Source: Candidatus Cloacimonadota bacterium (GTDB lineage Bacteria > Cloacimonadota > Cloacimonadia > G963667145). From it: a DNA stretch of 64,000 nt. Positions 1 to 64,000 of this stretch are shown here, piece by piece. The position numbers and the translations under genes were made by a program. Position 1 is the first letter of the stretch. Each line of letters opens with the position of its first letter. The stretch is taken from assembly GCA_963667255.1 (NCBI GenBank), contig OY762940.1:1-64000 (forward strand). The letters are read 5' to 3'. Below the pieces are notes generated by a model. The model searched no databases, was not told where the DNA came from, and saw nothing but the letters and a program-made list of their open reading frames with translations.

Positions 1-393
1 CAACATCACCTCATAAAAATCCAGCTTGAACTGCAATCGGTCATCATCTTTTTGACCATTCGGGAAGTAACAATTAATCAGCACAAATTTTTCAAACTCG
101 GCGATTATCACTCTGCCTTCACTATCAAAATCTTCCCTACCCAAATCGTAAGAGACTTGCAACGGCTCTTCTTTGGTAAACAATGCTACTCCCGAATACC
201 CTTTCCTTTGGGCAAAATTCCAATAGCCAAAATATCCATCCATCGCCAAAACTTGCTCGGGAATCTGCTCCTGTTGCAACTTTGTCTCCTGCAAACCGAT
301 GATATCGGGCTTCTCTTCCTGCAAAAATTCAAAAAAATTGTTCTTATTTATTACCGCTCTAAGCCCGTTCACATTCCACGAAATCAATTTCAT
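1..393 (-). CDS. xth: Exodeoxyribonuclease III / AP endonuclease (5' part; runs off the window)
   Basis: Not in the ORF track. Manual translation gives MKLISWNVNGLRAVINKNNFFEFLQEEKPDIIGLQETK...RKGYSGVA...DSEGRVI...NCYFPNG, the ExoIII motifs. GGAGGA RBS at 397-402. Confidence 0.93.
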   Translation of the reverse strand, partial: MKLISWNVNGLRAVINKNNFFEFLQEEKPDIIGLQETKLQQEQIPEQVLAMDGYFGYWNFAQRKGYSGVALFTKEEPLQVSYDLGREDFDSEGRVIIAEFEKFVLINCYFPNGQKDDDRLQFKLDFYEVML

Positions 394-621
394 TCGTCCT
401 CCATTTTTCGTTTTATTAAATTCACAAGTTCAGAGGTCAAGAGATAAAAAGCGTTAAAAATCATTAAGTTATGTTCAATTGTTATTTTGATAACAATTAA
501 AAGGAGTGACACATTTGTAACTATTTGGAAAATAATGCGTTACGAGTTTAGATATTTCTTGACACATCCAACCCAAAAAAATCTTCTGATCCAATATCAA
601 TAAATATTTAGGAGATTACTA

Positions 622-1740
622 ATGAAAACAGTAGGCATCATCGGTTGGAGAGGAATGGTCGGTTCGGTATTAATGAAAAGAATGACAGAGGAAAAACTTT
701 TCACAAAATTTAAACCTGTATTCTTTTCAACTTCACAAGTGGGGCAAAAAGCTCCTGAAGTTGCCATGGACACTCCATTGTTGCAAGATGCCTATGATAT
801 AGATACGCTGAAGGAACTCGATATTGTCATGGCTTGTCAAGGTGGAGATTACACCAACGAAGTGTATCCGAAATTGATTGCCTCAGGCTGGAACGGATAT
901 TGGATAGATTCCTCTTCCGCTCTCAGAATGAACAAAGACAGCATAATCGTGTTAGACCCCGTAAATAGAGCCATAATTGACAACGGACTGGAAAACGGAG
1001 TCAAAATTTTCGTTGGTGGGAACTGCACTGTCTCTCTTATGCTTATGGCTCTCAACGGATTGTTCCGCGAAAAATTGGTGGATTGGATTTCTTCCATGAC
1101 TTATCAAGCCGCCTCAGGTGCCGGAGCTCAAAATATGCATGAACTGGTAAAACAAATGTGTGTAATCGGGACAAACGCAAAGCCTCTTACAGACGACCCT
1201 TCAACTCCTATTTTGGACATCGATACCAATGTGATTAATACTTTGCACAGCAATGAGTTCCCTACTCACAATTTCGGTGCTCCTCTGGCTGCCAGTCTGA
1301 TACCATGGATAGACAAAGCTGTGGAGAGCGGACAAACTCGCGAAGAGTGGAAAGGTCTTGTTGAGACTAACAAGATTTTGGGCATTAACGACAACCATCT
1401 GCATATCGACGGACAATGTGTGAGAGTCGGCGTTATGCGTTGCCATAGCCAAGCTTTCACTATCAAGCTCAAGAAAAATATCCCTCTGGAAAAAATCGAA
1501 GAGATAATCGCTTCTGGCAACGATTGGGTGGAAGTTGTTCCCAATAACAAAGAAGCAACTTTGGAGAAATTAAGTCCTGCTTATGTCAGCGGTTCTCTAA
1601 AAGTGCCAGTCGGCAGAATAAGAAAAATGAACATCGGAGACGAATACATTACAGCTTTCAGCGTAGGCGACCAACTCCTCTGGGGTGCTGCGGAACCGAT
1701 TCACAGAATTTTGAAAATTGTGTTAGATTATATCAGCTAA
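622..1740 (+). CDS. asd: Aspartate-semialdehyde dehydrogenase
   Basis: GWRGMVGS nucleotide-binding motif, GGNCTVSLM catalytic Cys, YQAASGAG, RCHSQ, GDQLLWGAAEP. AGGAG RBS. Confidence 0.97.
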   Translation: MKTVGIIGWRGMVGSVLMKRMTEEKLFTKFKPVFFSTSQVGQKAPEVAMDTPLLQDAYDIDTLKELDIVMACQGGDYTNEVYPKLIASGWNGYWIDSSSALRMNKDSIIVLDPVNRAIIDNGLENGVKIFVGGNCTVSLMLMALNGLFREKLVDWISSMTYQAASGAGAQNMHELVKQMCVIGTNAKPLTDDPSTPILDIDTNVINTLHSNEFPTHNFGAPLAASLIPWIDKAVESGQTREEWKGLVETNKILGINDNHLHIDGQCVRVGVMRCHSQAFTIKLKKNIPLEKIEEIIASGNDWVEVVPNNKEATLEKLSPAYVSGSLKVPVGRIRKMNIGDEYITAFSVGDQLLWGAAEPIHRILKIVLDYIS

Positions 1741-1780
1741 AATTTTTGAACTAAATTATTAAAAGACTCATTTGATTAAA

Positions 1781-1815
1781 ATGTGCTCTGAAAGTATCTA
1801 CCTTTTGGGGCACAT
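1781..1815. terminator. Stem-loop between convergent asd and galE; probable terminator
   Basis: ATGTGCTCTGAAAG-N7-CTTTTGGGGCACAT forms a 14-bp stem with G-U pairs. Confidence 0.55.
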
Positions 1816-1821
1816 CTTCAA

Positions 1822-2823
1822 TCAATCGCTTTTTTGATTTTGAGCAAATCTCCAAGTATCTAAACACATATCTGCAATATTTTTTTTAGCTTCCCAACCA
1901 AGTACTTTTTTGGCTTTGTCCACATTAGCATAACAAGTGGCAATATCTCCTGCTCTTCGTCCAACAATTTTATAAGGGATATTTATTCCTGAAACTTCTT
2001 GAAAAGTTTTTACCATTTGCAGAACCGAATAGCCTTGACCTGTTCCCAGATTAAAAATGTGCACACCACTATCCAATTCTTGTAAGGCGGCAAGATGACC
2101 TCTCGCAAGATCAACCACATGAATATAGTCCCTTACTCCTGTACCATCGATAGTCGGATAATCATTACCAAAAACCTGTAATTCTTCTCGCCAACCAATA
2201 GCAACCTGCCAAATAAAGGGCATCAAATTATTCGGGATATCTTTCGGGGACTCGCCTATCAAACCACTTGAATGTGCTCCCACTGGATTAAAATAACGAA
2301 GAAGCACAACTTCCATATCAGGATTTGTCTTGGCAAAATCGCTCAAAATTCGCTCACTCATCGCCTTGGTCTCGCCGTATGGATTTGTGGTAATTCCCAA
2401 TGGCAAATCCTCGTGCAAAGGGGAATCTTGTTCTCCATAAACTGTCGCTGAAGAGCTGAAAACTATCTTTTTTACTCCAAATTTTTGGCACAATTTTGCT
2501 ACATTCAAAGTAGCATTCAAATTGTTTTCATAATATTTTAAAGGGAAATTAACAGATTCTCCAACCGCTTTATATCCAGCAAAATGGATAACGGCATCAA
2601 ATTTATGAATGGCAAAAACTTTCTCAAACTCTTTAAAATCAGCAACATCAACTTTATAAAATTTCGGCTTCTTACCCGTAATTTTTTCTATTTTGCTCAG
2701 AACCTTAATCTCAGAATTACTCAAATTATCGGCAATCGTCACATCCAATCCAGCATTAAGCAACTCCACAGCCGTGTTCGAACCGATAAAACCAAGACCT
2801 CCGGTTAATAAAATATTTTTCAT
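1822..2823 (-). CDS. galE: UDP-glucose 4-epimerase
   Basis: TGGLGFIGS, HFAGYKAVGES, FSSSATVYG, YGETK, LRYFNPVGAH, DGTGVRDYIHV. Confidence 0.96.
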   Translation of the reverse strand: MKNILLTGGLGFIGSNTAVELLNAGLDVTIADNLSNSEIKVLSKIEKITGKKPKFYKVDVADFKEFEKVFAIHKFDAVIHFAGYKAVGESVNFPLKYYENNLNATLNVAKLCQKFGVKKIVFSSSATVYGEQDSPLHEDLPLGITTNPYGETKAMSERILSDFAKTNPDMEVVLLRYFNPVGAHSSGLIGESPKDIPNNLMPFIWQVAIGWREELQVFGNDYPTIDGTGVRDYIHVVDLARGHLAALQELDSGVHIFNLGTGQGYSVLQMVKTFQEVSGINIPYKIVGRRAGDIATCYANVDKAKKVLGWEAKKNIADMCLDTWRFAQNQKSD

Positions 2824-3962
2824 TAATTAGAACTTTTAAGAATTTTTAAAACGACATCTTCAATTCGTTTCAAATCTTCTTCTTGCATATTAGTATCGGA
2901 AGGTAAACAAAGTCCATTATCAAAAATTTGTTCTGAGGTACCGTCAATAAATTGCGGATATTTTTCGAAAACCGGTTGCAGGTGCATTGGTTTCCAAAGA
3001 GGACGAGATTCAATGTTTTCTTTCTCAAAAGCAAACCTCAACTCTTCTCTTGAAAATCCGATTATTTTTTCGTCAATAATTACGGAAGTGAGCCAATGAT
3101 TAGAAAAATAATCGGAATTTGGTTCAGTTAAAAAACTTATTCCTGCTACATTTTTAAATAAATCTTTGTACCAATTATTAATTGCTCTTTTTTGCTCAAT
3201 TCTTTTATTTAAAACAAGCATTTGCCCTCTACCTATTCCAGCAACAATATTACTCATTCTGTAGTTGTAACCGATTTGAGAATGTTGATAATGCGGAGCA
3301 TCATCGCGTGCTTGAGTGGCAAGAAAACGAGATTTTTTGATTGATTCTTCATCATCAGAAATCAAAGCACCTCCACCAGAAGTTGTAATAATTTTATTCC
3401 CATTAAAAGACAAAACTCCAAATTTTCCAAAAGTCCCCAAGTTTTTACCTTTGTAAGTAGAGCCAAGTGCTTCGGCTGCATCTTCTACGACAGGAATATC
3501 ATAATTGTCAGCAATTCGCATTATTTCATCAATTTTAGCCGGCATTCCATACAAATGAACAAGCACAATTGCCTTAGGTTTTTTATTTTTTGCAATACAA
3601 TCTTTAATAGCTTTTTCTAAAAGTTCTGGCGACATATTCCAAGTGTCTATTTCACTATCCACAAAAATAGGATTTGCTCCTTGATAAACAATAGGATTGC
3701 AGGAAGCAGAAAATGTGAAACTTGAACATATCACATTGTCGTCGGCTTTCACATCAAGCAAAATTAAAGCAAGATGTAAAGCCGCTGTTCCTGAGCTAAA
3801 AGCAGTACAAGCTTTAACTTTGTTATAATTAGCTAAATCTTTTTCAAATGCATTTACATTGGGACCCAAAGGTGCAATCCAATTTGTATCAAAGGCTTCT
3901 TTCACGAACTTTAATTCTTCTCCGCCCATATTTGGAGAGGAAAGATATATTTTTTTGTTCAT
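2823..3962 (-). CDS. DegT/PglE/EpsN-type sugar aminotransferase (bacillosamine-pathway type)
   Basis: KIYLSSPNMGGEE, SSGTAALHLA, EDAAEALGS, SFNGNKIITTSGGG (PLP lysine), GYNYRMSN. Start placed at MNKKIYL. Confidence 0.92.
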   Translation of the reverse strand: MNKKIYLSSPNMGGEELKFVKEAFDTNWIAPLGPNVNAFEKDLANYNKVKACTAFSSGTAALHLALILLDVKADDNVICSSFTFSASCNPIVYQGANPIFVDSEIDTWNMSPELLEKAIKDCIAKNKKPKAIVLVHLYGMPAKIDEIMRIADNYDIPVVEDAAEALGSTYKGKNLGTFGKFGVLSFNGNKIITTSGGGALISDDEESIKKSRFLATQARDDAPHYQHSQIGYNYRMSNIVAGIGRGQMLVLNKRIEQKRAINNWYKDLFKNVAGISFLTEPNSDYFSNHWLTSVIIDEKIIGFSREELRFAFEKENIESRPLWKPMHLQPVFEKYPQFIDGTSEQIFDNGLCLPSDTNMQEEDLKRIEDVVLKILKSSN

Positions 3963-4056
3963 TTTTTTTCTCATTTTATTTTTATCGAATATAAAATAAT
4001 TCCTTAAGTATTATACTTTGAGGTATAATTTTTGACTAATTTTAAAAAGAACTTCC

Positions 4057-4602
4057 TTACTTTTTCTTCTTAATTATATGTTTAAATTTTAAAACTGCAA
4101 AATTTAATTCAACACTTGTTTCAATATCTGTTGTTTGTAAATCACCATCTAATATTTCCGAAACGATATTTCCACTTTCCCCCATTAATTGTTCTTGTAA
4201 TCGTTTATCTTGAGTTGTAGAAAGAGTATTTATATTGCGAGCCAATTCCCTTATCTTAGCGAAGGCTTCAATTATTGCAAATGTTGTTTGAGTTGCTTTT
4301 TTGCTTTTGAGGATAGTTGCAATCATATACAAACCTTTTTCTGTAAAAACTTTTGGAAAATATGGCGAAAAATTTAATTTCTTGAGGTGGTCGAAATTTT
4401 CGACTACCTCTCTTTTTTCATTCTCATTTAACTCAAAAACATAATCTTTTGGAAATTTATCCGGATTGTTTTTTACAGCCTCATTAACTCTTTTAGTTTC
4501 CACTCCATATAGCACAGCAACATCACTATCAATAATTACTTTTGTATCTCTTATTTCTAAAATAAGCTTTTCAATATCTTTAATTTTAATAATTTCGTTC
4601 AT
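4057..4602 (-). CDS. ORF6N (KilA-N-like) DNA-binding domain protein
   Basis: VIIDSDVAVLYGVETKRVNEAVKNNPDKFP...FTEKGLYMIATILKSKKA fits the ORF6N signature. Confidence 0.85.
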   Translation of the reverse strand: MNEIIKIKDIEKLILEIRDTKVIIDSDVAVLYGVETKRVNEAVKNNPDKFPKDYVFELNENEKREVVENFDHLKKLNFSPYFPKVFTEKGLYMIATILKSKKATQTTFAIIEAFAKIRELARNINTLSTTQDKRLQEQLMGESGNIVSEILDGDLQTTDIETSVELNFAVLKFKHIIKKKK

Positions 4603-4670
4603 TTGCCTATAGTGAATTTTAATTCTTCTCCACCCATATTTGGAGAGGAAAGGTAGATTTTTTTGTTCAT
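4599..4670 (-). pseudogene. 5' stub of the downstream aminotransferase (23-aa mini-ORF) overlapping the ORF6N start
   Basis: MNKKIYLSSPNMGGEELKFTIGK*. The first 57 nt match 3906-3962 with 4 synonymous differences. Its TGA overlaps the ORF6N ATG (ATGA). Confidence 0.85.
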
Positions 4671-4674
4671 TTTT

Positions 4675-5313
4675 TTATTTTAATCTTATAGCCGGATTGC
4701 CAATATAAGTTCCTTCTTTAGAAATATTTCTAAAAACAGTTGCTCCGGCTCCTATGATAACATTACTACAAACTTTTCTATCTTGTATTAATGTAGATTT
4801 AGAACCAAAAAAAACATTATCTCCAACTTGGCAACTTCCACCTATATTAACATTTGTCATAATGGAAAGAAAATTTCCAAAGTGAACATCATGTCCTATT
4901 TGTGTCCCACAATTTACTATTGAAAACTTACCCATTCTTACATTCGTTGAAACTATCGTATTTGGACAAATAACCGAACCTTCTCCGATATTTACAAATT
5001 TTGCAATAGTGGCTTTAGGGGATATAAAAGTAAAAAAATTTACTTTGCCTTTTAATTTTTCGTAAATTAAACTTCTTGATTCTGAATTTCCCAAAGCTAC
5101 TATAATATAATCTGATTTACATAGTACAAAATCTTCAATGGAACTAAGAATTTTATAATCTGTAGGAAAATTATCCAAAGCATTAAGGTTATCATCAATA
5201 TAGCCCTTCAATTCCCAATCTCGTTTTTCTTCGGAAATTTCACTCAACCAACTTTCTATTTCTCTACCAAAACCACCAGCCCCAATAATATAAAGAGATT
5301 TTTTTTCTTTCAT
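4675..5313 (-). CDS. NeuD/PglD-family sugar acyltransferase (left-handed beta helix)
   Basis: IIGAGGFGRE N-terminal domain, hexapeptide repeats, IGHD, GNPA. Confidence 0.88.
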   Translation of the reverse strand: MKEKKSLYIIGAGGFGREIESWLSEISEEKRDWELKGYIDDNLNALDNFPTDYKILSSIEDFVLCKSDYIIVALGNSESRSLIYEKLKGKVNFFTFISPKATIAKFVNIGEGSVICPNTIVSTNVRMGKFSIVNCGTQIGHDVHFGNFLSIMTNVNIGGSCQVGDNVFFGSKSTLIQDRKVCSNVIIGAGATVFRNISKEGTYIGNPAIRLK

Positions 5314-5541
5314 TTATACAGCTAATTTTTCATTTAAATAATTCATAATTGTTTTTAAAGAAGTCATTTTTATAATTTCTTCAGGTTCTATTGAAATATT
5401 AAATTCTTCCTCTATAGCAACAATTAAATTTAAATGCCCAATAGAATCCCAAGTCTCACAATTGTCTTGAGAAAAATCATTGCCTATAGCACTAACTTCT
5501 ATTTCAAAAGTTTCAGCTAATATTTCTTTTAATTTATTCAT
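5314..5541 (-). CDS. Acyl carrier protein
   Basis: Small acidic protein with WDSIGHLNLIVAIEEEFNISI (DS phosphopantetheine site). Confidence 0.9.
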   Translation of the reverse strand: MNKLKEILAETFEIEVSAIGNDFSQDNCETWDSIGHLNLIVAIEEEFNISIEPEEIIKMTSLKTIMNYLNEKLAV

Positions 5542-7117
5542 AATATTCAATTTTTACATCCTTATTTATTTCAAATAGTTTTTTGCTTTCCAAATTATAA
5601 AATTTATTTTCTTTTTCTCTATATTCAAAAGTAAAACCAAGTTTATCATAAAAATCTTCAACTTGTTTATTCTTTAAAGTTGGAAGATATGAAGATTTAA
5701 AATTTTTACACCCTTTTTCTATAAAAATATTTAAAACAAATTTAACAAAATCGTATTCAATATTTCTTCCTAATATTCTACAACTCAACAATAAAGTATC
5801 AATTATTAAAGTTTTATCTTGTTCTTTTAAAATTATTAACCCCGTAATACCATTGTCACCAAATTTATCTTTTACGGATAAAGTATAAATAAAATTACCT
5901 TGCTCAAGAAATTTTACAATATCAGATTCGGAATACCTTTGAGTCGTTAAATTAAATTGATTTGTTTTTTGAGTCATTTGAGAAATTCTGGGTATAGTAA
6001 ATTTATCGGCAGGTTTTATACTTAACACAGTTTCCAAAGATTTTAAATATTCCTTTATATTTAAAGAAGTTTTTAACTTTGCCCTTTCTGCATTAGATTT
6101 ATACTGATTTAATTTAGCCATATCTTCGCTGTTTATTTTATAAATTTGAAAATATTTATTATAGATAGATTTGAAAAATTCCGGAAGTTGATAAATTTTA
6201 TCGGGGAAATCAGGAACCGTAACATCCTTTATGATTTCCTTAACCAAATTTCTCTCCACTGGATTATCATCAACAAAAACCATACTTTCAAGTCCTATAT
6301 TAAGTTCTTTTGCAAGTTCTATAATATTTTCAGCTTTGTTGTTCCAATTTATTTTGTAAGCAGAAAAATGTTCTTCTCTTAAAATTAAATCTGGGTGAGT
6401 TTTCCACAAATCTAAAACATCTTTTTCATTATTTTTACTACAAACAGCCAAAATTATTCCAGCTTTCGAGGCTTCTAACAATAGATTTTGGAAATCGGAA
6501 AAAATATTACCCGGATAAGTATTCCCTATTTTTATTCCTTCCGCTCCATCTTCACCAAGAATTCCTCCCCACAAGGTATTATCAAGGTCAAGAATTATAC
6601 ACTTTTTTCTTTTATAATTGATAGAATCGTATTGTTTAGAAAGCCAATTCTTAAACTCCTTTGCCAATTTCGGATTTATTACAAATTGAGAAGTGTAATA
6701 GAATTTCCAATCAATTAAATCCGAATTTGAAAATTTCCTGAAAAAAGTAGAAACATCAAATAGATAAGTATTCTCTCTATTAAAAGATTTCTCTCTTAAA
6801 AATGCATTATAATCTTCAACTGCTTTGATTAAATTAAAATCGGAATTTACATATTGTAAAGAATAAAAATCTTCTATTGTAAATAAATACAATGGTTTTG
6901 AAGGTTCTAATTTTTCACATAAAATATTAAGTCTGTTTTTTAAATCCTTAAGCTCTTCAATTAGCAATAAACTATTTGATTTAATCGGCAAAAAATAAAA
7001 CCACAAATAAGCATCACAGTTTTCATCAAAAAGCAAACTGCTGTTATAATCACTAAAAACATAGTTTTTATCGAAAAGGTATTCTACCGTATAATTTCTA
7101 AAAACAAAATTTTTCAT
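5534..7117 (-). CDS. FkbH-family HAD-IIIC phosphatase / glyceryl-ACP transferase
   Basis: KCIILDLDNTLWGG, CSKNNE, FVDDNPVER, QKTNQFNLTT, DKFGDNG, LLSCRILGR. Confidence 0.93.
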   Translation of the reverse strand: MKNFVFRNYTVEYLFDKNYVFSDYNSSLLFDENCDAYLWFYFLPIKSNSLLLIEELKDLKNRLNILCEKLEPSKPLYLFTIEDFYSLQYVNSDFNLIKAVEDYNAFLREKSFNRENTYLFDVSTFFRKFSNSDLIDWKFYYTSQFVINPKLAKEFKNWLSKQYDSINYKRKKCIILDLDNTLWGGILGEDGAEGIKIGNTYPGNIFSDFQNLLLEASKAGIILAVCSKNNEKDVLDLWKTHPDLILREEHFSAYKINWNNKAENIIELAKELNIGLESMVFVDDNPVERNLVKEIIKDVTVPDFPDKIYQLPEFFKSIYNKYFQIYKINSEDMAKLNQYKSNAERAKLKTSLNIKEYLKSLETVLSIKPADKFTIPRISQMTQKTNQFNLTTQRYSESDIVKFLEQGNFIYTLSVKDKFGDNGITGLIILKEQDKTLIIDTLLLSCRILGRNIEYDFVKFVLNIFIEKGCKNFKSSYLPTLKNKQVEDFYDKLGFTFEYREKENKFYNLESKKLFEINKDVKIEYYE

Positions 7118-7515
7118 AATTCTACAAGCTCCATTAATCCGACATTTTTGTTATATAGGAAACAAATTTTTTTATTGTTAAAAGCAATTGCTTCAACGGG
7201 TTTTCTAAGAAGAATAAATTTTTCTTTTTTAAGTGTCTCAATAGATTTCAAAATATCAGAAGTAAGGTAACAAAAATGGTAAGCTGTTGTTCCCTGCTTT
7301 CTTAAAATATCATTAACCGGAGATTTTTCATCCAAAGGTTCAACCAATTCAATTTTAGGGAATTTCTTTTTGTCAAGAAAGCAAACTTTTACATTTTGAG
7401 TTTTGTCTTTAAAAATTTTCGAAGATAATTCATAACCCAAAATTTTATAGCTTTTTATACTTTCTTCTATATTTTTGCATGCAACGGCTATATGGTGAAA
7501 TTTAATATCAAACAT
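7114..7515 (-). CDS. VOC-family protein (methylmalonyl-CoA epimerase / glyoxalase-like)
   Basis: FHHIAVAC, QNVKVCF, IELVEP, YHFCY, LMELVE metal-binding pattern. Confidence 0.82.
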   Translation of the reverse strand: MFDIKFHHIAVACKNIEESIKSYKILGYELSSKIFKDKTQNVKVCFLDKKKFPKIELVEPLDEKSPVNDILRKQGTTAYHFCYLTSDILKSIETLKKEKFILLRKPVEAIAFNNKKICFLYNKNVGLMELVEL

Positions 7516-7518
7516 ATT

Positions 7519-7659
7519 TCAATTTCCCCCATTAAATTTTTCCATCGTGGCTTCACCTTTTTGAGAAATTCCTTCATAAATAAATACTTTTTTTATAGTC
7601 TTAAATATTATTTGCAAATCTAATAAAAAAGATAAATTTTCCACATAAAAACACATCAT
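7519..7659 (-). pseudogene. Orphan 3' end of a PglC-type sugar transferase
   Basis: Reads YDV.(shift)FYVENLSFLLDLQIIFKTIKKVFIYEGISQKGEATMEKFNGGN*, a typical C-terminus of initiating sugar transferases. It is still open as a 46-aa mini-ORF. Confidence 0.75.
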
Positions 7660-7667
7660 AATTTACT

Positions 7668-8345
7668 TTATTTAATTGAACGAATAAGCATAAAACTTTC
7701 AGCATATTTAGCACTAATTGTGACTCCACGATTAATAGCTAATGACTTAATCCCTTCTATGGAACGAGCATGAGGGTAAGATTTTAATTGAGTTTTATAA
7801 AATTTCATAGCTTTGATTTTATTTTCAAGATGAATTTCAGAAATTATTTCAAAAACATTAGGAATAAAGGCATCTTGCTGAAAAGGGGGAGCCCATTCTG
7901 TTTCTGATAATGTTTCATAAGATAAAATTGTTTTTACTGAACAGCTATAAATCGGTCTAGCAGCGACTATAGATGCTTCAAAAATAACTTTATGATCATT
8001 GTGAAGATCTCCTCTATAAGGGATATACATAATATTAGGAGATAAATCAGAGATTAATTGATTTATACTTCTTGCTATTCTAGAAATTGGGAATGTATCT
8101 AAATTAGGTGCAGGGAAATCAAAAAAAAATGTATCTTTTATTCCTAAAAATTCATGTGCTTGTCTTGCTTCATTATAAGTTTTCTGCACATCAATTTCTG
8201 AATATATTTTGGGCTCACCCTTATTTGCATTTGTCATTATTGCGATGAACACTTCGTCGTTATTTTCAATCGCTTTTGCTATTATGCCTCCACAACCTAA
8301 AATTTCATCATCACTATGGGGTGCAATTATTAAGATTCTATTCAT
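7668..8345 (-). CDS. PIG-L / LmbE-family N-deacetylase
   Basis: IIAPHSDDEILGCGG, DLHNDH, YETLSETEW, AESF. Confidence 0.9.
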   Translation of the reverse strand: MNRILIIAPHSDDEILGCGGIIAKAIENNDEVFIAIMTNANKGEPKIYSEIDVQKTYNEARQAHEFLGIKDTFFFDFPAPNLDTFPISRIARSINQLISDLSPNIMYIPYRGDLHNDHKVIFEASIVAARPIYSCSVKTILSYETLSETEWAPPFQQDAFIPNVFEIISEIHLENKIKAMKFYKTQLKSYPHARSIEGIKSLAINRGVTISAKYAESFMLIRSIK

Positions 8346-8347
8346 AC

Positions 8348-9343
8348 TTAACTCCTTAATTTAAATATTTCATTCTTTAATTTAAATATTTCATTCTTTA
8401 ATTTAAATATTTCATTTTGTTCATAATAACCTAACCTAGTTCCTGTCTTTATTTTTTTTTTACAAATATAACCATCATAATCATATACTTCATATTTTTT
8501 AATTATAATATGACCCTTTCCTGTTTGTACTATAGGATTGTTATCAACCATATCAATGATTCTGCCCAAAACTCCTTTTATATTACAATTGTAATTTTCT
8601 GCCTCCCAAATAATAATTTTATAATTAGAATAAAATGTATAAGCACCAGGATGAGGGTGACCAGTTGCTTTAATTAGAGTTATAATGTTTTCAGAATTTA
8701 AATTCCATTCAATTAAACCATCCAGAGGAGTTCTTTTCCCATAATAAGTTGCTAAGAAATTGTTTTGTGGAACAGGTCCCCATAAACCTTTTAACAAGTT
8801 AGGCAACCAGTTATCTAAAGCGACTTTCATTGCATTAAATAATTTTTTTTGCAAAGAATTAACATTGTCATTTTTATCTATACTATAATATTCTTGTATG
8901 AATAAGGGGCCTGAATCAGTACCTTCATCTATTTGAAAAAAACTTGCGGCTCCTTTTTTATATTCTTCGATAATCATCCATGCCATTGGAGCTCTTCCTC
9001 TCCCAAAGGGTAATGGTGTAGGATGAAAACCAATGACCCCTAATTTGGGTAAATTCAATATATCTGATTTTATTAATTGAGAAAATCCGATTACAAATAA
9101 TATATCTAAATTTAGAGATTTAAGCTTCACGATGTTGTCAATTTCATTAATATTGTTATCAAATCCATAATAATCAATATTGTTCTTGTGGCAAAGATTA
9201 CTAAAATTTTCATAACCAGAAATATTCGTAATATCTTTAGGTTCATAACCAAAAACTGAAACTAAATTGGCTTTATGTTTTATAAGTGATTTAATTACAA
9301 TTGATGTGCTACTTACTGAGCCAATAACGGCAATTCTTAACAT
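8348..9343 (-). CDS. Formyltransferase (Fmt-like), probably a sugar N-formyltransferase
   Basis: GFHPTPLPFGRGRAPMAW, DEGTDSG, PHPGAYT; located in a glycan locus. Confidence 0.85.
   Translation of the reverse strand: MLRIAVIGSVSSTSIVIKSLIKHKANLVSVFGYEPKDITNISGYENFSNLCHKNNIDYYGFDNNINEIDNIVKLKSLNLDILFVIGFSQLIKSDILNLPKLGVIGFHPTPLPFGRGRAPMAWMIIEEYKKGAASFFQIDEGTDSGPLFIQEYYSIDKNDNVNSLQKKLFNAMKVALDNWLPNLLKGLWGPVPQNNFLATYYGKRTPLDGLIEWNLNSENIITLIKATGHPHPGAYTFYSNYKIIIWEAENYNCNIKGVLGRIIDMVDNNPIVQTGKGHIIIKKYEVYDYDGYICKKKIKTGTRLGYYEQNEIFKLKNEIFKLKNEIFKLRS
8356..8416. repeat. 21-bp tandem repeat (~3 copies) at the formyltransferase 3' end
   Basis: TTAATTTAAATATTTCATTCT x2 plus a 19-nt third copy; encodes NEIFKLK repeats. 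Confidence 0.9.
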
Positions 9344-9909
9344 TTTTTAAATTTTTTTTCTCCAAATATTATTACTAAAAAAGTTTTAAATATAATATTA
9401 AAATCTGTTTTAAAGCTACAAATTTTTACATACTTTGCATCTAATTCCCATCTTTCTTCCCAAGTTAAATAGATATTCCCATTTGTTTGAGATAAACCAG
9501 ACAATCCAGGTCTCACTTGTAATCTAATTTGTGCAGTTTTATTATAATCTTGTAGCTGGGAAACTAAACCAGGCCTAGGCCCAACCAAAGACATGTCACC
9601 TTTGAGAACATTAATTAATTGCGGTATTTCATCAATTTTGAACCTTCTTAAAAAAGCACCTGTTTTTGTTAATCTCATATCATCAGGCAATAAATCACCT
9701 GCCTTGTTTTTTTTATCATTCATTGTTTTTAGTTTAATAATATTAAAAATTTTCCCATTTTTCCCGGGTCGTTTTTGAATAAAAAATGGGTTACCTTTGT
9801 TTGCAAAAGCTAACAAGATAGTAAAAAGTAATAATATCGGACTTACACAAATTAATCCAATTAATGATACAACAAAATCAATTATTCGTTTAAAAAAGTT
9901 TTTATACAT
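9337..9909 (-). CDS. Initiating sugar-phosphate transferase (PglC/WcaJ C-terminal family)
   Basis: KRIIDF, QKRPG, KLKTM, DEIPQLINVLKGDMSLVGPRP, PGLSGLSQ. Confidence 0.93.
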   Translation of the reverse strand: MYKNFFKRIIDFVVSLIGLICVSPILLLFTILLAFANKGNPFFIQKRPGKNGKIFNIIKLKTMNDKKNKAGDLLPDDMRLTKTGAFLRRFKIDEIPQLINVLKGDMSLVGPRPGLVSQLQDYNKTAQIRLQVRPGLSGLSQTNGNIYLTWEERWELDAKYVKICSFKTDFNIIFKTFLVIIFGEKKFKKC

Positions 9910-9915
9910 TTATTC

Positions 9916-11115
9916 TTAAAAATGTCTCATGACAGCATTATAAGTATTTTCAACCAAATAATTATCTTTCAAAAACAAATATCCTTTTTCTCCCATTTCT
10001 TTGATATTATTATTTTTCAAAAATAAATCTATTTTTGAGTTGAAAATCTCCACATTATCACTGATACAAGAGTATCCAAAACCATTAATTTCAGCAATTT
10101 CGCCTATGTCAGTGTTTTTGTCCGTAGCAGAGAGAACAGGCATTTTATTTTCCAAATATGATAACAAACGACAAGGAAAATTAGGAATTGTGAATCTTTT
10201 ATCCAAAAAAATTAAGCCAACATCACAAGCTTTTATTAATAAATCGTATTGTGCTTTAGGCAGATATTCTAATAATTTTGCATTTTGAGGTTTGAATTTT
10301 TTAAACCAAGTTTCCACTTTTTTATATTCCGTTCCCGAACCAATGATTACAAAAAACATATCTGTTCTTGATAAATTTGATTGCAAAACTTCCAAGAGAA
10401 AATCTATGGCTTGCGGTTCCCCTAAATTTCCACCGTAAATAAAAATAGTTTTATCTTCCGGTAAATTATGCTGACGGCGAATTTCTTTTTTATTCATCTC
10501 CGTCTTGTCTTCAAATAATTCTAAACTGTTCGGAGCAATTTCAACTTTGTTTTTTTGCAAAAAAGTATTATGCTTTAAAACGAAATCAACATTAGCCGGA
10601 GACATACAACCAATATAATCGGAAATCTTATATAACTCGATCTCTTTTTTTCGAAAGTATTTATAAATTAAACTTTTTCTGGAGAACATTTCCAAATCAA
10701 CAGCATTTTGAGGAAAAATGTCTTTCAATAAAAGATAAGAAACAGCATTTTTGTTTTTTGATTTTAAAAATTTTATTACTCCCTGGAATGTAATTGGAGG
10801 AGTTGAATATAAAATCAGATCGAATTTTATTTCGGATAAATATTTTTTTACGGCATTTTTAAATTGAGTTTCCAACAAAACAGTTCCCAAGCCTTTTTCA
10901 AAAATATTGGTTTTTTGAATATTGAGAGTTTTTACTCTTAAGATATTTACACTATCAATTTTTGTTAGGCTTGTCGGTAATCCATACTTTCTCTCACTTG
11001 GAGTAACGATATATACATTATGCCCTTCATTTCTGAATTTTCTAAGCAAATCGTTATATATTGCTCGTTCGGAAATGTTGTCTATCCCACAAACAGTTAA
11101 AAATATTACATTCAT
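9916..11115 (-). CDS. GT4 glycosyltransferase (WbuB-like, probable L-FucNAc transferase)
   Basis: KDIFPQNAVDL, YGGNLGEPQ, FTIPNFP; adjacent to fnlABC. Confidence 0.82.
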   Translation of the reverse strand: MNVIFLTVCGIDNISERAIYNDLLRKFRNEGHNVYIVTPSERKYGLPTSLTKIDSVNILRVKTLNIQKTNIFEKGLGTVLLETQFKNAVKKYLSEIKFDLILYSTPPITFQGVIKFLKSKNKNAVSYLLLKDIFPQNAVDLEMFSRKSLIYKYFRKKEIELYKISDYIGCMSPANVDFVLKHNTFLQKNKVEIAPNSLELFEDKTEMNKKEIRRQHNLPEDKTIFIYGGNLGEPQAIDFLLEVLQSNLSRTDMFFVIIGSGTEYKKVETWFKKFKPQNAKLLEYLPKAQYDLLIKACDVGLIFLDKRFTIPNFPCRLLSYLENKMPVLSATDKNTDIGEIAEINGFGYSCISDNVEIFNSKIDLFLKNNNIKEMGEKGYLFLKDNYLVENTYNAVMRHF

Positions 11116-11120
11116 TCTGT

Positions 11121-12263
11121 TTAAGATTTTCTCCAGACCATTTTATTGATTATTCCAGTATAACTTTGGATAAGTTTTACTACTTTAACGGAAACATTTT
11201 CATCGGTGTAATTGGGAACATTTAAAGCAAAATCGCCGTTTTCGTTCATTGAAACTGCTGTACCTACTGCTTGAAGCACCTGCTCTGTTGTAATACCTGC
11301 CAAAACAAATACACCTTTGTCCATCGCCTCAGGCCGTTCTGTGGAAGTCCTTATACAAACAGCAGGGAAAGGCTTTCCTTTTGAATTAAAATAAGCACTT
11401 TCTTCAGGTAATGTTCCACTATCGGAAACCACACAAAAAGCGTTAAGTTGTAAATTGTTATAATCGTGAAATCCCAATGGTTGGTGTTGAATTACATTTT
11501 TATGAAAAACAAAATTTCGGCTTTCAATATATTTTTTCGAACGAGGGTGGCAAGAATATAAAATAGGCATATTATATTTTTTAGCCATAGTATTAACCGC
11601 ATTCATTAAGTTCAAAAAATTGGTTTCGTTATCAATATTTTCCTCTCTGTGGGCGGACAAAAGAATATATTTTTTGGATTCTAATTTCAAAGTCTCCAAA
11701 ATATTGCTTGAACAAATACTTTTAAAATTAGCTGAAAGCACCTCTGCCATAGGAGAGCCTGTAACATAAGTTCGTTCTTTGGCAGTTCCTTCATAATTTA
11801 AATAACGACGGGCATGCTCGCTGTAACACATATTCAAATCGGAGATATGATCAACAATACGGCGATTAGTTTCCTCTGGGAGATTTTCATCAAAACAACG
11901 ATTCCCTGCTTCCATATGGAAAGTTGGGATATGCAATCTTTTTGCGGAAACAATCGACAAACAAGAATTTGTATCTCCCAAAGCCAAAACAGCATCTGGA
12001 TTTTGCTCCCGCATTAAAGCATAAGATTTTGCCAAAACATTACCCATAGTCTCTCCTAAATCTTTGCCTACCACATCAAGATAGAAATCGGGTTTTCGCA
12101 AACCCAAATCATCAAAAAAAACTTGGTTAAGAGTATAATCGTAATTTTGTCCAGTATGGACTAAAATTTGCTCAAAATATTTATCACATTTTTTTATTAC
12201 TTCAGATAACCTAATAATCTCAGGACGAGTACCTACAATTGTCATTAATTTTAACTTATTCAT
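11121..12263 (-). CDS. fnlC: UDP-2-acetamido-2,6-dideoxy-L-talose 2-epimerase (FnlC/WbjD)
   Basis: VGTRPEIIRLS, HTGQNYD, HMEAGNRCFD, SDSGT, TERPE; third gene of the fnlABC triplet. Confidence 0.88.
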   Translation of the reverse strand: MNKLKLMTIVGTRPEIIRLSEVIKKCDKYFEQILVHTGQNYDYTLNQVFFDDLGLRKPDFYLDVVGKDLGETMGNVLAKSYALMREQNPDAVLALGDTNSCLSIVSAKRLHIPTFHMEAGNRCFDENLPEETNRRIVDHISDLNMCYSEHARRYLNYEGTAKERTYVTGSPMAEVLSANFKSICSSNILETLKLESKKYILLSAHREENIDNETNFLNLMNAVNTMAKKYNMPILYSCHPRSKKYIESRNFVFHKNVIQHQPLGFHDYNNLQLNAFCVVSDSGTLPEESAYFNSKGKPFPAVCIRTSTERPEAMDKGVFVLAGITTEQVLQAVGTAVSMNENGDFALNVPNYTDENVSVKVVKLIQSYTGIINKMVWRKS

Positions 12264-12268
12264 AATGG

Positions 12269-13417
12269 TTACACTTCTTCAAAATAGGTGTCGGGATTTT
12301 TTGGATCAAAACATTCGTTACACCACATAAAAGTAACCATATCAGTTTTACCCAAATTTTCAATATTGTGAGTATAGCCTGGAGGAATATCAACAACTTC
12401 TATTTTTTTCCCTGACACACAATATTCAATTACTTTAGCTTGTGGCTCATTTATTTTACGAAAACGAATAATACCTTCTCCACTTACAACAACAAATTTT
12501 TCATTCTTAGTATTATGCCAATGGTTCCCTTTAGTAATATACGGTTTAGATATATTTACAGAAAACTGCCCTTTATTCATTGTTCTAATAATTTCAGTAA
12601 AACTACCTCGTTCATCAACATTCATCTTTAAAGGATAGCTGAATTTATCTTCCGGCAAATACGAAAGATAAGTAGAATACAATTTTTTTGTAAATTCGTT
12701 TTCTAAATCCGGGACATCTAAATTTATTCTGTTTTCTTTAAATGAATATAATAAATCAACTATTGCCCCAAGAGTAACATTGTGAACCACAGGAACTGCA
12801 CAAAATTTATCTTCATAATGCTCATCTCCGCTTAATGCAGATATAAGTTCATCAACAACATCATCAACATAGACCAAATTCATTACAGTTTCTGTATTAT
12901 TGACTTGAATGGGTAAATTATGAGCAATATTGTTACAAAATGTGGCAACGGCACTATTGTAGTTAGGGCGACACCATTTCCCAAAAATATTTGGAAAACG
13001 ATAAACCAAAACTTTAGCACCTGTTTCTTTTGCATAGTCGAAAAATAAATTTTCGCTCGCTCTTTTTGATTCGCCATAAGGATTGTTCAGTGTGGCTTGT
13101 GTAGAAGAAGAAAGCATTATCGGGCAAATATTTTTATATTTTTTTAAAGTATTTAATAAAGTAGAGGCAAATCCAAAATTACCAACCATAAACTCCGATT
13201 GCTCTTTTGGTCTGTTTACTCCGGCTAAATTAAAAACAAAATCTGCTTTTTTACAATAAACATCTAATTCTTCAGTGGAACTATCACTATTATATTCAAA
13301 AATTTTAATATCAGACGAAAGTTTATAATTTTTTGCCTTACCAAATTTTATATTGTTTAATTGAGCTAATAAATTTTGCCCTATAAATCCTTTCGCACCA
13401 GTTATAAGAATATTCAT
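12269..13417 (-). CDS. fnlB: FnlB/WbjC/CapF reductase-epimerase (SDR plus cupin)
   Basis: LAGVNRP, FGKWCRPNYNSAVATFC, DERGSFTE, GNHWHNTKNEKF. Confidence 0.92.
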   Translation of the reverse strand: MNILITGAKGFIGQNLLAQLNNIKFGKAKNYKLSSDIKIFEYNSDSSTEELDVYCKKADFVFNLAGVNRPKEQSEFMVGNFGFASTLLNTLKKYKNICPIMLSSSTQATLNNPYGESKRASENLFFDYAKETGAKVLVYRFPNIFGKWCRPNYNSAVATFCNNIAHNLPIQVNNTETVMNLVYVDDVVDELISALSGDEHYEDKFCAVPVVHNVTLGAIVDLLYSFKENRINLDVPDLENEFTKKLYSTYLSYLPEDKFSYPLKMNVDERGSFTEIIRTMNKGQFSVNISKPYITKGNHWHNTKNEKFVVVSGEGIIRFRKINEPQAKVIEYCVSGKKIEVVDIPPGYTHNIENLGKTDMVTFMWCNECFDPKNPDTYFEEV

Positions 13418-13422
13418 AATTA

Positions 13423-14442
13423 TTATTTCTTTATTCCTAAATCTTCACAAACAGATTCAAGATTTAAAAGAAGCTTTTTCATACCTTCAACATCCAATTG
13501 CGTTGTATTATGAGAATGATAATCATCTATTCTTGAAATATCTTCATTACCTTCTACAAAAAATTTGTCGTAATTTAAATCTCGCTTATCACAAGGAATA
13601 CAATAATAATTTTCCATATCAATTGAGTTTGACATCTCTTCTCTTGTTACAAGAGTTTCATAAAGCTTTTCTCCATGACGGGTGCCTATTATTTTCACTT
13701 TAGTATCAGCTTTATAAAGTTGTTTCAAAGCTTCTGCAAGGACATCAAGAGTTGCAGCAGGAGCTTTTTGAACAAATAAGTCACCATTGTGTCCATTTTG
13801 AAAAGCATAAATCACTAAATCAACCGCATCATCCAAAGTCATCATAAATCTAGTCATATTAGGATCTGTAATAGTTATTGGTTTATTCTCTTTAATTTGC
13901 TCTATCCAAAGTGGAATAACAGAACCACGCGAAGCCATAACATTTCCGTAGCGAGTACAACAAATAGTTGTGTCTGCTCCTTCACCCAAAGCTCTTCCTT
14001 TTGCAGTCGCTACTTTTTCCATCATAGCTTTAGAAATTCCCATGGCATTTATAGGATATGCAGCTTTATCGGTAGAGAGTACGACTACATTTTTCACTTT
14101 ATGCTCAACAGCGGAATCCAAAACATTTTCCGTTCCCAAAATATTTGTATAAACTGCTTGAATTGGGAAAAATTCACAAGAAGGAACTTGTTTTAAAGCT
14201 GCGGCATGAAAAACAAAATCTACTCCTCGCATTGCTTTATCTACAGAAGACTTATCTCTAACATCACCAATATAGAATTTAATTTTCGAGTTTTGTAAAG
14301 CATGACGCATATCGTCTTGTTTCTTTTCATCTCGAGAAAAAATGCGAATTTCCTTAATCTCGGAATCTAAAAATCTTTTAAGAACTGCATTCCCAAATGA
14401 ACCAGTTCCTCCAGTAATAAGTAAAATTTTATTTTTAAACAT
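13423..14442 (-). CDS. fnlA: UDP-GlcNAc 4,6-dehydratase/5-epimerase (FnlA/WbjB/CapE)
   Basis: TGGTGSFG, FSRDEKKQDDMR, HAAALKQVPSCEFFP, RYGNVMASRGSV. Confidence 0.94.
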   Translation of the reverse strand: MFKNKILLITGGTGSFGNAVLKRFLDSEIKEIRIFSRDEKKQDDMRHALQNSKIKFYIGDVRDKSSVDKAMRGVDFVFHAAALKQVPSCEFFPIQAVYTNILGTENVLDSAVEHKVKNVVVLSTDKAAYPINAMGISKAMMEKVATAKGRALGEGADTTICCTRYGNVMASRGSVIPLWIEQIKENKPITITDPNMTRFMMTLDDAVDLVIYAFQNGHNGDLFVQKAPAATLDVLAEALKQLYKADTKVKIIGTRHGEKLYETLVTREEMSNSIDMENYYCIPCDKRDLNYDKFFVEGNEDISRIDDYHSHNTTQLDVEGMKKLLLNLESVCEDLGIKK

Positions 14443-14453
14443 AATTAATCTCT

Positions 14454-15764
14454 CTAAAAAATTTTTATGGTATCAAAACCAAATTTAATTTTTTTCCCCT
14501 TCAAAACCCAAAACAATGTAACAAATATAAAATAAGAAAATGTGTCAATAAATCCAAAAACTTGATTATTTGCAGGGAAGAAAATAAACATTAAAGCAAA
14601 CAATGGCAATAAAGCAATACCAAAAAAATTATTATTATAAATAACACTTAACCAAACCCTAGAAAAAAAACCACCCAAAAAAAACATTAATATAAATAAG
14701 CCAATTAAACCGAAATCATTAGCAAATTGCCCATAAAAACTATGCCATTGTGCTGATTTATCCCAAATATCACTAATACGAAATTGGAAAGTTTTTTGGG
14801 AAATATCATTGCCCGTTAACATGAAAAATTGTCTTTGTAGAAATTCAGAACTCCCAAAACCATAAGTCCAATTCCAATCCATATTAAGAATAAGAGAAAA
14901 CCCATAATAACCTTGAACTATATAAGAATTAAGCCAAACAAATGCATAAGAATAAAATCCTGAGAAACTGTTTATTGCTGGAGTTTCGATATTAACATTT
15001 ATATCTCCCAAAGGAGAACTATTAGAAATGTTTTCGAATCCTCCTCCTCGCTGTGACATAGCATAACCGAAATATCCTAAAGGAATTAAAAATAGAATCG
15101 CACAAAACAATGATAACCTTAACATCATTTTAGGTCTTTTTTTATAAATTACCAAAAAAATTGAAACTGAAAAAAATATAAAGAAAAGAAACAGGGAACT
15201 ATTAGTCCCCGAAGCAATAGAACATGATATAAAAAAGAAACAATATACAAAAACCAAAACCTTTTTAAAAAAAGACAATGCTACCCAATAGTACACAAAA
15301 ATTGGAATAAATAAAAGTTTGTTAAACATAAAAAATATTGAAAAAATGTTTAAAATTCTTCGGTTCCCAGCTAAATTTTCTGTTGAAAAAAGGGTTGCCA
15401 TCCTGTCTGCATAAACTTTACCAGGATTAGTAATTCCATTTTTTATATCATTAATTATATCATAAGGGAAAAAAGAAGTAGATAACATCAAATTTTGATA
15501 TAGAATAAATATTCCTATCAATCCCAAAAAAAAAGTTATATAAAAAAAAGAATTACTAAATTCATTTTTAACTTTCTGGTTTGGTATTTTATAAGTTTTC
15601 GCAAAAATAACATACCCCAATATAAAAGATAAATGATATAATATCATTAACATAAGAAAAAGAATAGGATTATGTATCTTAAAATCTACTGGTCCAAAGT
15701 ATAAAAGAAAAAGAGTAAAACAAAGATATAATTCAACAAAAAGAAGGGGAAAATATTTTCTCAT
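14454..15764 (-). CDS. wzy: Probable O-antigen polymerase
   Basis: 436-aa polytopic membrane protein with periplasmic loops inside the glycan locus; call rests on topology and context. Confidence 0.7.
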   Translation of the reverse strand: MRKYFPLLFVELYLCFTLFLLYFGPVDFKIHNPILFLMLMILYHLSFILGYVIFAKTYKIPNQKVKNEFSNSFFYITFFLGLIGIFILYQNLMLSTSFFPYDIINDIKNGITNPGKVYADRMATLFSTENLAGNRRILNIFSIFFMFNKLLFIPIFVYYWVALSFFKKVLVFVYCFFFISCSIASGTNSSLFLFFIFFSVSIFLVIYKKRPKMMLRLSLFCAILFLIPLGYFGYAMSQRGGGFENISNSSPLGDINVNIETPAINSFSGFYSYAFVWLNSYIVQGYYGFSLILNMDWNWTYGFGSSEFLQRQFFMLTGNDISQKTFQFRISDIWDKSAQWHSFYGQFANDFGLIGLFILMFFLGGFFSRVWLSVIYNNNFFGIALLPLFALMFIFFPANNQVFGFIDTFSYFIFVTLFWVLKGKKIKFGFDTIKIF

Positions 15765-15766
15765 AA

Positions 15767-16768
15767 TTATAGATTTTTCTGCTCAAATTTTTGTATATAA
15801 TGCATTGAATTACCGACAATCAAATTGTAATGTTTTTGATATTTATCATAGTCAATACTAATACTTTTAAATTTTTTGTATATTTTCATAAAATTAAAAA
15901 TAATTCTAAACCCGTAAATATATACATTAATATTAAATAATCTTTTTAAATATTTATGGGGAATGTTAAAACAAAATAATCTATTTTTTAACAAAAATTT
16001 ATTAAATATTTTTTTTTCTTTACTTATGAGGTAGTTAAATATTTCCACTTTATCCTTATCAAAAATAGTATTTTTGATAATATAAGTTGAATTAGCAGTT
16101 CTTCTATAATAAACAAATATTTTATCAATTTGCTCAAACTTCAATGGTGAGTACAGTTCAGCCATCTTGATATGCAAAGGAAAATCCTCTGTAACTGTAA
16201 AAGAATTTATAAATTGAAGAATTATATCATTTTTTAAAGCATCAACTTTATAAACAGTGCTTGGAGCATTTGAAAAACTTATTTTTTTCAATCTCTCCTT
16301 ATAATTTAAATTCTTATAAATTACACTTGAAGCACACAAATTAAATATTTCAAAACTTGAATTAGTCATCTTTCCATCAACAAAAATAACAGGTAACCCT
16401 GACAAGATATCTACATCACATATTTTCTCAAATTCAATAAATAGATTTTCGCAAGAATAAACATCATCTCCTGCGGTTAATTTACAAAACTCTGTCTCCA
16501 AAAATTTCAAAGCTAAAGTCAAATTTTTACAAGTTCCCCTATTTATACCATCCGTAACTATTTTAATGTCACTGAATAAGTCAGAATTGTCTTGTAACCA
16601 AAATTTTGTTAATTCAACCGTCTTATCAACAGATCCATCATCCGCAACAATTAAATTAATATTAATGCCAGTTCCAAAATTTTTTATTTGATATTTAATG
16701 CTTTCTAAATGTTCAATAATATAATCTTGATGATTATATGCTATCACAATAAAAGTAAACTTATCCAA
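15767..16768 (-). CDS. GT2 glycosyltransferase
   Basis: FIVIAYNH, VADDGSVDKT, AGDD. Start placed at a TTG just upstream of the previous gene's stop. Confidence 0.85.
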   Translation of the reverse strand: MDKFTFIVIAYNHQDYIIEHLESIKYQIKNFGTGININLIVADDGSVDKTVELTKFWLQDNSDLFSDIKIVTDGINRGTCKNLTLALKFLETEFCKLTAGDDVYSCENLFIEFEKICDVDILSGLPVIFVDGKMTNSSFEIFNLCASSVIYKNLNYKERLKKISFSNAPSTVYKVDALKNDIILQFINSFTVTEDFPLHIKMAELYSPLKFEQIDKIFVYYRRTANSTYIIKNTIFDKDKVEIFNYLISKEKKIFNKFLLKNRLFCFNIPHKYLKRLFNINVYIYGFRIIFNFMKIYKKFKSISIDYDKYQKHYNLIVGNSMHYIQKFEQKNL

Positions 16769-17606
16769 AAAAAACTCCAATTTTTTCACGAAAATATCTA
16801 TAAACAAATAAAAAAACACCAAACCCTATCATCTTATATCCAGAATAAAAAAAACTAATTTTCCATTTTAATGTTCTTCTGCTGGCTTTCCCTATTTCGT
16901 CAATTAAACCTCGTTTAGACAAATCCATTTTTAAATTATATTTTTCAACTAAAGGGACAACAACTCCTGATACCCATTTCCCTCTATATACAGCACCACC
17001 CATAGAATAATTGTAAGGATAAATATCTTCACAACTTTGTTTTACACTATAAAATACACTATTTTTATTATATGCACGATAACTACCAAAACATTCCCAA
17101 GCCCAAGGAGAATCTTTATCATCAATAAAGCTTAACAATTTATCTTTTCTCCAAATAGCTGGAGCAGAATTCAATTTATAATCTGCTCTCAAAGGCAATT
17201 GTTCGAAACCAGTAAACTTCCCATCATCAATGTTCTTATTTTGGCTATGCACAAAATAAAAAGCACAAATATCTTTGTTATTTTCACATTTCATCCATTC
17301 AAGACATTGTTTGATTTTATAACTATTTACATCCCCCTCTAAAACAAAATCATCATACAACATAATTACAAATTCTGCATCTATATCTAAAAGGGTTTTT
17401 CTAAATCTCCTGCCCCAATTATCTAATCCCGAACCCTCATTAAAATTATGCGTTATAACATTAGGAAATTGACAAGCCAATTTTTCTGTATTCAAAATGA
17501 CTTTATATTCGCAATCAGACCAATATTCTTCAAGTGCCTTAAAAAACAACCCCCAAACATCACTGTAAGCATCACAAGTATTTACAACAATTACACATTG
17601 ACTCAT
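16761..17606 (-). CDS. Putative GT-A-fold glycosyltransferase of uncertain family
   Basis: VVNTCDAYSDVW, MLYDDF (DxD-like), SPWAWE; operon context. Confidence 0.55.
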   Translation of the reverse strand: MSQCVIVVNTCDAYSDVWGLFFKALEEYWSDCEYKVILNTEKLACQFPNVITHNFNEGSGLDNWGRRFRKTLLDIDAEFVIMLYDDFVLEGDVNSYKIKQCLEWMKCENNKDICAFYFVHSQNKNIDDGKFTGFEQLPLRADYKLNSAPAIWRKDKLLSFIDDKDSPWAWECFGSYRAYNKNSVFYSVKQSCEDIYPYNYSMGGAVYRGKWVSGVVVPLVEKYNLKMDLSKRGLIDEIGKASRRTLKWKISFFYSGYKMIGFGVFLFVYRYFREKIGVFFG

Positions 17607-17608
17607 TT

Positions 17609-19141
17609 TTATAAAATAACCTTTATGTAGCTTCTCAGTTTATTTCTTACAATTTCTAAACTTAGTGAACTAAAAATAACAAAACAAATTCCAATAATTA
17701 AAACTTTGAATAACAGCATCCATCTGTTTGTGGATACAACTATCTCAAAATCAAAAAATTCATACAGACAAAGTGTCAAAAATAAAATAAAAAGCAAAAT
17801 AGGGGAAATTTTTTTGAATAGCCAATTAAAATGATAATCAGGAAGCAAATTGCGGTGCACAATCCAAGTAAAAAAGAAAAACCATAATAAATTAAAAACA
17901 AACCAAGTTATACCTGAACCTATCGGACCAAATTTAATAATAGCAAAATACATAATGGGAATTTGAAAAATAGCCATAACAGAAGCTCCTCTGACATAAT
18001 ATCTCAAATTACCAAAAGAATTTTGCAAATAGTACTGAAAACTTCCAAGAACAAATAAAGCATATCCCAAAGAATAAAAAATTAAAATATTTTTACCCCA
18101 TATAGCTACATTTTTATTTCCGATGAAAATATAAATTATTGGCTCAGAAAATATACATACGAAAAAACTAATTGATAAAACTATCCATGTTATTAACTGA
18201 GTCATTTTATCATATAAAGTTTGCATATTTACTTTATCCCCTTGACTCAACAGCAAAGTCATCTGAGGAGATATGGCTATAAAGATAGGAGTTGCAATAG
18301 CAACCATAGAACTAGCGACAAGCAAAATCATACTAAAATAACCAAATTTATCAAGTGACAATCTACTTGATAATAATAACCTGTCAAATTGCATTAATAA
18401 AGTCCAAATTAATGTGGTGTAAGCTATAGACATAGAAAAAGGCAAAATAATTTTTAATGTAGAAGAATCAATCCTAAAATTAAATAAATTATTTTTTACA
18501 ATTTTTTTAGGCATCAAACTATACAGTCTAAAGTTTAGAATTAACAATTCAACAATCCCAACTGAAAACTGATAATAAAAAAAAACCTTAATACTTTTTG
18601 AAATAAAAATTAAAATAACCAAAGACCCTAAATATTTTAGTGTCACTAAAAATATGTTAATTTTGTTGTACCAAACTTGATCTTCGAACCCATTTATTCC
18701 ACTTTTATATAGTGTGCTAAACCACCTAATAGATAAAATTATCCCCATTAAAATAATGCAATGCTGAATAATCTCTTGCCCTAAATCATTCGCATGTATC
18801 CAATTAGTTGATATCCAAAAACTTGTAATAAATATAACTAATATAATTATCACAGATAATATAAAAAAAATGATCTCTATACTTCTTAAAAGTTTAAAAA
18901 AAGCTTCAAATTTTTCATAATTTCCTCTAGCTTCTGCAACTTGACGACCCAAAGTAGGTGCAAAACCAGCATCTAATAAATTAAGCCAAAATTGCATTAA
19001 TACAAAAAAACCAACTAATCCATATGCCTCAGCTCCCATATATTGTAAATACAATGGCATAATAAAAACACTGATAGCCATTACATAAATCTGTCCAATA
19101 TAATTAGCTAATATATTTTTCTGAGGTAATTCTAAATTCAA
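17609..19141 (-). CDS. wzx: Polysaccharide flippase
   Basis: KNILANYIGQ, MGAEAYGLVGF, QFDRLLLS; ~12-14 TM segments. Confidence 0.88.
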   Translation of the reverse strand: MNLELPQKNILANYIGQIYVMAISVFIMPLYLQYMGAEAYGLVGFFVLMQFWLNLLDAGFAPTLGRQVAEARGNYEKFEAFFKLLRSIEIIFFILSVIIILVIFITSFWISTNWIHANDLGQEIIQHCIILMGIILSIRWFSTLYKSGINGFEDQVWYNKINIFLVTLKYLGSLVILIFISKSIKVFFYYQFSVGIVELLILNFRLYSLMPKKIVKNNLFNFRIDSSTLKIILPFSMSIAYTTLIWTLLMQFDRLLLSSRLSLDKFGYFSMILLVASSMVAIATPIFIAISPQMTLLLSQGDKVNMQTLYDKMTQLITWIVLSISFFVCIFSEPIIYIFIGNKNVAIWGKNILIFYSLGYALFVLGSFQYYLQNSFGNLRYYVRGASVMAIFQIPIMYFAIIKFGPIGSGITWFVFNLLWFFFFTWIVHRNLLPDYHFNWLFKKISPILLFILFLTLCLYEFFDFEIVVSTNRWMLLFKVLIIGICFVIFSSLSLEIVRNKLRSYIKVIL

Positions 19142-19145
19142 TTAA

Positions 19146-20249
19146 TCATCCCACATAATTATTGATTATCTGAATAATCTTTTGAGTATCTTCCAAAGTC
19201 TGTACACCACTAATGGGCAAACTTAATACTTCATTATGTATCTGTTCGCTAATAGGAAAATTTTTATTATTCCATTCTTTATAAGCATTTTGTTGATGCG
19301 GAGGAATTGGATAATGAATAAGAGTCTGAATTTGATTGTTTGCCAAATAATTTTGTAACTTATTTCTGTTTTTAGTTCTTATCACAAATAAATGCCAAAC
19401 ATGATTTTTTTGATTGGAAATTTTGGGGAGAATAATTTTGGAATTCTTAATGTTTTCTAAATAATAATTCGCTATTTCTCTTCTTTTTTTTGTCTCATTA
19501 TCAAGATATTTCAATTTTATTCCAAGCAATGCTGCCTGAATTTCATCTAATCTACTATTTACTCCCTTATAAAGATTTTTATATTTTTTATGGCTACCAT
19601 AATTAGCTAAAGCCTTCACTGTTTTAGTTACTTCCTCATCATTAGTAGTGACAGCCCCTCCATCTCCCAAAGCTCCTAAATTTTTACCAGGATAAAAACT
19701 AAAACCACTTGCATCTCCGAGGTTGCCACATCTTTTATCTTTAAAATATGCCCCATGAGATTGAGCAGAATCTTCTATAACTTTTAAATTATATTTTTTT
19801 GCTAAAGCATTAATTTTATCCATTTCACAAGTTTGACCATAGAGATGCACAGGTAAAATAGCTTTTGTTTTGGAGGTAATCTTATCTTCTATTTTTGTCA
19901 CATCAATCAGATAAGTATCAATATTCGGTTCTACCAAAACAGGAACAAGATTATTCTGGGAAATAGCAAAAATTGAAGCAATATAAGTATTAGCAGGGAC
20001 AATTACTTCATCATTATCTTTTATCACTCCAAGTTCTTTATATGCTCTCAAAATTATAGTAAGAGCATCCAAACCATTTGCAACCCCAACACAATATTTT
20101 GTCCCACAATAAGAAGCGAACCCTTCTTCAAATTTTATACATTCTTCTCCATGGATATACCAGCCACTATCAATTACTTTTGTATATGCTTCTAACAACT
20201 CTTCTCGATATTGAGAATTGATTTTTTTTAAATCTAAAAATAAAATCAT
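19146..20249 (-). CDS. fdtB: dTDP-3-amino-3,6-dideoxyhexose aminotransferase (FdtB/QdtB)
   Basis: [43 protein letters not shown]. Confidence 0.88.
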
Positions 20250-20761
20250 TTTAATTTTTTCTTACATTTATCACATATTAAAGTATCATCACTTTTTCTA
20301 CCACATTTGCAAACATATCCTCTAAATTTTGCAGGATTACCATACCAAAGTTCATGGCTCCCAACATTTTTAGTTATAACACTTCCTGCCCCAATCATTG
20401 CAAATTCTCCTATTTCTATCCCCCCAATAATTGTACTGTTGGCACCTATAGAAGCATTTTTTTTTATAATAGTTTTTTGAAATATCTTATTATATTGCTT
20501 ACTTCGAGGAAACAAATCATTTGTAAAAGTCACATTGGGACCTATATGAACATTATTTTCTAAAGTTATTCCATCCCAAATTTGCACCCCACTTTTTATT
20601 GTTACATTATTGCCAATAAAAACATCATTTTCAATAAGGACTTGAGCACAAATATTGCAATTTTCACCAATAATTGCATCTTGAAAAACAACACAAAATT
20701 GCCATATACTTGTATTTTTTCCTATATTTTTAGATTTTACATCTGCAAATTCGTGAATCAT
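20246..20761 (-). CDS. N-acetyltransferase (WxcM/FdtC-type hexapeptide repeat)
   Basis: [35 protein letters not shown]-terminal CKCG..CDKC. Confidence 0.85.
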
Positions 20762-21159
20762 TATTTAATAATCTCCAAAAATTTATCATAATATCTTATA
20801 TAGTCACTCTCGTCATAATGCTCACTTGCCAAAACCAATAAAACACAATCTGGAGAAAAATTTTTCATTTCTCGCCAAATAAGACCTTCAATAAAAAGAC
20901 CTTGATTTGGATTAGTAAGTGAAATTTCTTCTCTATTTTTACCATCATCAAGCACAAAAGTGCAACTTCCCTTTACAGCAATAGCAATTTGTTTGAGATT
21001 TATATGTGAATGAAAACCTCTTTCTACACCTTTTTTAGTATCAAAAATATAGTAGACTCTCTTTATTAGAAAAGGAACGTTATAGCCTTGCTCTATAGCG
21101 ACAAGGGAACCTCTATCATCCCCCAATGTCTTAAACTCTACTAATTTATAACTTGCCAT
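20761..21159 (-). CDS. fdtA: dTDP-4-keto-6-deoxyglucose 3,4-ketoisomerase (FdtA/QdtA cupin)
   Basis: [35 protein letters not shown]. Confidence 0.9.
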
Positions 21160-22216
21160 TTTTTTTCGTTTTATTATTTTTATACCACTCATAAATTTTT
21201 CTCAAACCATCTTCTAATTCAATAAAATATTCCCACCCCAAAGAATTCAACTTCGCTGGATTAGTCAACTTAATCATTGTCCCATCTGGTTTATCGCTAT
21301 TAAAAAATAATTTGCCTTTGTAGCCAACAATTTTAGAAATTAACTCCGCCAACTCTTTAATCGACAAATCTTTTCCTGTCCCAATATTCAAATGTGTATT
21401 TCTAATTTGATTTTCATCGAAAGAAAAACAATCTTTGAAATCAACATTTTTCATAACAAAAACACAAGCATCTGCCATATCATAACTATGCAAAAACTCG
21501 CGTTTTGGCTTGCCTGTCCCCCAAATCTCCACTTGCTTTTCATCAACCCCAAATTTTGCTAAATATTTTTTTGCTTCTTCAATATTTGATACTCCCAAAT
21601 CGGCAACAACTTTATCATATTTTTTTTCTTGAAGTAATTTTGCTAAATGAATTTTTCGCAAAAGTGCCGGTAACACATGAGACTTTTCCAAGTCATAATT
21701 GTCGTTTTCACCATAAAGATTTGTCGGCATCACCGAAACAAAATTCGTTCCATATTGCAAATTATAAGCTTCACACATCTTAATTCCAGCAATTTTAGCA
21801 ATAGCATAGGGTTCATTAGTATATTCTAACTCAGAAGTGAGCAAAGAATTTTCACTCATCGGCTGGGGAGCATTTTTAGGATAAATGCAAGTGCTACCAA
21901 GAAAAAGTAATTTTTTGACTTTATGCAAATAACTTTGATGAATGACATTATTTTGAATTTGCAAATTTTCATAAAGAAAATCAGCACGATAAGTATTGTT
22001 AGCAACTATACCGCCAACTTTGGCAGCTACCAAAAAAACATATTCGGGTTTTGATTGTTTAAAAAAATCGGCAACTGCAACTTGATTAAGCAAATCTAAC
22101 TCTTTATGAGTTTTCAAAATCAGATTGTTGTAGCCATCCGACTTTAATTTTCTAACAATCGCACTGCCAACTAAGCCTCTGTGACCTGCTACATATATTT
22201 TAGAGTTTTTGTTCAT
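21146..22216 (-). CDS. fcl: GDP-L-fucose synthase (intact copy)
   Basis: YVAGHRGLVGSA, AAKVGGI, FLGSTCIYP, YAIAK, MPTNLYG, WGTGKPKREFL. Confidence 0.95.
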   Translation of the reverse strand: MNKNSKIYVAGHRGLVGSAIVRKLKSDGYNNLILKTHKELDLLNQVAVADFFKQSKPEYVFLVAAKVGGIVANNTYRADFLYENLQIQNNVIHQSYLHKVKKLLFLGSTCIYPKNAPQPMSENSLLTSELEYTNEPYAIAKIAGIKMCEAYNLQYGTNFVSVMPTNLYGENDNYDLEKSHVLPALLRKIHLAKLLQEKKYDKVVADLGVSNIEEAKKYLAKFGVDEKQVEIWGTGKPKREFLHSYDMADACVFVMKNVDFKDCFSFDENQIRNTHLNIGTGKDLSIKELAELISKIVGYKGKLFFNSDKPDGTMIKLTNPAKLNSLGWEYFIELEDGLRKIYEWYKNNKTKKNGKL

Positions 22217-22225
22217 GATTTCCCT

Positions 22226-22917
22226 TGTCCAGTCCTAAAATAGTGGACTCAGTTTTTTATTAATTATGCAGCTTTCTGCATCTCCAAAAAAACACTTTGT
22301 GGTGTTCTATAATCCAAACTCATATGATATCGTTTATTGTTATAAATATCAACAAAATTCTTCAACTCTCTTCGCACTTCCTTCAAACTTGAAAAAACAA
22401 CATTAAAACCAAATTCGTTCTTCAAAGTATTAAAAACTCGCTCTGCACAAGCGTTATCATAACATTTGCCCGCACCGGTCATGCTCCTTCTAAAATTATT
22501 TTTCTTCAAAAAATCAGTGTATAATTTGCTTGTATATTGCACTCCTTTGTCGCTATGATGTATGCAATCTTTAGGCAACTTATATTTTTTCAATGTCTTC
22601 CGCATAACCTTAACCGACTCTTCAGCCAAAAGAGTTTGAGCCACATTATAACCCAAAATTTTTTGCTTGATTTCCTCAATCTCTTGCAAAGCAGGGTACT
22701 GATCTGATAGTTGCACAAAGATTACCTCCTTACAGGGCGTGTCATAATTAACTTTTTTCAACCATCGATAAATAGTTGGAAATCCCTCTCCATAATATTT
22801 ACCCGCTTCCAAAACCGTCAATTTTTTGTTTTTGACATTCTTTCTGAAAGCTTTTGAATATCTATCTCTTTTATCCAAGTTTCCTCCTAATGGAGTCCAC
22901 TTTTTCAGGACGAGGTA
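22226..22917 (-). mobile_element. Internally deleted IS3-family element (692-bp derivative of 45662-46971)
   Basis: Same ends as the full copy (TGTCCAGTCCTAAAATAGTGGACTC / GAGTCCAC..CAGGACGAGGTA). Four internal deletions; no target duplication. Confidence 0.9.
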
Positions 22918-22928
22918 AAGCAATTCAT

Positions 22929-24257
22929 TTATTTATAAAACTCTCTAATCTTCTCAATCATATACCCTATCGCATCATCACTCATTCCCGGATAAACTCC
23001 TATCCAAAAGTTGTTATTCATTATCTTATTCGTATTAGTAAGCTTTCCAACAACCTTATAATCTTCATTTAATTTCATAGTTTCAAACATTGGATGTTTG
23101 CTTATATTCCCTGCAAAAAGGTTTCTTGTTTGAATATTATTTTTCTCTAAATACCCCACTATCTCATTTCGAGTAAATTTAGCTTTATCTGTCAAAGTGA
23201 GCATAAAACCAAACCAGCTTGGCTCACTATTTTTTGTAGCTTGGGGCAAAATAAAATAATCTTTCAAATTTTGTAGTCCATTTTTTAACAATTTAAAATT
23301 CTCTTGTCTTTCTTTTATAAAGAAAGGCAATTTTTCAAGTTGTGTAAGTCCTATTGCTGCCTGCATATCGGTTGCTTTTAAATTAAAACCAAAATGCGAA
23401 TATACATATTTGTGATCATATCCAGTAGGCAAAGAGCCAAATTGTTTAGAAAATCTTTGGCCACAAGTGTTGTCAACACCGCTTTCGCACCAGCAATCTC
23501 GTCCCCAATCTCTCATTGAAAGTATGATTTTTTTTAAAATTGGATTGTTTGTATAAACAGCTCCTCCTTCACCTGTGGTTATGTGATGAGGAGGATAAAA
23601 AGAGCTTGTTCCAATATCGCCGAAAGTTCCTGTAAATTTGTTATCATATTTTGAGCCGAGAGCATCGCAATTGTCTTCAATAAGCCAAAGATTGTATTTA
23701 TTACAAAAATCTTTTACAGCTTTAATATTAAAAGGGTTACCAAGAGTATGAGCAAGCATTACAGCTTTTGTTTTATGACTTATAGCTTTTTCTAATTCAT
23801 CAATGTCAACATTGTATGTTTCAAGTTCAACATCTACAAAAACAGGGACAGCACCATATTGTACAATTGGAGCAACGGTTGTAGGGAAACATGCTGCAAC
23901 AGTTATAACCTCATCACCTCTTTTGATTTGTCTTGTCTTTAATAAAGGGGATGTTAAGGCAAAAAAAGCAAGCAAATTAGCAGAACTTCCAGAGTTAACA
24001 AAAAAAGAGTATTTAATTTTAAGGAATTCAGCTAATTTTTTTTCAAACTCCTTTGAATATTTGCCGTAAGTAAGCCAAAAGTCCAAAGAGCTATCAACAA
24101 GATTAATCATCTCTTTTTCATCAAAAACCCTACCTGCATAATTAACTCTATCTTTATTCGGAACAAACTTTTTTTTCTGTTGTGATTGATGAACAAGTCT
24201 ATAATACTCTTCAACTTTTGTTAATATCTCTTTTTTAAGTTGTTTTTGTTGTGTCAT
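22929..24257 (-). CDS. rfbH: CDP-4-keto-6-deoxy-D-glucose 3-dehydrase (E1; RfbH/DdhC)
   Basis: NSGSSANLLA, EDNCDALG, SFYPPHHITTGEGG (His in place of the PLP Lys), RDWGRDCWC..G.DNTC iron-sulfur motif, YDHKY. Confidence 0.94.
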   Translation of the reverse strand: MTQQKQLKKEILTKVEEYYRLVHQSQQKKKFVPNKDRVNYAGRVFDEKEMINLVDSSLDFWLTYGKYSKEFEKKLAEFLKIKYSFFVNSGSSANLLAFFALTSPLLKTRQIKRGDEVITVAACFPTTVAPIVQYGAVPVFVDVELETYNVDIDELEKAISHKTKAVMLAHTLGNPFNIKAVKDFCNKYNLWLIEDNCDALGSKYDNKFTGTFGDIGTSSFYPPHHITTGEGGAVYTNNPILKKIILSMRDWGRDCWCESGVDNTCGQRFSKQFGSLPTGYDHKYVYSHFGFNLKATDMQAAIGLTQLEKLPFFIKERQENFKLLKNGLQNLKDYFILPQATKNSEPSWFGFMLTLTDKAKFTRNEIVGYLEKNNIQTRNLFAGNISKHPMFETMKLNEDYKVVGKLTNTNKIMNNNFWIGVYPGMSDDAIGYMIEKIREFYK

Positions 24258-24261
24258 TATC

Positions 24262-25185
24262 TTATTTTCCTTCCCAAATATTATCTATTGCTTTAAGATA
24301 TGGATCATCTTTAACTGTTTCTTTATCAAGTTGGTTCAAATTGAACCTAAAATACTCTCTCATTTTATTGATGGCTTCTTTATGGGATGTGAATCGAAAA
24401 TACCCAAGTTCCTTCATCAATCTATCATTATTTGATGTATATTCGTTATTTAGCCCATCATTTAAAACTCTTATTTCAGATGTAAAATTACTTACTTCAT
24501 TGACTATATTTGCCAATGTTACCAAATCTACTTTTCCCCCAGTAGTCACATTATAGATTTTTTCTTTTGCATCATTATGTATAAACCAATCTATTATTTT
24601 GAGTAAATCATCTATATAAATATAATCAAAATAAACATTTTTATTTATCACGATTGGTAAATGCAATAAATTCTTTACAATAGCATTAGATATAAATTTA
24701 TATCGATAATTTTCATACTCTCCATAGGCTCCAAAAATTCTAAGTTGAACTAAATTCTGTGATTTTTCTATATATTTTGAAGTAATGGTCTTGTAAAAAC
24801 CATACTCATCCAAGGGCAATGATTGATTGTAATCTTCCTCTTTTGCATCAATTATTGGCTTATGCTTACCATACTCTGCACCGCTACCAAAAGAGATGAT
24901 TTTTTGCACATTTTTTTCATGTTTTGCGATATTAAAAAAAATTCTAATATTATACTCTGTAAGATTTTTCATATCTATCGTATCTCTTCCACCACCACGA
25001 TTTGCTAAATGGATAATAATGTCTATCTTATTTGATACTATATAGTTATCAACTGCTTTTTCATCTGCCAAATCTAATTCTTTACTTGATGGAGTAAAAA
25101 GAGTATAAGTTTCATAATTTTTGCGGAGATACTCTTTGAGATGAAAACCTACAAAGCCATTTGCACCTGTGATGAAGATTTTCAT
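24262..25185 (-). CDS. NAD-dependent SDR reductase/epimerase (YerF-like by context)
   Basis: TGANGFVG, FGSGAEYG, YGFYK; lies between the ThDP enzyme and rfbH. Confidence 0.75.
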   Translation of the reverse strand: MKIFITGANGFVGFHLKEYLRKNYETYTLFTPSSKELDLADEKAVDNYIVSNKIDIIIHLANRGGGRDTIDMKNLTEYNIRIFFNIAKHEKNVQKIISFGSGAEYGKHKPIIDAKEEDYNQSLPLDEYGFYKTITSKYIEKSQNLVQLRIFGAYGEYENYRYKFISNAIVKNLLHLPIVINKNVYFDYIYIDDLLKIIDWFIHNDAKEKIYNVTTGGKVDLVTLANIVNEVSNFTSEIRVLNDGLNNEYTSNNDRLMKELGYFRFTSHKEAINKMREYFRFNLNQLDKETVKDDPYLKAIDNIWEGK

Positions 25186-25187
25186 AA

Positions 25188-26933
25188 CTACTCTTTCAAT
25201 GGCTTAATAATCATAAGAGAATATAAATCTTTCCTATCCAAAAATGGATGCATATCTTCAATTGGTTTATTTACAATTAATTTCGGCTCTACTGTTGTCA
25301 TTTGAAACGGCAATTCAATATTTATAAGTTCTGGTTTATCTGTAGAAAAAATATTTTTTAATTCAGAATCAAGAGTATTCATATCTGTTATAAGTCTTGA
25401 ATCAAGGTCATAAGCTTTTGCGATTTCAACAAGATTAGGAACACTATAATCATCAACAGTACCTAAATATTTTTGTTCAAAATAAAGTTCTTGAAATTGT
25501 CTTACCATCCCTAAATTTTTGTTATTAAGTACAAAGATTTTAATTGGCAAATTTCTTCTTTTTATAACTTCTAATTCTTGAATATTCATTTGAATTCCAC
25601 CATCACCAGCAATCACGACTGTTCTTGTATTCGAACCAATACAAGATCCAATTGAAGCAGACAAAGCAAATCCCATCGCACCCATTCCACCAGAAAATAG
25701 CACTCTTTGATTTTCTTTTGTATTCAAGGATTGTGCAGTCCACATTTGATGTTGCCCTACATCCACACACACTATTTCATCACTTAAGTAATTTGCAATT
25801 TTTGACACTACTATATTTGGTATTTTTTCTTGATTATCAATGTCAATTGTCGAAGAAAATTTGCTTTTATATTTATTTAAATGAACTAACCAATCTTTTG
25901 TATCTATTTTTAAAGATTGTGAACTTAATTTTTCCATAAATTCTTTTACATCTGAATTAATTTTTAAATCAACTTTGATTTTAGAACCTAATTCATTTTT
26001 ATCAATATCAACTTGTATAATTTTTGCTCCTCTAGCAAAGGTATCTAAATTGGTTCCTGTTTGTCTTGTGTCAAGTCTTGAGCCTAAAACAAGTATCAAA
26101 TCACTATTTGCTAATGTTAAATTCCCATATCTATTACCATACGAGCCAATCAAGCCCATATTGTGTTGATACCCTCCACTAATTGCATCTTTACCCATCA
26201 ATGAATAGACAATTGGCAAATTATATTTTTGTAAAAAATATAATAATTCGTTTTGAGCCTTAGATAATCTTACACCACCACCAACTAATACAACTGGCCG
26301 TTCTGAAGCATTTAAAAGTGATACAGCCTCATCAATACTGTAATCATTTTTATTATTTAAGTTGTAGTATTCTTCACTATCAAAAAAAGATTTTAAGTTC
26401 TCAATGTTAATCTCACTTCTTTGAATATCCATTGGAATATCAACTAAAACTGGACCTTTTCTACCATGTTGCGAAATATAATAGGCTTTTTCTAATTCAT
26501 ATCGTATATTTTCTACTTTATCTATAATAACTGCATATTTCACTATTGGCTTTACAATGCTTACAATATCTGTTTCTTGAAACCCAATTTGTCTAACTGG
26601 CTTATCATATTTATATTCATAAGTATTTACTTGTCCAGTGATAAACATAGTCGGTACTGAATCAAAAAAGCAACTTCCAATTGGAGTGATAAGATTAGTA
26701 GCTCCTGGACCACTTGTAGCAAATACCACTCCAGATTTCCCAGTCACTCTAGCATACCCTTCAGCAGCAAAACCAGCCCCTTGTTCATGAATACAATTTA
26801 CTATCTCAATTTTTTCATTTGTTGCAATTGAATGATAAATATGTGCCACTGCACCACCAATATATCCAAAAACTTTATCAATACCTTTTAGAAGCAAAAA
26901 ATTTATCACATAGTTTGATATTTTAGATTTCAT
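25188..26933 (-). CDS. ThDP-dependent acetolactate-synthase-like enzyme (YerE-like by context)
   Basis: HEQGAGFAAEGYAR, TSGPGATN, DVGQHQMW, GDGG...NN ThDP motif; embedded in a CDP-sugar cluster. Confidence 0.85.
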   Translation of the reverse strand: MKSKISNYVINFLLLKGIDKVFGYIGGAVAHIYHSIATNEKIEIVNCIHEQGAGFAAEGYARVTGKSGVVFATSGPGATNLITPIGSCFFDSVPTMFITGQVNTYEYKYDKPVRQIGFQETDIVSIVKPIVKYAVIIDKVENIRYELEKAYYISQHGRKGPVLVDIPMDIQRSEINIENLKSFFDSEEYYNLNNKNDYSIDEAVSLLNASERPVVLVGGGVRLSKAQNELLYFLQKYNLPIVYSLMGKDAISGGYQHNMGLIGSYGNRYGNLTLANSDLILVLGSRLDTRQTGTNLDTFARGAKIIQVDIDKNELGSKIKVDLKINSDVKEFMEKLSSQSLKIDTKDWLVHLNKYKSKFSSTIDIDNQEKIPNIVVSKIANYLSDEIVCVDVGQHQMWTAQSLNTKENQRVLFSGGMGAMGFALSASIGSCIGSNTRTVVIAGDGGIQMNIQELEVIKRRNLPIKIFVLNNKNLGMVRQFQELYFEQKYLGTVDDYSVPNLVEIAKAYDLDSRLITDMNTLDSELKNIFSTDKPELINIELPFQMTTVEPKLIVNKPIEDMHPFLDRKDLYSLMIIKPLKE

Positions 26934-26942
26934 ACAACCCAC

Positions 26943-28019
26943 TCAATATTTTTCTTTTATATTTTCTAAATAATTATCTAAATCAAACTCAGATAAACAT
27001 TTTTTACCTTCATAAAACTCTTTATACCAATTAGCTGTTTTCTCAAAAGTAGTTTTATTGTCCCAAATACTTTTCCATTTTAAAATACTATTTGCCTTAC
27101 TACAATCTAATTTTAATAAATTAGCCTCGTGAATATTATTTTTGTTTTCTTCAACTTCATATTTTATTGAAGACCAAAAAGATTTCATATTCTCTACAAC
27201 ATTTAAAACTGAAAGATTCCCCTCATCTCCATTTGGACCAAAATTCCAAGCATCTGAAAATTGTACTTCTTTTTCCAATAACTTTTGCCCTAAAAGTAAA
27301 TATCCATTCAAAGGCTCTAATACATGTTGCCAAGGTCTGGTTGCTTCTGGATTTCTGATAATAACTTGTTCTCCTTTGCTTGTCGCTCTCATAATATCAG
27401 GAATCAATCTATCTTCCGCCCAATCTCCACCACCAATTACATTGCCAGCTCTACAACTTGCAAGTAAAATTTGATGAGTTTTCCCAAAATCTTTAACATT
27501 AAAAAAAGAATTTCTATAAGAAGCAGTCAATAATTCTGCACATCCTTTTGAAGAACTATAAATATCATATCCACCCATAGGCTCATTTTCTCTATATCCC
27601 CAAATCCACTCTTTGTTTTCATAACATTTATCGCTCGTTATGTTCACGATTGCTTTTACTGATGAGCTAAAACGACATGCCTCAAAAACATTCAAAGTTC
27701 CCATCACATTAGTTTCATAAGTTTCAATAGGATCTAAATATGATTTTCTAACTATCGGCTGAGCTGCAAGATGAAAAACTATTTCTGGTTGATGTTTGTT
27801 AAAGATTTTTTCAAGTTTATCTTTATCTCTAATGTCGCCTATTATTGAATTGAGATTAAGATTAAGCAATTCAAAATGATTGGGTTCGCTAGGAGCTGGC
27901 AAAGAATGACCAATAACTTTTGCTCCCAATTTGCTAAGCCACAAAGCAAGCCAAGAACCTTTAAAGCCGGTATGACCTGTGATTAAAACTTTTTTGTTCT
28001 TGTATATATTACCAAACAT
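26943..28019 (-). CDS. rfbG: CDP-glucose 4,6-dehydratase
   Basis: TGHTGFKGSWL, HLAAQPIVR, TSDKCYEN, RAGNVIGGGDW, RPWQHVLEPL. Confidence 0.95.
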   Translation of the reverse strand: MFGNIYKNKKVLITGHTGFKGSWLALWLSKLGAKVIGHSLPAPSEPNHFELLNLNLNSIIGDIRDKDKLEKIFNKHQPEIVFHLAAQPIVRKSYLDPIETYETNVMGTLNVFEACRFSSSVKAIVNITSDKCYENKEWIWGYRENEPMGGYDIYSSSKGCAELLTASYRNSFFNVKDFGKTHQILLASCRAGNVIGGGDWAEDRLIPDIMRATSKGEQVIIRNPEATRPWQHVLEPLNGYLLLGQKLLEKEVQFSDAWNFGPNGDEGNLSVLNVVENMKSFWSSIKYEVEENKNNIHEANLLKLDCSKANSILKWKSIWDNKTTFEKTANWYKEFYEGKKCLSEFDLDNYLENIKEKY

Positions 28020-28792
28020 TACCAAACCTCCCAAGGAGCTTCTCCTGCTTCCCACAGCATTTGTAATTGCTGTTTATCTCTTAATGTATCCATTGGTTGC
28101 CAAAATCCTGTATGCTGATAGGCAAAAAGCTCGCCATCTTTTGCAAGATTTTTAAGAGGTTCTTGTTCAAAAACACAAGATTCGTTATCGCTTAAGTAGT
28201 TAAATATTTTTTTATCACATACAAAAAAACCACCATTTATCCAGTTCTTGTCATTTTGAGGCTTTTCAATAAAACTTTTAACTTTCATACCATTTTGTAT
28301 ATCAAGGTTACCAAATCTTGCTTCTGGTCGTATAGCAGTCGTTGTTACTATTTTTTTGTATTTTTTATGGAATTTTATAGTCTCTAATATATTTACATCA
28401 CTTACACCATCACCATAAGTTAATAAAAAAGTGTCGTCTTCAATATACTTTTGTGCTTTTTTTATTCTTCCCCCAGTCATCGTATCTAAACCCGTATCGG
28501 CAAGAGTAACTATCCAAGGCTCACTTTTATTACTATGAACTTCCATTTTATTTGTTTTTAAATTAAATGTGATATCACTTTGGTGTAAAAAGTAATTAGC
28601 AAAATACTCTTTTATATAATAGCCCTTGTAGCCGAGTAGAATAACAAAATCGTTAAAACCATAATATGAATAAAGTTTCATAATGTGCCACAAAATTGGT
28701 TTCCCGCCAATTTCTACCATTGGTTTTGGCTTTATATCAGTCTCTTCTGATATTCTTGTTCCGTAGCCACCTGCTAATATTACAACCTTCAA
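28019..28792 (-). CDS. rfbF: Glucose-1-phosphate cytidylyltransferase
   Basis: ILAGGYGTRISEET..KPKPMVEIG, TMTGGR, TYGDG, WINGGFF, FWQPMDTLRDK. Confidence 0.95.
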   Translation of the reverse strand: MKVVILAGGYGTRISEETDIKPKPMVEIGGKPILWHIMKLYSYYGFNDFVILLGYKGYYIKEYFANYFLHQSDITFNLKTNKMEVHSNKSEPWIVTLADTGLDTMTGGRIKKAQKYIEDDTFLLTYGDGVSDVNILETIKFHKKYKKIVTTTAIRPEARFGNLDIQNGMKVKSFIEKPQNDKNWINGGFFVCDKKIFNYLSDNESCVFEQEPLKNLAKDGELFAYQHTGFWQPMDTLRDKQQLQMLWEAGEAPWEVW

Positions 28793-28815
28793 ATTATATC
28801 TCCTGCATAAAGTTA

Positions 28816-30981
28816 TTAATTATGTTCATACCACTTATAAACTTGTTTCAAACCATCCTCTAATTCAATAAAATATTCCCACCCCAAAGAATTCAACTTC
28901 GACGGATTAGTCAACTTTATCATTGTGCCATCAGGTTTGTCGCTATTAAAAAATAATTTACCTTTGTAGCCAACAATTTTAGAAATTAACTCCGCCAACT
29001 CTTTAATCGACAAATCTTTTCCTGTTCCAATGTTTAAATGTGTATTTTTAATTTGCTTTTCATCAGATGGAAAACAATCTTTGAAGTCAATATTTTTCAT
29101 CACAAAAACACAAGCGGCTGCCATATCATCACTATGCAAGAACTCTCTTCTCGGCTTCCCCGTGCCCCAAATTTCCACTTGTTTTTCATCAACCCCAAAC
29201 TTTGCCAAATATTTTTTTGCTTCCTCAATATTTTTGGCTCCCAAGTCAGCTACAACTGCATCATATTTCTTCTCTTGTAATAACTTCGCCAAATGGATTT
29301 TGCGAAGCAATGCAGGTAAAACATGAGATTTTTTCAAATCATAATTGTCGTTTTCACCATAAAGATTTGTGGGCATCACCAAAACAAAATTTGTCCCATA
29401 TTGCAAATTATAGGCTTCACACATCTTCATTCCGGCAATTTTGGCAATGGCATACGGCTCATTAGTATATTCTAGCTCAGAAGTGAGCAAAGAATTTTCG
29501 CTCATAGGTTGAGGAGCATTTTTAGGATAAATGCAAGTGCTACCAAGAAAAAGCAATTTTTTGACTTTATGCAAATAACTTTGATGAATGACATTATTTT
29601 GAATTTGCAAATTTTCATACAGAAAATCTGCTCTATAAGTGTTGTTAGCAACTATTCCACCAACTTTGGCAGCTGCTAAAATAACATATTCGGGCTTATC
29701 TTTTTTAAAAAAATCGGGAGCGTGCATTTAATTGGGTCTAATTTCCACTCCTTTTGAATAATTATTGAACCAAATTTTTAAAAAATGATTCATATTTTTT
29801 TCAGATTTAAATCCGTCTAAATTTTTTAATTTCCTATTCAATTGTCGATTAATATTTTCAATTTTATTTGTTGTTTTATCCAAAAAATCGTAATGAAAAT
29901 GAGCAGTTAATAAACCAAAGTTTCGATTAATTGATTTAATAAAACGCTTATGAATTTTTAGGCGAAAAAATTTTTCATAGTGATTAAGCGAACTTAAATT
30001 ATTTTCAGCTTCTTGTAAAGTTTCAGCATTTAAAATGCTCTTAATCAAGTTCTTAAAGAAAATATTTCGTCTAAAAAACTTACTCTTTTTTGTTTTAGGA
30101 ACATTGATATTAACGCTTCTTAAATAATGAACCAAGCAAATTTGATGTGGAACATCTTCAAAAAGTTGGTTAACTGGCTTAACAAAGCACTTCCCTCGCC
30201 CAAAATCTGACACAATCCCAATTATTTTGTTGTCATACATTTTTTTTAGTCTATTCAAAAAGTCTTCAGATGAACTACTATGTTCTCTATCATAAATCTT
30301 GTAATATATTGGTTTATCAAGTAGTTTGCTACTGGCGACTAAGACAACTTTTCGCTTACCGTTTATCTTAATTTCCTTGCCATCAATATAAATTGTTGTC
30401 TCATCTATATTGCTGTGTAACACATTATCCTGATATAAATTAGCTCGCTGAGGTATCCAATTAAGAATACTATTTTTACAAATCCCATGTCTTTTAGCAA
30501 CTTCAGAAAGAGAACTTTTGGTTGAAATATAGTCAGTAACAACCTTATCTTTGAATTTTGGTGCAAAATGAGTTCTCTTATTATATCCAAAATTGGTAAA
30601 ACTTATTTGGCAATCTTTACAATAAAATCGTTGCGTTTTGACTTTAATTTTCCCACGATTAGTTGTTCTTTCAGAGAAAATATATCCCTTCTTTTTTGTG
30701 TTTAAGCTATCACAATTTGGACAGTGTTTTTTTTGATTATACTCATGGCATTTTAATAAATGTTCATAACTTATTCTGTCAAACATAATTAGGTCTTATT
30801 TCAGACCCAGTTATTTGCACACTCCCAAAAAATCGGCAACTGCAATTTGATTAAGCAAATCTAACTCTTTATGAGTTTTTAAAATTAGATTATTGTAGCC
30901 ATCTGATTTTAATTTTCTGACAATTGCACTACCAACTAAACCTCTGTACCCAGCCACATATATTTTAGAGTTTTTGTTCAT
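28816..30981 (-). pseudogene. fcl: Second GDP-L-fucose synthase copy, split by an IS
   Basis: 5' part 30827-30981 (MNKNSKIYVAGYRGLVGSA...AVADFF) joins in frame to KKDKPEYV... once the IS at 29716-30826 and one TSD copy are removed. Confidence 0.92.
29716..30826 (-). mobile_element. IS element, 1111 bp, IS256-like with a Zn-ribbon transposase (CDS 29728-30786)
   Basis: Terminal IRs GGGAGCGTGCATTTAATTGGG / CCCAGTTATTTGCACACTCCC. 8-bp TSD AAAAAATC. Transposase has CPNC..CKDC, IDG, VSD, HQICLVH, TTNKIENIN. Confidence 0.92.
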
Positions 30982-31088
30982 ATTCGCCTTAAATCAATTA
31001 AATATTATCTCTTACTACCAAACAAACAATCGCTGTAAAAGAATAAAAATGGAGTTGTAGTATCAATGCATAAAGTGCAAATAACATT

Positions 31089-32378
31089 CTACAATCTCCC
31101 GCTTACTATCCCTCTATCCAATATTCCTTTTACATCATAAACTACAGATTTTTCACTGCTTTTCAAAGAAATAACATCTAAATCGGCAAAATCTTTATGA
31201 GCAACCGCCAATATAATTGCCTCATATTTACCATCGCATGAAGAAAGCAAGTTTATCCCATACTCTTTCAAAACCTCTTCTTTGCTTGCCCAAGGGTCAT
31301 AAACATCAACTTGACAACCATATTCTTGTAGCTCTTTAATCAAGTTAGCAACTTTAGTATTTCTAATGTCAGGACAATTTTCTTTGAAAGTAATTCCCAA
31401 AACCAAAATCTTGCTGTTTTTTACAATATTATCTCTTTGAATCATCAATTTTATAATTTCAGAAGCAATCCATTCTCCCATTCCATCATTTATCCTTCGT
31501 CCTGCAAGTATTATCTCTGGATGGTAGCCGACCTCTTGTGCTTTTTGAGCTAAGTAATAAGGGTCAACTCCTATACAATGTCCTCCGACTAAACCTGGTT
31601 TGAATTTTAAAAAATTCCATTTAGTTCCAGCCGCTTCCAAAACCTCATTGGTATCTATCCCCAATTTAGAAAAAATCTTCGAGAGTTCATTCATAAAAGC
31701 GATGTTAATGTCCCGCTGAGAATTTTCTATCACTTTTGCAGCTTCTGCCACTTTGATGCTCGATGCCTTATGAGTCCCAACAACAATAATTTTCCTATAA
31801 ATTTCATCAACATAATCCGCCACATCAGGAGTAGAGCCGGAAGTAATTTTAACAATTTTGGATAAGGTATTTTCTTTATCCCCAGGATTAATTCTCTCCG
31901 GAGAGTAGCCCACAAAAAAATCTTCGTTGTATTTTAGTTTTGATTTTTTTTCTAACACAGGAACACAAAAATCTTCAATTACCCCCGGATATACAGTCGA
32001 TTCATACACGACCACATCATTTTTTTTTAACACACTCCCGACAAGCTCACTCGCCTTACACAAAGGAGATAAATCAGGCCTATTATTTTTGTCAGTAGGG
32101 GTAGGAACAGCCACAATATAAAAATTTGCCTCTCGAATATCTTCTATGTTTCCTGTAAAAAATACACCCTTTTCATTATTGGAGCTACTAATCGCTCTTT
32201 GCAAATCATCTTTAGAAATTTCCAAGGTAGAGTCTTCGCCGCTTCTTAGCTCTAAAATTCTCTCTTCGTTTATATCAAAACCGATAGTCTCAAAATGTTT
32301 GCCAAATTCTATCAATAAAGGCATTCCAACATAACCTAAGCCGATAATTGCTATTTTTGTCTTATCAAAATTATTCAT
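31089..32378 (-). CDS. UDP-N-acetylhexosamine 6-dehydrogenase (WbpO/TviB-type)
   Basis: GLGYVG, YESTVYPG, YSPERINPGD, KVIENSQRDINIA, GGHCIGVDPYY, FKENCPDIRN. Confidence 0.92.
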   Translation of the reverse strand: MNNFDKTKIAIIGLGYVGMPLLIEFGKHFETIGFDINEERILELRSGEDSTLEISKDDLQRAISSSNNEKGVFFTGNIEDIREANFYIVAVPTPTDKNNRPDLSPLCKASELVGSVLKKNDVVVYESTVYPGVIEDFCVPVLEKKSKLKYNEDFFVGYSPERINPGDKENTLSKIVKITSGSTPDVADYVDEIYRKIIVVGTHKASSIKVAEAAKVIENSQRDINIAFMNELSKIFSKLGIDTNEVLEAAGTKWNFLKFKPGLVGGHCIGVDPYYLAQKAQEVGYHPEIILAGRRINDGMGEWIASEIIKLMIQRDNIVKNSKILVLGITFKENCPDIRNTKVANLIKELQEYGCQVDVYDPWASKEEVLKEYGINLLSSCDGKYEAIILAVAHKDFADLDVISLKSSEKSVVYDVKGILDRGIVSGRL

Positions 32379-32393
32379 AAATTATTTACCAAC

Positions 32394-33626
32394 TCAACCT
32401 TTCAAAATCTCTTCATAAAGTTCAATATATTTTTTTGCGATTACTTCGCTATCAAATTTTTTTAAAACTTTTTCTCTAGCATTCTTGCATAATCCGTCAT
32501 AATTAGGACAGTTCAAAACCCATTCTATGCCTTCTGCCAAACTTTTCGGTTCAAAAGGAGTTGCACAATAACCGTTAATTTTATGGTCAACAATATCTTT
32601 GGGACCAGTAGCATCAAAACAAACCACTGGAGTTCGGCAACACATCGCTTCAACCAAAGTCTTACCAAATGAATCCATCAAACTGGGAACAACAAAAACA
32701 TCAGCGGCACTATACAACAGACGAAGAGAAACATTGTCATGCAAAAAGCCAAAATTTCTATACTCCACATCCAAACTACGAATGGCTCTTTCGTCCAATT
32801 TCCCAAAAAGACAAAACAAATATTTATTTTTATCCAGCAATTTCACAGCTTCAATATATTTGGGAAAACCTTTCCAAACATCTTTTAAATTACCGGCACC
32901 AACTAAAACTATCTTCTTCACCGTCTTTAAACCTAAAATTTCTCTTGCTCTTTCTTTATCGATAGGAAAAAATTCTGCCGTGTCAATATTGTTAGAAATC
33001 GTTCTAATATCAGAATTTTTAAACAATTTGCTTCCCGCAAGTGTCTCCGTCATCCAACTGCTAACACCAACGGCTCTAATATCCCTTGGTAAATATTTTT
33101 TCTTGCGATTAAAAACATATCGCGACAAATCGTATTTAAATTTACTCTGCAGCTGCACACAATTTCCGCAACCATTTTTATAATTATCACATTCAAAGGA
33201 GCAATGGCATCCACCGGTCATAGCCCACATATCTCGAACAGTCCAAACAATCGGCTTTTTGATTTTTGCAAGATGTTTAATGTTTACAAAACCTTTATTT
33301 ATCCAGTGCAAATGAATAATATCAGCATCTTTATATTCAGGAATTTTGGTAAAATCAACTCCAAAAACTCCCAAGCTAAACAAATCTTTTTTTCTGCGAG
33401 GATAAAATGCGGTAAATAAATTATCTATCTCGCCCCTAATTAAATTTTTGGCTTTGTCAAATTTTGATTTTACACAAGTTATTACGGATTTATCGCCAAA
33501 ATCAGTTTCGCTATTGGTGAATATTTTACTCTCAACTCCCAAATCCCTCAGTCCACAATGCAACCAATAAGCACCTCTGGCAGCACCACCAATCAAATCT
33601 CCGGCAACAATATGCAAAATTTTCAA
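32394..33626 (-). CDS. GT4 glycosyltransferase
   Basis: GGAARGAYWLH, DIIHLHW, WAMTGGCH, DSFGKTLVEAM. Confidence 0.88.
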   Translation of the reverse strand: MKILHIVAGDLIGGAARGAYWLHCGLRDLGVESKIFTNSETDFGDKSVITCVKSKFDKAKNLIRGEIDNLFTAFYPRRKKDLFSLGVFGVDFTKIPEYKDADIIHLHWINKGFVNIKHLAKIKKPIVWTVRDMWAMTGGCHCSFECDNYKNGCGNCVQLQSKFKYDLSRYVFNRKKKYLPRDIRAVGVSSWMTETLAGSKLFKNSDIRTISNNIDTAEFFPIDKERAREILGLKTVKKIVLVGAGNLKDVWKGFPKYIEAVKLLDKNKYLFCLFGKLDERAIRSLDVEYRNFGFLHDNVSLRLLYSAADVFVVPSLMDSFGKTLVEAMCCRTPVVCFDATGPKDIVDHKINGYCATPFEPKSLAEGIEWVLNCPNYDGLCKNAREKVLKKFDSEVIAKKYIELYEEILKG

Positions 33627-35431
33627 ATCTCTACCTCATACAATTCAAGCCATGCCAAAAAAATAAAAACTAACCAATCGCTTCTCACTGCTTTTTTCTT
33701 TTTGACTCGAGAATGCAATTTTTTCAAGAAATCTGCTTTCAGAAAATAATTTGCTTTCAAACTCTCCAACACTCTCAAAAATCTGCTATTAAGAATCCCG
33801 TTCATCCAATCGGTAAAAGGCATCTCAAACCCGCTTTTCTTCCTCTGCCACACCTCTTTAGGTATCAAATTTTTTACCGAATCGACAAAAACAGCTTTCA
33901 ATTTCCCATCTCTGATTTTGAAAGAATCGTCCAAATTGAACACAAACTCCACCAGCTTATGGTCTAACAAAACAGGTCTGACTTCCATAGAGTTTGCCAT
34001 ACTCAAAACATCGTTATCACGAAGAAGTGTGTCCAACATATAGTTGTCAATCTCCGCTTTGCTAATCTTTTGAATGCTTGACAAATTTTCATAGTAAACT
34101 ATAGAATTTTTGTCAGCTGGCAAATTTAAAATTTTCTCCAAATTTGCATGAAAAGTCCTTTGCATATCCAAAGCAAGCTCTTCCCTAACTTCTGTAAATC
34201 TGTATTTGGAAGTAAACTGGTTTGCCTTTATAGAATTCAATTTCTCCGCGAAATCTGAAACAAGCCTTCTTTTTTGGGGAGAAAATTTCGCTATATTTCT
34301 GAAATGTGGATAACCGGCAAAAATCTCATCTCCGCCAAGACCGCTCAAAGCAACTTTAAGGTTCTTGCCTGTCTCTTTGCTGACAATATAAGTATTTATT
34401 CCATCAACACTTGGTTGATCAAGATGGCTTACAAAATCGTTGAAAATCAAATCAACATAATGGTCATCAATTTTAATATTGTGATGATTGCATGCCAAAA
34501 GTTTGGCTGTTTTAGAGGCTAAATCCGTTTCATCTTTTACCTTCGTTTTGGCTTTGAAACCCACACTATAAGTCTCAATTTTGTTCCCACTGATTTTTTT
34601 CATCAAAGCAACGACCGCCGTAGAATCCACACCTCCGCTCAAAAAAGCACCGACCTTCACATCCGCAATCATATGGTATTGAGTGGCTATCTCCAATTCG
34701 CTTCTTAGCTTTTTCACCGCCTCATCATAATTATCTATTTTGGGATTTTTTTTAGCTTCAAAGACATAATCATAATATTTTTTAATCTCATATTTTCTAT
34801 TCAAATCAACTCTCATAAGATGCCCGGGCATCAGTTGGAAAACATCTTCTAAGATTGTTTTCGGTTGCTTAACTGCACCATATCTAAAATAATCGTTTAT
34901 AGCCTGAGAAGACAATTTTTTAGGGACAAAAGCAGATTTTAGAATTGGCTTCAACTCAGAAGAAAAAACAAATTGCTCATTTAAAAACGAATAAATAAGC
35001 GGTTTAATGCCAAATCTATCCCGTGCCAAAAAAAGATGTTTCTTCCGTTTATCATAAATGCAAAAAGCGAACATCCCTCTAAAAAGTTCCACACATTTTT
35101 CACCAAATTCTATGTAGCTATTTAGAACAACTTCCGAGTCAGATTCCGTGAAAAATTTATATCCCAAATTGATAAGATTTTTCTTGATTTCCTGATAATT
35201 GTAAATTTCTCCATTGAAAACAAGCACAAAATTTCCATCATCACCCATCATCGGCTGATTAGCATTATCTGACAAATCAATAATAGAGAGCCTGGTATGC
35301 CCTAAAGCAACACAACTATTTTCATCACAAAAAAAACCTTTCCCATCAGGACCTCTGTGAGAAAGTTCTTTTGAAAAAATAGGTTCTATTTCTTTAAAAT
35401 CTTTACCGATACTTCCGTATATGCCACACAT
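33623..35431 (-). CDS. asnB: Asparagine synthase-like glutamine amidotransferase (probable glycan amidation)
   Basis: N-terminal MCGI, HRGPD, FNGEIYN, RDRFGIKPL, FLSGGVDS, LSGLGGDEIFAGY. Confidence 0.92.
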   Translation of the reverse strand: MCGIYGSIGKDFKEIEPIFSKELSHRGPDGKGFFCDENSCVALGHTRLSIIDLSDNANQPMMGDDGNFVLVFNGEIYNYQEIKKNLINLGYKFFTESDSEVVLNSYIEFGEKCVELFRGMFAFCIYDKRKKHLFLARDRFGIKPLIYSFLNEQFVFSSELKPILKSAFVPKKLSSQAINDYFRYGAVKQPKTILEDVFQLMPGHLMRVDLNRKYEIKKYYDYVFEAKKNPKIDNYDEAVKKLRSELEIATQYHMIADVKVGAFLSGGVDSTAVVALMKKISGNKIETYSVGFKAKTKVKDETDLASKTAKLLACNHHNIKIDDHYVDLIFNDFVSHLDQPSVDGINTYIVSKETGKNLKVALSGLGGDEIFAGYPHFRNIAKFSPQKRRLVSDFAEKLNSIKANQFTSKYRFTEVREELALDMQRTFHANLEKILNLPADKNSIVYYENLSSIQKISKAEIDNYMLDTLLRDNDVLSMANSMEVRPVLLDHKLVEFVFNLDDSFKIRDGKLKAVFVDSVKNLIPKEVWQRKKSGFEMPFTDWMNGILNSRFLRVLESLKANYFLKADFLKKLHSRVKKKKAVRSDWLVFIFLAWLELYEVEI

Positions 35432-35548
35432 TAAATACTCTTTTGAAATAATTACGAAACTTCACAATTAATATATTCCTTGAAAATAATATCTTATTTT
35501 TACACTTACCAAACAACATCCACACTTACAAATATGAAAAAACAACTT

Positions 35549-36457
35549 TCACAGTGAATTATTTAATGTTTTATAACTTGCTGGATGACCAGAAACAAAG
35601 TTGGATAAATAATACTTCGCAGATTCATAATGATTTTCAGCAGTAAATGGTCTTAAAAAATGGTCCCCCACAATATCCTCTCTAACAAAAAAAGCATTTA
35701 CTCCTGTAATATTACAACCAACAAGACAATATCCTTCAATATTTTTTTCCAAAAACTTCAATGAAGCTCCAAAATAATCATCACCATTCCATATATGCAA
35801 TTCATTGTAATTCATACAAAATAATAATGAAGAAGAAAACTTTGCATTATATTCAATTACAAGAACCCTAGGGTTTATACATGTTATTGCATTGAAAATA
35901 TGAAAATCATTTCCGTCAATATCAACAGACAACAAATCTATCTCATCAGTGTCAATTTCGCGAGAGATTAATTCATTAATATTATCTTTAGTTATAAATG
36001 AATTTACAACTTTTAATTTACCACATTTTATAATTTTATTTAATTCATTTTTTATAGTATGAACTGCCTCCGTCGAACCATCAATCCATAAGCCCTTCCA
36101 ACCATCTAAAAGAAGAGCTGCCGTATTATTTTCTAAACCATCTCCTATCCCAAACTCAACAAATAACTTATTAGTCGTCCCAATTCTTGAAAAAATCTCA
36201 CTTATAATTCCATCTTCATCATTTTGAGAATATATTTTATACCCAAATCTAATCAGTGATTTAGGATTTTGATAACGAGACATATTTTTAATTTTTTCTA
36301 ACTCATTATGCATCATAATTTTTCGGATGTTAGAATTGTGAGAATTAAATCTCTTCAAAAAATTATCAACTTTCTCTTTAAATTTTACATATAACATACT
36401 AATATCTCCAATATTTTCTTTAGCATTTAATAAATTGAAATTATCCCTTTCAAACAA
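35549..36457 (-). CDS. Conserved glycan-locus protein, FkbM-like methyltransferase fold
   Basis: YSQNDEDGII, FVEFG, DLLSVDIDGNDFH, IEYN, GVNAFFVR. Start uncertain. Confidence 0.65.
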   Translation of the reverse strand: MFERDNFNLLNAKENIGDISMLYVKFKEKVDNFLKRFNSHNSNIRKIMMHNELEKIKNMSRYQNPKSLIRFGYKIYSQNDEDGIISEIFSRIGTTNKLFVEFGIGDGLENNTAALLLDGWKGLWIDGSTEAVHTIKNELNKIIKCGKLKVVNSFITKDNINELISREIDTDEIDLLSVDIDGNDFHIFNAITCINPRVLVIEYNAKFSSSLLFCMNYNELHIWNGDDYFGASLKFLEKNIEGYCLVGCNITGVNAFFVREDIVGDHFLRPFTAENHYESAKYYLSNFVSGHPASYKTLNNSL

Positions 36458-36503
36458 TATTTAATAACTATTTATCTTAATCTCTCCGAATTAATAGCAA
36501 AAA

Positions 36504-36578
36504 CTAAGAATATAACAATCTGGTATTTAGCAACCATTCCTTTTCGCTTTTACCGATCGTTCCGTATATGCCACACAT
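36504..36578 (-). pseudogene. 5' stub of the asnB-like gene (24-aa mini-ORF)
   Basis: MCGIYGTIGKSEKEWLLNTRLLYS*. The first 30 nt are 28/30 identical to 35402-35431 (MCGIYGSIGK). Confidence 0.8.
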
Positions 36579-36580
36579 TG

Positions 36581-37672
36581 TTATTCTAAAATATCATGCA
36601 AATATTTTTCTAATTGGTCTAATGTAAAATTAGATAGCACTTTTTCTTTTGCATTTTTCCCAAACTCCATTCTTTTATTTTTGTCTTCAATCAAAAATTT
36701 CATTTTTTGAGAAATATCTGTTGCAGAAAAAGGACTACATTCCAATCCATTTTTTTTATTCTCAATAATGTCTGTTGAACCTCCAATATTTGGACCCATT
36801 AACGGCAATTCATACATTGCAGCCTCAATAAACACAATACCAAATCCTTCTCCTTCAGGCTTTCTTGGATTAAGAGAAACATTGCTCGGCATGATAAAAA
36901 CATCGCTATTACTATAAACCTTTACAAGTTCTTCATCAGAGAGATAACCACAAAAATTCACATACTTTTCTATTTTATATTTTGAAACAAGTTTTTTTAA
37001 TCTATCTAAATCATCGCCTTTACCCACAATATTATACTCTATGTTTTTAATTCTTTCCTGATTTACTAAAATATGCATCGCTTCAATAACCTTATCATGC
37101 CCCTTATATTTTTCTTTAGCTGACAATCTCCCTACAGTCAAGAACTTAATTACATCACAGAATCTCTTCCGGCTACTTATTTTAGGAAAATTTAAAACAT
37201 TCAATACAGGAGGAATATAAACAATATCCCCCATAAAACCTTGATTTTTAATTTGTTGAGTAGTAAACGAGCTAATAGAAATTACTTTATCTAAAAACAT
37301 TAATTTTCTATTTATTTTTTTAAATCTACCCGCCCAACAATCTATCCCATATACGAACAAATGATATTTTTTTTCATAGCAAGCAACTATTTTTTCCATA
37401 TGGTTTGTTAGATAGAGATGCCCACATAAAAACAAATCAATCTTCTCATTCTTTTTTCTTAGCCTTTTCCCTATCATTTTGCCCAAAAAAAATTTGTTTA
37501 ACAATTGATTACTTTTAAAATTCACATTCTCAAACTTATCATTTTTACCATTAATAGTATGCACTATTATAGTATGCCCTTTACTCTTTAAAAAATTTAA
37601 TATTGTAAAAGAGTAGTTTTCTATTCCTCCAGCCCCTTCATTTAATGAATAACCCAAATAAAATATAATCAT
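36581..37672 (-). CDS. GT4 glycosyltransferase
   Basis: GGIENY, LTVGRL..KEKYKGHD, EGFGIVFIEA. Confidence 0.88.
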   Translation of the reverse strand: MIIFYLGYSLNEGAGGIENYSFTILNFLKSKGHTIIVHTINGKNDKFENVNFKSNQLLNKFFLGKMIGKRLRKKNEKIDLFLCGHLYLTNHMEKIVACYEKKYHLFVYGIDCWAGRFKKINRKLMFLDKVISISSFTTQQIKNQGFMGDIVYIPPVLNVLNFPKISSRKRFCDVIKFLTVGRLSAKEKYKGHDKVIEAMHILVNQERIKNIEYNIVGKGDDLDRLKKLVSKYKIEKYVNFCGYLSDEELVKVYSNSDVFIMPSNVSLNPRKPEGEGFGIVFIEAAMYELPLMGPNIGGSTDIIENKKNGLECSPFSATDISQKMKFLIEDKNKRMEFGKNAKEKVLSNFTLDQLEKYLHDILE

Positions 37673-37673
37673 C

Positions 37674-38645
37674 TTATTTGTTTCCCATTAAGTTAACTTC
37701 TTCTTCAATCATTTCTTCTATAATTTTTTCAAATGACTTAGTTTCCTTCCAACCTAAATTTCTTATTTTTTGAGAATCTCCACACAAATTAATCTTTTCC
37801 TCTTTTCTAAAAAATTTCTCATTACTTACAACATATTTTTTGTAATCTAATCCAAAATAATCAAACACAATTTTTACAACATCTTTCACTTTATGAAGTT
37901 TATTGGTAGAAATAATATAATCATCAGCCTTTTTTTGCTGTAAGATAAGCCACATTGCCTCAACATAGTCAGGTGCATACCCCCAATCTCTCCTCGCTTC
38001 TAAATTTCCTAATTCTAACTTCTCCATTTCCCCATATGCAATTTTTACCGCTGAAGAAACAATTTTTTTTACCACAAATTGAGGACCTCTTCTTGGAGAT
38101 TCATGATTATACATGATTCCAATAGAAGCAAAAATATTTTCTTTTGCCCTGAAATTCTTTAACAAATAATAACTTGCTATCTTAGCGATACCATAAATTG
38201 ATCTTGGGTTAAAAGAAGATTTTTCATTCTGGGGACAACAATCGGGTTCGCCAAACATTTCACTAGATCCAGCAAAAAAAAATCGACATGCTGGAACGAG
38301 TTCCTTAATAACATTTAAAATATGCAAAGTCGAATTAAAATTAACATCCATAATGCTAATCTCGTCTTCCATTTCATAATTTACAAAACTCTTTGCTGCT
38401 AAATGGTAAAATTCATCTGGTAAAATTTTACCAATTATTTTGTATAAAGACAATATCTCCGTGATAGATACAGAAATTAGTGTTAAGTCATTTTTTATTT
38501 TTGCTATATTTTTGAATTTTTCTGATGGATTTTCTATACTCTCTCTACTCACAAAACCATATACTTGATATCCTTTTGACAATAATAATTCGGCTAAATA
38601 ACTTCCATCCTGCCCCGTAATCCCTGTAATAATTGCTTTTTTCAC
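37674..38645 (-). CDS. GDP-mannose 4,6-dehydratase paralogue (short, divergent)
   Basis: [52 protein letters not shown]. Confidence 0.85.
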   Translation of the reverse strand: MKKAIITGITGQDGSYLAELLLSKGYQVYGFVSRESIENPSEKFKNIAKIKNDLTLISVSITEILSLYKIIGKILPDEFYHLAAKSFVNYEMEDEISIMDVNFNSTLHILNVIKELVPACRFFFAGSSEMFGEPDCCPQNEKSSFNPRSIYGIAKIASYYLLKNFRAKENIFASIGIMYNHESPRRGPQFVVKKIVSSAVKIAYGEMEKLELGNLEARRDWGYAPDYVEAMWLILQQKKADDYIISTNKLHKVKDVVKIVFDYFGLDYKKYVVSNEKFFRKEEKINLCGDSQKIRNLGWKETKSFEKIIEEMIEEEVNLMGNK

Positions 38646-38696
38646 TTTTTGATTATCCTCAATAAATTTTGTGTCGGAATAAACCCATTATTAATT

Positions 38697-39536
38697 TTAT
38701 GATTTTATATAGAGAACAAGTCCTCTATCACCACCATAATATTTATTCCCTATAGTTCCACTTAACAAATCATATGTTACATAATTCTTTTTATTCATAT
38801 AAGTTAAAATTTCATCTATTTTGACATTGTTAGCCGTAAGTGCTTCATATTATGTTCAAGGAAAACAATACAATTATATTTATCAAGAAATTTATCCATA
38901 CCCTTCAAAACATTTAATTCAAACCCTTCTACATCAATTTTAAACATATTAATAGAATTTAAATTTAATTCCATGGGCTCTGCAAATTCATCAAAAGTAA
39001 CACATTTTACATTCTCGTATTCACAATCATTTCCAAACTTAGGAACAAGTGAACTTGAGCCAGAATTATTATTCCCTGCATAATATATACGATTAACACC
39101 TGCCTTATCAGATATTGCCATATCCATTATGTGACAGTTAGATAAATAATTTAATTCTATATTTTTATTTAACCTTCCCCTGTTTTTTGAAAATGGTTCA
39201 AAAGAATAAATATTACATGTCTCCATTAAACAACCTATCTTTACTGAATAATACCCATGATTTGCTCCAATATCAAAAAAATTATCTATTTTACTTGATT
39301 TTGCCAATTTCAACAAAACTTTTTCATAAGGTTCTTCAATATCATAGGATCCTGTTATAAAACATCTATAGTTAAGCCAATCCTTTGTAGATACAAAAAA
39401 CTTTTCCCCAGTTCGTAATGTTATAACTTCTTTATGATTAATATTGCGTATGTAATTTAAAATTCCTAATCTTTTAAAAATTGCTCTAGCAAATATATTT
39501 TTTCTACAAAACTTTCCGATAGTACTTGATAGTCAT
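38697..39536 (-). pseudogene. FkbM-family methyltransferase with frameshifts near both ends
   Basis: Core (FDIGANHG, FEP, KIDVEGFE) is open upstream to ~39532 but out of frame with the ATG at 39534-39536. A plausible C-terminus (EALTANN...LVLYIKS*) is in another frame from ~38848. Confidence 0.7.
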
Positions 39537-39554
39537 CTTTCCAATTTCCTTTCC

Positions 39555-40502
39555 TCAACAAATTTTCTTAATCATAATTTTCACTTTATTAATAGTTTTA
39601 GTAAATAAACAATCATTCTTCCTAACATGTTTCCAAAGCACTTCTTTAAAATCAGCATCATCAAAAACAAATCTTGGCTCTTTCAACGGGAATTTTAATT
39701 CGCTTGCCAATATCTTAGCTCTCTTCCCCCCATCTCCAAAAGTATGCGTAGCATCATCTCCAAATCCTATATTTTGAATTAAACTTTTTGTCGGAACAAT
39801 AGATAAGCCCGCATTTTTGGCAATCGCAAAGTCAAATTGGTAATCCCAAGTATCTATTTCACCATTATATGTTTTTTCAAAAATTTTATTTCTTGTTTTA
39901 TTAAAAGGATAAGTTTCTGACATTCTCGCATTTCTAACAAATTGCCAATCTTTCATCTCCACATCAAATTCACTCCAAGATCTTTTCCAACTTGCCCAAC
40001 CCCACATCTGTCCAAGATGTGTAAAAAAATAATCCGATTCAGCAACAAGTTTATCAGATAAAAGATTGTATCCTCCAATTCTCATAATCCGCTTATCATC
40101 TTTGTATTTAACTAACAATTCTTCACAAAATCTAAAAAAACTCTGCGACGGTAAACAATCATCCTCAAGAATTATTCCCATTTCTTCGTTATCAAAAAAC
40201 CAATCTATCGCACTGCTAACTGCATATTTACATCCTAAATTTTTTTCGCGGAATAATGTCTTAACTTCACAATCCCAATCAATATTTGACATAACGAATT
40301 TTTGAACTTTTTCACAAATCTCTTTCTCGCCAGATTTATTTTCTCTAGGACCATCAGCTGCAATATATAATCTTGGGGGTTTTGCTATTTTAATTGATTC
40401 AAAAACTTTTTTGGTTGTATCAAGACGATTGAAAATCAAAAAAAGAACTGCTGTATTCAACGAAAATTCTTGAGAATTTCCCTCTTGTTTTACTTCTTCC
40501 AT
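39555..40502 (-). CDS. Nucleotide-diphospho-sugar transferase (GT-A fold)
   Basis: LIFNRLD, YIAADGPR, NLGC, IILEDDC, WGWASW, DTWDYQ, NIGFG. Confidence 0.82.
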   Translation of the reverse strand: MEEVKQEGNSQEFSLNTAVLFLIFNRLDTTKKVFESIKIAKPPRLYIAADGPRENKSGEKEICEKVQKFVMSNIDWDCEVKTLFREKNLGCKYAVSSAIDWFFDNEEMGIILEDDCLPSQSFFRFCEELLVKYKDDKRIMRIGGYNLLSDKLVAESDYFFTHLGQMWGWASWKRSWSEFDVEMKDWQFVRNARMSETYPFNKTRNKIFEKTYNGEIDTWDYQFDFAIAKNAGLSIVPTKSLIQNIGFGDDATHTFGDGGKRAKILASELKFPLKEPRFVFDDADFKEVLWKHVRKNDCLFTKTINKVKIMIKKIC

Positions 40503-41365
40503 TATCTGAACTCCAAGTTCTTTATCTCTTCAATATACTCTTTTATGGATTTTTTGGCTTTCCAACCCAAAGATTCTGTTTTAGCTGCCATCACTTCGGC
40601 GGTCATTCTGTTACCTTTTCTCTCAGGCAACATCTCGACTTTGCCACCAAACATTTTCGCAATTTCCAAAATGGTATAAGCTTCTTGATTTCCTATTCCA
40701 AATTCGTCGCCATAACCATTTTCACCTACCAAAACCAAACCATCAATAATATCATCAATATAAGTAAAATTTCTTTTTTGAGTTCCGGGACTCACCACCG
40801 TGAGAGGCTCTCCATTTTTCATTTTCTCCTTGAAAAGAGCAATCAAAGTAGCATATTTCCCTGTAGCAATTTCTCTTGAACCATAAACATTGTAAAAGTA
40901 AGTAATCGCATAAGGAATGTTATACCAATTACCATAGTTGATAACAAGCTCAGTATTGCTCGCCTTCGTCCAAGCGTAAGGAGAAGCACATCTGCCAAGT
41001 CCGCCATCACCAAATTTTGTGCTACTACCGGCATAAATCAACTTGCAGCCAACTTTTCGGACAAATTCCAAAACAGAAAAAGTTCCCTTTTTGTTGTATT
41101 CCCAAACAGTTTCAATATCATCGAAACTTTGTTCAACTCGGCTATACTCTCCAAGATGATAAATAATGTCGGGGGAAAAATTGATTGATTGAGAAATCTC
41201 CGAAGTGTTGCCTTTTATATAGGTTACATTCTTTACATGATTAGCCACACTACCAGTAAAATAGTTGTCCAAGCTATAAACTTCGTTATTTGTATCTTTC
41301 GCCAATCTCTCACAAAGATGACTTCCCACAAAACCGGCACCACCGGTAATAAGAATTTTTTTCAT
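40502..41365 (-). CDS. NAD-dependent sugar epimerase/dehydratase
   Basis: TGGAGFVGSHL, LDNYFTG, HLGEYSRVE, YAWTK, FYNVYG. Confidence 0.88.
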   Translation of the reverse strand: MKKILITGGAGFVGSHLCERLAKDTNNEVYSLDNYFTGSVANHVKNVTYIKGNTSEISQSINFSPDIIYHLGEYSRVEQSFDDIETVWEYNKKGTFSVLEFVRKVGCKLIYAGSSTKFGDGGLGRCASPYAWTKASNTELVINYGNWYNIPYAITYFYNVYGSREIATGKYATLIALFKEKMKNGEPLTVVSPGTQKRNFTYIDDIIDGLVLVGENGYGDEFGIGNQEAYTILEIAKMFGGKVEMLPERKGNRMTAEVMAAKTESLGWKAKKSIKEYIEEIKNLEFR

Positions 41366-41426
41366 ACTTCCTTCATAAATATTATTTAGCATTTAAAATT
41401 GGTCTGATTCTGTTTCAATATACTTG

Positions 41427-41454
41427 TTTATAGTAGTTTTTAATATTTTGTCAA
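41427..41454 (-). promoter_or_regulatory. Putative internal sigma70 promoter
   Basis: TTGACA-N16-TATAAA on the minus strand ~60 bp upstream of the epimerase. The AT-rich background lowers confidence. Confidence 0.45.
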
Positions 41455-41523
41455 ATTATTACTTATTTCTTGCTTAACAAGTTCGTTAAATTCTTCCAGT
41501 TTATTGCTATTTTTTTAAAGTTC

Positions 41524-42660
41524 CTACCTAAACTCATCATATATCTCCAAAATTTTTTTATTTCTAAGTTCTATTGTGTAGTCTTTATAGTATTTTTTTA
41601 TAGCATTTTGTGTTTGTTTTTCTATAAAATTTCTATCTTCACTATACTTAATAAAAGACTTTACAAGCTCATCTATAACATTATCAAAATTACCATTTGA
41701 AATATACTCTTTGACTATTTTATGAAATTCTTTGCTTGTTTTCCACACTATGCCATATTTATCTACATCATATATATTTATTGGAACATCTATTTCCACC
41801 CCGTTATTATTATCAATAAAATCTCTTTGATGTTGTGTTTTATAAGTAATGATTGGCTTACCATAAGAAGTAGCTTCAACAGCTATAATTCCATCTGTTA
41901 AAGTTAATGCTAAAACTACATCTGCATCCTTATAAAGTTTATTCTTTAGTTCACTTGATAATGGTACCTGTTTTATTAATTTAATATCTTTTTGAAGATT
42001 TTCTTCTACCTCTTTTGGTATATCATGACTAACAAGTGTCAAAGTCGAACTTGTTCTATCCATAGACTTAAATTCCCCCCATGCTTTAAGAGCTATCTCT
42101 ACACCTTTTGCTTGATAGTTAGAAGCTATAAATAAAAAATTTAAAGAATTTTCTATTTGCTTTTTGCCAATAGCAATATTATCCTTCCAAGGAATTGCTA
42201 TGACGACTGATTTTTCTAAAATTTTTTCCCCGGGAAAATAGTATCTAGTAAGATCTTTTTGACCATTTGAAATAAATATAATCTTTTTAAGATTTTTGTT
42301 CAAATAAAGTTCTTTTATTTTCTCTCGTCTATTGTAGTATTCTATTGGTTCACGAGGAAAAATTTCATAAGAAGCTATAATAGAAAAAGCATGATCTATT
42401 ACTTCGAGAATGCAACTTTGTTCTAAATCTTTTTTATTTCCACCCAACACCAAATGTAAGAGATTTGCATCTTTTTTATTTAAATATTTTATTGGAGGCT
42501 TACTTTTTAATTCATCAAAAACTGGATGAACAAGATCAGCTTTATATGGAAAATAAATTTTATAAGGATTAAATACTTTCCCCTCCCTATAAATATATTC
42601 ACCTATTATCTTTAGTCTTTTTATCCATCTGTTGGGTTTAATAATTTGTGAAATACTCAT
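41524..42660 (-). CDS. GT4-like glycosyltransferase
   Basis: GT-B C-terminal half: FLFIAS...KG, LYKDADV, VEATSYGKPII. Confidence 0.72.
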   Translation of the reverse strand: MSISQIIKPNRWIKRLKIIGEYIYREGKVFNPYKIYFPYKADLVHPVFDELKSKPPIKYLNKKDANLLHLVLGGNKKDLEQSCILEVIDHAFSIIASYEIFPREPIEYYNRREKIKELYLNKNLKKIIFISNGQKDLTRYYFPGEKILEKSVVIAIPWKDNIAIGKKQIENSLNFLFIASNYQAKGVEIALKAWGEFKSMDRTSSTLTLVSHDIPKEVEENLQKDIKLIKQVPLSSELKNKLYKDADVVLALTLTDGIIAVEATSYGKPIITYKTQHQRDFIDNNNGVEIDVPINIYDVDKYGIVWKTSKEFHKIVKEYISNGNFDNVIDELVKSFIKYSEDRNFIEKQTQNAIKKYYKDYTIELRNKKILEIYDEFR

Positions 42661-42682
42661 TGCAATCTCCTTCTTTTTCTAA

Positions 42683-42815
42683 GTCAAATCTCATTTATGG
42701 TGTAAATTCTCTCATATTTTAATTTTTTACAAAATTTTCTGCTAACTTAAACTTTTTCTGTAAATTAGCTTTCTCCTCTTTGTACTACATTCATATACAG
42801 TAGATCCTCTGTCCA
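42683..42815 (-). mobile_element. IS256-family right-end relic (copy A)
   Basis: Diverged duplicate of 42996-43128; on the minus strand it ends in TTTACACCATAAATGAGATTTGAC. Confidence 0.7.
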
Positions 42816-42871
42816 TTTTTTTTCGCCCTCATTTTTGGGTATTTAATCTACAAATTTTGTTAATAATTTTT

Positions 42872-42994
42872 TCAGAATGTTCTAATCCAATCAATCATTT
42901 TTCTAATCCCTTCTTCTTTGGAGACTTTCTGTTGCCAACCTAAAAGCATTTTAACTTTAAAAATATCTGCAACAAATATTTTTTGGTCAGACTC
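42872..42994 (-). pseudogene. 3' relic of a CDP-paratose 2-epimerase (RfbE/Tyv)-like gene
   Basis: ESDQKIFVADIFKVKMLLGWQQKVSKEEGIRKMIDWIRTF* resembles the RfbE C-terminus as I recall it (ESDQ.VFVADI). Confidence 0.65.
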
Positions 42995-42995
42995 A

Positions 42996-43295
42996 GTCAA
43001 GCCTCATTTGTGGTGCAAATTCTCTCATGTTTTAATTTTTATCTAAAAATTTTCAGCTAATTTAAGTTTTTTTTGCGAATTAGCCTTTTCCTCTTTTATC
43101 ACATCCATGTATTTTCTACCTTCTGTCCAATCTTCATTTAGCTGAACTAAAATTGCTCCTATCAAAAGATTACATCTTTCGCAATTGGGGAAAATTCTAA
43201 TGGATTTTTCTCGTCGTCTGATTTCTTCATTCAACCTTACTATAGGATTAGTGCTCTTAATTTTTGACCAGTGTTTTTTTGGTAAAACAACAAAA
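42996..43295 (-). mobile_element. IS256-family transposase 3' fragment plus right end (copy B)
   Basis: STNPIVRLNEEIRRREKSIRIFPN...LIGAILVQLNEDW is a typical IS256 C-terminal motif; truncated at the IS5 end. Confidence 0.85.
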
Positions 43296-44095
43296 GAGAC
43301 CTTTGCATTTTATAAAAAACTATCCTAATTCTCTTCACCAACTAATTTTTTTTGATTTCCCTAAAAATTTCTCTTCTTTTTTTCTCTCATTATTGCCCAA
43401 ATCAGCCAAATTTTTGTCATTAGATACAGAAATCCTATGTTAACTGCGGTTCACACAGTTTTATAGCTCGCTTCAAATTAAAGGCAATGTAACCAAGCTG
43501 TAAATGAAAGTGAGTTTTCTCCAAGCCGAAATATCGACTACGGTCAAAACCATACGACTTATGCAATGTGCCAAAAGTTCGCTCCACAATATATCGCGTT
43601 TTAGAAACGACCTTGTTATAACGCTTCTTGAGAGCACGAATTGACTTGTTATCATTCTTTTTGCATTTCAACATAATTGCACTCTTCAACTCTTTACTCT
43701 TCAAAATTTCTCGGTTCTTCTTACTACAATAACCTTTATCGGCATACACAGACCACTCTGGGGGCAACTTCATTTTTTCCATTAATTTTGGGAAAACGGT
43801 AATGTCATGTTGCGGAGCTCACAAGTATTGCATCCACTACGGCTCCAGTTTTTAAATTAATTCCCAACTTTGCAAATTAATAGTTTGCCTCTTTTAGCAA
43901 CTTTTTCACTTTAAAAAGAAAATGGTTCTCCACCTTTTTCAATTTTGTTTTCATCGCTAAGTCTCCAAATGATATTCTAGTGTGCATTTATTCCTCCCTG
44001 AGTACAACAAATTTATGCAAAGAAAACATAGCCTAACAGGTTGTAAACAAATAACTTAAACTTTATATTGGCAAAAATTTATGTGCAAAGGTTTC
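43296..44095 (-). mobile_element. Internally deleted IS5-family (IS1106-like) element
   Basis: IRs GAGACCTTTGCA / TGCAAAGGTTTC. C-terminal transposase 43435-43782 (YADKGY, RYIVERTFG, RYFGL, AFNLKR) with scrambled N-terminal pieces upstream. Confidence 0.85.
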
Positions 44096-44249
44096 CTTTT
44101 ATGTAAATCACATTTTTTACATGATTAGCTGCACTGCCTGTAAAATAATTATCCAAACTATAAACTTCATTATTTGTATCTTGAGCCAATCTCTCACAAA
44201 GATGGCTTCCCACAAACCCAACACCACTGGTAACAAGGATTTTTTTCAT
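44096..44249 (-). pseudogene. 5' stub (~51 codons) of the epimerase at 40502-41365
   Basis: [52 protein letters not shown] versus [52 protein letters not shown]; cut at the IS5 IR. Confidence 0.9.
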
Positions 44250-44265
44250 AATTGCTCCATAAATC

Positions 44266-45108
44266 CTATTCTACTTCTATTGTCTCAGCCCAATTAGGAT
44301 CTATCCCTATATGAGAATTAACTTTTTCCTTCCAACCAGACCAATACTTAGGAAAATAAATTTTTTGTTTGTTTTTAATAAAGTAAGCTCCCCACCATGA
44401 AAAAGTACTGTTAGCCATAATACCATACTCACACAAAGTAATCAAAGCAAAATCAACTCCAATACTATTTCGAGAAACATATTTATTACTAATGCTTCCA
44501 AATTCTCTTTCAACATAATCTGGGTCATCGGACAGAAAAATAAAAAAAGGATTTACAACCATTCCCCCTATTTTGTCAATAGTCATCGTATAGTAACTTT
44601 TAGGCAATTCTAAACCACGAGAACTATAATCAATAATTGTCAAGAAATCTCCTCTTCTAATATGAATAAAAACTTTTGTATAATCATTATCTAAACTATT
44701 AATTATTTTTATAGCTTCTTCTATTAAATGATTTTTTAACCTAAAATCTATTTTGTCTTTATCGAAAAACTTTTCTGATTGAAAATAATTTGATTCCACT
44801 AAAACTATAGGGGAAAAGCCTTTTTTCTTATTATAAATAATGGTATTTTTGTTTTCAGTAATATAAGAAAAAAATCTAAATTTAACCAATAATTTTAAAA
44901 AATATGGTTTTATTATCTTCTTTATAATCAAATGTAACTTTTTATTAATAAAAAACAAAAAATACTTTTTCTCTGAAATATCAAAAATTCCATTTAGCTC
45001 TTTCATGCCAAAAATCAAAACAAATTCTTTTTTTTTTGCAATAGTTTTCAGAAATGCTAATTGAAACAATTGATTTCCCAATCTACCATCCGCTATAAAA
45101 ATAATCAT
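44266..45108 (-). CDS. GT11 alpha-1,2-fucosyltransferase-like
   Basis: [40 protein letters not shown]. Confidence 0.92.
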
Positions 45109-47211
45109 TCTTCTATAAATTTTTTAGAAACTGCCACATAATTAGCATAATTAAAATTTTCCATTCTTGGATGATATTCCCTGATCTCCAAACCTTTTGA
45201 CATAATTTTTGCAATTTTGAATCCCTTAGATTCTAATATCTCATAAAAATCCATTAAATTAGAGTGAGAATCCAAATTTGCTCCCCCATATTCAAATTGA
45301 ATATAATCTATAAATTCACTATGCAAAAATTTTCCCAAACCTTCAAAAGCTTTCAACTCATGTCCCTCTATATCTATTTTGATAAAGTCTATATGTCCAA
45401 TGTTGTTCCTTTCAATATAGCTATCTAATCTTTTTAGTTTTATGCTCTCGCTTTGGTTTAGCTCTAAGTTATATGCATCTAAATTTCTTTGATAAAGAGA
45501 AGCAAATCCACTTTGCTCTCTATCATAAAATATAGTGCCCTCACCATCTTCATTTGAAACACCAAAATTATTTAAAAATATATTTATATCATCTTTGAAT
45601 TTTTGGAATATAGTTTCAAAACAACTTTTTGTCGGTTCAAAAAGGTGCAATTCTACATATATGTCCAGTCCTAAAATAGTGGACTCAGTTTTTTATTAAT
45701 TATGCAGCTTTCTGCATCTCCAAAAACACACTTTGTGGTGTTCTATAATCCAAACTCATATGATATCGTCTATTGTTATAAATATCAACAAAATTCTTCA
45801 ACTCTCTTCGCACTTCCTTCAAACTTGAAAAAACAGTATTAAAACCAAATTCGTTCTTCAAAGTATTAAAAACTCGCTCTGCACAAGCGTTATCATAACA
45901 TTTGCCCGCACCTGTCATGCTTATTCTAAAATTATTTTTCTTCAAAAAATCAGTATATAATTTGCTTGTATATTGCACTCCTTTGTCGCTATGATGTATG
46001 CAATCCTTAGGCAGATAATATTTTTTCAATGTTTTCCGCATAACCCTAACCGACTCTTCTGCCAAAAGAGTTTGAGCTACATTATAACCCAAAATTTTTC
46101 TGGTAGCCAAATCCGTAACCAAACTAATATAGCAGAACTTATTGTTAGGCAGTTTAATATAAGTAATATCTGTCACGATTACTTGCCCAAATTTTGTAAC
46201 AGATTTCTTAAATTCATCGGTTAACATATTCTCAAAGATTTGCTTAACTCCACTGGAATGTTGGACCTTTTTCCGAATAAATTTACTTTGTAAATCGTTT
46301 TCCCTCATAATATCAAACAGCTTATCTCTGCCCACAATAATGTCAAAATCTTCCTTTAAATGAATCTTGGTTTTTCTTGCCCCACACATAAGTCCAAATT
46401 TGCGTAATGCATTTATATGCAAGCAAATCTCATCTTCAATTTTCTTTGATTTTTCGATGTGCTTCTTCTTTTTATAAAAACCGGACTTGCTAACTCCAAA
46501 CCATTGACAAACAGAATTCATTTTGAAAGGGGACTTTTTCTCCACTATTTTCTGCCTGATTTCCTCAATTCCTGTACTTCGGGCTTTTTTTTTAATTCCA
46601 TACCAAAGTCCCGCTCACCAATTTCTACACACTTTTCAAGGCACAATTTATCGAGCGTTAACTTGCTCACAGCCTCTTTTAAAGCACGATTCTCTTTTTT
46701 TAATTCCTCAATCTCTTGCAAAGCAGAGTGCTGATCTGACAGTTTCACAAAAATTACCTCCTTACAGGGCGTGTCATAATTAGCTTTTTTCAACCATCGA
46801 TAAATAGTTGGAAATCCCACTCCATAATACTTACCCGCTTCCAAAACCGTCAATTTTTTGTTTTTGACATTCTTTAAAACCTCATTTCTGAAAGCTTTTG
46901 AATATCTAAAAGTTTTCTCTCTTTTGTCCAAGTTTCCTCCTAATTGAGTCCACTTTTTTCAGGACGAGGTAATAAATTTAATACTTTTAATTCGTCTTTT
47001 ATTATTTGAGAATACTCACCAATGTTTGCACCAATATCAAAGACTATCTTCTTCTCCCCCCTCTATTTAAAAGTGAAGTTAGTAGCAAATCTATGAACAC
47101 TTTTTCACCATTTTTATCAAAATTCGAATTCCCATTGTTTTCTATAATATTGAATAGTTTATAAAAAAAACCTCTTATTTTTAATTTAAAAAAATTACTT
47201 TTTACGAACAT
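45105..47211 (-). pseudogene. FkbM-family methyltransferase, split by IS3 and frameshifted near a G6 tract
   Basis: 5' part 46972-47211 (..NGEK.. shift ..KIVFDIGANIGEYS) joins YVELHLFEP...KIDIEGHE...QFEYGG after the IS is removed. Confidence 0.88.
45662..46971 (-). mobile_element. Complete IS3-family element (1310 bp): orfA 46545-46931, orfB 45700-46545
   Basis: Imperfect IRs, 3-bp TSD (ATA), OrfA HTH, OrfB DDE (VTDITY, HSDKG, DNACAER), A9G slippery site at 46584-46593. Confidence 0.95.
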
Positions 47212-47314
47212 TTTTAACTCCAATAAATTTATCTTTAAAAAATTAATTCCTCAATACTTACTTATTAACAATAAAGCATATAACTTAACGCCTTTTACTC
47301 ACAAACCATTTGTT

Positions 47315-47984
47315 TTATTTACTCTTCTTAAGAATACATTGAATTTGTGCCAATACATCAGGACGAAAAGTTTGATGAGATAAAAAATATTTATAAGATA
47401 AATCTTCCATTACTGGTATTTTCAAAAAACCCATTTTTTTTAATCTTCTATAAATAACACAAAAAAAAATAAAAACTTTCCCAATTAATTTAATATTACC
47501 ATGATTCAAAAGAGATCTGTCATAATTATTATCTTGAAGTTCTAAACTAATAATTTCAGAATTTGGTAATCTTTTTACTAAATCTAAAACATTAATAGAT
47601 ACTGGAGACCAACCCTTAGCTTTAGAAATAGTAAAAGTAGCTTTATTATCCGGATTAAATCTACTAGGGAACACACCTTGTTCATAAAGATCTTCATCGG
47701 GAACAATCAAAATTAAATAACCTCCAGGCTTAACAAGTTTCCACCATTCTACCAAAGCATTTTCAGGTTCTTTCATATGTTCAAGACAATGAGATGAATA
47801 AACAAAATCAAATTGTTCATGTACAAATTTAGTAATACAATTTGCATCTCCATCTTCAATATCAAATTTACGAACTTTAGAAGTGACTGGGTCCCCTCCA
47901 CATCCAATATCTATTTCATCCCCAGCTATAATAGAAAACTCTAATTTCCCCCCAAATTTTTTTAGTTTTTGATGTTTCGTTCAT
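47315..47984 (-). pseudogene. Class I SAM methyltransferase, frameshifted near a G6 tract close to its start
   Basis: ATG 47984 (MNETSKTKKIWG) is 1 nt out of frame with ...IDIGCGGDP...FDFVYSSHCLEHMKEP; C6 on the plus strand at 47948-47953. Confidence 0.78.
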
Positions 47985-47999
47985 ACTTTCCCCATTAAT

Positions 48000-48713
48000 T
48001 CAACTTATTGTTTGCAACCAATAAAATTTTTGAATAAAAATCACGGCATTTAGCAACTTACCTAAAATGAGATAATCTTGATTTTTCAATATAGTATAAA
48101 TTTCAGACTGCAATACATCTTCCAAACATTTGCCATTAATTTCTATACAAATGACCTTTATATCAACTTTGTCAAAATCTATCGATTTTAAAACATCCAA
48201 ATCCATTCCTTCTACATCTACATCCAACAAATCTATTACTCTGTCTTTACAATATCTCTCAATAATTGTAGATAGAGAACAAGTTTCAATGGTAAAACTT
48301 TTAATTTTATCTTCTGTCGCTCCCGTCATCTTTTTGACCCAAGATTTATCAGTTGATTCTACTCCAGAGACCCCCCCCAAAGTGAATAGATTGATTTGTT
48401 TTTCTTTAGAAGATATAGCTATATTCAAATTAATATCTCTTGGTCTAAATTTTTTTAAAAGTTCAACTGATACAGGATTAGCATCAATATTTATCCCTTT
48501 AGAACCATTTTTATAGAAACAATAAGTATTTGAAAATTCTATCGGATGACATGCTCCAACATCTATGTAAAAAATTTTCTTTCCTAAAAAGATTTTTTGT
48601 AACAAAATATCCTCTCCCTCATGGGAATAGTATTTATTTCCGTATTCCCTAAAAAACCTTTTAATCATCGTTAAAATTTTTAATCTATTTTCTTTTTTTA
48701 CCATAAAATTCAT
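48000..48713 (-). CDS. FkbM-family methyltransferase
   Basis: YSHEGED, YIDVGACHP, SNTY, DLLDVDVEGMD, ICIE. Confidence 0.88.
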   Translation of the reverse strand: MNFMVKKENRLKILTMIKRFFREYGNKYYSHEGEDILLQKIFLGKKIFYIDVGACHPIEFSNTYCFYKNGSKGINIDANPVSVELLKKFRPRDINLNIAISSKEKQINLFTLGGVSGVESTDKSWVKKMTGATEDKIKSFTIETCSLSTIIERYCKDRVIDLLDVDVEGMDLDVLKSIDFDKVDIKVICIEINGKCLEDVLQSEIYTILKNQDYLILGKLLNAVIFIQKFYWLQTIS

Positions 48714-48721
48714 TTAAACCT

Positions 48722-49456
48722 TTATAATTTTTCCTTTTTAGAAATGTAAATTGCATTTGTAAACCAATTCCCTATCCCTAATTTATTAATAAATCTCCCA
48801 AAATGCTTATGCATAAATAGCCAAAATTTATTCTCACTTTTCATTTCAAAAAGTTTAAAGCCATTTTTTTCTAAAAAAGCATCTATTTCATAAAACAAGG
48901 GTTGCCCTATATATATTTCCCGAAATGTTACCTCGATATAAATTATTTTGACAGACTGTAAAGATTGAATTGAACCCTGCAACATTAACATTTCAGCACC
49001 TTGCAAATCTATCCACAATAAATTAGGAGCAGATTTATTTTCTACATACTTATCAATTGTTATAGTTTCAACCTCTATTTCATTTTGGACAAAAGTTTCA
49101 AGAGGATAATAAGGATTAGCTTTAAATAAAGACGAAGCTCCAATATTACCATCTTTATGAGGGGTTATAGACTCATTAGCATTTATTGGATAAAATTTAA
49201 CTTTCCCAACATTATCAGAAAGCGCCTTTTCATTCATAAAAATTTTTTTATCAATTTTTTCTTTTGAAATATTTTTCTTACACAATTCTATTGCAATGGG
49301 ATTAGGTTCAAAAATATGTAATTCTTGAGAACTTTTGATATTTTTTAATAATTCTAAACCATCCAAAGCATCTCTACTCCCACAATCATAAATAACTTCC
49401 ACCCCTACATCATTAGCTAATTCAATTAATTTTTTTTCATTTTTTGCTGTTACCAT
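48722..49456 (-). CDS. FkbM-family methyltransferase
   Basis: YDCGSRD, FEPNP, GASSL, WIDLQGAE, IYIEV. Confidence 0.88.
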   Translation of the reverse strand: MVTAKNEKKLIELANDVGVEVIYDCGSRDALDGLELLKNIKSSQELHIFEPNPIAIELCKKNISKEKIDKKIFMNEKALSDNVGKVKFYPINANESITPHKDGNIGASSLFKANPYYPLETFVQNEIEVETITIDKYVENKSAPNLLWIDLQGAEMLMLQGSIQSLQSVKIIYIEVTFREIYIGQPLFYEIDAFLEKNGFKLFEMKSENKFWLFMHKHFGRFINKLGIGNWFTNAIYISKKEKL

Positions 49457-49490
49457 TAATCTTCCTTTTTAAAATAATTTCCCCTGTAAT

Positions 49491-50372
49491 TTATTTTTTA
49501 ATTTTCTCAATAAACCAACTATGCAAGGAAACACTTTTATTTTTTTTCGAATATTTATTATATAAATAATTATAATCACAAGCTTTTTCATATTCAACTG
49601 TTCTATTAAAATTTATACATTTTTTTGAGCCATACCTATTATTAACCCAATTAGGATAAGTTTCATTTTCAGCACAACAAGATATCTCATTAGGATCAAG
49701 ATTTTCTAAAATAACTTCATACCATTTCTTATTAAATTTCTCTTCAATTTCTGTCTTCATCTCTTTTAAATATCTTTTATTAAATAAGGTCATATGTGAA
49801 ATAAAAGAGAAAAAATGTATCCTTTCTTTACCAAATAATTTCCTATAAAACTCATAATATGGGAAATGGCGTTCCATAGATTCATAAAAAATGGGTTTAC
49901 TATCTGTTAAAAAAATCATTTTTCTCAAAATTACTGTATCTGCATCAACAACTAAAAAATTTTCATTTTCTCCAATAGCTCCACTAAGTTTAAGTAACTG
50001 TTGAAAAATCCAGCCAGATCTATCCAATCCATTTGGGCAATAATCAAAATCTTCAGCGGTAAATCCTAAAACACTTCTTTCATCAATAAATTTACATGAC
50101 AACTTTTTACTTATATCTTCGATTGCCTTAGACCTTGGAGCAACAACATAAATTGTATCTATTTTATGCTGAACATTTTGCCTTATCCCCTCAACTGCTA
50201 ACGGGAAAATCTTCAAATCTTTTTCTAAAGTGGGAATTACTACATCTATTGTATTATTACCTACTTCAACTTCATAACATGAAATTTTAGTTATTTTTTT
50301 TTTTATTCTATAAACAATTCCTATAATTTTACATTCAATCATTCTTCTAATCTTTAAACAAAATTTATACAT
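49491..50372 (-). CDS. Putative glycosyltransferase-like protein (DUF6492-like)
   Basis: IDVVIP..EKD, GWIFQQLLKL, VVDADT (DxD), FISHM. Confidence 0.65.
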   Translation of the reverse strand: MYKFCLKIRRMIECKIIGIVYRIKKKITKISCYEVEVGNNTIDVVIPTLEKDLKIFPLAVEGIRQNVQHKIDTIYVVAPRSKAIEDISKKLSCKFIDERSVLGFTAEDFDYCPNGLDRSGWIFQQLLKLSGAIGENENFLVVDADTVILRKMIFLTDSKPIFYESMERHFPYYEFYRKLFGKERIHFFSFISHMTLFNKRYLKEMKTEIEEKFNKKWYEVILENLDPNEISCCAENETYPNWVNNRYGSKKCINFNRTVEYEKACDYNYLYNKYSKKNKSVSLHSWFIEKIKK

Positions 50373-51681
50373 GATAATATCCTTTAAATAAAATAGATTT
50401 TATAATAATCTTTAAATTTTTTCTCATGCCTTTATGAAAAAAATCATGTGTAAAGACAAAAGCAGATGATATAATAGTTGCAAATATTGCTCCTTTAGAC
50501 CCAAATTTGGGAATCATTAGGTAATTTAAAAGAATATTTACAAATGCACTTTCTACAAGAACTATGGTGGAATATTTGAAATAATTATTAATAGCTATAA
50601 AAGAACCTCTTGCCATGGCTAAACTTGTTAAAGGAACTCTCAAAACGGACAAAATAAGCAATATTTCGACTGGAGCATAAACAATTCCATATAATCCAAC
50701 AGTTAAATAATGAGCAAAAAATATTATAAAAAAAGCTATCAAAAATCCACTATAAAATTGCAATTGATACAATCTATATAACCTATCTAATCTCAACTTC
50801 CCCTCTACTATCAAAGCTGGGAAAAGTGATTGATTCAACAATATAGAGACAAAAGTAAACATCTCAACCAATCTTATCGCAACCGAATAATAGCCATTTT
50901 CAGTATTACCCAAAATATTTTTTATCATTACTTGATCTATTCTGACATGAATTATCGTAAGAATCCCACCAATTATCAAAGGGCAACTATCTTTTAAAAA
51001 AGAAAAAGCTAATTCCTTTTTAAATTTCCAATTAAAAATACTTTTATGTTTCTTACCATAAAAATAAATAAGCCCCGCAGCTAATACAATGCTATCAAAA
51101 ACTATAGCCCAAGCAAAATAAATAATTGGTAAATGCTTCCATAGTAATATTATTTTAACAATGTTAGAAAAAATTAGACAAATAGTGTTAATTATGACAA
51201 CATATTTACTTAGTGCTACACTTTGAAAATAATAATCAATTACATTAAAACTCTGAAATATCAAGGAAAATGTTAATATCAAAATTAAAATTTTAGCAAA
51301 ACTACCATCTTGTAAAAAATGAAGAAAAACGGTAAATATTATTGAAATCGATATTGAACTTATAAGTTTTAATATCAAACTTGTCCCTAAGATTTCATCC
51401 TTTTTTTTTTTGTCTTTTACCAATTCACGAACAACTATGCTATCCAGTCCAAGAGTTGCAACACAAGAAAAAAGAGCCACAAAACTTTGAGCATAATTTA
51501 GAAGACCAAATTGACTTGGTCCTAAGTATCTCGCAATCCAAATGGAAACAAAAAAGCTAACAAAAATTTTTACAAATTTTTCCGCAAAAAGCCAAGAAGT
51601 ATTGGCAAAATATCTTCTAAACCCTTGATGATTTGACCAATAAGTATATTTATCTTTTATGATTTGGGGGAAAAAATTCAT
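50365..51681 (-). CDS. wzx: Polysaccharide flippase (second)
   Basis: RRYFANTSWL, ARYLGP.QFG, LGLD.IVVRELV, RIDQVMI, GYYSVAIRL. Confidence 0.9.
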   Translation of the reverse strand: MNFFPQIIKDKYTYWSNHQGFRRYFANTSWLFAEKFVKIFVSFFVSIWIARYLGPSQFGLLNYAQSFVALFSCVATLGLDSIVVRELVKDKKKKDEILGTSLILKLISSISISIIFTVFLHFLQDGSFAKILILILTFSLIFQSFNVIDYYFQSVALSKYVVIINTICLIFSNIVKIILLWKHLPIIYFAWAIVFDSIVLAAGLIYFYGKKHKSIFNWKFKKELAFSFLKDSCPLIIGGILTIIHVRIDQVMIKNILGNTENGYYSVAIRLVEMFTFVSILLNQSLFPALIVEGKLRLDRLYRLYQLQFYSGFLIAFFIIFFAHYLTVGLYGIVYAPVEILLILSVLRVPLTSLAMARGSFIAINNYFKYSTIVLVESAFVNILLNYLMIPKFGSKGAIFATIISSAFVFTHDFFHKGMRKNLKIIIKSILFKGYYHV

Positions 51682-51706
51682 TATGCTAATTTATACTCCC
51701 AAGTAA

Positions 51707-52783
51707 TTAAAAACTTACCCGACACTTATCGACTTTCTCAACATATTCCAAATCAAACTTCACCATTTTTTTTACAAGTTCTTCAAAACTTGTCTTTCTC
51801 GGATTCCATTTAAGTAAATCTATAGCCTTTTGCGGATTGCCGAGCAAAGTTTCCACCTCTGTTGGTCTGAAATATTTGGGGTCAACCTCTATCAAAACTT
51901 TCCCGCTTGCTTTATCTATACCCTTTTCGTTTACACCAGTTCCTTCCCAAGCCAATTCAATCCCCACTTCTTTGAAAGCCAAATCGCAGAAAGTCCGCAC
52001 CGAATATTGCTCTCCTGTGGCTATCACAAAATCGTCCGCCTGACTATGCTGCAACATCAACCACATACACTCTACATAATCGCCTGCATAACCCCAATCG
52101 CGTTTAGCATCCAAGTTCCCGAGATAAAGTTTCTTTTGCAAACCTTTGGAAATCCTTGATGCTGCCAAAGTGATTTTTCTGGTCACAAAAGTTTCCCCTC
52201 TTCGCTCAGATTCATGATTAAACAAAATCCCATTGCAAGCAAACATTCCATAGGCTTCCCGATAATTTTTAGTAATCCAAAATCCATATTGTTTCGCCAC
52301 AGCATAAGGGCTTCGAGGATAAAAAGGTGTCGTCTCAGACTGAGGAATTTCTTGCACTTTGCCATAGAGTTCACTCGTAGAAGCCTGATAAATCTTCGTT
52401 CTCTCCACCAAACCAAGCAAGCGAACAGCTTCCAAAATCCGAATAGTTCCAATTCCATCAGTATCTGCCGTATATTCGGGAACTTCAAACGAAACTTGCA
52501 CATGTGATTGAGCGGCAAGATTATAAATCTCGTCAGGTTCAACTTGCTTGATGACTCTAATCAAATTGGAAGAGTCCGTCATATCGCCATAAAAAAGAGT
52601 TATCTTCTTCTTCTTGTGCATATCTTCAATCAAATCGTCTATATAAAGATGCTCAATTCTGCCAGTATTAAAAAAAGAAGACCTCCGTATAATTCCGTAA
52701 ACCTCATAACCTTTTTCCAGCAAAAATTCAGCCAAATAAGAGCCATCTTGACCGTTAATTCCAGTAATCAATGCTTTTTTCAT
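51707..52783 (-). CDS. gmd: GDP-mannose 4,6-dehydratase
   Basis: [54 protein letters not shown]. Confidence 0.97.
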
Positions 52784-52813
52784 TTAAAATTCCTTGTTCT
52801 TTCTTTTAAAAAT

Positions 52814-53833
52814 TTATTTAATTCCTCGGATCAACCAATTAACTGATTTCAAGTTCTCATCCGAAATCTTCTCTCCGGCAGGCACTCGCAAAAATCCCTC
52901 ATTATCAAAAATAGGACCAATAAAAATATCCACCGTTCCCATCTCCATTGTAGTGTTACTAAAAACTCCCATATCGTCTGCGGACAATCGTTCTCTATAT
53001 CTAGAAAGTTTTATACTATTTTCTTTAAATCCATATTCGTAACTTTTTTCAAGTTTGTTGTTACAAAAATCTTCCATCACATTTTTCCAAAGCATTCCAT
53101 AATCACAACTAAAATATGCTAATTGATTCTTCGACTTCTCGCCATAATAGCCGACAAAAGGCAATTTCAAAGAACTTATCATTTCTTCCAACTCTTTATT
53201 CTTTTCCGAGACAAAAATCAAATCAAAATCATTCTCTTTCAATACACTAACTTGCTCAGACAAAAATTGCTCTCCTGCCTTGTTAATCTTTACCCATTTG
53301 GTAGATGCATTTTTATCTATAGATTTTGCTCCCAGCATAAAGGAATTGATGTTTACGAACGCTTCATTGGAAACAGTGTCACTCCCCACATAAGCAAATT
53401 TGTGCGTCTTAGTTGCCAAGCATGCAAAAACTCCAGCTAAATAGTTGATTTCTCTCGAATTAAATCTAACAACAACGGAGTTCTCTCCCAATTTTTTGTT
53501 CGTAAAAAAAGTAGTTCCCTCAAATCGTTTAACGAGTTTCTCCGAGAATTGAAAGTCATCCACCAAAAAAACAGGATTGTATCCTACGACCGCCATCTGC
53601 CCTACAATTTCATACATCTCTTCATTATCGGGAACAACAGCAAACCCAGGGACATCAACAAACTCTATCTCACTAACATTATAAACAGCAAACAAATACT
53701 CCGACGGGCAACTATCCAAAACCACACTTCCGCCTCTAAAGATGAAAGCAGGTTTGATTTTATCAGCCTTCGCTTCTTCCTCATGACAAGCAAAAATAAA
53801 CAGCACCAACAACAAATAAATATATTTTTTCAC
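52814..53833 (-). CDS. BMP-family-like lipoprotein (divergent)
   Basis: Lipobox IFAC, YLAGVFA, NSFMLGA, IFIGPIFDNEG.LRVPAGE, NWLIRGI. Confidence 0.7.
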   Translation of the reverse strand: MKKYIYLLLVLFIFACHEEEAKADKIKPAFIFRGGSVVLDSCPSEYLFAVYNVSEIEFVDVPGFAVVPDNEEMYEIVGQMAVVGYNPVFLVDDFQFSEKLVKRFEGTTFFTNKKLGENSVVVRFNSREINYLAGVFACLATKTHKFAYVGSDTVSNEAFVNINSFMLGAKSIDKNASTKWVKINKAGEQFLSEQVSVLKENDFDLIFVSEKNKELEEMISSLKLPFVGYYGEKSKNQLAYFSCDYGMLWKNVMEDFCNNKLEKSYEYGFKENSIKLSRYRERLSADDMGVFSNTTMEMGTVDIFIGPIFDNEGFLRVPAGEKISDENLKSVNWLIRGIK

Positions 53834-53850
53834 TTCATTTTACCTAATAG

Positions 53851-54961
53851 GGGAGCGTGCATTTAATTGGGTCTAATTTCCACTCCTTTTGAATAATTAT
53901 TGAACCAAATTTTCAAAAAATGATTCATATTTTTTTCAGATTTAAATCCGTCTAAATTTTTTAATTTCCTATTCAATTGTCGATTAATATTTTCAATTTT
54001 ATTTGTTGTTTTATCCAAAAAATCGTAATGAAAATGAGCAGTTAATAAACCAAAGTTTCGATTAATTGATTTAATAAAACGCTTATGAATTTTTAGGCGA
54101 AAAAATTTTTCATAGTGATTAAGCGAACTTAAATTATTTTCAGCTTCTTGTAAAGTTTCAGCATTTAAAATGCTCTTAATCAAGTTCTTAAAGAAAATAT
54201 TTCGTCTAAAAAACTTACTCTTTTTTGTTTTAGGAACATTGATATTAACGCTTCTTAAATAATGAACCAAGCAAATTTGATGTGGAACATCTTCAAAAAG
54301 TTGGTTAACTGGCTTAACAAAGCACTTCCCTCGCCCAAAATCTGACACAATCCCAATTATTTTGTTGTCATACATTTTTTTTAGTCTATTCAAAAAGTCT
54401 TCAGATGAACTACTATGTTCTCTATCATAAATCTTGTAATATATTGGTTTATCAAGTAGTTTGCTACTGGCGACTAAGACAACTTTTCGCTTACCGTTTA
54501 TCTTAATTTCCTTGCCATCAATATAAATTGTTGTCTCATCTATATTGCTGTGTAACACATTATCCTGATATAAATTAGCTCGCTGAGGTATCCAATTAAG
54601 AGTACTATTTTTACAAATCCCATGTCTTTTAGCAACTTCAGAAAGAGAACTTTTGGTTGAAATATAGTCAGTAACAACCTTATCTTTGAATTTTGGTGCA
54701 AAATGAGTTCTCTTATTATATCCAAAATTGGTAAAACTTATTTGGCAATCTTTACAATAAAATCGTTGAGTTTTGACTTTAATTTTCCCACGATTAGTTG
54801 TTCTTTCAGAGAAAATATATCCCTTCTTTTTTGTGTTTAAGCTATCACAATTTGGACAGCGTTTTTTTTGATTATACTCATGGCATTTTAATAAATGTTC
54901 ATAACTTATTCTGTCAAACATAATTAGGTCTTATTTCAGACCCAGTTATTTGCACACTCCC
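53851..54961 (-). mobile_element. Second, near-identical copy of the 1111-bp IS256-like element (CDS 53863-54921)
   Basis: Same IRs; 8-bp TSD CCTAATAG, which includes the upstream gene's stop codon. Protein differs at 2 residues. Confidence 0.93.
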
Positions 54962-54962
54962 C

Positions 54963-57536
54963 CTAATAGTATTTAATCATAACTTGCTGAGAATAGTCAT
55001 CGAGCCAAATATCGCACAATTTATCCAACTCCTGAGCCAAATACTCATCCTTCTTCTCAGCATACTCTTTTTTGGAAAGAATCTCTTTCAAGTCAACCCT
55101 ATACACCAAATATTTCCCGCAAGACAAATAAATCGCAGGTCTAAACGAGCCCAAATCACCCTGCATTGCAAGACGAAAAATTTGCAAATTCTCTTCATCG
55201 GTTGTCCATGGCAATTTATTATCAGGAGAAAAATTTTGCAATGTTTTTATGCCGCCTAAATACGACAAAAATTCCTGAGAAGAATAATCTCCTTGATTCA
55301 AATTATTAACAAAAATTTTCAGAAACTCTTCGGCATTTTCCTCTTTCTTTTCGTTTTCAATTTGAACAATTATCTCCGACTTCACTTCCTCAAAAGGCAA
55401 CACAGCAGATTTATAGATTTTATCCAAAAAGAACACTGCATAACCATCACTGTTTTGGACTATTTTATTATATTTTTTGTGAGCATACATCTTCATAAAA
55501 TCACCCTCATAAGATAGTAAATTCCCCACGAGGGCAAAAGGCTCAGTGATTGGTTGAAACTCTGTTTTGAAATAATATGGAGAATCTGTATAACTTTTGA
55601 GATTGCCATACCATTGAAGTTTACTGTCAAACTCATCGATTTTCGCTTTGGCAAGTTTTTCTTGGGTCATACTCTTCAACTTCTTTTTAATCATCTCTTT
55701 GGCATCTTCCACACTAAGATAATTATCAGTAAAATTTTGCCCTTTTTTCAGAAAAAACCAACCCGATTTATAATAGAACGGCTTACCAATTTCTCCATTA
55801 TTTAAGGAGTTAAGCTCTTTTTTGAAAATCTCGTCTATTTTGGAATAGTTTAAAAATTCGTCGTCCAAGCCTGAAAATTTCTCGCCAAAACACTCCCCAA
55901 CATAAGAAAAATTGTCCTCATTCAAAAAATCAGTCAAATAATCCACAAGTTTGCTATTAACTTTCAATTTGTCCTGAATATAAATATACTCAAAATTCTG
56001 TTTTCCCGTTGTAGAGAATTTAGCTCGATTCATCAAATAGTAATTTTCGACATCCACATCCGTAAATTGCAAAGAATCAAAATCACTAAATTTCACAAAA
56101 ACGCCACTGATTGCCACTTGCATAGGTCTCTGAAATTTGCTGTAATATTTTTCGTAATACTTCTGCAAATCATGCTTTTTTTGCTTCAGTTTATCCACCT
56201 GCAAATTGTCATAGAGATAATTTTTAGCCTGCTCAAAATTCGGCAAAAAAGTAGGTTCATAGGTTAACACATTGTAGTGGCAAATTTCATCATCAAGCTC
56301 AAAACTCCCATATAAAAAACCGCTATTTATCTTCTCTCTAAGTTTCGCTGCTAAAAGATTTTCATCTGTAATATAACGATTGAGAAAAAGATAAATTGTA
56401 GTATCTTTTTTTACCTTAGCCAAGAGTTCATCTTTAAGCTCTTTTGTTCCCAAATCAAGCTTTTGCAAATAATTAAGACTATCAGGATTAAAAAATTCTA
56501 CCTTCACGCCGACCCGTTTGGCAGTGAGAGAAAACAAACTATCTTTGAAATAAGATTTGTAAGGATTAGCATCTTCCTTGCTCTCAAGATTTTCCCAAGA
56601 AATGTAATCCCTGATGACTTTTTCACAATCGCCCTTATCGGACAAGTAGTTCACATACTCTTTCCCATCTTTTTTAATCAGCAAAAATCCATTGGGAACT
56701 TCGTAGAGAAAGCACTTTTTATCGCTGTTAAAAATAGGCTTCAAATCTATCTCGTCAAATAAAGCTATTTTTTGGTCTTTCCTGAGATAATCGGTTTCAA
56801 AGATTGTTCTGTCTGGCGGAATATCGTCTTCCCAAGCGTTTCGCAAATCTTCCGCCAATTGTTTGGTCGTCTTTTTTTTATAATCAACCAAATCAAACTG
56901 ATTGTTGGGAAATAGAAAACTCAAATCGTAATTGAAGCCTTTTTCGTCGTCCATAATAAGAGTGTATTTGAATTTGATTTTCTCCAACTTATCAAAAAAT
57001 CCATACTTTTTGCTGGCAAATTTTTGCAAATCCAAGTAAGTAAAATGCTCGGGCAAGTCGAAAAGGTCTCTGTCCGCAATAAAATAAGAGATATCTATTC
57101 GGGAATTTTCAAACAAAAATCTCTGAAAAATCTTCTTCTTGTCAATCTCCAAATTCTCCTTGATATACTCTCTCGCCTTCATTGTTAACAAGTGAGATTT
57201 GACATGCTCCAAATCTTTTGATTTCTCCGCTCTCATCTTGCTCACGGCATCCAAAGTCACAGATTGGTTGAGTTCATTCCGATAAAATTGCACAATCTCC
57301 TGATCCGCAACTTTAATCTCTTTTTCTTTGGCATAATCCAGAAGAAGCTGCTGCCTAATCAATCCATCCAAACCTCTGACCTCATCAGTCAAAGATTCGT
57401 TACGCATATATTCGCTCAATTGACCTTTGGTAATAAAACTTTTACCAACTCGAACCAAAACCTCATCCGAAAAAAGATGGGCTATTACAAAAACCAAAAA
57501 CAAGAAGCTACAGACACTTTTTTTCATATTAAACAA
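54963..57536 (-). CDS. Large exported SurA/PpiD-like chaperone (degenerate PPIase repeats)
   Basis: Signal peptide, SurA-N-like start (VRVG..FIT...LIRQQLL.DYA), repeated parvulin-like ends (GEIGKPF..SGWF, SDGYAVF, PFEEVK). Confidence 0.6.
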   Translation of the reverse strand: MFNMKKSVCSFLFLVFVIAHLFSDEVLVRVGKSFITKGQLSEYMRNESLTDEVRGLDGLIRQQLLLDYAKEKEIKVADQEIVQFYRNELNQSVTLDAVSKMRAEKSKDLEHVKSHLLTMKAREYIKENLEIDKKKIFQRFLFENSRIDISYFIADRDLFDLPEHFTYLDLQKFASKKYGFFDKLEKIKFKYTLIMDDEKGFNYDLSFLFPNNQFDLVDYKKKTTKQLAEDLRNAWEDDIPPDRTIFETDYLRKDQKIALFDEIDLKPIFNSDKKCFLYEVPNGFLLIKKDGKEYVNYLSDKGDCEKVIRDYISWENLESKEDANPYKSYFKDSLFSLTAKRVGVKVEFFNPDSLNYLQKLDLGTKELKDELLAKVKKDTTIYLFLNRYITDENLLAAKLREKINSGFLYGSFELDDEICHYNVLTYEPTFLPNFEQAKNYLYDNLQVDKLKQKKHDLQKYYEKYYSKFQRPMQVAISGVFVKFSDFDSLQFTDVDVENYYLMNRAKFSTTGKQNFEYIYIQDKLKVNSKLVDYLTDFLNEDNFSYVGECFGEKFSGLDDEFLNYSKIDEIFKKELNSLNNGEIGKPFYYKSGWFFLKKGQNFTDNYLSVEDAKEMIKKKLKSMTQEKLAKAKIDEFDSKLQWYGNLKSYTDSPYYFKTEFQPITEPFALVGNLLSYEGDFMKMYAHKKYNKIVQNSDGYAVFFLDKIYKSAVLPFEEVKSEIIVQIENEKKEENAEEFLKIFVNNLNQGDYSSQEFLSYLGGIKTLQNFSPDNKLPWTTDEENLQIFRLAMQGDLGSFRPAIYLSCGKYLVYRVDLKEILSKKEYAEKKDEYLAQELDKLCDIWLDDYSQQVMIKYY

Positions 57537-58633
57537 TAAAAACTATTAACTCCTACCTCTATCGCCTTGCTGTCGGGCAAAAATCTGCCATTGTGCAAAC
57601 CAAACTCCTGAACTCCTACACCAAGCCAAAACAAAAGCCCTGGATATTGCAAAGACAAAGCACCAAAATCCTCGGCTGTGTAATCAACTCCCGCTTCTAT
57701 AAATTCAATTCCTTTAGGTAGTTTACTGACGAATTTGTCAAAAAGTTTTTGATTGTTAATGACCTCACTCGTAGTTGCCCCGAATTTGAGATTAATTTTC
57801 ACACCAAATTCGCTCTCTATGGAAGCAGCTACTCCCTTCAATTGCACATTAAGCTCTTCCCTGCATTCCTTTGTCAGAGAGCGATGAGTTCCCTTAACCA
57901 AAGCAAAATCGGACACAACATTACGAATAACTCCCGACTTAAATTCGCCGACACAAACTCTGTTCGTCCCATTTTTCAGAAGTTGCAATTTTCTCACCAA
58001 TTCGCATCCTGCCAGCAAAGCATCCTTGCCAAGTTGAGGCTTCGCAGCGTGAGCACTTTTGCCCTCAATCTCAAAATCAAACTCCTGAGCAGTAGCAAAA
58101 ATCGTCCCCGATTTACACACAACCTGACCGATCTCATATTCCGGACTAACATGCAAGGCTACCACAGACTCAATCTTGTATTTATCCAAAAGTCCGCTCT
58201 CAAGGAAAAATTTTGCTCCCAATCCCAGCTCCTCTGCCGGTTGGAAAAGAAAAAGCAAATTCGCTTTTACATTGTCAGCAACAACCTTGTCAATCAAGCC
58301 AAGCAGAATGCTCATATGCATATCGTGCCCACACGCATGCATCCAGCCACTATTAGCCGAAGCAAAATCAACTCCGGTTTTTTCCTCAACAGGCAAAGCA
58401 TCCATATCGGCACGGAACAATTTGTATGCTCCCGAACCACAAGAATATTCAACCAAAATTCCTGTTTTCAAGGGAACAATTTGCAGACACGCAAACTCTT
58501 TTAATATATTCAGAATATACTTTTGTGTAGAAAACTCTTTCAATCCCTCTTCGGGAATTTTATGCAAATCTTCTCTAATTTTAATAAGATTAATTTCAAA
58601 CTCCAAATAGTTAACTGCTTTTCCCCATTCCAT
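57524..58633 (-). CDS. M20D amidohydrolase (N-acetyl-diaminopimelate deacetylase-like)
   Basis: LHKIPE, FRADMDALP, MHACGHDMH, FQPAEE, AEDF, GLH. Confidence 0.88.
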   Translation of the reverse strand: MEWGKAVNYLEFEINLIKIREDLHKIPEEGLKEFSTQKYILNILKEFACLQIVPLKTGILVEYSCGSGAYKLFRADMDALPVEEKTGVDFASANSGWMHACGHDMHMSILLGLIDKVVADNVKANLLFLFQPAEELGLGAKFFLESGLLDKYKIESVVALHVSPEYEIGQVVCKSGTIFATAQEFDFEIEGKSAHAAKPQLGKDALLAGCELVRKLQLLKNGTNRVCVGEFKSGVIRNVVSDFALVKGTHRSLTKECREELNVQLKGVAASIESEFGVKINLKFGATTSEVINNQKLFDKFVSKLPKGIEFIEAGVDYTAEDFGALSLQYPGLLFWLGVGVQEFGLHNGRFLPDSKAIEVGVNSFYCLI

Positions 58634-58961
58634 TTACAATCACAAAACAATGCATAATAGAAGGAGCTAAAGGTAAAAAATTCACAAAAGGCACCAAATC
58701 AAAAAAAAGTGCAAATTGGGCGAAAACTATCAAGTATCCTTTCCCTATCATTTCTCCGCGAATTTTCGCCAAGACAATCAAAATCAGCAAAGAAAAAAGA
58801 TGTAACCAAAAATAAAAGTTCGTTCCGGACATCATATAGGAAAAAACAGAATTCGAACCGTAAATAGGCAAAATGTAAGTGGGAGCAACAAACAATAAAT
58901 ACAACAAAATAAATCCCCGTGAAGTTGACAAAATTTGCTTGATACTTTTTAAGAAATTCAC
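58611..58961 (-). CDS. Small membrane protein
   Basis: Three hydrophobic segments; fills the gap between rho and the amidohydrolase. Confidence 0.6.
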   Translation of the reverse strand: MNFLKSIKQILSTSRGFILLYLLFVAPTYILPIYGSNSVFSYMMSGTNFYFWLHLFSLLILIVLAKIRGEMIGKGYLIVFAQFALFFDLVPFVNFLPLAPSIMHCFVIVNGMGKSS

Positions 58962-59019
58962 ACCATTTTCTCCTTCATGACTACTATTTCAAAATTAACA
59001 CTTCCACCTTTTGATGCGA

Positions 59020-60354
59020 CTAACTGTTCATTTTTTCCAAAAACTCTTCGTTATCTCTGGTCGCCTCAATATTTTGCATAATAGTTTGCAGACCTTTGCC
59101 CAAATTCTCGCTCGCTCCCAGATATCTGCGAATAATGTAAGTCTTGTTCTTTTCCGTTTCGCTCAGGAGCAATTCTTCCTTTCTTGTGCTGGATTTCACC
59201 AAGTCAATCGCAGGAAAAATTCTGGATTCTGCCAAAGACCTATCCAAATTCAACTCCATATTTCCTGTGCCTTTGAACTCCTCGAAAATAACCTGATCCA
59301 TCTTGGAGCCAGTATCCACCAACGCCGTAGCCAAGATAGTCAGACTTCCCTTACCATTGATATTCCGAGCAGCTCCGAAAAACTTTTTGGGATAATGAAG
59401 AGCTCCAACATCGATACCACCGGAGAGAGTCTTGCCACTTGAGGGAATCTCGTTGTTGTAAGCTCTCGCCAAGCGAGTGATGCTATCCAACATAATTATC
59501 ACATCTTGTCCAAACTCCACCATTCGTTTTGCCTTTTCTATCACCATCTCGGCAACTTTGATATGATTGGACGATTTTTCATCAAAAGTGGAAGCAATAA
59601 CCTCCGAATTTTCTGGAATAAGATTTTCCTTCATATCGGTAACCTCTTCCGGTCGCTCATCTATCAAAAGCACAATCATATAGGCATCGTTATAGCGTAA
59701 AATCGTATTGGCAACTTTTTGCAAAAGCACGGTCTTTCCAGTTTTAGGAGCTGCAACTATCAAGCCTCTTTGCCCTTTGCCAACAGGAGTAAACAGAGAA
59801 ATCATTCTACCGGCAACATTATCAAATGGCTGGTCTGTAACAAATCTTTCGTTGGGAAAATGAGGAATAAGTTTCTCAAATTTCATACTATTTCTAACTT
59901 TCTCTAGAGAAAATCCGTTAACATTCTCTATCCGAATAAGAGCAGAATACTTGTCCCGCTGCCTATTTGGTCTGCAAACACCGGAAACCATATGCCCTTT
60001 TTTCAGCCCATATTTGCGAATTTGAGATTGAGAAACATAGACATCGGTGTCACTCTGCAGATAGTTATTCTCCTGCCAACGCAAAAATCCATATCCATCC
60101 GCCATAATGTCCAAACAACCGCAAACATGCCGTTCGCCCTCACTCTTGGTGTGACTCTCATTCTTCTCTTTTTGCGTGCTTTCCTTGGAAGAAAGATTTT
60201 CATCATCATCCATAGCACTCAGGGCAAGAGATTCCGCCTTTGCTATCTGCTCCAAAAGTTCCGTCTTTTTCTTAGCAGGCTTTTCTATCCCCAGCAGTTC
60301 TGCTCTCGCCAAAAGCTCTTTCACTTTTAACTGTTTCAAACTCTCTATACTCAT
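59020..60354 (-). CDS. rho: Transcription termination factor Rho
   Basis: [67 protein letters not shown]. Confidence 0.98.
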
Positions 60355-60520
60355 ATTGTCGTTATCTCCAAAATTATTTGCTTAAATTTTTTAATTACTT
60401 CTAAATAAACTAGAAAAACATTGAACAATCCTTCACAATAACAAATCAAAGATTACCCAATATTTCCGTGAACAAGATTATATAATTATTAACAAGAATT
60501 ACAATCAAACCAAGTCGGCA

Positions 60521-60561
60521 AAAAAAATAGCAAGGTGGCAATTTGGAATAAACTGCCACCC
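60521..60561 (-). terminator. Intrinsic terminator after serC
   Basis: GGTGGCA...TGCCACC stem followed by a T-run on the minus strand. Confidence 0.6.
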
Positions 60562-60572
60562 AAAAAATAAAA

Positions 60573-61652
60573 CTACTTATTATTACTTTCGAATTTTTTC
60601 ATGAAATCAATCAAGAAATCAACACTCTTCATAGGCATAGCGTTGTAGAAAGAGGCTCTACATCCACCTACTGATCTGTGACCCTTTAGAGACAACATAT
60701 TAAGCTTTCCGGCTTCTGCCAAGAATTGTTTTTCCAACTCTTCTGAAGGCAATCTGAAAGGAATATTCATCAAAGAACGGTCTTCCTCTACCACAGTTCC
60801 TCTATAGAAATCGGAGCTATCCAACAAATTGTATAATTTGCCAGCTTTCTCTTTGTTAATCTCATGAACGCCTGCAAGTCCGCCGTTGCTCTCTATCCAC
60901 TTGAGCACCAAACCAACTACATAGATAGTGAAAGCAGGAGGAGTGTTGAACATAGAATCTTTGCTGATGTGAACATTATAATCCATCATCGTGGAAAGAC
61001 CCTTGTTGCCACTCTCGGCAAAAGAGTTTTTGATAGCAGCCAAAACAGCTCCGGCAGGTCCCAAATTCTTTTGAACTCCGGCATAAATCAAATCGCACTT
61101 CTTGAAATCATACTCTCTGGAAAGCATATTGGAAGACATATCGGCAACCAACGGAACAGCAACATTCGGAAGCTCTTTGTATTCTGAGCCTCTGATAGTG
61201 TTGTTGGTAGTGATGTGCAAATATTTGGCATCAGCAGGCACGCCACTCAAATCTTTTGGAATGTAAGTAAAATCTTTGTCCTCGCTGCTGGCAACCACAT
61301 TGACTTTTAATCCCAAAATTTTAGCCTCTTTGATAGCAGCTGTAGACCATGCTCCTGTGTTCACATAGCAACAATCTTTTTCTTTGCTTCCAAAATTCAA
61401 GGCTGTCATCAAGAACTGTGTGGACGCTCCACCTTGCAAATAAAGGATGGTGTAATCGTCGCCCAATCCCATAAGCCTTCTGGCTCTGTCCATCGCATCG
61501 TCGATAATCGCTTGGTAATTTGCAGAGCGATGACTCATCTCCATCACGGACAAACCTTTTCCCTTGTATGAAACAAGGTCTCTTTGAACTTCCTCCAGCA
61601 CCTCCATAGGGAGAACGGCTGGACCGGCACTAAAATTATGAACTCTATCCAT
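60573..61652 (-). CDS. serC: Phosphoserine aminotransferase
   Basis: NFSAGPA, SVMEMSHRS, QGGASTQF, DMSS, QKNLGPAG, NTPP, KGHRSVGGCRAS. Confidence 0.97.
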   Translation of the reverse strand: MDRVHNFSAGPAVLPMEVLEEVQRDLVSYKGKGLSVMEMSHRSANYQAIIDDAMDRARRLMGLGDDYTILYLQGGASTQFLMTALNFGSKEKDCCYVNTGAWSTAAIKEAKILGLKVNVVASSEDKDFTYIPKDLSGVPADAKYLHITTNNTIRGSEYKELPNVAVPLVADMSSNMLSREYDFKKCDLIYAGVQKNLGPAGAVLAAIKNSFAESGNKGLSTMMDYNVHISKDSMFNTPPAFTIYVVGLVLKWIESNGGLAGVHEINKEKAGKLYNLLDSSDFYRGTVVEEDRSLMNIPFRLPSEELEKQFLAEAGKLNMLSLKGHRSVGGCRASFYNAMPMKSVDFLIDFMKKFESNNK

Positions 61653-61698
61653 AATTCCTCCAAGAAATATAATTAAATTTGTTTTGAAAAAAAAGAAA

Positions 61699-61774
61699 TG
61701 GGGTGGCTGATGGGACTCGAACCCACGACAACCAGAACCACAATCTGGCGCTCTACCACTGAACTACAGCCACC
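61699..61774 (-). tRNA. tRNA-His (GTG)
   Basis: GGTGGCTGTAGTTCAGTGGTAGAGCGCCAGATTGTGGTTCTGGTTGTCGTGGGTTCGAGTCCCATCAGCCACCCCA: cloverleaf, G-1 and encoded CCA. Confidence 0.97.
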
Positions 61775-61885
61775 ATTCATCAGTAATATTCACCAAAGAT
61801 AAAGGGGGTTCTTTTTTGTCAAACTCTTTTTGTGGGTCAGTGAGAATGTTGGGCTTGAGATAGATATTCAGTATGCATGACAGGA

Positions 61886-61919
61886 CTCGTTCCCAAGCTC
61901 CGGCTTGGGAATGCATACG
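61886..61919. repeat. REP-like palindrome (copy 1)
   Basis: CTCGTTCCCAAGCTCCGGCTTGGGAATGCATACG; inverted copy at 63816-63878. Confidence 0.8.
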
Positions 61920-61981
61920 CGACAAAGCGGATAATAGTTTTTCTGCCTCTTCTCTTTCTTATTAGTTCTCTTACAGAGGGT

Positions 61982-62019
61982 CTCCATCTTTTCTTTGACC
62001 GCTCAAAGAAAAGATAGAG
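61982..62019. repeat. Intergenic hairpin
   Basis: CTCCATCTTTTCTTTGA-CCGC-TCAAAGAAAAGATAGAG; 17-bp arms with one mismatch. Confidence 0.7.
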
Positions 62020-62280
62020 GAGAAAAGAAAACCGCTCTGACACATAGTAGCAGTCGTTGCGAGTCGCCAGTACAGAAACAAGTCCAGCGTGCTCCCGTGT
62101 ACTCTTTAAGCATTGCTATCTGTTTGGATTTGCTTTGCAGATTACAGAGATATATTTAAGACTGCTCCTAAAGGTGTCCAGAGTTTTGCCTCCCCTGCCC
62201 CACCAAGCAACTGCTTGATTCCTCTGCCAAACCCAAAAACAACCTCGTCAAAGCATGTTTGGGCTTCTTGCTTCTCTACC

Positions 62281-62306
62281 CTCATGCCTGCGGAAGCAGG
62301 TATCCA
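62281..62306. repeat. Short REP-like palindrome
   Basis: CTCATGCCTGCGGAAGCAGGTATCCA resembles the widespread GTCATTCCCGCG..GCGGGAATCCA repeat type. Confidence 0.6.
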
Positions 62307-62425
62307 TTCTTGGCTCGTTTCTTTGTCCTGTCCTACTCCACCGTGGTCAAGCACAACTATTTATAATTGTGCTTGGTGCTTTTGTGCTTGAGAGGGCGGT
62401 GGGTGGGTGCAAGGACAGGCGGGAC

Positions 62426-62466
62426 AAAAAAAACACAGGCGAGTTACCAACTCGCCTGTGTTCCGT
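62426..62466 (-). terminator. Intrinsic terminator of the FGE-sulfatase lipoprotein gene
   Basis: AACACAGGCGAGTT-GGT-AACTCGCCTGTGTT followed by a T-run. Confidence 0.88.
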
Positions 62467-62534
62467 ATCTTTTCATTTTTCATTTTTATCTTTTATTTGA
62501 TTTGCTCTGCCACAGAGCAAATCCTTCTCACACT

Positions 62535-63332
62535 TTACTTCTCCCTAACTATGCGGAAACCGGCGAATTCGTCGCGCGGTTGTGGCCAGTTACTCGAGCG
62601 ATCGGCAACTCGACAAGAACCATCGAAAAAAGAGCCACCACGATACACGCGGTACGAGCCTGTGCTGGGTCCACTGGGGTCGGTAACCGCTTCACTACTG
62701 TAGCTACCATACCAATCAGAGCACCATTCCCAAACATTACCACTCATATCATATATTCCCAGTTCATTAGCTTTTTTTGTGCCTACTGGTTGAGGGTTAC
62801 CTGGACCAGTGAAGGCTACATCACCTACAGTATTACTACCAGAATAAGTATAGCCTTTGCTTGAATTACCTCCACGGGCAGCAAACTCCCACTCGGCTTC
62901 GGTAGGTAGTCTATACTTGTCTGTGCTTTCCAGTGTATTCAATTTTGTGATAAACTCTGGCAAACTATTCCAAGCAAAATTTTCCACAGGGGCATTATCG
63001 CCTCTCACGCCAGAAGGATTAGAACCCATCACAGCTACCCATTGCTTTTGGGTTACCTCATATTTGCCGAGATAATAATCTTTAGTTATTGTCACTTGAT
63101 GCACAGGCTTTTCGTCATTGTCACCATCATTAGAGCCCATTTGGAAAGTCCCTGCTTCCACCAAGACAAATTCCATACCGATGGAGTTGGTGTAAGTGGT
63201 CGCAGTGGTGCCACCATCGTCTGTGCCGGTAGTAGTTCCAGTATCGGTACTCACGGGATTGCTACTGCTTTTGCCACACGCCGTAAGCACTACCACCAAA
63301 ATTAACAAAACTAAACTCAAATACTTCTTCAT
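62535..63332 (-). CDS. FGE-sulfatase / SUMF1-domain (C-type-lectin fold) lipoprotein
   Basis: Lipobox LTAC, Thr/Gly linker, GTFQMGS, EKPVH, GKYEVTQ, RLPTEAEWEFAARGG, GIYDMSGNVWEWC, RGGS, GFR. AGGAG RBS. Confidence 0.93.
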   Translation of the reverse strand: MKKYLSLVLLILVVVLTACGKSSSNPVSTDTGTTTGTDDGGTTATTYTNSIGMEFVLVEAGTFQMGSNDGDNDEKPVHQVTITKDYYLGKYEVTQKQWVAVMGSNPSGVRGDNAPVENFAWNSLPEFITKLNTLESTDKYRLPTEAEWEFAARGGNSSKGYTYSGSNTVGDVAFTGPGNPQPVGTKKANELGIYDMSGNVWEWCSDWYGSYSSEAVTDPSGPSTGSYRVYRGGSFFDGSCRVADRSSNWPQPRDEFAGFRIVREK

Positions 63333-63351
63333 CTATATCTCTCCTAATCCA

Positions 63352-63582
63352 TTATTTAAACACAAAAAAAGAGACAGCTCGGTAAATTCGAACTATCTCT
63401 AAACTATATAAATTTCTGTTGACTACATAACTTTCGCCAAGCCTTGACTGACTGACTGACTGACTGACTGACTGACTGACTGACTGACTGACTGACTGAC
63501 TGACTGACTGACTGACTGACTGACTGACTGACTGACTGACTGACTGACTGACTGACTGACTGACTATTCTATTCATTTTCAT
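63352..63582 (-). CDS. Putative leader ORF containing (GTCA)30 and spanning the leader terminator
   Basis: ATG plus 5 codons, a 120-nt repeat, then an open frame through the hairpin to TAA 19 nt before the lipoprotein ATG. No SD sequence; translation is not shown. Confidence 0.5.
   Translation of the reverse strand: MKMNRIVSQSVSQSVSQSVSQSVSQSVSQSVSQSVSQSVSQSVSQSRLGESYVVNRNLYSLEIVRIYRAVSFFVFK
63364..63400 (-). terminator. Intrinsic terminator in the 5' leader of the lipoprotein gene
   Basis: AGAGATAGTTCG-AATTTAC-CGAGCTGTCTC-T7. The 12-bp stem has two G-U pairs that work only in minus-strand RNA. Confidence 0.8.
63445..63564. repeat. Perfect tetranucleotide SSR (TGAC)30
   Basis: Directly visible, 120 bp. 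Confidence 0.98.
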
Positions 63583-63815
63583 ATGACGATGTTTTAAATT
63601 TTTTTATGTCCGTCAACCAAGAATTAAGAAAATTTATTATGCGGTATAAACACTATGTTTGGGCTCCCTGCTCTCTCTCCTCTCATACTCACGGTCTATC
63701 AATCACAAGGCTATTCTATTGCTTGGTGCTTTTGTACTTGAACGCAGAGAACCAGTAGGCGTAAGGACAGGATTTAAGGAACAAATAATTCTTCGTTATC
63801 GTGCTTTCTAATTCT

Positions 63816-63878
63816 CGTATGCATTCCCAAGTCTGTCAAGCATAATACATTTGTGCTTGGCTAGAGCTTGGGAACGAG
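63816..63878. repeat. REP-like palindrome (copy 2, inverted) with a ~29-bp hairpin inserted in its loop
   Basis: CGTATGCATTCCCAAG-[TCTGTCAAGCATAATACATTTGTGCTTGG]-CTAGAGCTTGGGAACGAG. Confidence 0.78.
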
Positions 63879-63960
63879 GAAGATTAGCTATATTTTAGTG
63901 GTCAGATTAGGGGAAGTTGCGAGAATGAGAGAGAGATGCGGGTGCAGGGAGCGGTGGAAC

Positions 63961-64000
63961 AAAAAAACACTGGCGAGTTCTCAACTCGCCAGTGCTCCGT
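63961..64000 (-). terminator. Paralogous copy of the 62426-62466 terminator, ending a gene beyond the window
   Basis: AAAAAAACACTGGCGAGTT-CTC-AACTCGCCAGTGCTCCGT on the plus strand. Confidence 0.8.

Follow-up and report, generated by a model that had tools for sequence, protein, structure and literature searches.

The closest described system is the pair of pilus operons pil1 and pil3 of S. gallolyticus, in which a repeat-bearing leader ORF was found by experiment to gate a transcription terminator (Danne et al. 2014, PMC3894217). At pil1/pil3, expression is low at 22+3n repeats and high at other repeat numbers, with a stop located 4 bp before the hairpin already giving the high state; deletion of the terminator results in a ~11-fold gain and mutation of the leader ATG abolishes switching (PMC3894217). 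Among the literature searched, which covered few subscription papers, a switch of this kind is reported in S. gallolyticus only, and none for Cloacimonadota. A preliminary description of the locus studied here, prepared from its sequence, had stated that no well-described switch with this architecture was known, a view that the work on pil1/pil3 overturns (PMC3894217). As described there, those operons share with the present locus and its relatives, hereafter the cassette, a non-triplet repeat in a short leader ORF, a stem-loop terminator before the first gene, a stop set by the reading frame, one low and two high phases (predicted in the case of the cassette), and a surface target. They differ in having a GCAGA unit and an SD-led ORF on a leadered RNA, in being confined to two pilus operons, and in belonging to Bacillota, whereas the cassette, from Cloacimonadota, has a predicted leaderless ORF without SD, five units of 4, 5 or 8 nt, six loci in one genome, and both lipoprotein and defence-like targets. 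With their different units, and with no sequence relationship apparent on comparison without alignment, the two systems are probably convergent.

Tetranucleotide tracts in Haemophilus mod and lic form intragenic SSR contingency loci. The G-tracts of Bifidobacterium breve pilus genes are of the same intragenic type (PMC9187656). Such loci resemble the cassette in that repeat slippage shifts the frame near the 5′ end and in their surface targets, but they carry the repeat inside the coding sequence of the switched protein, whereas the target ORF of the cassette is unchanged and has its own SD and ATG. Switches based on promoter spacing place the repeat between −35 and −10 or upstream, whereas the cassette repeat lies ~50 nt downstream of TTGAC and begins 17-18 nt after the leader ATG, which is also the predicted start site. 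The mycobacterial polycysteine LL-sORF attenuators (bioRxiv 10.1101/834739) likewise combine a leaderless short ORF, control by ribosome position and one design at several loci; they rely, however, on cysteine-sensing stalls and a structure sequestering the RBS, in place of which the cassette has a heritable repeat number and a predicted terminator. Finally, trp-type attenuators possess conserved control codons and an antiterminator helix, whereas in the cassette the repeat codons vary with unit and frame, and no consistent structure sequestering the 5′ arm of the terminator was seen (an upstream hairpin had z below −2 in 3 of 11 copies). Rfam gave no match at the cassette, only one weak and unrelated match.

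Anatomy and frame arithmetic of the window locus

The window, i.e. the whole stretch of 64,000 nt that was analysed, belongs to a genome of one contig (G000; 1.59 Mb, 39% GC), which was compared with five congeners (G001-G005). The locus occupies its minus strand and comprises the following features, listed by window coordinates.

62405..62525 (−): repeat of ~120 bp that contains a terminator, downstream copy (blastn)
62535..63332 (−): target gene, a 265-aa predicted lipoprotein with lipobox LTAC (by pattern) and an FGE-sulfatase (C-type-lectin-fold) domain (Pfam PF03781, E 3e-46)
63341..63345 (−): AGGAG, located 7 nt past the read-through stop, the Shine-Dalgarno sequence of the lipoprotein gene
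63352..63354 (−): TAA used when n=3k, the read-through stop (repeat number varied in silico)
63352..63582 (−): leader ORF, 76 aa at n=30, beginning MKMNRI and spanning the whole terminator (translation of the sequence)
63364..63400 (−): predicted intrinsic terminator with 12-bp stem, 7-nt loop and U7 (hairpin 63400-63370, U7 to 63364)
63404..63406 (−): TAG used when n=3k+1, ending 4 nt short of the first stem G-C pair; predicted ON by comparison with pil1
63423..63425 (−): early TAG used when n=3k+2, ending 23 nt before the first G-C pair; predicted OFF (low)
63445..63564 (−): (GTCA)30, a perfect SSR stop-free in all three sense frames (TRF, 100% matches, 30.2 copies)
63611..63616 (−): −35-like hexamer TTGACG, 34 nt 5′ of the leader ATG, predicted leaderless promoter
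63811..63839 (−): TTGACA-17-GAGAAT, another promoter-like site located ~230 nt 5′ of the leader ATG, a possible alternative start
63964..63998 (−): terminator-like hairpin 3′ of an upstream transporter-like gene, predicted to insulate the cassette

Every element position in the preliminary description agreed with the sequence base for base, as did its statement that the GTCA repeat lacks stops in any minus-strand frame, and changing n in silico reproduced its three phase-dependent stops exactly, with stop-to-stem gaps of 23, 4 and −48 nt. From 63582 the leader reads ATG AAA ATG AAT AGA ATA and continues into (GTCA)30, which is separated from the terminator hairpin by a 44-nt spacer; when the whole leader RNA of this locus is folded, the terminator stem shows pair probabilities of 0.82-1.0. 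Within the window, no frame joins the leader to the lipoprotein, the ORF of which starts at its own ATG at 63332. The caution that an open frame might arise by chance was justified, since the frame stays open up to the stem in 45-52% of spacer shuffles at this locus.

The best PDB match of the target protein is variable protein 1 of T. denticola (2y3c, E 1.9e-24), also known as TvpA, a lipoprotein varied by a DGR and belonging to the same FGE-sulfatase/C-type-lectin fold family. A role of the target as a DGR substrate was considered and rejected, as no reverse transcriptase was found in G000 (0 matches to PF00078), so that variation would be in expression rather than by a resident DGR.

The cassette and its gene are bracketed by two copies of the ~120-bp repeat, the upstream one at genome positions 63940-64059 being 88% identical to the downstream one; each query yields 14-15 blastn matches genome-wide, self included, corresponding to about a dozen genomic copies. 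Transcription of the lipoprotein gene most likely must pass the leader terminator, since terminator-like hairpins lie on both sides and no TTGAC occurs within 125 nt after the repeat; such a sense TTGAC is equally missing from all 10 copies of the cassette that were checked. The second promoter-like site is weak (1 found versus 2.6 expected in shuffles). The gene content of the interval upstream of serC (window 61652-63998) is variable, as G000 and 4 of 5 congeners carry different lipoprotein-like genes there (L152-L156), and none of the scored congener matches places a cassette in this slot. Contigs from sequencing run X1 provide error-free pieces across 62400-63444, which is the interval that they cover. 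Elsewhere in the window, a 21-bp tandem repeat is present in 2.9 perfect copies at 8356-8416.

A family of repeat-bearing leaders in the genus

In this genome and its relatives, the cassette occurs at 11 sites in five genomes: six in G000 (63k, which is the window locus, 131k, 898k, 983k, 1390k and 1480k), two in G001, and one each in G002, G004 and G005. In G000, blastn, nhmmer and an RNA model all led to the six known copies and to no further repeat-bearing one. In the congeners, 150 candidates were scored per genome, and 20 of 25 matches at E up to 1 carried no repeat; the G004 copy was outside the training alignment of the model that found it, and G003 showed no copy among its 150 scored candidates. 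When the RNA model R1 was applied to 151 genomes of the phylum, with 27 candidates scored per genome and many assemblies fragmented, real cassettes were recovered only within the genus; the 145 genomes outside it gave three marginal matches (E 0.007-0.01), which are terminator-like hairpins without repeats. Pattern searches of JGI metagenomes returned 0 matches in one case and 5 in another, none with a repeat or U tract, and a pattern search of viral contigs returned 0.

All 11 copies share one layout: TTGAC, an ATG 34-35 nt later (in the 9 of 9 aligned copies as well as in G004 and G001_1223k), a short run of AT-rich codons, the repeat, a 38-49-nt spacer containing GTCAA, and a hairpin. The leader ATG is not preceded by an SD, and the leaderless transcript that the preliminary description raised as a caveat is thus the predicted normal form of the cassette, which moreover matches a class of genes in G000. 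That class consists of 28 ORFs whose first ATG follows TTGAC by 33-38 nt, only one of which has an SD-like motif, versus 498 of 1244 ORFs overall (ORFs called mechanically); TTGAC-to-ATG distances in this genome are bimodal, at 34-38 nt without SD and at 52-65 nt. A sigma-70 consensus scan missed the leader promoter of the window locus, which has no clear −10 box, and neither the cassettes nor the genome-wide TTGAC set yielded a −10 consensus.

The 1.59-Mb genome contains six perfect repeats of period 1-9 that reach at least 60 bp, and all five with non-triplet units are found in the cassette. The remaining tract repeats a 9-mer in frame (7.6 units, Pro-Thr-Thr) within the linker at the N terminus of a predicted lipoprotein (G000:C1:1329830-1329897). 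The sixth G000 cassette, which shares its flanks with the five long-tract copies, has only a 21-bp AGTC tract; this short tract, at 898k, is invariant in the single contig per run that spans it. Logan contigs matching the stretch come from 4 runs, representing at most 3 samples of 1 study, and no RNA run is listed among them. Across the family, AGTC occurs in 30, 21, 9, 5, 5 and 3 units and CAGTT in 18.8 and 22.8, while single cassettes carry 9.6 copies of TCAGTTGG, 8.4 copies of TCGGTCAG, and a compound tract ending in CGTG (5). Neither the CAGTT-type nor the 8-mer-type tracts were found in the five congeners. The five unit types, AGTC, CAGTT, TCAGTTGG, TCGGTCAG and CGTG, are 4, 5 or 8 nt long, none of which is a multiple of 3; none contains a sense-strand stop, while 4 of 5 have an antisense stop. 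As random units are stop-free 53-72% of the time, the combination is only suggestive of leader translation. The ORF runs without stops from the ATG into the repeat in all 10 copies that could be translated, the eleventh having an IS at this position. The frame that reads through varies among copies and the leader peptides are unlike each other, as would be expected if the position of the ribosome matters rather than its product; the leader peptide itself is likely irrelevant.

Pairing in the predicted terminator stem is kept. Of 96 cells in the 8 copies that have the main type of hairpin, 97.9% are paired, and two pairs have changed on both sides; pairing drops to 35-58% when the alignment is slid, and 9 of 500 shuffles were as high as 97.9%, although related sequences can exceed such shuffles without structure. 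A different second hairpin occupies the terminator position in 131k and G002.

Exported proteins follow 9 of the 11 copies. Eight are predicted lipoproteins with an N-terminal lipobox, containing FGE-sulfatase, C-type lectin, F5/8 or PPC domains or no Pfam domain, and one has a signal-peptide-like start. The other two copies, both of the CAGTT type, are followed by defence-like genes, namely a LeoABC-like (LeoBC/LeoA) dynamin pair and an EcsC (PADLOC PDC-S29)/TerB pair (L150:1962-5867 and L151:3307-5134), and both of these islands end in a nearly identical 127-aa GIY-YIG gene. They are possibly phase-variable defence islands, with both cassettes now damaged.

Damage affects three of the six G000 copies (131k, 898k and 983k). 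An IS of the Mutator family, with a target duplication of 8 bp, is inserted between the ATG and the repeat at 131k, and between the terminator and the gene at 898k, so that 2 of 6 cassettes in G000 harbor this element; both junctions were confirmed in contigs of runs X2/X3, which may represent the source sample. The terminator at 983k lacks a U tract. An inversion or misassembly between 131k and 983k was considered and dropped once the 131k ATG had been located beyond the IS. The Mutator/IS256-family element has expanded in G000, being present at window 53863-54921 and ~18 other sites (~19 copies of one end), and, judging by contig depth, run X1 is likely to have far fewer copies than X2/X3.

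Stop positions, probable coupling and the predicted switch

How far a stop must lie from a terminator can be gauged from the genome itself. Of 95 gene-end terminators in G000, 89 start 16 nt or more downstream of the stop codon, most often at 17-23 nt, whereas the first 15 nt hold just 6, which gives the distribution an abrupt lower limit of 16 nt; under two other cut-offs, the count was 102/113 and 69/73. A short stop-to-terminator distance serves as a published proxy for uncoupled transcription (review, PMC7858274). Because its gene-end terminators avoid the first 15 nt after the stop, G000 looks transcription-translation coupled, and the 16-nt edge suggests that coupling in this lineage is tight; NusG and Rho are both encoded, and a Met-rich leader with a terminator, described below, points the same way.

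On this ruler, the distance from the end of the stop to the first G-C pair of the stem (in nt, negative when beyond it) takes the following values in the three repeat phases; 983k was left out as its terminator has no U tract.

63k: 23/4/−48
898k: 25/3/−1
1390k: 27/5/−44
1480k: 29/24/−44
131k: 31/−15/−34
G001, two copies: 29/7/−48 and 31/9/−13
G002: 30/11/−41 (interrupted U tract, passed the finder only when relaxed)
G004: 32/6/−50
G005: 26/19/9

In all 10 copies with whole terminators, one phase, predicted OFF, stops at 23-32 nt, an ordinary gene-end distance, and one, predicted ON, at no more than 11 nt or inside the stem, and none of the 30 stops falls at 12-18 nt. The pattern of one OFF to two ON phases known from pil1 is seen in 8 of 10 copies versus 2.4 expected (p 2e-4 against shuffled spacers), a p value that overstates the case, as the pattern was defined post hoc and the spacers share a common origin (36-77% identity, 100% in one pair). 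The mere presence of at least one OFF and at least one ON frame, in turn, occurs in 68-85% of spacer shuffles per locus, for a joint probability of ~0.07, which is near chance. Frames reach the stem in 9 of 11 copies versus 6.5 expected (p=0.11); the rule put up for testing in the preliminary description, that exactly one frame is always open across the terminator, fails in the remaining two (G005_814k and G000_898k), in which no frame runs into the stem.

The assembled alleles correspond to read-through in 63k and G004, to near-stem stops in G005 and G002, and to early stops in 1390k, 1480k and both G001 copies, although an assembled consensus repeat length need not equal the majority state. 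The window allele, with n=30, is predicted to be ON, as had been proposed, but so are two of the three phases rather than one. The n=3k+1 phase, previously regarded as intermediate, is more likely ON, given that pil1 alleles in which the stop lies 4 bp ahead of the hairpin are expressed at a high level and that so few gene-end terminators lie within 15 nt of a stop. We thus predict two ON phases to one OFF at the window locus, with OFF being low rather than zero.

The anatomy, the frame arithmetic and the recurrence at 11 sites before different genes can be read directly from the DNA. Taken with them, the repeat-bearing leader ORF, the predicted terminator and the predicted surface-lipoprotein gene likely make up a phase-variable transcription attenuator of the pil1 kind, and we hold this reading with good, though not full, confidence; the cassette is real and probably functional. 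The core of the preliminary model, in which the repeat frame gates the arrival of the ribosome at the terminator, has gained support from ten other copies, from genome-wide stop-terminator spacing and from experimental precedent, while being a prediction in this organism. RNA polymerase would start at or next to the leader ATG, a ribosome would load on the leaderless 5′ end and trail the polymerase closely, and slipped-strand mispairing would add or remove GTCA units. At n=3k+2, the ribosome would leave 23 nt before the stem, an ordinary gene-end spacing, so that the hairpin could fold and most transcripts would end (low). At n=3k+1, with the stop 4 nt before the stem, or at n=3k, the read-through state of the assembled allele, the ribosome would cover the 5′ arm, no hairpin would form, and the lipoprotein gene would be transcribed (high). 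Repeat length would in this manner flip the downstream gene between low and high at random, and the lineage, by reusing the cassette as a plug-in, would vary several surface proteins independently.

Leader length may add a further constraint. Terminators within the first 100 nt of an E. coli ORF are still almost fully active and barely relieved by ribosomes, according to the review (PMC7858274). The distance from ATG to stem is ~180 nt in the window copy and ~70-100 nt in four short copies, which, given the E. coli effect, might fail to switch; by the same analogy, tract length may also set how well the ON state works.

Two other leaders with terminators were observed in these genomes. A leader ORF rich in Met (37 aa long in G000, where it lies at G000:C1:1410182-1410520, minus strand, and featuring a run like MMMRMYGMMMSM) is followed by a terminator-like hairpin and precedes a homocysteine-biosynthesis gene (PF01837) in G000, G004 (L036) and G005 (L038), making it a candidate methionine-sensing ribosome attenuator. 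A leader and terminator also precede the start of a RibD-like gene in G002 (L022) and G005 (L040), at ~1350-1600, and this leader resembles an FMN riboswitch.

Competing readings and the place of the cassette

The best-surviving alternative is that length rather than frame matters, the tract acting as a runway or loading site, in that a longer tract would let the ribosome catch up with the polymerase or would offer Rho an unstructured UC-rich stretch, so that expression would be graded with n and n mod 3 would be of minor effect. The repeat RNA is predicted to be unstructured, Rho is present in G000, the ATG-to-stem distance ranges from ~70 to 180 nt across copies, and ribosome antitermination is described as increasing with distance from the start codon (review, PMC7858274); recognition of UC/CC dinucleotides by Rho, as stated in a recent preprint (bioRxiv 10.1101/2025.08.25.672197), was also counted in its favor. 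A pure length device, however, would have no need for all five units to be non-triplet and stop-free in the sense direction (the random stop-free share being 53-72%), nor would it account for stops that form two clean classes. Rho sites are C-rich, whereas in the tracts G equals or exceeds C. We therefore regard replacement of the frame switch by a length effect as unlikely, although such an effect may add to it.

One feature is left unexplained by the attenuator model, namely the role of GTCAA (63419..63423, minus strand, at the window locus), which recurs unchanged in 11 of 11 copies, 19-23 nt after the repeat and next to an AT-rich stretch, although the rest of the spacer varies; a second GTCAA or GTCGA, often ~22 bp from the first, closes most repeats. 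As GTCAA is TTGAC on the opposite strand and the repeat itself reads TGAC there, the leader could be untranslated and the cassette a DNA-level device, in which GTCAA would be an antisense promoter or protein site and the repeat would set its distance or phase to the sense promoter. An antisense promoter at GTCAA is, however, unsupported by a promoter profile derived from this genome, which scores the antisense sites in the 35th-94th percentile versus the 88th-97th for the sense sites, and the A2/T6 −10 pattern is missing from 9 of 10 antisense sites. Nor does it fit with an ATG that is invariant at the predicted start and opens a frame into the repeat, or with units of 4, 5 and 8 bp, which have no helical phase in common, and we consider the DNA-level reading very unlikely. 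It is highly improbable, finally, that the cassette is a neutral relic, a small promoter-terminator element spread with imported lipoprotein genes, with functionless microsatellite growth and weak leak-through expression. In favor of this reading are the damage to half of the copies in G000, the position of the locus among repeated elements and in a variable slot, a per-locus frame pattern near chance, and the lack of a copy among those scored in G003. Against it, all five long non-triplet tracts of the genome are perfect and in cassette position, the same slot has repeatedly acquired different units, and five species have retained the start, the length of the spacer and the pairing of the terminator.

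If the frame-gated attenuator is accepted, it is quite possible, though we put this forward only tentatively, that the genus has made the switch a portable leaderless plug-in, i.e. one family with different units, and so different switching rates, placed before unrelated operons of lectin-fold lipoproteins and before dynamin-like/EcsC defence islands, which would generate a combinatorial repertoire of surface and defence states without coding changes, with tract length tuning the ON level via the distance over which the ribosome catches up. Although the mechanism itself is published, it is unusual for a cassette family to be leaderless and portable, to use several repeat units and to come with its own calibration of the distance between ribosome and terminator. 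Such switches escape annotation, as the target gene is intact and the repeat falls between genes. Together with the 16-nt edge, the eleven copies found in these genomes offer a series for asking how near a terminating ribosome must be to its terminator, and whether leaderless initiation couples fast enough. Within the literature searched, demonstration of the mechanism is confined to one species, and its leaderless multi-copy form in a distant phylum would reveal a general, convergent route to phase variation. The cassette also suggests that these uncultured bacteria with reduced genomes may vary their surface under pressure from hosts or phages.
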